A stretch of 63,832 nucleotides of DNA, counting the filler, from Neoconidiobolus thromboides FSU 785 (Eukaryota; Fungi; Entomophthoromycota), in assembly GCA_025603075.1 (NCBI GenBank). It is 9 parts of 9 records of this genome, joined end to end, with 100 filler letters (N's around TTAATTAATTAA, not from the genome) between each part and the next. Parts side by side here need not be neighbours in the genome. Positions count along the whole stretch, not along the records: positions 31,765 to 40,304 come from MU626680.1; 8 more parts are not named here. One strand, 5' to 3'. Position 1 is the stretch's first letter. Every line of letters starts with the position of its first letter. The translations under genes were made by a program, and so were the position numbers. The notes under the pieces are model-generated. The model worked only from the letters and a program-made list of their open reading frames with translations. It did no database searches and was not told the origin of the DNA. Shown piece after piece: positions 1 through 63,832 of the stretch.

Positions 1-404
1 ATATTTTTAAAGATTTGAAGTTAAATTGAGTTTATTAAAAAACTACTAAAAAAAGTAACCGAAATTCATTAAAGTGTGCCCAACCTAAGAAATGTGCTAT
101 TAAATTTTTAAAAATCCGTTACAACAGTAAAATCATTTACCCCTATCAACACATGTTTCTAAGTAAATGTAATACTAAGAGAGAACAAATCCATCATATC
201 ATTGTAAAAAATAGTCCTTTTTATGATGTATATATCTTCCTTTTAATTAATGACCCCACCTTTACCATATTATAAATATGAATATATGAATATATGAGAA
301 CACTTTATTGGTCATATAAAAAGAAATAATAATACAGTTTAGAATTTTTAAAAAATCAGTTAATTAGATCTTTATACTTTAAAACAACAGTACTATAACA
401 TAAT

Positions 405-1043
405 ATGCAACTTTCTAATATTATCGCTTTTTCTATTGCCTTGATCGCCACTTCAATAAATGCTTTATGTAATCCAACCTGTGTATCAACTATCCAAGGT
501 CAACTTCAATCACAATGTGGAAGTGGCACAAACACAAATAGCAATATTTGTTTATGTAACAACTATTCGCAGTTGATGCAATGTTTCAATGGATGTAATG
601 ATGCACAGAGTCAAAATGAACTCATGAATTATCAAGCACAAGCTAGAAATGTATGTAATACTGCACTTCAAGGAGCTAGTTTACCAGTCAATAATAATTT
701 TATTGGAATGAATGGACAAGCTACTCAAATCCCTAATGGTCCTACTCCAACCATTAATGGCCTCTTTGCAGCTTCTACAATAGGTACCGATTTACATATC
801 AGTGCTGGTAACACCGATGTTATTGTACCTTTCTCTGGGTCACCTCAAAATACTAATGTACCAGTTGTTGGATCTCTTTATTCTTCTTATAGTCTTGGTT
901 CTATTACTGTTGGCTACAAATCATCTGCTGCACCTACCTTTACATTCCGTTCTGCATCCAATTCCAATACCATTGATGGTAAAACAGTATCAATCATATG
1001 TATTTCTACTACTGTTTTATCTATCTTATCATACTTGTTATGA
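405..1043 (+). CDS. Secreted 8-Cys (CFEM-like) protein with S/T/P-rich stalk and hydrophobic C-terminus, probably GPI-anchored
   Basis: Signal-peptide-like N-terminus; Cys spacing C-x3-C-x11-C-x10-CxC-x8-C-x3-C-x19-C; hydrophobic tail VSIICISTTVLSILSYLL. Confidence 0.7.
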   Translation: MQLSNIIAFSIALIATSINALCNPTCVSTIQGQLQSQCGSGTNTNSNICLCNNYSQLMQCFNGCNDAQSQNELMNYQAQARNVCNTALQGASLPVNNNFIGMNGQATQIPNGPTPTINGLFAASTIGTDLHISAGNTDVIVPFSGSPQNTNVPVVGSLYSSYSLGSITVGYKSSAAPTFTFRSASNSNTIDGKTVSIICISTTVLSILSYLL

Positions 1044-1148
1044 TTCAAACTTTATAAAATACTAAATAATAATTATTAATAAAAAATATTAAAATATATA
1101 TTCTTTTTGTTATGAAATATCATTTTTACAAATATTAAATAAGTATAT

Positions 1149-1246
1149 GAGGATGTTTTTTTTGACTTGATTACTTTTTCCATCTTTAAGCGCTATTTGA
1201 GTGGAAAAATTGTTAGTAAAATTCTTAAATACAAAAATAAATTCCC
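1149..1246 (+). mobile_element. ~98-bp MITE copy
   Basis: GAGGATG...ATTCCC flanked by ATAT/ATAT; matches family consensus. Confidence 0.85.
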
Positions 1247-2181
1247 ATATTATTTATAGAGCCGAAGGTATTCCATGAATGCTTGTCACATAACCAAAAT
1301 TCAACTTTATACCTAAAATATTAAAAACGTTGAAACAATGTAATCTACTCAAATTAAAAATTAAGTTCAATAAAACTTTAACCCTACTATTTGATAAATC
1401 ATTGTCCTTTATTTGACTTCACCCTTCCTTACATCTGGACTTTTTTAACTTCACACCTTAATTTATATAAGCAAAAACATAAATATCTTTGGACTTTAAA
1501 TTCAATAAAGTTAAGACTTTAACTCAAATCTAGTTTATTTAGTATTTACTCTTGAGTTCGATTATCTAATAAAGAAATATTTAATTAATTTAATTGTATG
1601 ATGTTTTATAAATGTCAATTAAATTTTATAAGGACTTTAATATTAATTACAATACTATGGTTTCTAAATTTGAAATATAGCTTTTTTATACTATTATACT
1701 TTTATTTCTCAAAAGTAGTTACTATTAAAGCTATACATTATTGATCAAAACAGAGTAAGATTTGCTACTTGTTAGATTTTATTAGCATTTGTCTGATTTT
1801 GTCTAGTACTCTGTATCTTTTTCAGGAATATTTTATTGTTTTATTAAGATCTTTATCTTTAAAATGATTTTTGTAATATATACTTATTCTGAAGTAAACA
1901 AGATATTTCAAATAATAAGTTGTTTTTGAGACATTAATATAGTATATTTATTAAAAAGTTAATATTTTATTTTAATATCAACTTTAAGTTATAAAAGTCA
2001 ATTTCATTCAAACAATAAGATATGGGGATATTGTAATCAGCCTATTTATATTAACAATTGATTATATCAAAATATTTCAAAAGAATATGACTTAGCAAGC
2101 TACATTCTTATCTCCGATACTAGCTTTGAAAAGGTGGACATTAATCCCCAGCAATTTAATAATTAAAATCAGCAACAAAAG

Positions 2182-3063
2182 TTCCCATGTGTTGTAATAT
2201 TAACCAAAGGTTTGAATTATTTTAAACTAACTTATTTTAATATAACCGATGAAAGAGTTATTTATAACCCAAAAGTTAATGAAACAAAATTAATTTTAAT
2301 AAAAATTAATTTATAAATCAATTGATAATTAAGATATACAAGTTTTGTTTTATAATCACATGCTATCTTTATTGGTTAAATGACTGTGGGAAAAAAGGAG
2401 TTGTTTACTGATTGGAGAACAAATCATAAATAGGATGATGGAGAAGGTGGATCGAAATTACCGGTTTTTGCCGCAGATGATTTAGAATTGAGCCAATAGA
2501 TTTTGATGTTGAAAGTCATTTAATAAAAATTTGAAGAAAAAACATTTATGATCAATTAAGGAAAATAATCAACAAGAATAAAGGAAAAATAAACTCCATC
2601 CCTTTACTATTTTGATGTTAATTATCAAATTGGAGTTATCTTATTGGTGCTTGTATTAGTTAAAACAATAGATAACTAATTCTAATTTTTTGATAGGATA
2701 ATACAATTAAAATAAATTATAAAAAACTAATATTTTATCAAAGTATTTGATTATTTTCATTCAAATCTTAGCCCCTGAATTATCAAACTTGATTTCATCC
2801 CTCCCCCTTACACATACAGCTTCATCCCTTTATTGACTAAGCAACCCATACTTATCTTCTATTTTCACATGGATTTACTAAATTCAAAGATAAGCTAAAA
2901 TAATGTTAACGGTTCTATTTTATTGGTTAAGTTTAAACAAAAGAAGAAAGAATGATGCAATATTATATTTGTTGAAAGTATTTTTTAAGTAAGCCAATGA
3001 ATTGAATTTAATTTATCATTTTGCTTAATTTTAAATTCTAATCAATAATTATTTCAGTGGGAA
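2182..3063 (+). promoter_or_regulatory. CSL gene upstream region with CSL-type sites and multiple CCAAT boxes
   Basis: TGTGGGAA 2385-2392, GTGGGAA 3057-3063, CATGGGAA on minus strand 2182-2189; several ATTGG/CCAAT motifs between 2370 and 3150. Confidence 0.45.
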
Positions 3064-3359
3064 AGTTGAAAATTGGGTTAGGTTTAATTATCAAATGCGA
3101 AGAAAAATATTCCTATGTTGATAACATAAAAATCAAGTTGATAGACCAATATCATTTTTAATCTTTTTCATTAACGTAAATTTATGAAATTGTACCCTTA
3201 ATTAGCAACTACTCTATTAATAGTGTCTAACTTTCATAAGCTCTTATTTATTTTAATCTATCCACCCCTATTTATCAATTGAGGTCTTAATCCAGAGTTA
3301 TAAAAGCACAAAATCGTTGATAATTTATATAAAACCGTTTTCACTATTTAAATACTAAG

Positions 3360-4799
3360 ATGAAGCAAAATATGCCATCTTATTCTTTTAATCAACTTCC
3401 TTGTCGGTCCTTTTCACTAAGTCCAGACATTAAATTCCCGTCATTAGACAATTATCATTATTCCTCATCTGATTCAATGCCACATAGCATTAAGAGGACA
3501 CCTTCACCTTTAGAGCTATCCTCACCGCCGGATAGGGCCAATAAAGTAAGGAAAGCAAATCAGGCCATGTCTATTGCTTCCTTACTATCACCTCCAAAAT
3601 ACCCACCAGAACAAAATACTATTTCTTTACCCTCCCTTACCTTTTCTCCACAATCAAACTTACAACAGGCTGGATCCTTTCATTCTACACCCGAAAGATC
3701 ACTCCAAAGTCATACCTTTGGTCATCCACATACTCCCATCATCCCACTACCACCTGTCTTCCAACATTTATCACCAAGGGACCCTTTTCAGCCAACCCAA
3801 CGTATTATTACTAATAAGTCTCATTCATACAAAAGAAGTTTATCTGCTGAAACAAAGGAAATCACAGTTGAATGCTTTCATTCTTCAGTTGCACAAAAGT
3901 CTTATGGGACAGAGAAAAGATTCATATGTCCACCACCAATTGTAAGAGCGATAAAAGGGTATAACAATCATGGATCCGCTTTAGTTCCCAACCCAGCTAA
4001 TATCAACAATCCAATTAGGTTATCTATTGTATCAGATGGAGTAGAAGAGAGCTTACAGCAAGAAAGCCAACTTGAGCATCGCCCAACAGTTTTCCGTTAT
4101 CTCCATATAAGTAACAATAAGAAATCCAAGCAGTTCCAACTTAAATTAGATGTGTTCAATAATAGTCACGCTAACTTAGCACCAGAAGCAAGTTTAACAA
4201 CGGATCCAATTGCAATTGTTTCAAAACCATCTAAGTCAAGGAGTTTAGCCTCTTGTATCATGTCTGGCTCTTTAGTCTCTTTGTATTCCCGTATCAACTC
4301 TCAAACTGTAAGGACAAACTACTTTAAAGTCAATGATGGAAAGGTAATTACTTTTTCTAAAAGTGATTGGTCGCCCATGCGAATTGAATTAGCTGGTGAG
4401 AGCTTAGATAAGGATAACTTTAATTCAAATAAGCCTCGTCCAATTACTTATGGCTCGCATGTTACTTTAAGTGACTGGGATAGTGGGTTTAAAAGTGAAA
4501 CATTTGAAATATTAAAAGTTGAACGTGGTGAAGTTTTACTAGATTATCAAGGTCCAGTATTACAGATGCATAAAATAGCTTTACGTAAGGCCGAAGTTAA
4601 ACAAAATGTGAGTTTGTTATCGTGTGATTCTAATGATGCGATGTGTAAAAGTAATGGCATGGTTAATTTTTCAAATATGAAATTGGTGAACCTTTTAAGC
4701 TGTAGTTCATTTAATTGTGATAGTGAAAAAAGTATTAGAGTGGAAGATAGGGATATTTGGACCTTGGTCGGAATCAGTCACTCAAAACAAAGTTTATAA
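3360..4799 (+). CDS. Fungal CSL (RBP-J/Su(H)/LAG-1 family) transcription factor
   Basis: LAG1 DNA-binding motif FHSSVAQKSYGTEKRFICPPP; beta-trefoil motif SGSLVSLYSRINSQTVRT; low-complexity S/P-rich N-terminus typical of fungal CSL. Confidence 0.9.
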   Translation: MKQNMPSYSFNQLPCRSFSLSPDIKFPSLDNYHYSSSDSMPHSIKRTPSPLELSSPPDRANKVRKANQAMSIASLLSPPKYPPEQNTISLPSLTFSPQSNLQQAGSFHSTPERSLQSHTFGHPHTPIIPLPPVFQHLSPRDPFQPTQRIITNKSHSYKRSLSAETKEITVECFHSSVAQKSYGTEKRFICPPPIVRAIKGYNNHGSALVPNPANINNPIRLSIVSDGVEESLQQESQLEHRPTVFRYLHISNNKKSKQFQLKLDVFNNSHANLAPEASLTTDPIAIVSKPSKSRSLASCIMSGSLVSLYSRINSQTVRTNYFKVNDGKVITFSKSDWSPMRIELAGESLDKDNFNSNKPRPITYGSHVTLSDWDSGFKSETFEILKVERGEVLLDYQGPVLQMHKIALRKAEVKQNVSLLSCDSNDAMCKSNGMVNFSNMKLVNLLSCSSFNCDSEKSIRVEDRDIWTLVGISHSKQSL

Positions 4800-4974
4800 A
4801 ATGTATTAAATATTCTATATAAAAAATAAATAAATTGTTCTTTTTAATAACATCAATATTGTCTTTTCTGCAAAAAAAATTATTTATCCTTAAAGTACCT
4901 AAATACAAAATCTGTTATTTTTTTAAAATGCAGTTTATTTATTAAAGCATATTGTGTAAGCAATTGGTTCCATA

Positions 4975-5755
4975 TTAACTACGAAGTAAAGGTTCTCTTT
5001 CATCAGGTACACTGATGTTTTTATAGGTATAAAAAGTGAATAATGTAGTCACAAAATGAATAGCCAACGCGATAGATATCCAAACAATCAAAGTGGTCAT
5101 TTCGGTGGCTACAGAATTCTTTAAAAACCCATAACATGGTACTTGATATCCAAAATAATCACTCTTAATGCACGCAGCCTCTTCTTTTTTAGGGAATGCA
5201 TGGTCAATTGTAGTATGTAAGCCACAGCATCCATATTCTTCTTCAATATTACGAAGTAAGTAAGGAGAATCGTCGTATGCATATATCCAGAATCTATTAA
5301 CAACATCACCTACATATGATCGACCATAAATGAGTACACCCAAGAATATAGCTTGGATGATAGTAAATATAGACAATATAATAAAGTACTACAAGATAAA
5401 TTTAACAAATAAAGTTATAACAAAGAAATTATCAAACTCACTAATTTTAACTGATCCTTGCTTTCCAAATATGTAGATATGTGACCGTGAAATGAGAATA
5501 AAAAGATAAGGACACCAAGCCCAAGTAACAGCCCTGGGAAGGTAAATGAAGCTCTTGGTATATTCCCTTTTGATATATCGTAGACTCCTAAGCCTATAAG
5601 TTCAATTCCAACGAACTAGAACAATTAGTTAAAATAGCATAGATATTAATAGAGAAGAAATAATAACTTACAGTAATAAGCAAATTAAGAAGCATTAGTA
5701 CACCCTTACGGTATCCAATGTCATCCTCTCCACGAAGTAAATCTAATCTTGTCAT
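4975..5755 (-). CDS. Tetraspanin-like 4-TM protein (spliced)
   Basis: ATG at 5755 (MTRLDLLRG), GT-AG introns, hydrophobic helices, YGCCG motif followed by further Cys in the large loop. Confidence 0.75.
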
Positions 5756-6821
5756 AGTTTGATTGTTGTAGAAAATAAAAAGTAGCAGTTTCCTTTTTAT
5801 TGCTGTTTATAAAGGATAGATTTTACTTGGGTGAGCTTAAACTATTAGTGATGTAGAAATTCAATAAGTTCATTGGCAATGATATAAAATTAAGATCATT
5901 ATGATTGTATGATTATTTAAGAAAATACATTTTATCAAGTTGTCAGTAAAGTCTGTTTCATAGTTTTTAATCTGTTTTAATGTATAATTAATTGCTAGTT
6001 CAAATCATAAAAGTTATGAATAATAAATTTAGCTTAAATAATTTCACTAATATTAATATTAGTACTAATAAATTAAGATTTTAAAATTAGACTCAAATAC
6101 TGTTTTAGGTATTATCCATATTCAATATCTATTTTTAATTTTTAATATAGTTAATGTAAATGTTTATTTTCTTGAGTCTAGTATTATCAAATATTACTAT
6201 ATGACATTAAAACAATGATTGTTAAATTATAGTCACCAACACAGAATTAAGAAATTTAAAGCCATATGTTAGCTTATTATTTGATAATAAAGATTAGTTA
6301 TCGTCATCTATTATTATGTAAATTGTGCTTTTGTATATGTGTAATTTTTACTGAAGCAATATATATATATTGCGTTTTATAGCTTAAACTAAAAGAATTA
6401 AATAAACCATTCTTGCTATTTACTATCTTTAAATTAAATAAGGAAAGTGATATGCTATTCAAGCATTATTTTAATGTTCAATTGATTAGACAAAATACCA
6501 ATAGCTTCCATTGTTAGAGTGATTAATCCTTCAATAAATCAAAAATACGATATTATATAAAAACGTATTAGGGTAGAAGCAACATTGATATGAGTTAAGT
6601 ATAATGTAAACGAAGACAGATAAATGTTACAGTTATAGTTGATGTTAAAAGTAAGCTAATTAGAATATATCAAACTAAAAGGTCATTAATAAATTAATAA
6701 CCAATAAGCGGAGTCAATTAATTTTAAAAGCCAATTATATTAAACATATACAGATAGTAATATTTTTACTTGATGATTCAGCCAATCCAATAAAATCAAG
6801 TGATTTAAAGCTATAAGGTTA

Positions 6822-9137
6822 ATGCAGTTGAAAAAAGTTTTTATTGTTTTAAAGAAAATGGAAATTGTCAGAGCATTTTCAACAAGGGTAAAAATATACA
6901 GATATCAAGAAAATAATTGGGGTGAATATGGTTCGGGTATATGTAGTATTCGAAAATATGATGAAGCAAGTGACAAGCATATGATCGTTGTAGTGGATTC
7001 TCAAGATAAAGATTCTACAATTTTAAGTTTTAAGATCCTCTGCTCTGGACAGTTTAAGAAAGAGCAAGATGGTTTAATAGTATGGCCCTTAGTCCCAGGA
7101 AGCTTTCATCTTTGTTTAAGCTTCCAGGGGGTAAAAATTAGGGATGCTTTTTATGGTTATATACAAGAAGTTGAAAAGCATTTATTAAAAGAATCAACTC
7201 CAGAGGGTGAATCAGACCCAGATGCATTAATACAACAAGACGAAACAAGGATGTCCTTTGATAATTTAGAACCTACTATGGGAAATATAGGTGAAATTGA
7301 TGCATTCTTATTAGCCAATAATCAAGGGAATTTCGAATATAAAGAAAGAGTGGCTACAAAATTAATTGAACATAAATTTTTAGAGAAACTTAAGGATGTT
7401 TATGACATTGCTACGGATCTCGAAGATCCAAATTGTTTAAATAAGTTATTCAGTATTATAAAATCTTTGTTGCAGTATTATGATCCTAGGATCACTGAAA
7501 GTTTTGCTCATGATGATTATATATTAATGATTGCTGGTATTATGGAGCATAGTCCAGGGCTTCCACATGTAAAGCAATCATATGTCAATTTTTTGAATGA
7601 TCCAGCTCGTTTCAAACAGCTTATTAGCTTACCCGATGAAACTACTGAAAGGATGGTACGTGAATCATTCAGATTAACTTACTTAAAAGAAACTGTTTTA
7701 AGTCCTATAATGAATGAGACTGCCAGTAGCCAATTCACAGGGGTGATTGCAAGGAAGAACAATGAAATATTGAAAAGGATAACTGATAATCATGAGTTTT
7801 TGAGTCGCCTCTTTAATACCCTTCGTGATCCTGAGGCCCCAATAAATAAAAAACGTCCAATCATTCTTTTTGTTCAACAGCTTTGTACTTTAGGTAGGGT
7901 ATCTTCTATAGGAAATTTAACTTCTTTGATTGGAGTTCTTAATCAAAAAGGATTATTTGCAATACTTCGATTCACAATGAGTGATCCCGATTTGAAAATT
8001 CGAGTTATCGGGGCAGAGATTTTAGCCATGATGGTGGATAATAACCCTTCGCTTGTACGTTCTACTATCAAACATAAGGTTGGGTCAGATGAGCCTACTT
8101 TGTTGGAATTATTGATCAGGTCCATGATAAAAGAAACTAGTACCAGCGTGATTAGTCAATATTCTGATATCATTCGCTCTCTTTTAATTTATCATTGCCC
8201 AGCACCTGCAGTAAGGGCAGCCAGCAATGGAACCAATACGACTGACCCAAACTTAAGAAAGGATGATGACCTGGATAGCTTTGTAAGGTATTTTTATGAC
8301 AACTTGATTGATATTTTAATTTCACCATTAATTGAATTAAATGATAATTTTGCTAAAGAGAGTTCAGGTGTAGTCAAAGTATTACCACGTCATCATGATA
8401 CTTTAACATTTACTATTTGTGACCTTTTAAATTCCTTCTTACGCTTTCATTCCGTTAAAATCAAATATTTTGTGATCGGTAGTCATGTGGTCAAATATAT
8501 AGTGCCACTTTTGAGGGCTAGATCCGGCCATGTTAAACTTGCTGCGTTAAGATTTTTTAGAAATTTGATTGGAACAAGGGATGAGTTTTTTTCAAGAACT
8601 TTGATACGCCATAAAATAATCGAACATATCTTACAAACTTATACCTCCACAGAAAATGCTAATAATATGTTAAATTCAGCGTGTAGGGAATTCTTTCAAT
8701 TTATTGTAACAGAAAAGATGATTACACTTTTAAAGTATCTAGCAGTTGATTTGGAAAGTGAGGTTACAAAGTTATCGAGTGTTCAAGTATTTAAAGATAT
8801 TATATTTTATTATGGAGCTATGGTGAATGGCACACCATCCACTGCTTCTTTACGTTCCGTTACACCAAAGAGTGAACGGGATGAGCATGAAAAGGAGATG
8901 TCGCCATCAGGTAAAAAACAAAAGCTTTGGGCGACAGAAACATTGGAGAAATCGGAAGAAGAATATTTTAAAGAAGATGATGAGGGTATGGAAATCGGAG
9001 AGTCAGATACCACTCAAAGTGAATCATCATCCAATCATAAAGTTGAAGAAGTAGATTTGGATTTCCCACTTAAACCATTGGTGGACTATGATGATGAAGA
9101 GGATGAAGAGGATGGGTTTTCTAAGTTGCAGGAATAA
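6822..9137 (+). CDS. PSY2: Protein phosphatase 4 regulatory subunit 3 (Psy2/SMEK)
   Basis: N-terminal EVH1-like RVKIYRY...W...GSGIC and EQDGLIVW, SMK-1-like region FRLTYLKETVL, NNMLNSACREFF motif, acidic tail. Confidence 0.85.
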   Translation: MQLKKVFIVLKKMEIVRAFSTRVKIYRYQENNWGEYGSGICSIRKYDEASDKHMIVVVDSQDKDSTILSFKILCSGQFKKEQDGLIVWPLVPGSFHLCLSFQGVKIRDAFYGYIQEVEKHLLKESTPEGESDPDALIQQDETRMSFDNLEPTMGNIGEIDAFLLANNQGNFEYKERVATKLIEHKFLEKLKDVYDIATDLEDPNCLNKLFSIIKSLLQYYDPRITESFAHDDYILMIAGIMEHSPGLPHVKQSYVNFLNDPARFKQLISLPDETTERMVRESFRLTYLKETVLSPIMNETASSQFTGVIARKNNEILKRITDNHEFLSRLFNTLRDPEAPINKKRPIILFVQQLCTLGRVSSIGNLTSLIGVLNQKGLFAILRFTMSDPDLKIRVIGAEILAMMVDNNPSLVRSTIKHKVGSDEPTLLELLIRSMIKETSTSVISQYSDIIRSLLIYHCPAPAVRAASNGTNTTDPNLRKDDDLDSFVRYFYDNLIDILISPLIELNDNFAKESSGVVKVLPRHHDTLTFTICDLLNSFLRFHSVKIKYFVIGSHVVKYIVPLLRARSGHVKLAALRFFRNLIGTRDEFFSRTLIRHKIIEHILQTYTSTENANNMLNSACREFFQFIVTEKMITLLKYLAVDLESEVTKLSSVQVFKDIIFYYGAMVNGTPSTASLRSVTPKSERDEHEKEMSPSGKKQKLWATETLEKSEEEYFKEDDEGMEIGESDTTQSESSSNHKVEEVDLDFPLKPLVDYDDEEDEEDGFSKLQE

Positions 9138-11284
9138 GTAGGAGTGTATTTTATGCCCTTTCAAATGTGATTATAACAGAAAGTTGGATATTTTTATCTT
9201 TCAATAGTATTATAGTAAGCTTGTTAAATATCAAAAAAAATACAAAAACATAATATTTAAGAATGGAGTAAATAAACTTATTATATTTGATTTTTGGATC
9301 TTTTTTTATAATTTTTTGATGTATTGTAAAAAAAACAATAACATTTTATAACTCGTTTGCGATAGTTTGATTATTGACATAAGCTATGAACTGTATGGTT
9401 AAGTCTTATTAGGGTGTAGGAAACTATTATAGATGTTAGTATTTCTTTTAGAGGTTAACATTTCAATTTTATCAGCTGTGATAAATATGTGGCATGTTTT
9501 TTGTGAGGAACTTAAGCAAGGAAATTCGAAATTTCAAGTTTCATAAGAAGTAAACAAAATGATCGAAGCGGAAAAAAACACCAGCATTAAAAGCTCAGTT
9601 GGTCAGTTTTAAGAATAAGAATATTTTAATAAAGTTGCTTTAACAAAGTAACAATATTCCCAATGACTTTTGATCCTATTACAGGTGGCTAGATAAGATA
9701 AACGCTATCTTGTCTCTACTCTTTAGAAGACGTTTATTTAATATTAAGAGATTAGACATAAATCAAATGACATAGAAAGCCTCAAATATGGTATAGTTAT
9801 TGATAGCTTAAATAAAGAGCATTTTAAAAAATTGAAATTATATAAAATAATCTTAATTACTTAATATCTGTAAAGAGAAATAATAATAAATTATTGAAAG
9901 ATATGAGTTAAAGAGCGAGAATTTAATATAGTATGAAAGAATAGATATTGAAGTAATGATCAATAAAAACCACCAAGAAATCCTGTTTAGAAAAAATAAT
10001 AGATAGTGGGAAACTTTTATGACTAATCTAAATACCGATAACTAAATTAAGTACATTCAAATTGAAACATAATCAACTAAAATGTATATAGTTATTTAAA
10101 GGGCTAGTAGTAAAAAAGGAAAAATAATGATTAACTACAAATCTCGTCATTTAGTTCGTATCTATAATATTATAATGAAGAACTATTGAATAGTGATTAA
10201 TAAAGCCATTGAAATCTCGGGTTTGAAGTTCATAGTTTACTTTTGTTATAGAAACAAAAATTGAGTAGTTCAACCTCTAATGACATAGCTTATAGATATA
10301 CATATAGACTTCTAAATAATAATAGAAGTGTTTATTTTATAGATTGTTATTCTATTTTTATTATAGATATAAATGAAATTCAAAGTTATCATTAAAAGTT
10401 AAAATTAGGTAACTGTGGATTAATTAAATAGGATGCTATCTGGGATCATACAATGGGCTCAAGGTTTATGATAAGTTTAAATTAGTTATAGCTATAATAA
10501 ATCATGAAAAACACTAAAACCAGATATACATAAATGTCCAAGTATAACAAATTAAGCTTTGGATCTTTCTAAGATTTTTAAGATTTTATATTTCATTTTA
10601 AAAGCCTTCTACTTAATTAAAAATAAAAATACTAAAAAATAATATGCGATAGCTTAATATTTTAAATACATAATAATTTGAAAATTATATTTTTAATAAT
10701 ACATTACTTTTTTACCAAATAGAATAAAACTCAAAATGTTAATTTTTTACTAATGAAACTTATATAACAAAATTCTATATTCTCAAACTATAAAATTTTC
10801 AAAATAATCTTTATTAACACTTACATAGAGATCTTTTATTAAAATAGTTATAACACAAATCAACAAGTTTATTTGATACTTTGTTCACTAGATATCTGTA
10901 TTTGTTAAAATAGCTTTTAAAGTTTTCTCAAAATCTATATTTTTATAAATCCATTTATACAATCCATGAGAATAAATATTAAAATATAATAAAAACAATT
11001 ATATAAAATTGATGTGATATACAAAACTCCTTTTACCTACTATAATGTTTTATTTTGCTAGTAAATTATTTATGTAAAGGCTTAATATTAAAATAGCTTT
11101 AATAGTTTTAATAGTTTTGATAGTTTTAAATTTTTTGCCAGTCATCAATTTCACTCTAATGATGATTTGATTGAAGTTTTTCTATACAATATTTAATAAT
11201 TTAATAATAAGCTATTATACAAGATAGCAATTCAATAGCCACCTCCATTAAGACAATAAATCAGAAACTTTTAGAATTCCATAT

Positions 11285-11382
11285 GGAGGTGTTTTTTTAT
11301 TTCCTCGCCTTTTCCATTTTTAAAGCGCTATTTAAGTAGAAAAGTTGCTAGTAAAATTCTTGGACAAAAAAATACTTTTACC
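11285..11382 (+). mobile_element. MITE copy (degenerate right end)
   Basis: ATAT-GGAGGTGTTTTTTT...AAGCGCTATTTAAG...GTAAAATTCTT. Confidence 0.75.
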
Positions 11383-12406
11383 TATCAAAAGATCAGAAGT
11401 AAAAAGAGATAATAATAATGACTCGAAGTATTAAGTTAAAAGATGAGAATTTGAGTTAGGATATGAAAAAGATGTGAAGTAATAAACACTAAAGCCCTTT
11501 AAACATCAGGATTGGATTCAGTATTTTATATTTATGGAAGTAAAGTTAAATAATCAAACCCTTAATAGTATAGTCATTAGTTTATAAATGAAAATTTTAT
11601 AGTGATGTGTAATCAACTAGAGCATTTTTAGTTATCAAAAGATCGATAGTAAAAAGAGGTAAAAAGAATCAGAAATATGGGCTAAATGATGAGGACTTAG
11701 AATAGCATTTGTTAAAACTACTTGGGAATATATTTTTTTGTTTAAGAGTCTTACTAACAATCTTTATACTCCAAACAATGCTTAAAAAATGGAATAAGTG
11801 ACAAAATCAAAAAAAATCATCCTTTAAACTTTAGAATTTAAGTTTGTAGTTTATATTTATGAAAGTGAGGACCAAATGGTCCAGCCTCTAATAATACAGC
11901 TACCAGTTTAATACCAAAGTTCCAAAATAGTATAGAAACTAAATACTAATTAAAGATTATTAAATTCAACTTAAACCTCGGAAATGAAGTTCACAGTTTG
12001 TTCCAACTATAGAAACAAACTCTAAAGAACCAAACTTCTTAGTGAAATAACTTCCAAATTAACATTAATCTTTAAATAGTAAGGAAGCGAGGATTTAAAA
12101 TAATATATAAAAGAGCTATTGAATAGCGATCACTAAATCCTTTTAATTTCCGGGACTAAAATTCGGAGCTCACATTTGTTTTAGAGATAAAGATAAAACG
12201 ATTGATCTCTTATTAATATGATTGTTAGTATTATCAAGATATTAATAACAATGTAAATATGAGTTGTAAGAGAGAAGTCCTTAAAACCATTTTGATTATG
12301 GCTTTAAAAATCAGAGTTTGCATCTATCAATGTGAAAATTGAAGGACTTTAATCTCTAGTAGTATAATTATTAGTCTATAGATTTTGAAATTTCAAAATG
12401 ATATAT

Positions 12407-12502
12407 GGGGGTTTGTTTTGATTTTATTACTTTTCCATTTTTTAAGCGCTATTTGAGCGGAAAAATTGGTAGTAAAATTCTTAAACACAAAAATACATCT
12501 CC
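12407..12502 (+). mobile_element. MITE copy
   Basis: GGGG...CATCTCC with ATAT on both sides. Confidence 0.85.
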
Positions 12503-13356
12503 ATATATCCAACTACACATCTTTTATCTCGCTTTTTAACTTAGATACACGATGGTTTATTATCGCCTTTTTTATAAAATTTTAAATAGTCAAAAATATT
12601 TAAGAAAAGGGACCAAATATGAATTATTAGAATCCTTTAAATTCTGGGATTAAGATCCAGAGTTTACATTAGTTATAGAAACAAACACTGAATATCCAAA
12701 CATTTTAAAAGTATACTTACTAGTTTAAAGTTAAATTCCAAAATCAATATAAACGAAAGTTATCGAACAACAATTGCTAAAGCCATAGAAACTCGGATCT
12801 GATACCAGAAGTTAGAATTGTATAAAAACTTAAGTCAGGTGATCGAATCTTTGTTAGTTAGCTATTATATTAACTTTGGTGTTTTTAAATAGTAATCAAA
12901 AAACTATTAACAAATAATAGTTAGACTAATACTAATTCTAGATAAAAATTAAAAAACAGAAATAATCAAAATTAACGTGTAAAATTAATACAACTTATAA
13001 CATTTAGCATTCCAGTTTTTCTTACCAGATAAAAAACTGATTTATATGTAATGCAAATAAATTTCAAGACCTTGCTAGTTAAATGCAAACTTTAACAATG
13101 ACAAGTACGTTTATATACTTGATCAAAGGAGTTAGGAAGGTTTTGTTGATATTTGTTAAAAGCTGATTCTATGTTTTTCTATAAGTATTTAATTATGTAC
13201 ATAAACTTAAGATAATATATCATTTTAAGTAAAGCTTCAATTTTATTAAATGTAATACGAAAATCATTATACAATTTATTTATGTTAAGTTGAAATAGAA
13301 AAAAAGATTGATTAAAGAATAGTATCATCAATTTTAATAATAAAAAATGTTTATGA

Positions 13357-13427
13357 TGCGTACACTGGGAATCGAACCCAGGCCACTTCTTTGGAAGAGA
13401 AGTATTCTACCTCTATACTATGTACGC
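13357..13427 (-). tRNA. tRNA-Gly (anticodon TCC), intronless
   Basis: Minus strand GCGTACA acceptor stem pairs with TGTACGC; anticodon arm CTTCT-CTTCCAA-AGAAG; T arm CTGGG-TTCGATT-CCCAG. Confidence 0.93.
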
Positions 13428-13543
13428 TCTTTTTACCATTCATAATTGTTAAAATAATTTTAAACCTTTAAAAAATTTTGTGCACTTTAGAGTTGAAAAT
13501 AGTGTTTTTTAAAATAAAAAATCAAGGGCTAAATTTTTGATAT

Positions 13544-13641
13544 GGGAGTATTTTTTTGACTTCATTATTTTTTCCATTTTTTAAGCACTATTTAAGCGGA
13601 AAATTTGTTAGTAAAATCCTTAAACACAAAAATACATCCCT
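13544..13641 (+). mobile_element. MITE copy
   Basis: GGGAGT...CATCCCT, ATAT/ATAT flanks. Confidence 0.85.
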
Positions 13642-15259
13642 ATATAGCGTAATTATAGTATTGAATCAGTTTGATTATTTTATATTCAATATTAAATAAC
13701 CGGGTTGATTTTAGATGTTAAATAGCTATTTATATAGGTTATAAATTGATATATAAGCTGATGATACTAAAAGCTATCAGCTAATAACCACTAAACCCAT
13801 TTTAACTTCAGGATTGATACTCAAGTTTAGACTTTATAGAAATAAAAATCAAAAGATTAAATCTTTATTAATACAGCTATTAGTCTAATTTTATAGTGAC
13901 AAAGAATAAAGAAAAGCTACGTAACAACAGTTTTCATAAATTGGGATTGAAATCAGTAGTTTACACTTATGAAAGTAAAAGTTGAATAGACTATAACCTT
14001 CATTAATATGACTATTAGATTAATATTAGTCTTCTAAATAGTAATCAAAGTGATTGACTATAAATAAATATTGGAATAAATATTGAAATAATATCAACTT
14101 TATTTCTATTTATAATTGATAATAAGTTAAAATTAGAATATTAAAAGCTTCGATTAAAACTGGCATTTATGTTAAACTATTGTATATAGGAATGATAAAA
14201 TGATTTAATAATTATTCAAACTTCACAATGAAAATAAGAGAACTTTTTTTCATAGGCCTTTTTTATTAGTTTGGTAAAATATTATCATTATTTTTATAAT
14301 ATAATTAGCTTGTTTTATCAGCCTTTATTTGAATTTTAGAGATTTCAAGTAATGGTGAGCTCACTAATTCTATAAAATTGGGCTAAATTTAAGAAAATGT
14401 GTTTAGTTTTACACTTAATCAGAATAAAAAGTTGTCATTAGTGAGTTAATTTAATTATTACAAAAAATAAGATTATGATAGAGATAGGTTAAGTATTTTT
14501 TAATACTTATTTGAAATTCCAATTGAATAAAGTGGATTCATGAACTTCACTAAAAGTATAACATTGTATACTATAGTTTAAATTTATATTAAAATTGTTG
14601 CCTAATGAATGTTATTATTTTATTTCATCTGGATACTCGTAATAAAAAATTAAGTGAGTATTCTAACATGTTAGCTTCTATTATTAAATATCACTTGCTT
14701 AGTTAATATTCGTAATCGAAGCCATTATTTTTAATAAAATTGTGTTAGATTTCATGTGATATATGGCTTTAAAATATGAGATTATTTCTTAAATAGTAAA
14801 CAATTATTGAATTTATTTATTTATTCGAGATAAGACTAGTAATGAGAGGGGTTTTTTATTAACAGTATAATATTATGATTTATTAACTAATTGATATTCA
14901 ATTTTGATAATATTGATAAATAATTTAGTCAAAAAAATAAATTGTTCTAAAAATAACTCAGCAGTTTAACCCTTGCCACTAATCTTACCAACCAAAAAAA
15001 GAACTCAATTTTCCGTTTAACAAATAAAGTCTTTTACTTTTATTGGTTAAAATCTTTACTTATTTCCCCATCCACTTCAAATAGGCTAATAAGTTTTTGC
15101 AAAGACTGAAATTAATCTCCGAGTAAATCTATAGTTGAAACCACACTTAATAAAAATCAAATCAATTAGTTGATCAATTAATTTTTTAAAATTTTAATCA
15201 ATTTTAACTTAACAACTGAAAAAGATAATAACTTATCCATCATAATAGTAACAATAATA

Positions 15260-16368
15260 ATGGAACTTAGTACCTCACATCGTTCACCCTCCCATTTAAA
15301 CCGACCAGTTATCTCGTCCCCACTCCTTCCTGATGTTGAATTAGCCCGTTCGAACACCGTCAATTACTCCCCTAAGCCAACCTCCCATACTGTGATCCGA
15401 CGACCACGAGCCAATGTTCGTCGTTCACAAACAATAAGTCAAGTTTTTGATTTATCCCCATTAGATAATCTATCTAGTTCACCAATGGCTACTGCTATCT
15501 TTGCTAATAATGAAAAACCATTGGCAACAAAAACATTTTTAAATCGACATCTTAAAAATAAGACTTCACAATCTTCATTGAGTTTAAGTAGAAGTCCTTC
15601 TATTAGAGAAGGAAAAGAGGGAAGTAAGGAAGAAAATGGTGGATTAAAGGTGGAAATTGCTTTTTTGGATATGCATGCTTCTCTTCAAGCAGAATATTGT
15701 TTTGAAAGAACTAAGGTAAGATTTTATTTTAAGAAAAGTAATAATTTAGATTAATTGAATTTTCTTTAGCCTTTGGTACATAACGGACGATATTTATTAA
15801 AAAGAGGATTATTAAAATTAAAGAAAAAAGAAGATTTTCCATTAGTTTATGTAAGTTTAAAATATGTCCCTGAAAATGAATAATGGGTATTAATAAGCTA
15901 TTTTTTATAATCTTTTAGATCTTTTTATTCAGTGATTGTTTAGTTTATGGTACTTCGCCTGACGGCCAACCACAAGGTTTAACAGAACAAAAGATATTTA
16001 ATTTTATGGATTTAAAATTAGATTCTAATTTAGGTAACTATACGATATTTTCATTTAATCAATATTGATATTAATAAGCTCAATTAATAGTTGAAGGCAA
16101 CACTTTCAGTCTCACATATCACGATGAAATTTTAACTTTTGAAGCAACAGATAGAGAAGAATGTGAACGATGGGTTATGGTAATTCAAAGCGGTATTACA
16201 TTTCATTGTACCTTAAGTCAAAGAAAAGCAAAAGAAGTATCTATCAGTACAGCTCACTCAAGGAAAAATTCAATATCTAGTTTAAATTCGGTACTTAATG
16301 GGGATAAATTATCAAGAAGAAGTTCGTTTTATAATTCATTAAAAGAATTGGTGGGTACTTTTATTTAA
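15260..16368 (+). CDS. PH-domain protein (spliced) with S/P-rich N-terminus
   Basis: Exons encode GRYLLKRGLLKL, FLFSDCLVYG and FEATDREECERWVMVIQ, which are PH-fold motifs; GT-AG introns at ~15716, 15851, 16033. Confidence 0.7.
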
Positions 16369-16953
16369 ACAAAGACAAACAAAATGAAGTGGAAAGTAGA
16401 GGATAAGAAACAAAGAATTGAAAGAAGATAAAGTGACAAAGGGATGGAAATTTAAGAAAGATAACAAGAAGAGGGCATATACATATTGTAACTAATATTT
16501 TTTTATTGTGTAATTTTGTTTTTTAATCAATTAATATCAAGTTTTTAATGATTATTATCGTATTTTTATTTTTGTAATAAAAGAGTTATTTTAAAAAAAT
16601 TAATCGTATTTTGGTGTATTCCATACTTTTTTTGATTATATAGAAAAGAACAAGTTTGATTTATTAAGATGTAAAAAATTCAAGAAAAGTAAATTAAGAT
16701 AAAAATGAAGTTCAAAGTAATTAAATAAGTCAAGTTACTTTACTAACTGGTTTCCAGTCCAGTATTTGGAGTTGGAATAGCTATCTAGGGTTTGGTTTAA
16801 TGCACATACAAGTAGTTAAAGAATTTAACTAAAAGTTCTTCTCATTCAATTATTATAACAAATGAGTAAAGAGGGAAGCGTTCGATGAATTATGTGTGTT
16901 ATATATAAAGGCGAATTATAATAAACAACTTTAATTTCAAAAAAGTAGTATAT

Positions 16954-17052
16954 AGGCATGTTTTTTTTGACTTGATTACTTTTTCCATTTTTTGAGCACT
17001 ATTTGAGTGGAAAAATTGTTAGTAAAATTCTTAAACACAAAGATACATCTCC
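16954..17052 (+). mobile_element. MITE copy
   Basis: AGGCATG...CATCTCC, ATAT/ATAT flanks. Confidence 0.85.
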
Positions 17053-17293
17053 ATATTATTTGTTAATTGAAAGGTTAATTCAAATATTAAAATTGCAATA
17101 AATTAAGGAATGTACTTAAATAAATATTATTAATTAAACTTTTTATTTTTATTTTGAATCTTCAAATAAGGTTGATAATGTAATATGAATAGCATTTTCA
17201 ACTCCTTTTAATTCACATAAAGTTTGAAATTGAGATGTTAATTTAAGTAATAGATTAGTTTTAGATGAGATATTAATAAGATCTAAAATAGGT

Positions 17294-17294
<1 letters not shown>

Positions 17295-17339
<45 letters not shown>
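17295..17339. repeat. (AAT)n microsatellite
   Basis: About 15 perfect AAT units. Confidence 0.95.
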
Positions 17340-17343
<4 letters not shown>

Positions 17344-18491
17344 CTCTTATTATTTAATTTGGATAATAAATTATTATAAATTATTACTTGATTTTCTTCA
17401 TTAATATTTAATTGATAAATTAAATTAAGTTCCAAAGTAGGATCACTAAATATTAGAAATAAATCAATTTTTTTATAAAATATAAAGTATAAAATAATTT
17501 CAAACAAATAACTTACTTTGGATCAATAAACATAACAATAGCATCGGTCCCATAAAGATATGGATTACAATATTTTTTTTGATTTTGACGTATATTGTTC
17601 ATACTACTTTTTCTTTTACTAAATAGCTGATCATATTTCTTTAAGACTTCAAAAAATAACGGTAAATTGCAACTAAATTCACACCTAAAAATATCAATTA
17701 CTATTGTCAATAAATGATATAATAAATAATAAATAATAAATAATAAATAATAGAAAACTCCTCTTATTTACCTTTTTAAAAACCCATTAATTTCATTATT
17801 TAATCCACCATTAATTTGAATTTTTAAATTTTTAACTTTAGATTGCTTATCCATAATGATACTATCAAAACTTAAATGAAATCTTATATTTGTAAAATGA
17901 CCTGATAACTCATAGGCTTCGCCTAAATCAACATAATTTAGTAACCCATTGTATATACAATTACAAATAATATATATTATTTACCATCTTTATCTTTTAA
18001 AGGCAATTTATCAAATTCAGTAAACTTTAATTGAAATTGATGTTCCGAAATTTGTAACTATTAATAAAATCAATTAAATAATACAATACATAAATAATAT
18101 AGTGAATTTACAATCGTTTTTAAATTCTGTATTCTTTTATTTTTATCCATTTCACTTGGTAATACCATAGGTAAATCTAATCCTGTTAAATAATGATTCG
18201 TTCCTAATAAATCACTATAAAGATAAAACAAATAAATAAACAGAATAATATAATAAAATTAATTTACTATTTAAACAATAATGACATTTAATACTTATTT
18301 ATTTACTTAACTTACATTATTTGTTCGATATCTTGAATCGATATTTTATTTTGAATAACTACTCTATTCCATAATAGTAAATTAGTTAATACTTCTATTT
18401 CATTATGTTCTTGTTTTATTTTTTGTTGCAATTGTTGTTTTAGATTTAATAATTTTGATGTTATTTGTTCTATATTGTCTGTTTCTTCCAT
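17340..18491 (-). CDS. Multi-exon hypothetical protein, possibly CENP-P/Ctf19-like kinetochore subunit
   Basis: Coiled-coil exon MEETDNIEQ...; later exons YELSGHFTNIRFHLSF and CNLPLFFEVLKKYDQLFSKRKSSM recall CENP-P; exact splicing not resolved. Confidence 0.35.
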
Positions 18492-18980
18492 CTTTGTTGA
18501 ATTTGAGATGAGTATTGAGCTAATTTCAGTAAAAATAAGAATTAATAGAAATTTTAATTATTAAATTCCTATTAATTGATTTAGCCAATAGATTAAAATT
18601 AAACTTCATCCCTTATTTCTTTGTTGAATCCTTATTATAATATAGATTTTTAAGTATAAATTTTGTAATAAAAAACAATCTAATAAAGCACTAGTTTATA
18701 TTCTAAAGTTCTATTATAAATTAACTAATATGAGCTAACTATTTTATTTTAATCATTCTGATTTAACTATTCTAAAATTATAAACTATGTTTCATCAAGT
18801 TAAATTAAAGTTGAATAATTTAAAAACTATTGAATAAGTATTGTTAAAATACTTATCGACTACATCATCAATTTTAATTAATAAGTATATATATAAATAG
18901 ATCATTAAATCATTCGACTTTAATTGAAACACTTAAATTTAATAATTAAGTCATAAAATTTTTATTTTTTACTGTTTTAA

Positions 18981-20059
18981 TTATTCTTTGTCTTCATCTT
19001 CATCTTCCTCATTCTTATTCTCTTTCTCTTCTTTAGGTGGTGGTGGTACATTTTTTAAATAATCAATTTCCAATTTTAAATTCTGTATAGCCAAATCCAC
19101 TTGTAGTTTACTATTAACTAAATTATTCCATTCCATTTCTAATTCCTTTAATTTATCTCCTATTTCGAGCTAAATGATAATAATAATATAAGAATAAATA
19201 AATTAATATACATTTAATAATAGTAATAAAAAATAAAAATAAAACGGTAATATTAAAAATAGAAAATAAACTCTCTTACCTGTTCCAATTTTCGATTTTT
19301 ATGAATATTTAATGTATTTTCTTTTACTGCTTCTAACTCTCTTTTAATTCCCTTTTCCATTTTATCTAATAAGTAATTATGATATTTCCAACCATTAATT
19401 GAATAAGTTTGCATGAGTTCTTGATTTAATAAACTATAAAATAGAATTCATTTAGTTAATTTTATTCTAATCTCATCTCATTTCATTTCTATAGCAACAA
19501 TGATATAAAATAAAACCCATTAACTTACCTCAATTCCATATGTTCTAATTGAGCTTTTGAATTATCTGCTGCCGATTTCCATTCGGACAAAATACTTTTC
19601 TCTAATCCCTTTTTCATTTCTTTAATCTTTGGTTCTTTTAATGTATATCGACTAGTTTCTAATCCTTTTAATTTCTGTCTTTTTTCTACTCGATTAATTT
19701 CTTTTTTTAACAATTCATCATGCTAAAAACCAAAACAATATTTTATTTAATTATCTTTCAATGGACATTAAATTTACCTCAAATAGATTGATGTTAACTG
19801 GTAATTCGGTATGCTCTTTATAACTATTATTAGGGCGTGTCATCTCTTGTTCAATTAAATGATTCACTTGTAATTGAATTTCTATAAATAAATAAAATTA
19901 AATTATTGCAATTACTAAAATTCCTTTTCTACCTTCGTCTTCATAATGTTTATCAATATCTAGCAAAAATAAGTTGATTAATAAATCATCTAAGACTCGA
20001 TTTTATTTTATTATTAACTTACATGGAAGTGAATCTAAACTACTATCAATTTCAGCCAT
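18981..20059 (-). CDS. SPF27: Pre-mRNA splicing factor SPF27/BCAS2/Cwf7 (spliced)
   Basis: Exons read MAEIDSSLDSLPYID, VNHLIEQEM, LETSRY, EWKSAADNSKAQLEH, LLNQELMQTYSINVWK, RKLEQ, GDKLKELEMEW. Confidence 0.9.
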
Positions 20060-20582
20060 TTCCTATGAATTTTTTATTTATTAAGCTGAAACTTATCGAA
20101 CTTGGTGGTGAGAAATAAAATTTTATTTTTGAGTTGATTTAGTTTACCTTGAAATAAATCGAAGCATTTGAATTATAGCCTATAATCATCAAGTTGAAAT
20201 TCTCATTTTTATAAAAAACAATTTTTAATTTTTAAACTTAAAAAGTGGAATATCTGAACTTTTAGTAAAAATAGCTTTTATAATTTTTTTATTCGTTTTT
20301 ATATATTAATATGGGGACTTGAATTAACTAAGAATATCTAATGTGTTATATATAAAAGAATCAAACTTTTTAGCTATATCAATGTAATCTTACACAGTTA
20401 CTAAATAATCCTAATTTGAAGCCTATAAAATTATTTTTGAAGCTCTCTATTTGAGCTTATACAAACAAAAAGGTTTCAAAACAATTTGATAAAACTGTTG
20501 CTTTACTTAGTAAAGCGCAAAAAAATACTCTTAAATAAAGTAGCAATCGTGTTAAATTACTTTAAAATCTCTATTTATATAT

Positions 20583-20678
20583 GGGGGTGTATTTTTTTGT
20601 TTAAGAATTTTATTACATCTTTCCACTCAAGTAGCGCTTAAAAAATGGAAAAATAATGAAACTAAAAAAAACAGTCCC
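20583..20678 (-). mobile_element. MITE copy
   Basis: GGGGGTGT...ACAGTCCC, ATAT/ATAT flanks. Confidence 0.85.
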
Positions 20679-21286
20679 ATATCTTTAGTTTATATTTCTC
20701 ACTTTAGAACTATTTATACTAGGAATAAGTGATGTTGTCTGAAAGAGTACCTTTGATTATATATATTATCAAAAACTAGTAAGTTTTATGACCAGATTGT
20801 TTTTTAGGAATAATGATATAGTTAAAAGATCTATTTTTGTAGCTTGAATATAAAAATTGTGTTAAAATAAGATGAATATTATTTTAAAATTTTGTCTTTT
20901 TGAAAATTTGCTCTTTTTTCTGCTCAATAATACTTAAAAATAGAAAAAAAATGAAACCAAAAATACTTTTAAATTTCATAGTAAAATATTAAAACATTTG
21001 ATAGAAACTTGAGGTTAGAGTCTTTTGTTAAAGCTAAATGATTATCTACCTATTCAAAATTTTGATGATCTTTCAGTTTTTTTCTAGCATTTTTAACTTT
21101 AATAAACTAAACCTTTGCATAAGTGTAAATAGAGAAAAAAATCACCATATAAGGAAATTAAATTTTATTAAAAACTAAAGCTCACTGACCCAATCAAAGC
21201 CATAAAAAAACACATCAACATCCTACTTCTTATCCAATACACCTAAAAAATAAAAAGGTACAATATAACACTACTTCATTTACCTA

Positions 21287-22741
21287 TTAAGTCAAAAAAC
21301 TGAACGGTGTTATCACTATAGAGGTTAAATCAAAGTGAAACAGGGGCCTATTAACCCTGCCATAAATCAGTGAAAGTAATGGAATACCTACTGATAGTCC
21401 TAGCCAGAATAGAGCGTTTCCAAGCCAAGGTCTAGCCATAACAATTTTTGAACTCATAAGGTAAATGATAGGTAATTGGGCCATTTGAAAAAGAAAGAAA
21501 ACGATAGTGAGCTGAGAAAAAGTAGTTGCCATAGCGATCTCATGCAATACAGCTGATATTAAAAAGGTCAAAAACACGCTCATTTTTTTTGAAACCCCAG
21601 CTTTAACAAAAGGAACATAAACGTGGTATTTAAGAAAACGGTGGACTGGTTTGTTCCATTTATTGGAGTATTCTAAGAAACTAGTGCTATTCCACCAATC
21701 ATCATAAAAATTACGATCCGCATAACGCGTGATTTCAGCAAACCCATTGCATACACACTCAAATACAATGTAAAATACCAATATATGTATTATAATGAAT
21801 GGGATCGTTAATCGAATCCATAATTCAAATAAAGAATCTTGGTTTGCTGAGTCATACAAGGGAATTAAATAATGCTCTACGCTTATGTAGACTAAACCTA
21901 CGGTACCAAAAGAGGCTAATATCTTTTCAGCTACATACCAATATCTGATCCTAATAAAAATGGTTAATTTTTGTATTTTAATTTAAAAATCATGATCTTA
22001 CTTTTCAATTCTGGGGTATTCAAGCTGATAAATGAAACAAGGAATCAAATAATAATCAACTAAATTAGAGATTGTAATATTTTGTGGATACGTTGAATTT
22101 CCAGAGTTGAACGATAGCTTTTCTTGAAAATTTTTCATCACTTCTAAATCCATTTTACCATCATCACTCTTTTTCTTAATTTTCATATATTCTTGATACG
22201 ATTTATAAAGATCCCTATTAACTTCATTATAGCTATGCATTTTCATAAGCATCACCATGCTATGTAAGATGAATACTGCTTTTTGTACAAAGTACCATTC
22301 TCTATTAAATCATATTAAATTTTCATTTGGAGATTTAAAAATTTAGAAATACCTAGTAAAACACCAAATCGCACACCCCAAAACAAAGGCTACTTCACTT
22401 ACTATCTGTATCCCTAAAGCCCATTTCCTATTCTTAAAACAATTCCTTGAGACCAAAAACTGTAATAAAAAACAACTTGTTGAGCATAATAACATGATTC
22501 CGTCTGACAAAATTAAATTGATCATATCTTCCGATAACATATTTAATGTCACCATTCCAATTGCTGTTCCAGTATCCTTCCAATATAAAATAGATGTTTG
22601 TAATAAATAATAAGCCATGATGATCCAAAACAAAGTAAAGAAACCACGTAAGGGGCTTTTCAGATCAAACATTGATTCTCGTTCTAAATAGGAGCTTATA
22701 AATCGCTGCTCTTCTTTTACCACTTCCTTTAGTTTCTCCAT
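21287..22741 (-). CDS. Sterol O-acyltransferase (MBOAT, ARE1/ARE2-like), spliced
   Basis: Motifs FAEITRYADRNFYDDWWNS, WNKPVHRFL, SAVLHE (catalytic His), YPQNIT, LIPCFIYQLEYPR; multiple TM segments. Confidence 0.9.
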
Positions 22742-23432
22742 AGTTTTTAATGAAATCAGGAATTTAAAAAACTAAAAGATTGGAATCTTTAGGTTTGTTA
22801 ATTTATAAGGGGCCAATAAACTTATAGGGGTTTGTAATCTAACTAAGAACTTTGGCATATTGAAAAAAGATTAAGTTTGATTGGCTTATTTTTTGGATTT
22901 GGATTTTTGTGTTACTTGTTAGAAACTTAATTTAAGGTTAATTGTAAAGTGTTCCGAGTATAATATATTCAATATAACAGTAATATGTTCTTGGGGCTTC
23001 TTTAAATTAATTGTGTTTGTACACTGGGTTTATCATTGTCTTTTTTATTTAATTCTTTTTTTTAGTTGTTTATTATTACTTAAACTAACCCAGCAGCTAA
23101 GCATCCAAGCATTTTTTCATTAACATTAATGCAAGGGATAACAATCTCATTTTTATGTCAAACAGATCTGAAAATTTAAACAGTAATGAAATTATTGATG
23201 ATTATGTACTCCATTATGAATTTATAGATTGAATTAAAAATTAAAAATTAGTTTGGTCTACTTTATAGTAAATACTCTTATGAAAATGGAACAGTAATTA
23301 ATCAAGTATTAAATAGTGTTTTTATTGAGTCAAATTTTAAAAGAAACTAAAATAAATACATCAAATAAATCCAATAAGAAATTAAATTAAGATGAAAGAA
23401 GCAATTAAAGTATGAAAACTTAGTAGTTATAT

Positions 23433-23530
23433 AGGGCTATTTTTTTTGGTTTCATAACTTTTTCCATTTTTTAAGCACTATTGAGCGGAAAAATTGTTAG
23501 TAAAATTATTAAGCAAAAAAATACATCCCC
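23433..23530 (+). mobile_element. MITE copy
   Basis: AGGGCT...CATCCCC, ATAT/ATAT flanks. Confidence 0.85.
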
Positions 23531-23959
23531 ATATGGTAGTTTTTTTTGCTCTTTTTATAGTAAGAGGAAATTTCTTTCTCATCTATAAATTTTTGACAGG
23601 CTGCTTTAATATGGGAATATAATATAATCGTTTTCCAGAGGATGATATGCTAAGTTCATAACGAAGCATAGTATCAGTTAAATGTAAAAGTGTGTAACCA
23701 TCAATATCATATTCTTTAAATGTTTAGTATATTGAATATATTAATACACAATCTTAATTTATTATTGAATAAATACAAGATTTTATTATAGTTTACTTCA
23801 AATTATAATAATATTTGTTTTATCCAGCCAAGAACTTCCCCTTTAGTATTCTATCTACTAACATTTGAGTTTGACATTTTGAAATATCTAATCTTGAATT
23901 TTATAGTACCACCACTATATTTATATATTCCTAAGATTCAATGTTATACTGAAAGATAT

Positions 23960-24046
23960 GGGGGTGTTTTTTGATCTCATCACGTTTTCCATTTAAGTAT
24001 TATTTGATTAGGAAAGTTATTAAAATCCTTAAAAAAATACATCCCT
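23960..24046 (+). mobile_element. MITE copy with internal deletions, abutting the long transposon TIR
   Basis: GGGGGTG...CATCCCT, ATAT/ATAT flanks. Confidence 0.75.
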
Positions 24047-24819
24047 ATATATGGCGTTGTTTGAATTAGTTTTATTATTTTCTAATTTTTAAAAAAAATT
24101 GTACTAAAAACTTTGCTTAAAATTTTTTATTAGAACAAAAGTATCTGGACATAGTTCTAAATCATTCTATTATAGTTTATACTGTAAGTTAGTTGAATTT
24201 CTATTAGATCTCAAATACATGTTCTTATAAGACTTTATTGAGAAATGTTTATTATTGACCGCTTTAGAACCAATATTGCAGATTTGTTATCAAATAAATG
24301 AACTATTTTAATGTTGTAATTACATTATTAATATATTGCCAAGTTAATAAATAGCTGCATGGGAGGGAGTGGTTAGCCCCGAAACTATAATTAACTATCC
24401 CTATGTAGCACAAGTAATATAATAATAGTATTTACATGTTATTACAATTACTTGTTCTTTAACTATTTATTAACTTAGCTATTAATAACTTAAGTAATAT
24501 TAACATTTAAAATTCTCTATTATTTTGGTAAGATAAGCTGAGATTGATCTTTTAATTTTTCTATTTTCTATAGACTCTATAACTTCAATTGGAACTATAT
24601 CGCTTTTTTTTAATGTATCAGATACTGGACAAGAATACAGTTTATTATTATATTTAATAAAATATAGATACTTCTTAATGTTTTGCATCTCTATTATTCT
24701 TTTTGTATTTTTATTTCTTTCATACTTTTCGAAAGTTATATCTGTTTTCCAATTATTAACAGTCGAGTTATTAATTTTATTATCTTCACAAATAAAAATC
24801 TCAAATCTTGAAATTAATT

Positions 24820-24917
24820 GAGGATGTACTTTTTTGTTTAAGAATTTTGCCAACAATCTTTCCACTCAAATAGCGCTTAAAAAATGGAAAAATAATGAAA
24901 CCAAAAAAAACATCCCC
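24820..24917 (-). mobile_element. MITE copy inside transposase
   Basis: GAGGATG...CATCCCC splits the coding sequence between EDINQ and LISRFE. Confidence 0.9.
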
Positions 24918-25655
24918 ATTGATTGATATCTTCCATTTTTCTTAATGCTTCAAAAGTACTTTTCCGTTTTGAAAGATTTCCAAAATGTCCATCAACTATA
25001 CTTTTTCCATGATGCTCAGCAAAAAAATTAAGATCAATATTTAAACTACTATTTACTTTATGAATTTCTTTAGATATATAATGTATGACCTCTTGGGATC
25101 TAAAATAATTTCCTGTATCTGCCCATATATTAATTTTTGTAAACTTTTTAAGTAAAAGCTCTGTAGAGATTAAATCGATTAAACAATCTCCTTCATATGC
25201 TGAATCATGGTTTAATATTTCAGATAAATAATCAAAGTAAACTTTGCCTATTGTTTTATCGTCTCTTAAATATAAAACACCAAAGCCTAATACTGATATA
25301 GCTTGTTTATTATAATGGTTTAAATTTGTTGAATTCGATATTGTTTCTATTTCCGTATTTTGTTTAAAATCTAAAATTATTATACTTTTATTGTTTAATT
25401 TTTTGATGGTCTCATCAAATGTGTTTTTTTGAGTATCAACACAGAATTTATGTAATTTGTACAATTCTTCTTCTTTATTGAAAATTTCTTCTATCTTTAC
25501 TTTGTTTTTTATTGCTGTATTTATTTCATTTTTAGATAACTTTTTTCTAATTGTACACTGAGCATATATATTACGTAAATCTGGTTTTCTTGCTGCATTT
25601 TTAAATTACTTGGTATGTATTTAAAAAATGTTGACCTAGCTACTACTTTATCTTT

Positions 25656-26221
25656 TGTGGGATCTGGTACTCAGTGATTGGAGCCAAAAACAGCTATTGC
25701 TTGGTTGACTACACTATAAGTCTAAAGATCTCAGTTTATGTGAGTAAGATAGACTTAGATCATGAAGAATAGCACGTAATAGGCTACAAACTATGTAAGT
25801 CAAATAGAATAGACAATACTATGTAAAATCTATGTAAAATACTATTAAAAAAACTTAGTAGCTTTATTAAATGTTCAAGATATCAGGGATTAATTCAGTT
25901 AAAAAGCCTCGAACTACTATACGAGGATGTATTTTTATATTTAAGAATTTTACTAGTAATTTTTCCACTCAAATAGCGCTTAAAAAATGGAAAAGTAATG
26001 AAATCAAAATAAAACATTCCCATACTCTGAAAACCCTTTTATACTCTGAAAAGTATAAATATCAAAATGAGAAGATGATATTCTTTGGGATGGAGCTAGA
26101 AATTCTCATAGTAAATCAAACCAAGAACGTGGGATTGATTTCCTCTGAACTCGAGAACACAATAGCTTAGGCGATTATTATGGTATAATTAACCATGGGA
26201 CTGACAAAGCGATATTTTACA
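25656..26221 (-). mobile_element. Solo-LTR-like element (~464 bp plus nested MITE) inside the transposon
   Basis: TG...CA ends; collinear with 45674-46139 in reverse complement; flanks do not form a TSD. Confidence 0.65.
25923..26021 (-). mobile_element. MITE copy inside LTR-like element
   Basis: ATAC/ATAC TSD; empty site with a single ATAC seen in the copy near 45870. Confidence 0.9.
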
Positions 26222-26526
26222 TAATTGAATCATTTAGTAAATATTGTACAATAGTTTCAATTTGCTCACCTTTAATTTTTTTTTGTGTTTTTAATAATAG
26301 GTTGTAATGTTGATATTTTATTACTGTTATTACTTATTTGAATAATCATATTGATTTCTGTTTATATTAAACCCAAAACTTTTACATTCATCAAAAGAAT
26401 ATACTGAAGCTATAGTTGATAATAACACTACTTATTGGTTTTTATTTCCTGTTTCCCTTAAAGCACTAATTTTATACATTACTTGATTAAGTTTATTATT
26501 ATCGATAGTAAACTTTGATAATATAT

Positions 26527-26625
26527 GGGGATGTATTTTTGTATTTAAGAATTTTACTAACAATTTTTCCGTTCAGATAATACTTAAAAGATGGAAAAAG
26601 TAATGAAGCCAAAAAAGACATCCTC
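26527..26625 (-). mobile_element. MITE copy inside transposase
   Basis: ATAT/ATAT TSD; empty site GAAAAG-ATAT-ATTATC seen at ~46760. Confidence 0.9.
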
Positions 26626-27832
26626 ATATCTTTTCTTTGTTTCGTTTTATTATAAAATTCCACAAACCCTGGGTTGTTATAAGTAGCTCTTAAAATTGAT
26701 GTAAATAAATTACAATGTTTATATTGTATACTCCTCCCTATTGTATTGAAATTTTCAAAAATCCCATTTCGAAGTTTAGTTATGAAAGTTTGCATTTTAT
26801 TTTTATTTCAACAAAAAATAAAGCCAAATAACTGTATTTATATATTTATATAGTTATATATTATATATTTGCTAAACACTTAACAGAAATAACATAAAAT
26901 ATGTAGTTAGAAAAATTAACTATTTAAGGAAACAATCAAAATAAGTTTTAAAGAAATTTAATTTTAGGCTTTTTAGATTTAACCGTCACATCAAAGACAC
27001 AAATTTAAAAATTAAAAAATTGGATTAATTTCTAAGTAAATTCTGAAACTAATTTGGACAACCCTATTTGTTATCTTTTATATAAAAAAATTAAAACGCA
27101 GCTTTGGTTCAATCTAAATATTCAAACTTAACTTCAAATGATAATAAGTTACAGGAAATTTATTTATTTTTAGTACTATCCATTAGTAAACGCAATAATT
27201 TCAATTGCTTCAAAAATTTGTATAAAATTCATCTCTAAGCATATTGATGCCTAACCATGTGAACATGTACCCATTTATACCATTCTCTAATGACTAAGGT
27301 ACTTAATTACATGTGTAGTATTACTTTGCCTTTAAATGAGCTTAAAAAACTGACCATGATCTAACTCAAGGTTTACTAACAGTGGTTTATACAGTCATAA
27401 ACTTCATCTATCATTCATTTATTACACTGCATTTATCATTTTAGAAATTATTATTTATTATATAAAGTTTAAATGTTTAGCTAAATTTTGACATTTATAT
27501 ACATTTGATTATTGATAATAATAATTAGCAAATATCACCAAAAAATAGTTTTGAAATAAATATAAAACACACCAAACATATTATAATAAGGCATAATTTA
27601 TAAGTGAAATTAAGTTTTGTTTTATTAATATAGAAGTATCAGCAATGCTGTTTGATTCAAAATAAACCAAATATAGTTTGCTTTTATATAATTTAGACTT
27701 ACAAAATACTTTAAAGAAAATGAATATATAATAATAGTAGTTAAAACGGACCCCAAGAAATCGACTGTTATCAAGTTGATAAAAATCCATTTTGTGGCTC
27801 AGATGAATTTATTTAAAAGGGCCGACAAACTA

Positions 27833-28414
27833 TCATAGTAAAGAAACAAAGGCATATGAAAAAGCAAATGAACTAATTGTCATCCATAACGACCTGCTAA
27901 CAGCTAAATCTGAATGACTATTAGGCTGGTTTTTATAAGCTCCAGGTGAGGGCATAGATTGATAGACGGACACCATATTATAGTAAGGATTAGGATCTGT
28001 AGCGGTTACAAACTCTTTTACATTATAATAAACAGCCTTTGTCGGAGAACTATTAGGGTCTACTACTTGAGTAGGACCCCCTTGTACTAATTTATTACCA
28101 CTTTTTTTACTATCATGAAAACTACTGCTTCCTTTTTTGATATAATTCGAACAAGTGGATTGAAATTTGTAAACTAAATTGCTTTTTTGCTCCATTGCTT
28201 CTTCATCTCGCTTACATGGTTCATAGCATGAAATCTTTTTAGACATCAAGTCACAGCTACACTTTTGATCATTCGAGCACTGCTCTATTTGTGAATTAAG
28301 ATTAGATAAGCAAATAGTTAAGGTCTGCTCATTATCACCACATAAAGCTAGTACATTGAAATTGAATAGGAGGAATAAGAGGTAAGGAAACATGATTAAG
28401 CAAAAATAAAACAA
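27833..28414 (-). CDS. Secreted 8-Cys (CFEM-like) protein, probably GPI-anchored
   Basis: Signal peptide; C-x9-C-x10-C-x5-CxC-x8-C-x3-C-x20-C; hydrophobic C-terminus; same architecture as 405-1043. Confidence 0.7.
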   Translation of the reverse strand: MFYFCLIMFPYLLFLLFNFNVLALCGDNEQTLTICLSNLNSQIEQCSNDQKCSCDLMSKKISCYEPCKRDEEAMEQKSNLVYKFQSTCSNYIKKGSSSFHDSKKSGNKLVQGGPTQVVDPNSSPTKAVYYNVKEFVTATDPNPYYNMVSVYQSMPSPGAYKNQPNSHSDLAVSRSLWMTISSFAFSYAFVSLL

Positions 28415-28821
28415 ATAAAACTAAATAATTAAGAATGAATTAAAAAGTACTTACTATTTTAATACAAAGTATTTATATACCTTCTTTTTGAACTATTTTG
28501 TCTAATAATTTGAATGATTTTATAACCATGATTTTTCACTCATGGTAATTAACTGTTATTGTAATATTTTCAGAGAAACGGTTAATTTTTCGAAATTTAT
28601 AAAAATTTATAAGGTTAACTTTTGATACGTTAGTCTAAATTTTTATCAAAAAAAACATGGCTGTCAACAGAAGTGATAAGCTATTGCTAATAAAAAATTT
28701 ATTTTATTTATATGCAATTGTTCAATATTGACAATTTAATCACTAAAAGCCAAGAATTCTTTAGAATCTAAAAGACACGTTTTTATCTTTTAATATCGTC
28801 TATTTAGAAATTTTAACATAT

Positions 28822-28920
28822 GGAGATGTATTTTTATGTTCAAGAATTTTACCAACAAATTTTCCGCTTAAATAGTGCTTAAAAAATGGAAAAAATAATG
28901 AAGTCGAAAAAAACACTCCC
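28822..28920 (-). mobile_element. MITE copy
   Basis: GGAGATG...CACTCCC, ATAT/ATAT flanks. Confidence 0.85.
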
Positions 28921-29813
28921 ATATACCATTTTTAAAAAGAACTTATAGCTCGGTTTTTTGGTTTATATTGTTCAGAAAAGAAAAATGCTTTTAAGCCATT
29001 ATGTATTTGATGCCATAAATCTAATTTCCACCATTAGGTTGAGAAATGAGGAAATATATTATGATTTGGAAGTTTAAAAACTTGGTGGTATTAAAAAATA
29101 ATTGTCCTTGATTTGGTCTAAATTTGCAAAACTTGTATGTGGATCTCTTTTTCATTTCAACAATTGGCCATTTTCTAAGTAACATAAAGTTGATAAACAA
29201 TTAAATGTCTAGCAAAAAAGCACTCTCATGAATTAAACATTGAAACAAGTATCTTCATTATATATGCTTAATTTAAAACTTTTAGAAGAAACAATATCTG
29301 GAAAACACTCTAACTTTTGGTCTAAGCTAACCCGAATATTAAATTATAAGCATTTGGCTGATATTATACCTTAAGCTGATTTTTGATAATAGATTTTTAT
29401 AAACAAACCACTTCTCATTAATTTTTTTACAGGTACAAAAATATATAAAAGAATATAGATAGCCCGCCAATTACGAAGACCATGAATAGGCCAGCAATAA
29501 TCACAAAATAAAAAACAGGTAAAGAATATGAATCTTCGGGTTAATATAAATAAAGAAAACATAATATTAGAGCCCTTTCCATCTAACTGCGGAAAATTAT
29601 TCAAAAAATATGTGAAAAAGCTTCGGTGGATATAGGCTAAAATTTTAACCATAATATAAATAAAAATTTTATCATACGTTGGTATGTGCCACTTAATCAT
29701 AATAGGCCGATAAGTTTAACTTGGCAAAAAATAGACTAATGTATGTCTATGACATACAAGTCGAGAGTCTATATAAAGCCCTAAAGATCGAATCATTACT
29801 CTTATCAAGTAAA

Positions 29814-31662
29814 ATGAGTGAAAAAAACCAAGTAAACGATAACATTGTAGTAAACTTTGAAACTAAAGTGGATGTGCTTATATCTGGAGCTGGGCCAGTA
29901 GGTTTAGTAATGGGAAACTTATTAGCTAGAAATAATATCAGTTTTAAAATCATTGATAAGAAGACAGAGATCTATCCATATTCTAGGGCTTTTGCGATCC
30001 ATTCAAGAACTCAAGAGATTTTCGACCAACTAGAGATTATTGATAGTATCAAAAATGAAGGTAGAAGTGGTCCGATTTTCTCGCAATTTTACAAAAATGG
30101 AGACAAAATCCTTGAACTCAAGCTACCACCAAGCCGCTCCCCACATCCCACCCTTATTGGACTAATGCAAAGCGAAACCGAACGTATTTTAAATGAAAAA
30201 ATTGTTGAGATTGGTCACGAAGTTCATAATGGTGTAGAGTTGAAACAATTAGAATGGAATGATAATAAAAAAAGATTTGATAGTGCTATTGTTGAGCATT
30301 TAAAGGATAATAAGAAAGAAAGAATTAAGTTTAAGTATTTAATTGGGTGCGATGGGGCAAGGTCAACTGTAAGAAAAGCAGCCAATATTAAATTTTCTGG
30401 AGAAAGTGTCAATCTCCATTTAACTTGTATTGACGCAATGGTAAATACAGACTTTACACAAGAACCATTTGGAACGTAAGTCTTCACTTCTAATAACTTA
30501 TATAAAAGCTAAGTTAAAAACAATTAGGATTTTAACAGATGAAACAGACATGATGTTATTAATTTGGGTAAAAAAAAACTATGCGCGCTTTGTTTTGAGG
30601 AAAGATCAAGATGAAGAAATCACTAATACAGAATTTGTCAATTTAACAAAGAAATTAGCTGGGAGTACAAAATTGGAAATTGATCAAATAGTATGGAAAA
30701 ATACATTTAAAATTAACGAGTGTGCCGCTGAAACTCATTTCAAACATAATGTGTTTTTATGTGGTGATGCTTCACATACTCACTCTCCAGCAGGTGGCCA
30801 AGGAATGAATACTGGGATTCAAGATTCATATAACTTAGCATGGAAATTATCTCTTGTTCTTAAAGGAGCTGGAAAAGAAGAAGAGTTATTTAACACTTTT
30901 AATGAAGAGAGGAGTATGGTAGCCAATATGGTACTTAAAAATTCGGGGATGGCAATTCGTAATGCCTTTAGCAAATCAAACATGATAGTATCCTATTTAC
31001 GGAAAGCATTAGTGCCTTTCTTCTTATCATTTCAATTCGTTCAAAACCAAGCAATAGATACCATTTCACAAATTGGAATCGAATATAATGAGAATACATT
31101 AATAAGAAAGTATTCTCAGGGTTGGATTTATAACTCTAAGATTCCAGGGGTTGGATTAAGAGTACCTGATAAGTTATTGATTGATATTAAGAGTAAATCA
31201 ACTTCTATTCATAAGATTTTGAATGGTAGAGATAAATTTGAAGTTTTTATTCATATTCCAGAATCTTGGTTAGATTTTAAATCTTTCGATAAATTGGCAA
31301 ACTTTACCAAAGACTTAAGACATAATGAGGAATGGGCTAAACTACAATCAAAAATGAATGGTAGTTTATTTCAATTGAGCTTCATACTTGATCAGCACAT
31401 GTTTAGCACTAAGCAATGGGGATATTATATTGAAAGTAAACTTAAGGATGTAGACCAAGACGACTTACAAATGATCCAACAAAGCTTTGAAAAGAATAAT
31501 AAATATTTAGATATTGAAAAATGGGGTATTAATGATTTCAGCTTTTCTAATGAAATCCCCACCTTTTTCGTTATACGCCCTGATGCCTATATTTCTTTTA
31601 ATCAATCGAGTACTTCTGTGGAGAATGTCTTAAACTATTTTAAAACTTTTATTAGCTTATAG
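29814..31662 (+). CDS. FAD-dependent monooxygenase (FAD_binding_3, phenol hydroxylase-like), one intron
   Basis: VLISGAGPVG, YLIGCDGARSTVRK, FLCGDASHTHSPAGGQGMNTGIQDSYNLAWKL, VIRPDAYI; GTAAG...TTAG intron at ~30476-30527. Confidence 0.92.
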
Positions 31663-31664
31663 AT

Positions 31665-31764
31665 NNNNNNNNNNNNNNNNNNNNNNNNNNNNNNNNNNNN
31701 NNNNNNNNTTAATTAATTAANNNNNNNNNNNNNNNNNNNNNNNNNNNNNNNNNNNNNNNNNNNN
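31665..31764. other. Artificial contig spacer (also 40305-40404, 47911-48010, 49174-49273, 56963-57062, 58064-58163, 60009-60108, 62248-62347)
   Basis: Eight identical-length 100-nt N blocks centred on TTAATTAATTAA (stops in all six frames). Confidence 0.97.
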
Positions 31765-32486
31765 TCTCATCCTCTCTTTCTAGCGATTCAAGAATCGTAA
31801 ATGGTACTGAAGTTAGTCCAAAGTTCCGCTATCCATTCATGATATCTTTAGATTATCATGGAAAACATGTTTGTGGTGGTACTTTACTCAATAAAAATAC
31901 CGTAGTGACAGCAGCTCACTGTATCAATGCTACTGAATCCGATTGGACTATTTCTTTTCATCGTCACAATATGAATTTAACTAGCTTACAAGAACATGGG
32001 AAAGACTTGAAGATTTTGAAGCGTATCCCACATCCAAAATATTATCTTGGTGAAAGTAGTATAAACTATGATATTGCTATATATAAAATTGAGCCTATAA
32101 AGGGGTTTAATCTTAGATTAAAACTAGATTATAATGATATTTCATCCCAAACTGGTAAAGGTCTTACTGTTTTAGGTTGGGGGAGACTATATGAAGATGG
32201 TCCTTATTCTTATGTTTTAAGACAAGTTGATGTTCCAGTTTATGATATTAACCAATGCAAAATAAGCTATCCCACTTTGGATACTAAATCCCAATTTTGC
32301 GCTGGAAATAAAGATGGTGGTAAAGATTCTTGCCAAGCAGATTCTGGGGGTCCTATTTTAAGCTTTGAAGGTGAACCCACTATAGTAGGTATAGTGTCTT
32401 GGGGTAAGGGTTGTGGTTTGAAAGACTTCCCAGGAATTTATACTAGAATTTCAGCTAGTTTGGATTTTATAAATAAATACCTTTAA
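31765..32486 (+). CDS. Trypsin (S1A) serine protease, 5' partial; Asp189 trypsin specificity
   Basis: DSR/IVNG activation site, TAAHC, NYDIAI, KDSCQADSGGP, VSWG, PGIYTRI. Confidence 0.93.
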
Positions 32487-33437
32487 ATCTAAATACGTTT
32501 TTAGTTAAAATATGCATGAATGTGGATAGTTTTTAGAGTTTAAATACTTTTATATATTGTTCTATTCGAAAAATTAGCTTATATTATATTCTATTCTCAA
32601 GAAGAATACTTATTTCCATATATTCCAGTACAATAACTTTGTATTTTAATAAACTTTACATTATTAAGGCAATATGCATAAATAGTATAGTAAAAATATT
32701 TAGAATTTGTTTGTATTATTAACAGTGTCCTTATTGCGTTTATGGCAAAACAATTTATTATTTAATCTATAATAATTCCAACGATACATCTTAAATATCT
32801 ATGTATAGGTATTTATTCATATACTAATATATTATTAATTACAAATTCATCATTAATAATCATTTAGTTACATATTATATTTTAATGGACCTTGAACACA
32901 AATAATTTCTATAGAAGGCAATTTGTTCTATAATTCAATACGGAAGTTCAATGTACATATATAATAATTAGTAGTTACTTGAAGATGGTTTGGGAATGAC
33001 GATACCTTTGATTAAAAGCAGTAAAGCCATAAATTATTCATGATATTATTATATAATGAAACTATCATAAATCAGCGGGTTTATATATTTTTAACTTATT
33101 TATTTATGCGATTAAAATTATAGCCTTTGTTTTAAATAATTTTATATCAGGTTAGTTTAAATCTAAATATTAAGATCCTTTGTAAAATTTTCAAGTTAAG
33201 CTTAAACAAAACTGAAAAGTTTTATAATTTTAAACAAGTTCTTATAATTATTCATATATAAAGAAATAAGGTTTGAGCTATAATAATGCTAAATTTATGG
33301 CAGTATTTTTTTCAAGAATTGTAGAGCCCTATTTTTATAAGTAATTTTATTATAATTTAGTATATTTTTATTTACAAAGAGTGATGACAAAATGAACGTA
33401 GAGATGAAAAAATCAAAACTAGGAATGAGGAGAAAGT

Positions 33438-34253
33438 CTAAATCAAATTCAAATCTTCATAACATGATAGATGAATAATGGAATGGCTTGACAAACTTAA
33501 CTTTTGTTTTTGTTTTTTCTTGAGCCTTTTAACCCTGCCTGCTCTATCGAAGACATAAGAGTTTCCTAATAGGGCCTTTAAATCCCAATAGAATTCAAAC
33601 CCGTTACAAAAAGAATCTTGGTTTAATTGATACCCTTTTCTTATTTTCTCTTCGCATTTCTTGTACTTTGCTACCAATACTTTCCACCTATTTTTACATT
33701 TTTCTACGCTTCTTTTATATCCATATGTATTTAGCTCATCTACTATGGTTTTCCATAAACTTTGATTTCGGGTTATATTTTCGAATTCTTTTTGGTGTTT
33801 AAGTAAAGTTTTTAAAAATTGACTAGTTTCTTCATATGTCCAATTCTCTGCCCTTCCTCTATTATCTTCAATTAACATATTGGTATAGTTATATTCTTGT
33901 CGATTACTTAACATCACTGAATTCTTTTTTGCTGTTAGTTTATTACTATATTCATAATCGTAGTAACTATTCTCTATAGTAGGTGATTGATAGCTCTGAT
34001 AATAGTTTGCTGGACTTTGTACTTTACAGTAAGGTGACATTGATGTTAATGGATTAGAATGTGCATCCATCAACAATGTGCTAGCACTGCTTGCGTTTAA
34101 ATAATAAATATCACTTGGAATTACTTCTTGGAAATTACTCATAGGCGAATAGTATGGATCATTAAACTGTGGGGACGGCTGATAGTTTAAACTATAATCC
34201 ATTCTTGTAGTCATAGTTTTATCAGTACCATTCGAATAATAAATATGATTCAT
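33438..34253 (-). CDS. Myb/SANT-like trihelix transcription factor
   Basis: NWTYEETSQFL...LWKTIVDEL...RSVEKCKNRWKVLVAKYKK. Confidence 0.85.
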   Translation of the reverse strand: MNHIYYSNGTDKTMTTRMDYSLNYQPSPQFNDPYYSPMSNFQEVIPSDIYYLNASSASTLLMDAHSNPLTSMSPYCKVQSPANYYQSYQSPTIENSYYDYEYSNKLTAKKNSVMLSNRQEYNYTNMLIEDNRGRAENWTYEETSQFLKTLLKHQKEFENITRNQSLWKTIVDELNTYGYKRSVEKCKNRWKVLVAKYKKCEEKIRKGYQLNQDSFCNGFEFYWDLKALLGNSYVFDRAGRVKRLKKKQKQKLSLSSHSIIHLSCYEDLNLI

Positions 34254-34913
34254 TTTTTTATTGTATTATTTTTAATTTTCAATTATTTTTTTATATTTAT
34301 ATATATTTTTGAGCATACCTACTTTAATGCTTATGAGAAAAAGCCTCTTTAAAGGACTCCCGTCATCTGACAATTACTGCCCATAAAACATTATATTTTT
34401 AGCTGAGAAATTTTATAAGCTAAAAACAAGGCTATGAAGAGTATAAAAAACTAATTTTACTTTCAATGATAACTTATTCTTTTTCCTCATATTTTATGTA
34501 TTTTTTAACTATGTGATGAAACATTTAGGATATAGTTTCAATATCTTATTGATGTTTGGTAATCTTAAATTTAACTAATGCTCTCTTACATTTATAGAGG
34601 CTTTAAAACAAGCAGTAATAAGCCTATAATAAAATTAAATTATGAGAATAGTAGCGCATTAAATTCCTGAATTAAACAAGCTTTTTAATGTACAAATTTT
34701 AATATTAATTAATATCAATTGTCAGACAAATAGTACATAAAATTAAGACAAGCATAATTTATTAATTTGAAACCGCTAAAATTTTCTGGAAAAACATGTC
34801 TCAAGTACACTTTCAATTTTTAATTTTGGCTATTTCCTTTTAAAGATATACTTTTGCTAACATATTTTATTACTTCCGAACTTTGTCTCAATTTAAAATG
34901 TTATTTAGTAAAT

Positions 34914-35004
34914 GGGGATATATTTTAAGAATTTTACTAATAATCTTTCCATTCAAACAGCGCTTAAAAAATAGAAAGTGATGAAACCAAAAAAAAACAT
35001 TCCT
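34914..35004 (-). mobile_element. MITE copy (internally shortened)
   Basis: GGGGATA...CATTCCT with the family core. Confidence 0.75.
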
Positions 35005-35984
35005 AATATTTAGTAATTTAACAAATAGTTATTTTTATTGTGAATTTTTTTATAATAAATATAATACACTTAATATAGCAGCATTACTTAAGTACCTATT
35101 TATACCATTTATTATTATGTTTAGTCAGAATAAATATAACAAAGTAGTATTTTCAATATTTTAATATTAATAAAAGCATGAATAGTTCAGAGAAAGCAGT
35201 GGTATATTTAGTAATACTCAACTTTTATGCGTCGAAAGTAAAATTAAATTTATGCTATTAAATTCATGTATTAAATTACTTTTAAACATAATGAATTTGA
35301 AACTGGGGTTTGTACTTTATATTATCTCAAAGGTAAAGTTACTTATTAGGGTATTTTCATAAACCATCTATTGATTGATAGGTACCATAGGTTATTTTAT
35401 TATCTGCTTATTCTTATGACTATATGGTCTTAAAGTAGTACTCTATTTTAACAGTTCGGTCATTTAAAGGATAGTATGTACATTTATTCTATAATTATCA
35501 ATTATTAAAATATTTTGTTATGTTTATGATGTACTTGATTGGCTATTTTAACACATTATTAAAATTAATAAATCAATAGTTGAGAAGAAAACCTCAAGTT
35601 GTAAACTGTGTATGATAATTTAATGCTATTAAAAATTTCTGTATTAATTTGATTTAGGGTAATATTGTGATAGAGCATGGGTTGAAAGTGGGGGTCTTGT
35701 AATATATTTAATGTATAAAAGTATTTATACAAATACACTAATTCTTAGATCAACATTCTCACAAAACTTCAATTCTTGCTTTAAAGCCATATTATATGCT
35801 CTTATATTTTAATATAATTGTATAGAGGTATTAAATATAGTTTAATTTATTAATTTAGAAATTTTTACTAAATAAATACTTGCTTATATAATCAATAAGA
35901 GATTTATAATTTTTATAGTTTGTTTATTAAATTAATAGTAAATAATTCTTTTTTTAAAAGCGCTGATATAAAGTATTAAATGAT

Positions 35985-36290
35985 AATATCATGTTATCAA
36001 CTACCGCTTATGTAAGAGGTGGTATAATATAAATATAGATACACCAGCAGTGAGTAAATACACTGTAATATAAAACCAAGAGAAAAGTGCACTAGATGTG
36101 CATATGTGCTTTCTAGCTCATACTACCAGATTATGAGATCATAGGATATGAAAAGAAGGTTCAAAAGCAAAATTTGTATACTGTTGATTGAGCTTGAAGT
36201 GCTATAGTTGGCATCCTGATACTTGTATAAAAGTTATTCCGTACATTAACGATTAACGGTAGATAAAGAGTGCTTGACCGAGACATTAAT
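35985..36290 (-). pseudogene. Decayed multi-TM membrane protein (GPCR-like) fragment
   Basis: One frame reads ...KHICTSSALFSWFYITVYLLTAGVSIFILYHLL with several in-frame stops upstream. Confidence 0.3.
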
Positions 36291-36506
36291 AAAAAAGTTT
36301 ATCTGTGAGCTATAACAAATAAACATAGGAAGTTTTTCATAGTATAGTTGCATTCTTATCAATTATCTTATTTTAAAATGATTATTAAATTAAGTCGTTG
36401 GGATAAATTAACTGAAAATTTGAAAATTAATCAGATTTTCATACCCATAAAAATCTAAAAATCTTTATTTCACCATTAGATATTTTAAAAAATGAAATTA
36501 TAATAT

Positions 36507-36604
36507 GGGGATGTATTTGTGTGTTTAAGAATTTTACTAACAAATTTTTCGCTTAAATAGTGCTTAAAAATGGAAAAAATAATAGAGTCAAAAAAAACAC
36601 TCCC
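36507..36604 (-). mobile_element. MITE copy
   Basis: GGGGATG...CACTCCC, ATAT/ATGT flanks. Confidence 0.85.
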
Positions 36605-37737
36605 ATGTGTTTTATTAATTCTACATGCTGTCCTAGCAATAGGTCATATATATCCCTAACGTTAATATCATGACTAATTAGCGCGTCGCGAAGCTAGATA
36701 AAGATATAATATTATTGATATATATGGCTTTGGAAATTATAGTTTAGTTTTATATTTTTTCTCTGTTCTGAAATGTATTTTTCAATGTATTTTTTGTGAA
36801 GTTAAATTATAATGCATCAGAGTATTTAATATTTGATACTAAAGGCATAATTCTTAACGTTATAGTCTATATTATGTATTGTGGTATTAAAGTTTATTAA
36901 CTGTAGATGAAAACTTGTTTTTTATCTTTTTATTTTTGGAGTACAAAAGTTAGATGAAGAATTAAAAAATTGTGCAAGAGATTTCTTCCTAGTCCTAAAA
37001 GGAATTCATTTAAAGGACCAAAAAAAAAAAGTATCAGGGTATTGACGATTGCTCAGAAGGTTAATTTACTGCTTCTTACTCTAGATAAAGCTTATGTAAA
37101 TAGATGTAACAAATTGTTTATAAATGTTACTTTAAGTTTTTTGATTATTTTGATAGGATTCTTATTCAGCTTTAAATTAAAAATTGTAGTTTTTCCTCAT
37201 GCCCATTTAGGTATAAAGATCATTCAAATAAATAAAATATCAAAGTTAATATAGAACTCAACTTGTTTTATGATATTTAAACAGATTATAAAAATTTACG
37301 AAACCTAATCGCTAATGATTGTATTTTTTAAAGTTTCAGTTAAAACTTTGACTTTGCTTTTTATACCATATTGCATTCCTAGTTGTCCTTTTTTAATAAT
37401 GTTGGGCTTTTAAAGGTTTATAAAGGTAGTGTAGTAGTTCCCTTCCTCATCAACTTTTATTAACTTAATTTTACTCTGATATAAAATAAAATAAAATAAA
37501 ATAAAATAAAAATGTAGTAAGGTATGTAAGAAAACAAATATGGAGTACCTAAGTTTGGAAAAAAACAAATAAAAAAAATCCTCCGAGTATGAGGAAAAGC
37601 CCTATATTACTTAAACTACTTTATGGACTCAAAACAAATAACTGAAAATGAACAGCCCATAGTTTATTTATAGAATTGTACCTTTTAAAAGTATGAACAA
37701 AAAGCAGTGTTAACTTTAAATCGTGATTTTAACATAT

Positions 37738-37834
37738 GAGGATGTATTTTTGTGTTCAAGAATTTTACTAACAATTCCCCGCTTAAATAGTGCTTAAAAT
37801 ATGTAAAAGTAATGAAGTCAGAAAAAACATCCCC
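37738..37834 (-). mobile_element. MITE copy
   Basis: GAGGATG...CATCCCC, ATAT/ATAT flanks. Confidence 0.85.
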
Positions 37835-39067
37835 ATATATATTCATTTTAGAATATCAGCTCTGAAAAAGAATAACTCAACTTCAATTAATTTAACTATA
37901 TTTGAATTAGAAAATAATGTCTAGATTATATGCACGAAATCTTAAGTAATATTTTATTGTGTGTGAAGTATTACATTATTAAAAATTATACCAATGATAA
38001 TAAACTAAATGAACATAATTGATGTTTTAGTATCTCATTTAAGAAATTACTACTAACATAATTCAAATATGATTTTTCTTATATAACTTGATGGTTTTAT
38101 AAATTAATTATCGTCATGCAATTAGTAAGATCTTAGTTACAGCAGCATTTAATTTATGAGACTATGAATTATGTAATAAAAATCATGTTTTAATTACATC
38201 GATAGTATGTTAAAAGACATATATGCTTTTAATTTTAATTTTAATTTTATGTGATATTAAGCTTTGAGACTATATTTATTGATTTATATAGGTAAGTTTA
38301 AAAGCTTGGTCAAAATCAAGGATAAACCTTCTCTTTCATTTTTTCTTGTCCATCAGTTTATATAGCGTAAATTTTTGAAAAATAAATACTAGATAGAAAA
38401 AGTTTCAATATGAATTATTTTAAAATTAAGCAAAAAAAACAAATATTTTGTAGCACTAAGTGCTTAATTCGCAATTTTTGCTGAAATTAAATTGAACAAA
38501 AATTAAACCAAGCTTTCAAACTAACCCATATTTAAAGTCAAGGCTAAGCCATTTACTATGCATAAATAATAAATAATTAAAATCCAAAATTTTAAGTAAA
38601 TAAAAGTAGGCTGCATAGTAGCATAAAATGCATCAATAATTTTATGTATCAATACTTTTATGCATAGTTTGTGTTTTATAAATAGCCTCTATATTTTTTT
38701 AGTTATCAAAATCGTCCTAATATAGTCTTTCTGTTTATTTTTCATTAATCATTGATATTTGCCATATTAAATAGTTTTCTCATTGTCATAACTCATATTA
38801 TAATTGGTGTTATAAACTAGTATGAAAAATGTATCTTTAAAATTAATTCAGTATCTTTAAAGAGTTTTAATTTTATTAACATGTCCTCTAAAAATTTAAA
38901 AATAAAAATAAAATTAAAATTCAGATGATTCATATCAGCTATTTTAAAATAAGACAGGTATAATTAATTTACAAGGCTATAAAACGTAATTAATGTTAAA
39001 TAAAATTAGCGAACTATTAATAAGAATTATTGAGTAAAAGTATTCAAACTTCTAACTTTATAGCATT

Positions 39068-39156
39068 GGGAGTGTTTTTTTCCTGTTTTAATATTACTAT
39101 TTTTGATTCTTCATTTGACAAAAAGGAATAAATAAATGAAACCAAAAGACATTCTC
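39068..39156 (-). mobile_element. Highly degenerate MITE copy
   Basis: GGGAGTG...AATGAAACCAAAAGACATTCTC ends; interior diverged. Confidence 0.45.
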
Positions 39157-39582
39157 ATTAATTTTTAAATTTACGATTTAAAACTTAGAGTCAATAGATT
39201 TAATAAAGACAATTATATGAAAAATTATATGCACATTTCTGTTAATATTATCAACTTGTTTTTCTTTAAAATATGCTTTATCTGATATTCTAACTTAATA
39301 AACGTTCTCCCAGACACGCAATTTATAAAAATATACTCATAAGTCAAAGCTTATTATAGCTTTAAATTTTTTATAATGCACGTTTGCTATTAGTCTGATA
39401 TTTTAAAAAACAAGTTGATAAAAGAGTATAAAAATAAAAAGCTAGAACCTTTAAAATATAGGCATTTTTAAACTTTTATATTAACATTTCACCTTTTTTT
39501 ATATAAATTAAATTAATTCCTAAATCAAATAATTAACACATACCTTTAATAAAACAATTAAGGCTCTAATGGCTTTCTGAAT

Positions 39583-40304
39583 TTATGCATATTTATTGAT
39601 AAAATCCACACTAGTTGAAATTCTAGTAAACACAGCAGGGTAATCTTTTAAAGCACAACCCTTACCCCAAGACACTATACCTACTATAGTGGGTTCACCT
39701 TCAAAGCTTAAAATAGGACCCCCAGAATCGGCCTGACATACGTTTTTCCAACCTTCTTTATAGCCAGCACAAAACTGTGATCCGGTATCTAAGAGAGGAT
39801 AGCTTATTTTGCATTGGTTAATATCATAAACTGGAACATCAACTTGTCTTAAAACATAAGAATAAGGACCATCTTCATATAGTCTCCCCCAACCTAAAAC
39901 AGTAAGACCTTTACCAGTTTGGGATGAAATATCATTATAATCTAGTTTTAATCTAAGATTAAACCCCTTTATAGGCTCAATTTTATATATAGCAATATCA
40001 TAGTTTATACTACTTTCACCAAGATAATATTTTGGATGTGGGATACGCTTCAAAATCTTCAAGTCTTTCCCATGTTCTTGTAAGCTAGTTAAATTCATAT
40101 TGTGACGATGAAAAGAAATAGTCCAATCGGATTCAGTAGCATTGATACAGTGAGCTGCTGTCACTACGGTATTTTTATTGAGTAAAGTACCACCACAAAC
40201 ATGTTTTCCATGATAATCTAAAGATATCATGAATGGATAGCGGAACTTTGGACTAACTTCAGTACCATTTACGATTCTTGAATCGCTAGAAAGAGAGGAT
40301 GAGA
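39583..40304 (-). CDS. Trypsin-family (S1A) protease paralog, 5' partial; Asn189/Ala226 pocket
   Basis: Same triad motifs as 31765-32486 but KNVCQADSGG and PAVFTRI. Confidence 0.93.
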
Positions 40305-40404
40305 NNNNNNNNNNNNNNNNNNNNNNNNNNNNNNNNNNNNNNNNNNNNTTAATTAATTAANNNNNNNNNNNNNNNNNNNNNNNNNNNNNNNNNNNNNNNN
40401 NNNN

Positions 40405-41343
40405 ATTAGCAATCTCTTCTAATTTACTAACAATTTGAGAGTTATGTTTGGTACTTTCTTCGCTGAATCTAGGGTTAGTAACTCTATAATCATCTTTTTC
40501 TAATTTTTCAACATTCAATTTTCCAGTTAAAAACCCACGGCCTAATGGGGAGTAAGCTACAACGGCTACTCCTAATTCTCGACAAGCTTGTAATAGACCA
40601 TTCTTTTCAATAAAAGTTTCCCATGGACTTTATAAAAAGAAAAATATATTAGATTTTTATTTTTGGTTAACAATTAAATAATTTACCTATATTCTACTTG
40701 TACAGCAGATATTGGATGTACTTTATGTGCTCTTCTAAGGGTCTCTGCACTGCACTCGGATAATCCCAAATATCTTACTTTACCTTCTTTAACTAATTCA
40801 GCCATAGCTCCAACTGTTTCTTCGATTGGACTAAAAAATATTATATTAAATAAAATAAAATAGACTATACTAAAGCAAAACCATACGTATTAGGATCAAC
40901 TCTATGCTGGTAATATAAATCAATGGTATCAATACCTAATCTTTTTAAACTAGCATCACAACATTCCTTAACATATTCTTTATCTCCCCGTATTTCCACT
41001 TTTTTAAGCTCTTGATTGTAAGTAATTGAAAATTTAGTGCATAAAAAGATTTCATTTCTACGTTCCTTTAATACTTTAGATATCAAAATTTCGTTGGCAC
41101 CCAAACCATAAATATCCTATAAGAAAAATTTGTTAGTTCTTCTAGCGGTAAAAGCAAGAAAAATAAACTTGCTGAAGTATCCCAAAAGGTACAACCTAAA
41201 TCAATAGCTTTATTTAGAGTCTCCAAGTTTTCTTGTTCATTAGTGGTGCCGTAAAAAGCACTCATACCCATACAGCCTAATCCTATACTGGATACTTGGG
41301 GTCCATTTTTACCTAATTGACGTGTTGGTAATTTACTCATCAT
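40405..41343 (-). CDS. Aldo-keto reductase (spliced, 3' partial)
   Basis: [10 protein letters not shown]...[64 protein letters not shown]. Confidence 0.92.
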
Positions 41344-41787
41344 TGCTTCGCTGTTTATGAGTTTTTTTATTAGTTGAATGTGATTTGTCTCTACTTTTAT
41401 AGTTTTTGGGCTAAAACTTAGCTCCGACTTCCTGTCTTTTACAATGATGTCGGATTTACTATGTAACAAATTGCTTATTATATAAGTCCGATTTTTTTGA
41501 CATGAAAGCTAAATTGAGCTTGTTTCAAAAACGTCATCAAAAAAATATGTAAAGTTGCTATATTTTTGATCTTATTTTTAGATTAGCAAAAATAGTAACA
41601 ATTACAGTGCATGATAAGCTGCTGTTGTTATTATATATAAAGATCTTTATAGGGTCAAAGTAGCCAGTATATTGATTAGTAGATAGCTCTTTAACGCGAT
41701 GCTGGTAATCAAATTGGCAAAACTTGTAAATAATAAATAAAGATCTTTAAAAAGCAAACTAGTTAAAATAAAAAACCAAATAAACAT

Positions 41788-41879
41788 CAGGATTTTTTGT
41801 TTCATCACTTTTTCCCATTCCCGGACGCTATTAAGAGGAAAAATGTCAGTAAATTTCTTAAATAAAAAAAGACACCTCC
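41788..41879 (+). mobile_element. Degenerate MITE copy
   Basis: Family core CGCTATTAAGAGGAAAAATGTCAGTAAATTTCTTAAA and end GACACCTCC. Confidence 0.6.
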
Positions 41880-42601
41880 ATCCTTGAATTTTCTTGGTTA
41901 TCTATCTAAAGTGGCAAATTGACTTAGTTAAGGCATAAAAAACTCTAGAAGTAAAAGGCTATGAAAAACAAAGTTGGGCAATTAAAAATAATGGGGAGTG
42001 TCTATTACTTTTGCAACTGGGACCAGTCCAGTGCTTGGGGCTAGATTAAGTACTTAAGGGTGAATTTGGTTCTGTAGTAAAGATATTTTAATTCCCAAAT
42101 GAGATTTTCCTGATTCAGCTCCAAAAGCTTTGTGCAGTAGCAGAATATTGATAAATTTATAGACAGGATATTAAAGTTACAGTTGATGAATTAGATTACG
42201 CCTGTAACTAGAAATGTCCAGATGAAACCGTTAAAGTTAGAAGGTAGAGTGAAAGCGAATTTAAAAGAGTAATCCTATTTGTAAGAAAGATCAAACTTAT
42301 GCTCAAGGCTGAAAGTATACAAGGAGTAAAATATGTGAATCATTACACAACATGTAAAGTAATGTTTAGTATTTCATTTTTCGTAAATAAAACACTCATA
42401 TGAGACAGTCTCGAAGATTGAGAATAGCGTATTGTGAGAGTAAAAGATAGGCTTAATAATACATGTCCTTGAAGTTGAATATATATTTTTAAATAATCAA
42501 ATAATTGTAAGAAATGCTTCCTTAACTAACGTTATACTTTTTACTATAGTTCAATTGAAAATTATGTTTAATTATTAGACTTACTAGCTAATAGATAATA
42601 T

Positions 42602-42702
42602 GCGGGAATGTATTTTTATATTTGAGAATTTTACTAACAGCTTTTCCACTCCAATAGGGCTTAAAGGATGTAAAAAGTGATGAAGCTAAAAAAAACACTC
42701 CT
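42602..42702 (-). mobile_element. MITE copy
   Basis: Family core, ends slightly degenerate. Confidence 0.75.
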
Positions 42703-43479
42703 ACGTTTTTATCTATAGTTTTAAAAAATTTAAAAAAAATACTTATAAGTAATCAAAGTGCTGAAATAGAAGGGATATTTTCAGATAGTATACTGCCACA
42801 TCAGCAAATAGTCCAAAAATTTTCACGAGTTTATAAACAAAGTCCTTAAATGATAAAATCAGAAATAATAATACCATTCAGCCTTTTTATCTTTTAATTG
42901 ATTTTAACAATTGTACATTTAGATCTCTTTTAGGTCATAGATTAGTCTTGAGCACAAGATAAAGAAAAAGCGAATAAAAAATGAACATAACATTTATTTT
43001 TAAAGTGATGCTGCCAAATGTATACAATAAAATCCCCTATTGACAGTGCAATAAAATGTTGTAAGGGTAATTGGCTCACGAAATAAATTTACAATTCAAG
43101 TATATGGGGTTTATAACTTTAAAAAAATTCAAAGTTGTATAAAATTAATGTCTTTCAAAGTTTTAAGTTGAAGCATGAAAGTAAGTGAAACTTAGTAGCT
43201 TAATCAAAATCCTTAAAAAATAGTTCATTCATTACTTTCATATTGATCTTCTCAAAGTAACAAACTATATATTTCTTAAGGACATGTTTAACATTATGGA
43301 ATATTAAATGAAGTTAGCTTTGTTTTATCTTAATGAAGCAAAATTCCGCCTTTGAAAAAGAATTGAAGTATGTTACTAAAAATAAGTTATATTAACAGTT
43401 CAAGCTTTAACTTAAATAATGAAGGACATCACAAACCTAATAATAACAAGGGTTCAATTAACTTACATTTAAACTATAT

Positions 43480-43577
43480 GGGGATGTTTTTTTGACTTCA
43501 TTACTTTTTCCATTTTTTAAGCGCTATTTAAGTGGAGAATTTGTTAGTAAAATTCTTAAATATAAAAATACATTCCC
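43480..43577 (+). mobile_element. MITE copy
   Basis: GGGGATG...CATTCCC, ATAT/ATAT flanks. Confidence 0.88.
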
Positions 43578-43599
43578 ATATGAACAGCGATCAATTAAC

Positions 43600-43900
43600 T
43601 GAAACTCAAAGCAGCTTTTAAGATTCAAATGAAAAATAGCGATAATGTCTAAAGAGTTAAAGTTGATACAGTATTTAGTAACTGTCCATAAGGCAAAGAT
43701 TTTTTAGAGAGATATATCAAATTAGGATTAAAAACAAGAGGAGAGGCGATAAAAGATAGAATAAGAAAACTCAAACTTTAGCTATTTAGGATTTTCAAGT
43801 TAATTGAAAGTTTATACCATACTAATGGAGATGTAATTGATTTACATTCTGGAACCTATTTTTATGATAAAAACGGAGTTAAGGATATGAGAAAGGTTTA
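43600..43900 (+). pseudogene. Possible decayed protein-kinase-like fragment
   Basis: One frame reads KLKAAFKIQ...FKLIESLYHTNGDVIDLHSGTYF, resembling a catalytic-loop DLHSGN, with in-frame stops. Confidence 0.25.
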
Positions 43901-44370
43901 AGGTGAGTATTAAAGTAGTTTAAAAATATTCAAAAAATTAATGATAAAAAAGAGTTGCTGAAGCAAGGAAAAAGTTTGAAAAAGAAATTTAATATGGTTG
44001 AAGAAAAGTTAAGTACTCAATTCAGTTTTTAATAATTTTTTGATCATTAAGAAATCGAACTGGGAAGGAGAGGGGGTATGTAGGAAACTTAGAAAACTCG
44101 TTTGAATATGGCTCTTTTCTAGAAACCAGTACTCATTTCCATAACTGTTTGTCTTGTAGCTATAGCTGACGTTTTAAACCTAGAGTGCTAGTAAATTATA
44201 TTAAACAATATAATCCAAGTTTTGTATCTAAATCTTTGATGATTTGTTTAAGTTTTGACTGTTTCTTTAACTCAAGTTAATTTTGAAGAAACATGACAAC
44301 ATTGCTTAAATATTATGTAATCTTTAGTCTTCCAAGCTTGTGATAATCTAGGTTTGGAGACATCCAAGTA

Positions 44371-45168
44371 TTGTATTTATTTTATGAGATTTCTTTAATT
44401 GAAAATAATAGTGATTTATCTTCTCAGCTTTTGACTTCATCTATAAGGGCATTTTATGTGTTAGATATTGGTAATTTGATATTTGATCAATTGCATCCCA
44501 AAAGTAAAAATGAGGATACAAAGTCTATCAAATTAAAAAAGTGGTTTTATATACTTGTTTCTTCTAAAATTAATCAAACATTTATGAACCTTTTTCCGAC
44601 TATCAAAGAACATGGTTTAGCTGAGTTAGAACCTATTTGTTATCTTATTATTCGTCACTTTAAATGCAAGGATAAGGATGAAGTGGGTTGTATGGAGGCG
44701 TTTTTATTAAATACAATACAGGAAAATCTAGCTGCTTTTTTAATCTTTAATCATCTTAAGAAAATGATTAAGGGAGCTAAGAACATTAGATCTATATTCT
44801 ATAATCAGCCTATTTTATCAAATAGGAAATTTCAACTTGTCCAGGAGCATATTAATAAGTACTATAATAGTTGTAGCAAATCCTCAAGAAATGCGATTAC
44901 AGATATTGATCAACTCATCAATATAAAGAACTATTTATGCGTATTTCCCAAGAATTATACATATCAATATCACAGAATTCACGAAATCAAAAGAAATGTG
45001 TCCGTTTATATATATCAGTTGTTTTTAGTTCATCTTACAATGATTAATAAAGCTATTTGTGTAACTACCCATTCAGTCTATTTGTCAACAATATTAGAAA
45101 TTTCTTTAAGGGTTATAATAATGTTTTGTGTTCCAACATTCAATTATTTGGACTATATACTAAACTAA
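44371..45168 (+). CDS. Hypothetical protein, possibly a divergent fungal transcription-factor middle domain
   Basis: 265-codon open frame in very AT-rich DNA; no Met start (TTG) and no decisive motif. Confidence 0.4.
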   Translation: MYLFYEISLIENNSDLSSQLLTSSIRAFYVLDIGNLIFDQLHPKSKNEDTKSIKLKKWFYILVSSKINQTFMNLFPTIKEHGLAELEPICYLIIRHFKCKDKDEVGCMEAFLLNTIQENLAAFLIFNHLKKMIKGAKNIRSIFYNQPILSNRKFQLVQEHINKYYNSCSKSSRNAITDIDQLINIKNYLCVFPKNYTYQYHRIHEIKRNVSVYIYQLFLVHLTMINKAICVTTHSVYLSTILEISLRVIIMFCVPTFNYLDYILN

Positions 45169-45673
45169 AAAGCTATAGAACATTTGAGTTAACATCCAAT
45201 ATATAGTGTAGTCTCGTAATATTTAAATAAGTAACCTTATGTTATTAATAAAGAAAAAAGCAAGGATTGTTTAATGGTTCTTTAGAACTTAGGTTTTAAG
45301 TATCTATTGTTTTCGTTTTATGCTCTGTGGCAAGCATCTTCTTCTCCTTCTACCCCAAGTTTATATTATTTTAATATAGATAGTAAACTATAATCGAAAC
45401 TATAATTGTTGAGTCATTCCATATTTATGAACTTTCCATGGTGATTGATAGTATCAAAAATACAATAGATCGATTTTGTAGTTAATAAAATCAAGAAGCT
45501 TGTTGATTCCTTTCAAAAGGATGAAGAAGTTAAACTGAAATCTATTAGCATGTTTAAGTAAACTTATTATTTTAGTGCTTTATGGTCATGTTTATATTGT
45601 TAACAAATTGCTGGGACAGATCTAATTACATAAAATTTACTCTTCAATAAAAACTTTAATAGCTCCTACTCTC

Positions 45674-46139
45674 TGTGAAATACCGCTTTGCCAGTTCCAT
45701 GGTTAATTATAGCATAACAATCGCCTAAGCTGTTGTATTCTTGAGTTCAGAGAAAATCAATCCCACCTTCTTAGTTTGATTCGCTATGAGAATTTCTAGC
45801 TCTCCATCCAAAAGAATATTATCTTCTCATTTTGATATTTATACTTTTCAGAGTATAAAAGAGTTTACAGAGTATAATAGTCCGAGGCTTTTTAACTAAA
45901 TTAATACCTGATATCTCGAACATTTAATAAAGCCACTAAGTTTTCTTAATAGTATTTTATGTAGATTTTACATCAGTATTGTCCATTCTATTTGTCTTAT
46001 ATAGCTTGTAACCTATTACGTGCTATTCCTCATAATCCAAGTCTATCTTAGTCACATAAACTAAGACCTTTCAACTTATAGTGTAGTCAACCCAGCAATA
46101 ACTGTTCTTGACTCCAAACCCTGAGTACCAGATTTCACA
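45674..46139 (+). mobile_element. Solo-LTR-like element, 466 bp
   Basis: TGTGAAAT...ATTTCACA 8-bp inverted ends, TCTC/TCTC 4-bp TSD, internal TATAAAA (~45855) and AATAAA (~45926); three other copies in window. Confidence 0.7.
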
Positions 46140-46419
46140 TCTCTATATATAATATACTGATTAAAAATTGTTGTTTAGTTAACTATTATTTTTAAAAAAA
46201 ATAAGCATACTATTTAATTGTATGGGGTTGTTCGAATTGATTTCAGGATTTACTTAAAAATTAATCCAAGTTTAAAATTTAAAATTTGTGTATAATATGA
46301 TGGTTAAATCTAAAAAGCCTAATTAAATCTCTTTATTTAAAACTTGTTTTAATTGTTTCCTTTTCTTAAATAGTTAATTTTCCTAACTATGTGTTTTATG
46401 TTGTTTCTGTTAAGTATAT

Positions 46420-46518
46420 GGGAGTGTTTTTTTTGACTTCATTATTTTTTCCATTTTCTAAGCGCCATTTAAGCGGAAAATTTGTTGGTAAAATTCTTAA
46501 ACACAAAAATACATCCCC
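46420..46518 (+). mobile_element. MITE copy inside transposon
   Basis: GGGAGTG...CATCCCC, ATAT/ATAT flanks. Confidence 0.88.
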
Positions 46519-47030
46519 ATATAATAAATATATAATATATAGTTATATAATTATGTAGATAGAGTTATTTGACTTATTTTTTGTTGAAATAAAAATAAAA
46601 TGCAAACTTTCATAGCTAAACTTTGAGATAGAATTTTTGAAAATTTCAATACAATAGGGAGGAGTACACAATATAAACATTATAGTTCATTTACATCGAT
46701 CTTAAGAGCTACTTATAACAATCCAGAGTTTATGGAACCTTACAACAAAACGAAACAAAGAAAAGATATATTATCAAAGTTTACTATCGATAATAATGAA
46801 CTTAATCAAGCAATGTATAAAATTAATGCTTTAAGGGAAATAGGAAATAAAAATCAACAAGTAGCGTTATTATCAACTAAAGCTTCAGTATATTCTTTTG
46901 ATGAATGTAAAAGTTTTGGGTTTAAAATAAGTGATAATAGTAATAAATATCAACGTTACAACCTATTATTAAAAATACAAAAAAAATTAAAGATGGCCAA
47001 ATTGAAACTATTATACAATATTTACTAAAT

Positions 47031-47127
47031 GAGGATGTATTTTTTTGTTCAAGAATTTTACCACCATCTTTCCACTCAAATAGCGCTTAAAAAATAGAAA
47101 AATAATAAAACCAAAAAAAACATCGCC
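47031..47127 (-). mobile_element. MITE copy inside transposase
   Basis: AAAT/AAAC flanks; empty site TTTACT-AAAT-GA in other copies. Confidence 0.88.
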
Positions 47128-48010
47128 AAACGATTCAACTATTTCATCAAGATTTAATTAAAAAAATAACAATAGTAAATATTCATCAGATAATATATAT
47201 TAAACAAAAGTAGAAGAATGGTATACAGTAAATACTTTGATGATTCAAAAGATAAAGCAGTAGCTAGGTCAACATTTTTTAAATATATACCAACTAATTT
47301 CAAAAATCCAGCAAGAAAAACGGATCTATGTAATACACGTGCCCAGTATACAGTTAAAAAAAGTTATTCGAAAATAAAATAAATACAGCAAAAAACAAAG
47401 CAGAGATAGAAGAGGTTTTTAATAAAGAAGAAAAGTTATACAAATTACATGAATTTTGTATTGATACTCAAAAAAACACATTTAACAAAACTACTGAAAA
47501 ATTTGATAATAAAAGTTGTATAATGATTTTAGACTTTAAACAAAATATGGAAATAGGAACAAGACCAAACCCAATAAATTTAGATTATTATAATAAACAA
47601 GCTATATCAGTATTAGGTTTTAGTGTTTTATATTTGAAAGATGATAAAAAAATAGCCAAAGTTTACTTTGATTATTTATCTGAAGTATTAAATCATGATT
47701 CAGCATATGCAGGAGATTGTTTAATCGATTTAATCTCTACAGAGCTTTCAAAAAGTTTACGAAAATCAATATATGGGCAGATACAGGAAATCGTTTTAAA
47801 TCTCAAGAGTTCCTGCATTATATATTTAAAGAAACTCATAAAATAAATAGTAGTTTGGATGTTAATCTTCATTTTTTTGCTGAGCATCATGGAAAAAGTA
47901 TAGTTGATGGNNNNNNNNNNNNNNNNNNNNNNNNNNNNNNNNNNNNNNNNNNNNTTAATTAATTAANNNNNNNNNNNNNNNNNNNNNNNNNNNNNNNNNN
48001 NNNNNNNNNN

Positions 48011-48105
48011 ATCTTAGTCACATAAACTAAGACCTTTCGACTTATAGTGTAGTTAACCCAGCAATAGCTGTTCTTGACTCCAAACCCTGAGTACCAGATT
48101 TCACA
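48011..48105 (+). mobile_element. LTR-like element, partial (gap)
   Basis: Matches the ATTTCACA end of 45674-46139. Confidence 0.75.
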
Positions 48106-48543
48106 AAATGATGAGTTTGATCCCAAAGGAAGGCCTCTGGTAGATCTATAAGTTGAATTAGAACCAAGTCCAGCTAATGAACCAAGAGAGAAGTCATACG
48201 ATTGAAATACCGAAATTGACGCTACCACTAGTAGAAAATGATCCGATAGCTTGAGATCCAGAGTTTTCTGGAACAGAAACAGTGAAGACAGAAATCAGAG
48301 TTAAGATAATCATGAAAGCAATAAATTCAATTGCATTACATATTAAATTATATTAGTGACTTTAAACTATGAGTATTATTCTTATGCTTATAGGCTTTAA
48401 TATCTTAGCCTACTTTGGACCTAGACTTCGTAGTAAAACACACTCATCTTACCCATAACAATATATTTGTGTTAACGAAACTTACCATGACCTTTTTGTA
48501 TTTATTACCTAAGACTTTTTAGAAATTTTAGTCTATTATATGT

Positions 48544-49070
48544 GGGGGATGCTCGAATTGGTTCCAGAATTTAGTTAAAATTAATTCAAATCTTAAGTTC
48601 TTAAGTTTGTAAGCCCTTAATGTATGATAAAATTTAATTTAAAAGAGTTATTTTAATTGTTTTATTTTTTCAAGTGTTTAATAAACATATAGTATATAAG
48701 TGTATAGCTATTTAACTTTATTTTTTATTAAAATAAAAATAAAATATAAGCTTTTATAATCAGACTCCAAAATATAAGTTTTTGGAATTTTAATACAATA
48801 AGGACAAACGCATTATGTAAACATTGTACTTTATTTACATTAACGTTAATTATAATAACCCAGGGTTTATGGAATTTTATAATAAAACAAAAAAGAGAAG
48901 AAAAATTAAAGTTTGTTATTATTAATAATAAACTTAATCAAACGATGTATAAAGTTGATGCTTTAAAGGAAACAGGAAACGAAAACCAACAAATAATATT
49001 ATTACCAATTATAACTTTAATACATATTTTTAACAAATATAGAAGTTCTAGGTTTAACATAAGTAGTAAT
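48544..49070 (+). mobile_element. Sola-like transposon copy, 5' part, more diverged
   Basis: GGGGGATGCTCGAATTGGTTCCAG terminus; collinear with 46224-46950; interrupted by LTR-like element at 49071. Confidence 0.7.
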
Positions 49071-49173
49071 TGTGAAATCTAGTACTCAGGGTTTGGAGTC
49101 AAGAACAGCTATTGCTGGGTTAACTACACTATAAGTCGAAAGGTCTTAGTTTATGTGACTAAGATAGACTTGG
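49071..49173 (-). mobile_element. LTR-like element, partial (gap)
   Basis: Starts TGTGAAATCT; near-identical inverted copy of 48011-48105. Confidence 0.75.
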
Positions 49174-49273
49174 NNNNNNNNNNNNNNNNNNNNNNNNNNN
49201 NNNNNNNNNNNNNNNNNTTAATTAATTAANNNNNNNNNNNNNNNNNNNNNNNNNNNNNNNNNNNNNNNNNNNN

Positions 49274-49858
49274 GAACCTTATTTAATTCAAGGGGATATC
49301 ATTACTCATTTTTATAATGGACATGGGAATAAATTAATATTAGAAGATTACAAAACACCTAAAGATGTATTAATTAAATTGTTTAATAAAGGTGTCTTAT
49401 TTGATGTTGGACATGGCGGTGGTGGTTTTAATTTTAAAGTGGCATTACCTTTAATTCAATCAAATTATTTACCTAATACAATTAGTTCTGATTTACATCA
49501 AGTATCACGTATTTCTACAGCTAAAAATTTATTAAATGTTGTGAATAAAATGGTAGCTTTAGGAATACCTTTAATTGAACTAATTAAAATGACCACGGTT
49601 AATCCAGCAAAGATATTAAAACTAAATAGTAATTTAGGTTATTTAAAAAAAGGTTATAAAGCGGATATTGCTATTTTTGAAATTGAATATGGAAATTTTA
49701 GTTTTCAAGATACAGCTAATAATAATCTTACTAATACTAAAAGATTAAAACATCATTTAACATTTAAAAATGGTATCAAACTAAGTTTACCTAAAGAACC
49801 TAATCCATTTCCTTGGGCTTTAAGAGATGTTGGTGTTGTTTCTGGAAATAAACCATGA
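49274..49858 (+). CDS. Bacterial-type metal-dependent amidohydrolase (dihydroorotase/deacetylase-like), 5' partial
   Basis: GDIITHFY, GVLFDVGHGGGGF, PNTISSDLH, TTVNPAKIL, GYLKKGYKADIAIF. Confidence 0.85.
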   Translation, partial: EPYLIQGDIITHFYNGHGNKLILEDYKTPKDVLIKLFNKGVLFDVGHGGGGFNFKVALPLIQSNYLPNTISSDLHQVSRISTAKNLLNVVNKMVALGIPLIELIKMTTVNPAKILKLNSNLGYLKKGYKADIAIFEIEYGNFSFQDTANNNLTNTKRLKHHLTFKNGIKLSLPKEPNPFPWALRDVGVVSGNKP

Positions 49859-50051
49859 TACATATATATCTGTATTAAATATTTATTTACTTTGATAAAA
49901 CAAAATACAAAAAATAAAAAACAAAAAATAAACTTAAAACTTAATCAATAAAAAAATAAGATTTAATAAAACTAAATAATGTTAGATATTATAAAAAAAT
50001 AACTTTCAACATTCCATTACATCGTATCCATCACCTTTCCGATCTTTACAA

Positions 50052-52074
50052 TTAACAAACAGGTACATTAACTGCCAATCCGCCTTGAGAGGTTTCTTTG
50101 TATTTACTCATCATATCCATACCCGTCATTTTCATAGTATGAATTACTTGATCTAAAGTAACACGATGATGACCATCCCCATTTAAAGCTAATTGAGCCG
50201 CTGTAACTGCTTTAACTGCACCTAAAGCATTACGTTCAATACATGGTATTTGTACTAATCCGTCAATAGGATCACATGTTAATCCAAGATTATGTTCCAT
50301 CCCAATTTCAGCTGCATTTTCGACTTGAGCTACGGTACCCCCCATTACTGCGGCAAAACCAGCAGCTGACATAGAACATGCTACTCCTACTTCACCTAAA
50401 ATTTAGAGATTAATAATTATTAAAAATAAAATAAAAAATAAAAAATTACCTTGACAACCAACTTCAGCAGCCGAAATGGAAGCACCTTTTTTAAATAACA
50501 TACCAATAGCTGAGGCAGTTAGCATAAATTCCATGATATCACGTTCTGGATCCATAGATATAAATTCTAAATAATATTTTAATACTGCTGGAATAACACC
50601 AGCTGCGCCATTCGTTGGAGCGGTAACTACTCGACCACCAGCTGCATTTTCTTCATTAACAGCAATCGCATAAACTGACAAATAATCTAAGGCTGGCAAA
50701 ACCATTCTTTTTGGTTGGGCTCTTACATGACTTTTGACTGCTAATGGATGATCTTCTAAAGATCTAGACAATAATCCAGGGGTACCTAAATTAGCAGTGG
50801 TTTCCATTTTATTATCATTATTATTATTATGAGTTCTTGAAAAAGTAGTTGAATCATATAAACCACGAGTTAATCGTCGATATAAATTGGGAGCTCGACG
50901 TTTAACTTTTAATCTTCCTGGTAAATAGGGTTCATCCGATAAACATCCATTTCTGATTGAATCATCCATGGTTTGCCAAATAGCTAAGATACTATCTTTG
51001 ATTTGTTGAGGACTACGCCACCTTAATTCATTTTCATAAACTGCTTGAGCTATTGTCATGTTCTCTCGGGAACATATTTCTAATAAATGTTCTGCATTTG
51101 TAAATGGTAATGTAGCTACAACTGCATCTTGTTGTCGTCGGCCGGAGGTTGCTACTCGATTATCATAAGATCTATAATAAACATTTTCACCATGATTTAA
51201 TTGAGTAGCTTCATTTACCACAAATCCACCACCAACCGAAAAATATTCATTAGTAGCTATCATATCACCATTGAAATCCATGGCTGTAAATCGCATACCA
51301 TTTGGATGTTGTGGTAATGAATCAAAATAATGGAATACTAAATCTTTATCAGGATCAAATTGAATACGATGAGTTCCATTTAATTTAATTGATTGTGTAT
51401 CTTTCATTGCTTGTACTCGTGATATTATTGTACTAGTTTCAACTGATTCTGGTGATTCACCTTCAACACCCATTAAACAGGCATTGGGGGTACCATGTCC
51501 TATACCTGTTAAAGCTAAGGAACCATATAAATCTATACGGAATTTTTGGACCTAATAGAAAAAAGTCAATTAATATATTAATATATTAATATTTTTATAT
51601 TTTATTTACCTTTTCAAGTACTTGGTGTTTAACTAAATCAGATATAAAAATTTTACCCGCTCTCATTGGACCAACAGTATGACTAAGTGAGTTGATAGTT
51701 TTTTATTAATACTATTATAAGTTATAAATAATCAAATTTACCTTGAAGATGGACCAACGCCAATAGAAAATAAATCAAAGGTAGATACTACAGCATGATG
51801 GGTTTCTTCTTGATCCTTCAAAATAACTATTAACTATTATTTTAAATAAAAGTATTCATTTTAAACTTACTCTTGTTTTATTTTCTTCTGTTGTTGCATT
51901 TTCTTTTTCATTCGATTGAGCATTAGTAGTAGTGTAATATCTTAAATTTACCACTCTTTTTTGAGACAACAAAAATGATTTGGATATCTCTTTACTAATT
52001 ATTCTTTGACTATAATTGCTTTTTATTGTATTAAATTGATGAAATAATACATTGCGTAAGGGAATACGTAACAT
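50052..52074 (-). CDS. Fe-S-dependent L-serine dehydratase (SdaA type, fused beta+alpha) with predicted mitochondrial presequence; spliced
   Basis: [86 protein letters not shown]; Arg/Ser/Leu-rich acid-poor N-terminus. Confidence 0.92.
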
Positions 52075-53195
52075 TTTTTTAATAAATGGTTTTTTAGAGA
52101 AGGTTATCTATATGTAAAGTAAAAGTCATTAGTATAACAGTTTTATTTGTTTTAATACAACAGGTAATTAAGTTAGTTATTAAATTATAATTTATGAGTC
52201 AAATTAATTACATTCAATTCAAATTACCTTTTTATTAAAGTATTGAAATTTATTACAACAATATAGAATAGTAAACAAATGAAAAATGAATGATATAATT
52301 ATAAAAACTCAAAGAATTAAATCGATAAAATTCAATGTTTAAATCTAAAAAATTAGTAATAAAAATAAAGCTTCTCTATTTATATTTTTTTTATTTCACT
52401 TATTGATATTATTTTTTAGAAATTTAACAACGTAAAAATTTTTTATTACCCATCCCTTGACCAATCATTTCATTACTTTCCTATATTAGAGCAACTTATT
52501 TTTCCTAACTTAAAACAAAATTCACTAATATAGATTGATTTTTAGTTGAGACTAAGAATCTTAATAAATATTCTTCACAAAGTAGATTTCTCAGCTGATA
52601 TCTCAATTGACTCTAACTCATATTTAGTACCTTTTGTATTAAAAATTCAATAGAATTAAAATTTATCATAATTATCAAATAAAAAAATAAAATCGATTTT
52701 AAGCCTAAATCGATTTTATTTTATAAATACGTTTAAATTTTCGAAATAAAATTTATTATCTATTATTCATTATTCATTATTTATTATTCATTATCTTTTA
52801 TCTTATCTTTTAAATTTTAAAAAAAATCAAAATTCCCCTCTCACATTATCTTCATTTTCATTCTTTACCGTTACCCATAACAACTTGGATAATAAACTTT
52901 AAAATCAACTTATTATTTAAAAGTTAATTCTATTCAATTTGACACTTTATTACTCAATTTTAAAAACAGTAATATTTTATTCTATTTTTAAAAAAATTCC
53001 GAATTTTTTTTTTTCATTATTTGTTATAAAAAATATGCATAGAAATATATATAAAACTAATAAAAATATATATCAAAATTATCATTTAAGATATTATCTT
53101 AGATCAAACATTTAATAACCCCAATTTTAATAATATAGCTAAAATAGAAGCATTCTCCAAAGTAATCATATAATAACTTTCCAAATTTCTGTTCT

Positions 53196-55802
53196 CTAAA
53201 TTTCTTCATCTTCACTAGTTCTTATCCCTTGTGTTTCCAAATAACTTTCTGTTTCAGAAGCTCCAATATCTTTTCCTTCTTTCCTAGGCAACATGTATTC
53301 ACTTTCAACATTTTTGATAGTTCTACTACTACCTTGGAGTTGAAAATTTCTATAATAATAAAAAAGTACAAAATTAGCATAAAAAACTTAATATGTTATA
53401 GCCTAGTTATTATTTCTATTTTAAAAAAAGATACTCACCTTTTTTTATCAAACAAGGGTTGATGTCTTTTATCTAAATCAATTATATCGTCTTCATTATC
53501 TCCAATTTCTGTGCCTATTTCAGTTGGTGGTATATAGTTATCTCCAATTAATGCCTGTGGATCAGGTTCATAAAACCAAGGATCTAGTATTTTATTATCG
53601 ATTTTATTTTTACATTCATTATTATTATCAATTGATTTAGTTGATCGCACATTGGGGGATTTAAGATAATTTCTTGTATCTTTTGGATTATTTTCAATTA
53701 CTAACATGGGATTATCCTCAAGTTCTTCATCATTAACAGCAAAATTATAGGATGTTGTAGTACCAGTAAGCTGATTTTCATTATCGATATCATTACTAAT
53801 ATTGATCACTTCTTGCTGAGTTGATTTACTTTGTTTAGTACTTTTACGTTTAGGAATAGAACGAGTTTCATCTGTGTATTCATCATCACTAATACCACTT
53901 TGTTTTGATGTTGATGTAACTACTTTTTGAATTTTTGAGTTTCTCGTTCTTTTTGCAATAGTAGTATCTTGTACAGTCTATAACTTATATTAATAAAATT
54001 AGTTTTATTTGAACTAATTAACTAGTTCTAGATTAATATTTTTTAATTTACCTTATTATTATTCAATACTAAATGATCCAAATTATTTTGTGAATTAATA
54101 TTAAAAGTATGTGTGTTTTCTCGAGTCATTAATAATATCTATAAAAAATAATATAAAACAACAATTTTAATAATAAAAACAATCTTACTTTTTCTAATAT
54201 CCTTTCTTTATCATCCGAAGTAATATTATTAATAACTCGGTCTAATCCTTTCTTTTGATAAGTTTTAATAAAACTAAAAAAAATTTTTTATTAAAGCCAG
54301 CACCAACGTAATAAATAAATAAATAAATAAATAAACCACAAGACTTACTCTTCAATTGCATTTTTTTCTTCTTTATCAACAAAATACTTTAATGTTTCAG
54401 TCATATGAGGACAAGGTAAAAAAGCAGGTTCACTATCATTCAAGATTTCAATCAATAAATCTTCCACTTTAGAAGTTGGTATTGCTGAACTTTGACTTAA
54501 TGATTGTGTTAATGAATTTATTCCTTTTGTTCGTTTTAAGATATCTGAATAATAATAATAATAATAATATGTATATATAAATATAATTTATACAATAGTT
54601 ACCTAAGTTTATTTTTTTTCTTTTAAATCGAATTGGATCTTTTGGATTTGCTATTATCCCATTAAACTTATTAATAAAGTTCATAGTACTTATTGATTCC
54701 ATATTTAACCCAAGTTCAACCTAAAATATTAAAATATTAATAAATATAATATAATAATAAATAATGAATAAGAATACTCTTAATCTAACCAATGGAAGTG
54801 GGCAGTTTACTTCATCTACATCTTGATTAAGTTCCAGCCATTCCTTTTTAGCTTGAGTCGCCGCTCTTTTTACCTAAAAATTAAATCATAAACTTTTATC
54901 TCTTTAAACAATAACAACAAAACAGTTACCTCATTTTTTAAAATTTCCATAGTTCTTTCTTCACTTTTTAATTCCATTTCCGGAAATTCTTCCAATATCA
55001 AATCTAAAAATTTGAAAGGTCGTATTGATTTCAATGGTATTTTATCTACATGAAATTTTGTTCCATGAATCTTTAATATAGCTACATGTCTAGTTATAAA
55101 AATAAATATAATAATAAAAAACATCCTATAAATTCAAAAAATAGAATAAAATAAAATTACTTACTTTCTAATTGATTCACCTTCTGAAAGTGAAGTTGCT
55201 ACTGAAGAGCCGGGTTGCATAACATAAAATCCTTTATTAGGATTTAATTGAGGTTCAATTAAACAGTCATGTTCATGACCCCAAATAACCAAATCAATAA
55301 ATGGAAATAATTGATCTTCTGGTAAATAATCGGTTTTATTAACGGTATGTGGTTGTCGATTTTGATGAACTACCATTAAATTAAACCATTCTTCTGGACT
55401 TTGACTTGGTCGAACTGCTCTTACTTTATTTTTTTTAAATGTTTTTAATAGTCGTTCATCTCGTACATTACCAAGTCCATATAAAGAGAGTTTTGTTGTT
55501 CCTTTTTGAAGTAGGATGGGATGGATTAATATGTCATCTACTCCATTTGCTCGTCCAAAGTAATTGATGTGACCTGACATGGAAAGTAAATCTAAAGCAC
55601 AATAACCCCCTAACTGAATAAAAAGAACTTAATAAAATTGGTTTTTAATTAGTTTAATTTAACTTACTCCAGCCGGATCATCATGGTTACCATGAATAGA
55701 AAAGATAGGAGTTGATATATTTAAATTAGGATCTAAATAATTAGCTCTACCAAAACTAAATAATATTAAAATTAAAATAAAACAAGTGAATTATATATCA
55801 TT

Positions 55803-55891
<89 letters not shown>

Positions 55892-56317
55892 CAGCTTACT
55901 TATTTTTAAAATTAATATGTTGGTTTGATAAAAACTTTAAACTACTTGGTTTATCACCATAACAATATTTTCTTAATAATTCAATTGTTTTATACATGGT
56001 ATTTCGACTTGGCTTATTATCATGAAATAAATCGCCACCTAGTAATATAAAATCAACCTAAAATATTAAAACATGTATTAAAATAAAATTTATCAGTATT
56101 GTTTGTTTATCATTTAAATGATTAAAGTGAATTGAGATTTAATATTAAATTAATTTACCTTTTCTTCAACTGCTAATTTTAAGATTTCTTCAAATGCAAT
56201 AAAAGAATCTTCGCTTCTTATACTATCTGTTTCATTGTATCCCAGATGATTATCTGTAGCCACCATAATCTTAATGGTATCTTCAATTGGCCATTTATTA
56301 GGATTCAATTTACTCAT
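53196..56317 (-). CDS. MRE11: Double-strand break repair nuclease MRE11 (many introns)
   Basis: [83 protein letters not shown]; exact 3' end uncertain. Confidence 0.95.
55803..55891. repeat. (AAT)n microsatellite in MRE11 intron
   Basis: About 29 AAT units. Confidence 0.95.
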
Positions 56318-56587
56318 TATTCTAACTTTTATATAAAAAACTAATACTTAGAGAATGAAAAATGAAATTTTAAAATTGATTTGAATTTAGTAAATTTCCA
56401 AATACTTTTAATGCCATTTTTAGTAAATCTAATTAAAGGTAATAATACTTAAGTATTGAAAAAATGTGGCAAGTTTGTTAGATTAATTCAATAATCAATT
56501 TCTTAGAATAAAATAGAAAACAATATAAAAACATACTCCTAAAACTAAATTTCAATTATTATTTATTTAAATTAATTCAATAACAGT

Positions 56588-56962
56588 TCAACATTTTAAA
56601 CCAGAAACTAATTCAATATCTCTCAATGCCCAATTACAAGGTTTAGGTTCTTCAGGTATTTGTAATAATTGACCATTTTTAAAAGTAACTTTATTAATTA
56701 GTTTCAGATTAGAGCTCAATGAATTCCCAGCTGTATCTTGCCATTGAAATTGACCTTCTTCCAATTGAAATACAGCAATATCTGCTTTATAACCTTTTTT
56801 TAAATAACCTATTTGGTCATCTAATTTTAATATCTTTGCTGGATTAACCGTGGTCATTTTAATAACCTCAATTAAAGGTATTCCTAAAGCTACCATTTTA
56901 TTCACAACATTTAATAAATTTTTAGCTGTAGAAATACGTGATACTTGATGTAAATCAGAACT
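56588..56962 (-). CDS. Bacterial-type amidohydrolase paralog, 5' partial
   Basis: SSDLH...TTVNPAKIL...GYKADIAVF; first ~95 nt identical to 49484 onward. Confidence 0.85.
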   Translation of the reverse strand, partial: SSDLHQVSRISTAKNLLNVVNKMVALGIPLIEVIKMTTVNPAKILKLDDQIGYLKKGYKADIAVFQLEEGQFQWQDTAGNSLSSNLKLINKVTFKNGQLLQIPEEPKPCNWALRDIELVSGLKC

Positions 56963-57062
56963 NNNNNNNNNNNNNNNNNNNNNNNNNNNNNNNNNNNNNN
57001 NNNNNNTTAATTAATTAANNNNNNNNNNNNNNNNNNNNNNNNNNNNNNNNNNNNNNNNNNNN

Positions 57063-57745
57063 TATTAAACATAACAATAAACTACATTGTTATCCAGTAT
57101 CTGATACATCAAAAAAAGCGATATAGTTCCAATTAAAGTTATAGAGTCTATAGAAAATAGAAAGATTAAAAGATCAATCCCAGCTTATCTTACGAAAACA
57201 ATAGAGAATTTGAAGATTTCGATATTTGTTAAGCAAGTAGGTAAGTTTGTTGAATGATAGAAATAGACTATTAAACGTTAATATTACCTAAGTTATTAAT
57301 AGCTAAGTTAATAAATAGTCAAAGAACAAGTAATTGTAATAATATGTAAAAACTATTATTATATTACTTGTGTTATATAAAGATGGTTAATTGTAGCTTT
57401 GGGGCTGATCACTTCCCCCTATTTAGCTATTTATTAACTTAGCAATATATTAATAAAGTAATTATAACATTAAAATAGCTTATTTATTTGATAGAAAATC
57501 TGGAATGTTGGTTATAAAGCGACCAATAATAAACATTTCTCAATAAAGCTTTATAGGAATATGTATTTAATATCTAGTAGAAATTCAGCTAACTTACAGT
57601 ATCAACTATAACACAATGGTTTAGAACTGTGTCTGGGTGCTTTTTTTTTAACAAAAAAGTTCTTTTTATAGAATTTTAAACCAAGTTTTTAAAATAAAAA
57701 TATTTAAAAATAGGATAAAATGATGAAACTAATTCAAACAACCCC
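57063..57745 (+). mobile_element. Sola-like transposon copy, 3' part
   Basis: Collinear with 24053-24680 (reverse complement); ends AAACTAATTCAAACAACCCC followed by ATAT. Confidence 0.75.
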
Positions 57746-57811
57746 ATATTAACAATTACAATTTATATTAAACATTAGTTAGTTTATCAACTTAAATTCT
57801 AAATAGTATAT

Positions 57812-57908
57812 GGGGATGTATTTTTTTGCTTAATAGTTTTGCTAATAATCTCTCTGCTCAAATAGCGCTTGAAAAATGGAAAAGTTATGAAACCAAAAAA
57901 ACAGCCCC
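57812..57908 (-). mobile_element. MITE copy
   Basis: GGGGATG...CAGCCCC, ATAT/ATAT flanks. Confidence 0.88.
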
Positions 57909-57984
57909 ATATAGTTTTATACTTTTTAACTTCATAATTATAAAAAAGTAAAAAACAAATTCAGTAACTATACAATTTAATTAT

Positions 57985-58063
57985 TTAACAAGAGCCATAA
58001 CGATTATGTTTGATAAAGATAGAACCTGGGCATCCTTTCTTAGAGTCTAAATCAAATGATCCA
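57985..58063 (-). CDS. C-terminal fragment of an unidentified protein
   Basis: GSFDLDSKKGCPGSIFIKHNRYGSC-stop running in from the gap; GC higher than flanks. Confidence 0.3.
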
Positions 58064-58163
58064 NNNNNNNNNNNNNNNNNNNNNNNNNNNNNNNNNNNNN
58101 NNNNNNNTTAATTAATTAANNNNNNNNNNNNNNNNNNNNNNNNNNNNNNNNNNNNNNNNNNNN

Positions 58164-58254
58164 GTTTTTGTATTTAAGAATTTTACTAGCAATTTTTCCA
58201 CTCAAATAGCACTTAAAAGGTGCAAAAAGTAATGAACTCAAAAAAAACATCCCC
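58164..58254 (-). mobile_element. MITE copy, partial (gap)
   Basis: Family core ending CATCCCC-ATAT. Confidence 0.85.
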
Positions 58255-59913
58255 ATATGCTAGTAGAATCATACTATGTTTGGAATGAAAAACAATTATT
58301 CTGATAGCTTATTAGATCTAAACCATTGTAACTGTAATTTAATACTACATACTCATCCTTATGAAAGTAGATAGTTTGACGATTTATGAAATAAAATATA
58401 CTATAATTCTATTTCACGTTACTGTAGGCAGTAATCATGAAAAAAAGACAACTAGAAATCATTTGCTGTGACAATAGTAAGAATAAATGAAATTCTTGCT
58501 ATAAATAAATATCCGATGAACTAAGAAAATATTTTATACTTTGCTCATAATTTCTATATTTGAACATTAGATTAACTTCTAGATTTGATTTAATTTTAAA
58601 TTAAAGCTGATAAATTAAATTAGTCACTTATAATCTTTTTAACCATCACAAAATAAATTATTTGAAGGTTGCTATAAAAACACTATAAGGGAACCCCATT
58701 TTGTTTCGGTATTTAGATAATGAATTTAAAAACTTATTGTCTAAATAACAAGTGGACAGATAAAAGAAGCAAGACATTCAATATTGTAAAAAACAGAGCT
58801 TTAAAATCAAATTTTCAAAAGCGTTATTTTATTTCTTTTTATTGCCTTTTTGAATAATTTATAATCTCGCATATATTTTTATTCTTAAGAATATTCGAAT
58901 TTCTGCAATTTATGAGCAGTTTATATTAACAAAAGATAGCCTATTATGAGCTTTGAACTTTGCTATTATTTTATTAATTGTAGAAAAAACTCTTGGAAAA
59001 AGATTCAATAAATGAACCTTCATTTCATGACATAATTTATTAATACATTTGTTCCTATATTTACATAGATCACTTTTATTCCTTCATGTTTAATAAAGAA
59101 ATCCCATATACTAATAAAAATCAAAATACTATTAGCTACCAACAGGCTTAGATAATTTAGTTTAAATTTTCTTTGCTATCCAGAGCTGAGCTTCCTTGTT
59201 TGCCGGTTTTTGATTTAGATAGTTAAGGAGGTTGTAAGCGATAGAATGGCGAAAGAAAGGGAGAATGAAACTAGAGCCATAGATGGCCTGAAAGGATGAT
59301 ACAATGGGGAAAAAGGTACTAAAAGTGAGGCCAAACATTAATAGGTTCATAAAAGTTATCAAGGCTCAAAAAACGGTAAGTAAGAATAGATCTAAAAGCT
59401 GTGTTAAAATTATTGGTTCTCGTGCCAGAGGCATCAAGTTGAATTAAGTATATTATTTCTAAAACTACTTAGTTTCTTTTATAACTTTGATTTATTTCAA
59501 GGTAATGTATTTTGAAAATAAATACAATTTTTTATAAAGCTCAATGTGCACTTTCAAGGATATATACTCGCATTTTTACAATAATATACTAGATTTCAAA
59601 AGCAATAAAGATTTATTTTAACTAATAACTGAATCAATACTAATTAAAAGCATAAAGTGAAAGTGATTAAATGAAAAGGCATCAAGTCTTTAATAGTTTG
59701 TATGATGTATTTTCTTGCTTTTAATTATAAAAGGATGAATTTTCTTGAAGCTAAAGACATGAGCTATCTTTTCAAATTGTTAACAGTCAAAAAAATAGAT
59801 TTTCTTAGAAACCACTTCATTTTGTATAAAGATATTGTTAAAATTTTGTACTATCAAAAAAGCTATATAAAAGCAAAAAAATATTGTCTAAATATTTATT
59901 AAGTTAAGTTAAA

Positions 59914-60008
59914 TTATTTTCTAGGGGATTCGTTAATGATAACTTGTTTTCCCATAGTTAAATGGGCAGTAATATGACAATGCATAAACCAAGAACCTGG
60001 GTTATCAG
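59914..60008 (-). CDS. Multicopper oxidase (laccase/ascorbate oxidase-like) C-terminal fragment
   Basis: DNPGSWFMHCHITAHLTMGKQVIINESPRK-stop contains the HCHxxxH copper-binding signature. Confidence 0.85.
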
Positions 60009-60108
60009 NNNNNNNNNNNNNNNNNNNNNNNNNNNNNNNNNNNNNNNNNNNNTTAATTAATTAANNNNNNNNNNNNNNNNNNNNNNNNNNNNNNNNNNNN
60101 NNNNNNNN

Positions 60109-60198
60109 TATAACTAGGAATGCAAAGAACGCAGACGTTTTTGATGTTATTGGGGTATAGTATGAGTAAATCTGATTAGTTTCTGGCTGTCCGCTCAT
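60109..60198 (-). CDS. N-terminal fragment of a probable membrane protein (copy 1)
   Basis: MSGQPETNQIYSYYTPITSKTSAFFAFLVI running into the gap; identical to 62158-62247. Confidence 0.5.
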
Positions 60199-62157
60199 TT
60201 TTTCAGATATTAAATTTAAAGGTTAAGTGTAATTTTGGTTCTATTTATAACTTTATTTTCTAAATAAACAGTTAATGAAGTGCCACTCTCTTTGGTAATG
60301 AATTTAAATGTTCAACAAAAATCCTTTTTTACTATATTTGTCAAATTTAATCACAATACTAGTTTAATATCCACTTAATCATTCATTGAATAGTTAATGA
60401 CTCCAGAATAAAATTTTCATCAGTTTGAGAGTTAATTAGAAAGTTATATAGCGCTGTTCTATATTTTTAATTTATAAAATATTTCTTTTATCAAGAACCT
60501 TCTTCTGTAAAAAAACCAACCCTAAGTTAGAGGACTTAAAAGGGTACGATTAATAAAGTCTTGTATTAGAATTTTAAAATCAAAAGCCCTTAATTTAAAT
60601 AATTGTTCTTTTTCGTATCATATACACTCATTTTTAATTGCCTTGGCGTTTAAAGAATTTTAATTTTTGAATTTACCTTTACATAATTTAAGCATAATTG
60701 TATTTCTAAGGGATACTATTAAATTGTTTTAGACGTGGATTGAGCATTTCTAATTTTGCATTTGGTGAATTTAAAAATAAAAATAGTAACAATGATTAAA
60801 TTAATTGAATATAGAATTGAAGATATCCAACTCATATCTAAAATCAATCAGTAATAGCTTTTAAATTGGCATATTTAAATGCTTTAGCAATGATGTTATA
60901 GTCCATACCTGTCTTTCTAATATTTTTTTGAGGATTAAAGTAAAAAACTCAAATAGCATGAAAATATACTTATTATAACTATACAGTAAGCACTCATGCT
61001 ATACTAAATAAAATACTAATACATGGGTACTATTTACGTTAAGCTAACATCTATTATAGTTCCAAAAAGTAATAGCATGTTTTATATTTTCTAATGAAAA
61101 TTTTGTGAATTAGAACAAAAGGATACAATATAGGTATAACGTTTTTTTAAATAATATGATTTTGGCTACTTATTTGTCTTTAAAAAATGCGATAGAAGCC
61201 TGTTTGTTGAATTTACTTTTTTAAAAGGCAATGCGAACATAACAGAAAATATATATAATATGATTGATATTCTTGAATTAATACAAACTAGTTTAAGGAA
61301 ACTTAAAAATGAAATATCTATTTTACACCTTTAATTATCGGTTCTAAATAAGAATACGTTTATATGAATTTAACCTCATATAGCAGTTCTATAGCGCGCT
61401 TCTACTTCTTATATCAAACAACTAATAATATGGTGAATCTACATCCTACTAGTCTCTTGGACTCCGTAATGCTAATAAAAAAGATGTCGAGGTTCAACTT
61501 AATCACCAAAGCTCATTATACTTTTATATTGATAAAACATTTTTATTCAGGTTCAAAACTTTCTAAAGTATTTGAGAATATTATTTTGCAGCCAGTAATT
61601 TTTGATGTTATAATTTTTATACCTATTGATGAAAATTGATGAACAAAAATAGAATCTTGTGTATTTTTTAATGCTTTAAGATTTACTTTATAAACTAGTG
61701 GTATTTTATAAACAAATACGTCTTCTAACATGATATGCAAATGATTTGAAGTTCAAAAATCAAAATAGATTCTACAAGCATATACTAGTAAATATTTACT
61801 ATTTATTAATATAGTCCATTACAGTATATTAGAATGCAACTTTAAATTATCCGAGCTCAGTTCTGGTTTAGGGGATGTAAAATACTTACCCGTGATTTTC
61901 TATTCCTTTATATTATGTAGTAACCAATCTTATAAAACGTGTATTCATTACAATAAACTCATGCCAAGTTCAACAAGTTTTCTTATTTTACTAAAGAGTA
62001 ACATAAAAACAGGATATTTTACATTTAACTTGTTTACAGATTAAAAAATATAATATAGCGTATGTATAGCTTGTTCAGATAAATAAAGCACTCAAGCATA
62101 AAGTATAAAAAATTATTCTAAATAAGTGAACTTCTTGGGTCTCATTAACTTAAAAAA

Positions 62158-62247
62158 ATGAGCGGACAGCCAGAAACTAATCAGATTTACTCATACTATA
62201 CCCCAATAACATCAAAAACGTCTGCGTTCTTTGCATTCCTAGTTATA
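62158..62247 (+). CDS. N-terminal fragment of a probable membrane protein (copy 2)
   Basis: AAAAAA-ATG context, 30 open codons to the gap; exact inverted copy of 60109-60198. Confidence 0.5.
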
Positions 62248-62347
62248 NNNNNNNNNNNNNNNNNNNNNNNNNNNNNNNNNNNNNNNNNNNNTTAATTAAT
62301 TAANNNNNNNNNNNNNNNNNNNNNNNNNNNNNNNNNNNNNNNNNNNN

Positions 62348-62364
62348 CTAAAAAAAACAGCCCC
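62348..62364 (-). mobile_element. MITE end fragment (gap)
   Basis: AAAAAAAACAGCCCC-ATAT. Confidence 0.6.
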
Positions 62365-62600
62365 ATATATATTATCTTATGAATATTTACTATCATTGTT
62401 TTTTATTAAATCTTGATGAAATAGGTAAGTCATTTAGTAAATATTGTACAATAGTTTCAATTTGGTCATCTTTAATTTTTTTTATATTTTTAATAATAGG
62501 TTGTAATGTTGATATTTTATCACTGTTACTTATTTTTGAATAATCATATTGATTTCTATTTATATTAAACCCAAAACTCTTACATTCATCAAAAGAATAT

Positions 62601-62700
62601 GGGGGGTGTATTTTTATGTTTAAGAATTTCAGTGATAGTTTTTCCATTTAAATAACGCTTAAAAGGTAGAAAAAGTAACGAAGCCAAAAAAGACACCCCC
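62601..62700 (-). mobile_element. MITE copy inside transposase
   Basis: ATAT/ATAT TSD; empty site AAAAGA-ATAT-ACTGAAG at ~26395. Confidence 0.9.
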
Positions 62701-62802
62701 ATATACTGAAGCTATAGTTGATAATAACGCTACTTTTTGATTTTATTTCCTTGTTTCCCTCAAAGCACTAATTTTATACATTGCTTGATTAAGTTTATTA
62801 TT

Positions 62803-62899
62803 GGAGATGTATTTTTGTGTTTAAGAATTTACTGACAATATTTCTGCTCAGATAGTGCTTAAAAAATAGAAAAGTAATGAAATCAAAAAAAACATCCCC
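62803..62899 (-). mobile_element. MITE copy inside transposase
   Basis: GGAGATG...CATCCCC; TSD ambiguous (ATT/ATT). Confidence 0.88.
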
Positions 62900-63038
62900 A
62901 TTTTGATAGTAAGCTTTGATAATATATCTTTCCTTTGTTTTGTTTTGTTACAAAATCCCATAAACCTTGGGTTGTTATAAGTAGCTCTTAAAATTGATGT
63001 AAATGAATTACAATGTTTGTATTGTGTACTCCCCCTAT

Positions 63039-63136
63039 GAGGATGAATTTTTCTGTTTAGGAATTTTACTACAATCTTTCTACTCAAATAGCGCTTAAAA
63101 AATGGAAAAATAATGAAACTAAAAAAAACAGTCCTC
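63039..63136 (-). mobile_element. MITE copy inside transposase
   Basis: GAGG...CCTC, CTAT/TTAT flanks; empty site CC-CTAT-TGTATT at ~26735. Confidence 0.88.
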
Positions 63137-63602
63137 TTATTGCATTGAAATTTTGAAAAATTCCATTTGGAAAGTTTAGTTATGAAAGTTTGTATTTTAT
63201 TTTTATTTCTATTTCAACAAAAAATAAAGTCAAATAACTGTATATATATAATTATATAATCATATAGTTATATATTATATATCTATTAAATATCTAACAG
63301 GAAATAACATAAAGCATATAATTAGGAAAGTTACTATTTGAGAAAAGGAAACAATTGAAATAAGTTTTAAGTAAAGAGATTTAATTTCAAGCCTTTTAGA
63401 TTTAACTATCACGTTAAAGATACAAATTTAAAAACTTAAAATTTGTGTTAACTAAGTAAATTCTGAAACCAATTCAGACAACCCCGGATGCTTTCAGTTT
63501 GATAAATGACTAAAAAACATACAACCATTTTAATACTTTATTGTTTATTTAATATATTAGCTTATCTAACTTTGTTTCTAATAGTAACAAAAATCCCCAT
63601 AT

Positions 63603-63697
63603 GGGGATGTATTTTTTGTTTAAGAACTTTACTAACAATCTTTCTGCTAAATAGCGCTCAAAAAATGGAAAAAGTGATGAAACCAAAAAATATCCCT
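63603..63697 (-). mobile_element. MITE copy
   Basis: GGGGATG...TATCCCT. Confidence 0.8.
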
Positions 63698-63741
63698 AAA
63701 TCTATAATCTATTGTTGTACTCTCTCTTGGAATTAACATAT

Positions 63742-63832
63742 GGGGATGTTTTTTTTGATTTCATTATTTTTACATCTTTTAAGCGTTATTTAAGTGGAAA
63801 AATTGCTAGTAAAATTCTTAAATACAAAAACA
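63742..63832 (+). mobile_element. MITE copy, truncated by window end
   Basis: ATAT-GGGGATGTTTTTTT...GTAAAATTCTTAAATACAAAAACA. Confidence 0.85.

What the first reader, a model, noticed from the sequence alone, without database searches (positions are those of the whole stretch)
31765..40304. Inverted trypsin pair identical everywhere except the two S1-specificity loops
Seen: the genes face each other across 7.1 kb. They are identical for ~505 nt (31765-32272), then strongly diverged for ~70 nt (32273-32339, about 10 synonymous changes in 23 codons). They are identical again for ~76 nt (32340-32415), then diverged to the stop. The diverged patches encode GNKDGGKDSC versus GYKEGWKNVC and GLKDFPGIY versus ALKDYPAVF. 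Established: residues 189 and 226 and these two loops set S1 specificity, and D189/G226 is tryptic. Inference: N189/A226 is non-tryptic (chymotrypsin-like); gene conversion homogenises the scaffold while selection protects old specificity cassettes. Recombination in the identical arms would invert the segment and swap specificity modules between two promoters/propeptides, a shufflon-like switch. Both also have Ala for Gly193.
Basis: partly seen in the sequence, partly recalled or inferred. Interest (0 to 1): 0.78.

Follow-up and report, generated by a model that had tools for sequence, protein, structure and literature searches.

The report
Mosaic inverted fungal trypsin gene pair
Two tail-to-tail trypsin-family protease genes of the insect-associated fungus Neoconidiobolus thromboides share most of their sequence but differ in two old stretches around the substrate pocket; this is a clear but ordinary case of gene conversion between paralogs, not a DNA switch.

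Summary
The piece is the whole 8,540-bp scaffold MU626680.1 of Neoconidiobolus thromboides FSU 785. It carries two convergent S1A (trypsin-family) genes. They are identical for 508 nt, differ at 24 sites over 67 nt, are identical for 76 nt, then differ at 17 sites up to the stop.

Two other scaffolds (MU626401.1, MU626699.1) carry the two 5' ends and stop at the last base of the same 508 nt. That arm is therefore one unresolved repeat printed on four scaffold ends. Its perfect identity is not independently shown, and the assembly does not say which promoter belongs to which 3' end.

Gene conversion is well supported. Synonymous sites are saturated in the patches (pS 0.92 and 0.55) and unchanged in the arm and island. 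Promoters are alignable for only about 100-200 nt, and the 3' flanks not at all.

Copy A keeps tryptic D189/S190/G226/Y228. Copy B has W188/N189/V190/A226/F228, seen in none of 119 homologs, so it is probably non-tryptic.

Nothing supports a shufflon-like switch. There is no recombinase, and orientation cannot be tested here. A convergent M14 peptidase pair in the same genome shows similar patchy identity. Verdict: new member of a known kind, with modest interest.

The parts
31765..32486 (+). Copy A: S1A trypsin-like protease gene, cut at its 5' end by the scaffold edge. Frame starts at 31767 and the stop is 32484-32486. Mature enzyme starts IVNG after ...DSR. Has D189/S190/G216/G226/Y228 and A193.
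   Evidence: (PF00089, E 5.4e-49)
39583..40304 (-). Copy B: paralogous S1A protease gene, cut at its 5' end by the other scaffold edge. Stop is 39583-39585. Has W188/N189/V190/G216/A226/F228 and A193. Catalytic triad and cysteines are intact.
   Evidence: (E 5.5e-47)
31765..32272 (+). Left copy of the 508-nt identical arm (signal-peptide end, propeptide, residues 16-173). The same 508 nt end scaffolds MU626401.1 and MU626699.1.
39797..40304 (-). Right copy of the 508-nt identical arm.
32273..32339 (+). Diverged patch 1 of copy A (residues 173-193: end of the 170s loop, loop 1, 189-192). 24 nt differences, pS 0.92, pN 0.20. Counterpart in copy B is 39730-39796 (-).
32340..32415 (+). 76-nt identical island (D194-S195 ... 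W215-G216 ... C220). Counterpart is 39654-39729 (-).
   Evidence: permutation 0/200,000
32416..32483 (+). Diverged patch 2 of copy A (residues 221 to C-terminus: loop 2, 226-228). pS 0.55, pN 0.16. Counterpart is 39586-39653 (-).
32487..39582 (.). 7.1-kb AT-rich unique spacer (about 20-31% GC by sliding 500-nt window) between the two stop codons. No recombinase ORF, tRNA or Rfam family. Holds one Myb/SANT gene and three copies of a dispersed ~105-nt repeat.
33438..34253 (-). Myb/SANT-like DNA-binding protein gene (271 aa) inside the spacer.
   Evidence: (PF13837, E 9e-14)

Best explanation
The locus is an old inverted (convergent) duplicate pair of secreted S1A trypsin-like protease genes in Neoconidiobolus thromboides. 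Interlocus gene conversion has recently made two stretches the same: codons from the end of the signal peptide to residue 173 (508 nt), and codons 194-220 (76 nt). The promoters, the first 11 codons, residues 173-193, residues 221 to the C-terminus and both flanks keep old divergence.

The unconverted coding patches carry the floor and walls of the S1 pocket. Copy A keeps the ancestral tryptic pocket (D189, S190, G226, Y228). Copy B has a derived, uncharged, more hydrophobic pocket (W188, N189, V190, A226, F228). It is predicted to have lost Arg/Lys preference and may prefer Tyr/Phe/Leu/Gln-type P1 residues.

Both zymogens keep the same Arg-Ile activation bond, so a tryptic enzyme such as copy A could activate both.

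Shown: the mosaic, its statistics, the family assignment, the residue states and the scaffold topology. Inferred: conversion as the mechanism, selection as a reason the patches persist, and the specificity of copy B.

The scaffold breaks at both ends because the 508-nt arm is a repeat the assembler could not cross. This is no evidence for or against inversion.
For: - Identity of the piece and organism.
- Mosaic. The arm has 0/508 differences and the island 0/76. Patch 1 has pS 0.92 and patch 2 has pS 0.55.
- Island significance: (0/200,000 permutations).
- Diverged homologous sequence on the 5' side of the arm. The signal peptides differ at 3 of 11 residues, with 5 nt differences. The region -100..-1 is 68% identical against a 42% null. 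Nothing is alignable beyond about -200.
- No homology 3' of the stops.
- Purifying selection in the patches: Sd 20.8 of 28.2 sites against Nd 19.2 of 106.8 sites, Fisher P 2e-8.
- In the patches A and B are 67% identical in protein. That is no closer than A is to trypsins of other genera (63-70%).
- No closer donor among ten other trypsin genes or gene fragments of the genome that were fetched (67-71% nt).
- Copy B's five pocket states occur in 0 of 119 homologs, while D189, G226 and Y228 are in 119/119.
- N189 is the S1-floor residue of chymotryptic KLK7 (PMC3014083).
- A convergent M14 carboxypeptidase pair on MU626486.1 shows the same kind of patchy identity. It has nt-identical runs of 177, 99, 95 and 63 nt in a gene with diverged ends. 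Conversion between inverted peptidase paralogs therefore recurs in this genome.
Against: - The 508-nt identity is read from one collapsed graph node present on four scaffold ends. A few real differences between the copies could have been merged.
- Any unconverted 3' third of an S1A gene must contain residues 189-228. The overlap of the patches with specificity loops is therefore partly unavoidable and does not prove selection.
- No ortholog with copy B's pocket was found, so the age of that cassette rests on synonymous saturation alone.
- No expression or enzymatic data exist.
- A193 in both copies may lower activity. However, A193 also occurs in 9 of 119 homologs.
Confidence: 0.8

Rival explanations
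1. Chimeric origin. The pair is a young whole-gene inverted duplication. The two diverged patches (and the 5' end) of one copy were later overwritten by ectopic conversion from a distant paralog that is unannotated, lost or on unsampled scaffolds.
For: In the patches A and B are as far apart as trypsins of different genera. Synonymous sites are saturated, as expected if a patch came from a distant family member. The family is large and clustered.
Against: It needs at least three separate imports: promoter and signal region, patch 1, and patch 2. None of the ten other trypsin genes or gene fragments fetched is closer than 71% nt to either patch. Copy B's pocket states are absent from 119 homologs. 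Both copies carry derived states within the patches. Conversion from a donor only about 70% identical is mechanistically unlikely.
Confidence: 0.1
2. Assembly artefact. The long identical arm is a consensus of two merely similar paralogs collapsed by the assembler, so scaffold homogenisation is overstated.
For: All four scaffold ends stop at the exact boundaries of the 508 nt. This is the signature of a single repeat node. Isolated SNPs inside it could have been merged.
Against: The assembler kept the copies apart wherever they differ, and broke at the first differing base on both sides. Sequences several per cent apart would not normally collapse. The 76-nt island lies inside continuous scaffold sequence and is independent of the collapse. 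The mosaic stays even if a few SNPs are hidden.
Confidence: 0.12
3. Invertible switch. Recombination between the identical arms flips the 7.1-kb segment often enough that both isomers coexist. This swaps the tryptic and non-tryptic 3' modules between two differently regulated promoters.
For: A perfect 508-nt inverted repeat 7.1 kb apart is a substrate for homologous recombination. The conversion that made the arms identical is mechanistically linked to occasional crossover, which here means inversion. The two promoters are strongly diverged. The assembly left the linkage unresolved.
Against: The segment has no recombinase gene and no specific sites. Any 508-nt repeat breaks a short-read assembly, so the unresolved linkage carries no information. 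Spontaneous inversion at such repeats is rare (own knowledge). The two 5' parts differ only in promoter and three signal-peptide residues. A similar patchy pair (M14) suggests a general recombination background, not a dedicated device.
Confidence: 0.03

Closest known systems
Trypsin-like serine proteases of Entomophthoromycotina (e.g. Zoophthora radicans Q5I8R5; other Neoconidiobolus thromboides, Pandora, Entomophthora and Conidiobolus coronatus paralogs)
   Same: Same Pfam family (PF00089) and same length. Short signal peptide plus propeptide ending in Arg before I-V-x-G, three disulfides, and genes in multi-copy clusters.
   Different: Only 42-53% identical to the pair. All 25 nearest fungal relatives have D189/G226/Y228, whereas copy B has N189/A226/F228.
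Concerted evolution of duplicated genes with locally retained divergence (own knowledge: RHD/RHCE, primate red/green opsins; in S1A proteases, rat kallikrein gene conversion, Wines et al. 1991, listed in the references of PMC3114847)
   Same: Identical conversion tracts are interrupted by short, old, function-determining segments. The paralogs are physically close.
   Different: This is a fungal secreted protease pair in inverted orientation. The retained segments are the S1-pocket walls. Population data to show selection are lacking.
KLK7 (stratum corneum chymotryptic enzyme) and other S1A enzymes lacking D189
   Same: Asn at position 189 on the S1 floor with a hydrophobic residue at 190. KLK7 prefers Tyr/Phe/Gln at P1 (PMC3014083).
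   Different: Unrelated lineage. Copy B also has A226, F228 and W188, whose combined effect is unknown. No assay has been done.
Invertible DNA switches (bacterial shufflons and Hin/Gin-type segments; yeast 2-micron FLP; plastid inverted-repeat flip-flop; own knowledge)
   Same: Inverted repeats flank a segment whose inversion would re-pair 5' and 3' gene parts.
   Different: No recombinase and no short specific sites. Both orientations have not been observed. The repeat is ordinary coding sequence.

Membership tests
S1A (chymotrypsin/trypsin fold) serine proteases, Pfam PF00089 | Significant full-length match to the family profile | tested here: met
   E 5.4e-49 and 5.5e-47, profile positions 1-220 of 220; 537 PDB sequences matched, best E 6e-37.
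S1A (chymotrypsin/trypsin fold) serine proteases, Pfam PF00089 | Catalytic triad H57, D102, S195, plus D194 and the I16 N-terminus created by cleavage after Arg | tested here: met
   H, D and S are in the invariant columns (119/119 homologs) in both copies. The sequence ...DSR then IVNG is present.
S1A (chymotrypsin/trypsin fold) serine proteases, Pfam PF00089 | Oxyanion-hole Gly193 | tested here: not met
   Both copies have Ala193. 107 of 119 homologs have Gly and 9 of 119 have Ala. This is a minority state within the family and does not bar membership.
Trypsins in the narrow sense (Arg/Lys P1 specificity) | D189 with G216 and G226 | tested here: met
   This row is for copy A only: D189, G216, G226. 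The activity itself was not tested.
Trypsins in the narrow sense (Arg/Lys P1 specificity) | D189 with G216 and G226 (copy B) | tested here: not met
   Copy B has N189, V190, G216, A226. It should not be filed as a trypsin by specificity.
Interlocus gene conversion tract between paralogs | Identical segment bounded on both sides by homologous but diverged sequence, longer than chance allows | tested here: met
   The 508-nt arm lies between the diverged signal-peptide/promoter region and patch 1. The 76-nt island lies between patches 1 and 2 (permutation 0/200,000).
Interlocus gene conversion tract between paralogs | Both copies independently sequenced across the tract | not testable with these tools
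   The arm is one repeat node on four scaffold ends. No reads are available.
Shufflon-like or other programmed invertible switch | Dedicated recombinase encoded at or near the segment | tested here: not met
   the only ORFs of 60 aa or more in the spacer are a Myb/SANT protein and an unsupported 94-aa ORF.
Shufflon-like or other programmed invertible switch | Both orientations present in one isolate | not testable with these tools
   The assembly is compatible with either linkage of MU626401.1 and MU626699.1 to the two 3' ends.

The most novel reading that the evidence does not exclude
The perfect 508-nt inverted arms could recombine often enough in the multinucleate mycelium that both inversion isomers coexist. 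The tryptic and non-tryptic specificity modules would then be exchanged between two differently regulated promoters. That would be a recombinase-free eukaryotic flip-flop giving population-level variation in secreted protease specificity. The unresolved scaffold linkage would then reflect true heterogeneity.
Probability: 0.04. Interest if true: 0.7.

Novelty: new member of a known kind. Interest (0 to 1): 0.3.

Why it matters
This is a clean example, in an early-diverging insect-associated fungus, of how a secreted protease family can gain a new substrate pocket while the rest of the protein stays tied to its paralog by gene conversion. It offers a natural pocket-swap pair: identical over residues 16-173 and 194-220, with 15 residue differences, all in residues 174-190 and 221 to the C-terminus. 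The two enzymes could be expressed and compared directly.

It is also a practical warning. The perfectly identical arm and the open scaffold ends come from one unresolved repeat. Neither the perfect identity nor any inversion can be read from this assembly.

Tried and rejected
- A region-restricted word search with copy B's C-terminal 80 residues found only the window's own protein cluster (P0001).
- A JGI metagenome scan with copy B found no relative.
- I looked for a donor of either patch in ten other N. thromboides trypsin genes or gene fragments on four scaffolds. None was closer than 71% nt.
- I tested whether the short scaffold MU626873.1 and the trypsin fragment at the end of MU626630.1 form a second shared-repeat junction. 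They do not (88% over 256 nt).
- I searched the literature for the sequencing and assembly method of strain FSU 785, to judge whether read pairs should have bridged 508 nt. It is not stated in the papers found.
- tRNA and Rfam scans of the spacer were empty.
- The first ungapped comparison of the M14 pair was meaningless because of a one-codon offset. It was replaced.
It was rerun with index references only.
- I left out structure prediction and the large representative search. Family assignment and residue mapping were already unambiguous.
Full report
**What the piece is.** Positions 31765-40304 are the complete scaffold MU626680.1 (8,540 bp) of assembly GCA_025603075.1, Neoconidiobolus thromboides FSU 785. 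This is an entomophthoralean (Zoopagomycota) fungus. The DNA is AT-rich, with about 20-25% GC in most non-coding windows and about 33% in the trypsin genes. Its deposited annotation has three genes: two 5'-partial trypsins of 231 residues each and a 271-residue Myb/SANT-like protein. It is not human. No spliced model was needed, because the gene models are single exons.

**Check of the observation.**
- The inverted arms are 31765-32488 and 39581-40304, with 7,092 nt between them. The genes are convergent.
- In the pairwise alignment, the first 508 nt (31765-32272) are identical.
- The next 67 nt (32273-32339) carry 24 differences in 23 codons: 10 codons with synonymous change only and 7 replacement codons.
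- The next 76 nt (32340-32415) are identical.
- The rest up to the stop carries 17 differences.
- Beyond the stop codons the two sides are not alignable above a shuffled control.
- The island is not chance. None of 200,000 permutations of the 41 differences over the 3' 211 nt gave an internal identical run of 76 nt. The island has 0 changes at 19 synonymous sites, while the flanking patches have pS 0.74.

The scaffold starts and ends inside the two genes. The 90%-identity protein cluster of the window's proteins has two more members from the same genome. Both are 179-residue partial trypsins.
- They lie at the very ends of scaffolds MU626401.1 (50,109 bp) and MU626699.1 (7,710 bp).
- Each carries a start codon, a signal peptide (the two differ at 3 of the first 11 residues) and then the same 508 nt. 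Each scaffold stops at the last identical base before patch 1.
- Conversely, the window scaffold starts one base after the last difference between those two 5' ends.
- The 508 nt is therefore a single unresolved repeat with two ways in and two ways out, printed on four scaffold ends.

Three consequences follow.
- There are two full-length genes, not two truncated ones.
- The perfect identity of the long arm is not an independent observation of two copies. A few real differences could have been merged.
- The assembly fits either linkage of the two 5' ends to the two 3' ends. These are exactly the two inversion isomers. Any repeat longer than the read or insert span produces this picture, so it carries no information about inversion.

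**Age of the duplication and the case for conversion.**
- Upstream of the start codons the two 5' scaffolds are 68% identical in -100..-1 (shuffled control 42%). They are marginal in -200..-101 and unalignable further out.
- Synonymous sites are saturated in patch 1 (13.3 changes at 14.5 sites, pS 0.92) and heavily changed in patch 2 (pS 0.55). Replacement divergence is pN 0.20 and 0.16.
- The excess of synonymous over replacement change is significant (Fisher P 2e-8). Both versions of the patches have therefore been under purifying selection.
- In the patch columns, A and B are 67% identical in protein. That is no closer than copy A is to trypsins of other genera (63-70%).
- An island of complete identity with old, homologous, diverged sequence on both sides is the signature of interlocus gene conversion.
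- The lower divergence of the first 11 codons (5 nt differences in 33) hints at older, longer tracts on the 5' side. This is an inference from very few sites.

**Was a patch imported from a third paralog?** I fetched ten other trypsin genes or gene fragments of this genome on four scaffolds. The best nucleotide identity to either 3' part was 67-71%. A word search restricted to copy B's C-terminal 80 residues, and a metagenome scan, found nothing closer. Within the patches both copies carry derived states: copy A at 184A, 186, 221 and 227, and copy B at 188, 189, 190, 226 and 228. This fits long separate histories better than one recent import. Import is not excluded, because the whole genome could not be searched.

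**The proteins.** Both are S1A proteases (PF00089, E about 1e-47 to 1e-49; closest solved structures are factor IXa and trypsins, E about 1e-36).
- The triad, D194, three disulfides and the Arg-Ile activation bond are intact in both.
- By alignment to 119 homologs, copy A has D189, S190, G216, G226 and Y228, the family's tryptic pocket.
- Copy B has W188, N189, V190, A226 and F228. None of these five states occurs in any of the 119 homologs. D189, G226 and Y228 are invariant in them.
- Asn189 forms the S1 floor of the chymotryptic kallikrein KLK7, which prefers Tyr, Phe or Gln at P1 (PMC3014083).
- From my own knowledge, not tested here: A226 is the chymase state, and G226A weakens trypsin.
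- Loss of Arg/Lys preference in copy B is therefore a reasonable inference. 'Chymotrypsin-like' is a guess at what replaces it.
- Ala193 in both copies is confirmed. It also occurs in 9 of 119 homologs, including two Entomophthora muscae proteins, so it is a tolerated minority state.
- Because the activation site lies in the identical arm, a tryptic enzyme such as copy A could activate both zymogens (inference).

**Does selection protect the cassettes?** The patches coincide with residues 173-193 and 221 to the C-terminus. These include loop 1, 189-192, loop 2 and 226-228. The identical island holds S195 and 214-220. Two cautions apply.
- Any unconverted 3' third of an S1A gene must contain these determinants.
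- Once a segment is 35% diverged, it blocks heteroduplex formation by itself, so persistence does not need continuing selection.

The feature that most needs explaining is the 76-nt island between two saturated patches. It requires a separate short tract, a discontinuous tract, or removal by selection of convertants that lost one pocket. The data here cannot choose among these.

**The switch idea.** The spacer holds no recombinase gene, tRNA or Rfam family. It contains the Myb/SANT gene and three copies of a dispersed short repeat. Homologous recombination between 508-nt inverted repeats can invert the segment, and the conversion that made them identical implies occasional crossovers. Past or rare inversion is therefore likely in principle (inference). 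A programmed or frequent switch has no support. Its effect would be limited to exchanging promoters and three signal-peptide residues.

**Context in the same genome.**
- Trypsin genes sit in clusters of two to four.
- On MU626486.1 a convergent pair of M14 carboxypeptidase genes (both 413 residues, 82% identical) shows the same kind of patchwork. It has nucleotide-identical runs of 177, 99, 95 and 63 nt in the middle of the gene, with diverged ends and unalignable flanks.
- Patchy conversion between inverted secreted-peptidase paralogs is thus a recurrent, general process here, not a device special to the trypsin pocket.

**Comparison with what is known, and verdict.** Gene conversion among S1A paralogs has been studied before: rodent kallikreins in PMC3114847, whose reference list includes Wines et al. 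1991 on the rat family. Local retention of function-determining differences within converting duplicates is textbook (RHD/RHCE, opsins; own knowledge). This locus is a tidy new instance in an early-diverging fungus. It has an unusual derived pocket in one copy, which makes a good natural experiment for S1 specificity. It is not a new kind of system. Interest is 0.3.

Nothing in this work called for a referred step.

Noticed in passing
window about 36503-36608, about 37734-37838, and a partial copy near 34892-34990; also many sites in L001, L002, L004-L006: A dispersed repeat of about 105 nt with perfect 12-nt terminal inverted repeats in the consensus (ATATGGGGATGT ... ACATCCCCATAT), so MITE-like. 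There are 24 copies in 70.8 kb of sampled N. thromboides sequence, about one per 3 kb, always intergenic. The parent transposon was not identified.
   Followed up: partly
L004:3853-5094 (+) and L004:6364-7605 (-) (scaffold MU626486.1): A convergent pair of M14 carboxypeptidase genes 1.3 kb apart, 82% identical in protein. It has nt-identical blocks of 177, 99, 95 and 63 nt in the centre with diverged ends. This is a second mosaic inverted peptidase pair in the same genome.
   Followed up: partly
L001:10001-10539 and L002:7172-7710 (ends of scaffolds MU626401.1 and MU626699.1): The missing 5' ends (promoter, ATG, signal peptide) of the two trypsin genes lie here. Joining the three scaffolds would give a locus of about 65 kb, but the linkage of each 5' end to copy A or B is unresolved.
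   Followed up: yes
window 33438-34253 (-): A Myb/SANT-like (PF13837) DNA-binding protein gene is the only other gene in the 7.1-kb spacer. Its N-terminal half is low-complexity and rich in Ser, Tyr and Asn. Any relation to transposon-derived Myb proteins was not examined.
   Followed up: no
L004 (three genes), L005 (four, one cut by the scaffold end at 12475-12705), L006 (two): Trypsin-like genes of N. thromboides occur in same-strand clusters next to other secreted proteins (M14 peptidases, polysaccharide deacetylase, cerato-platanin). One more scaffold ends inside a trypsin gene.
   Followed up: partly
window 32337-32339 and 39730-39732 (codon 193): Ala replaces the oxyanion-hole Gly193 in both copies, encoded by different codons (GCA and GCC). 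The same state occurs in 9 of 119 homologs from fungi, actinobacteria and a beetle, so it has arisen repeatedly.
   Followed up: partly
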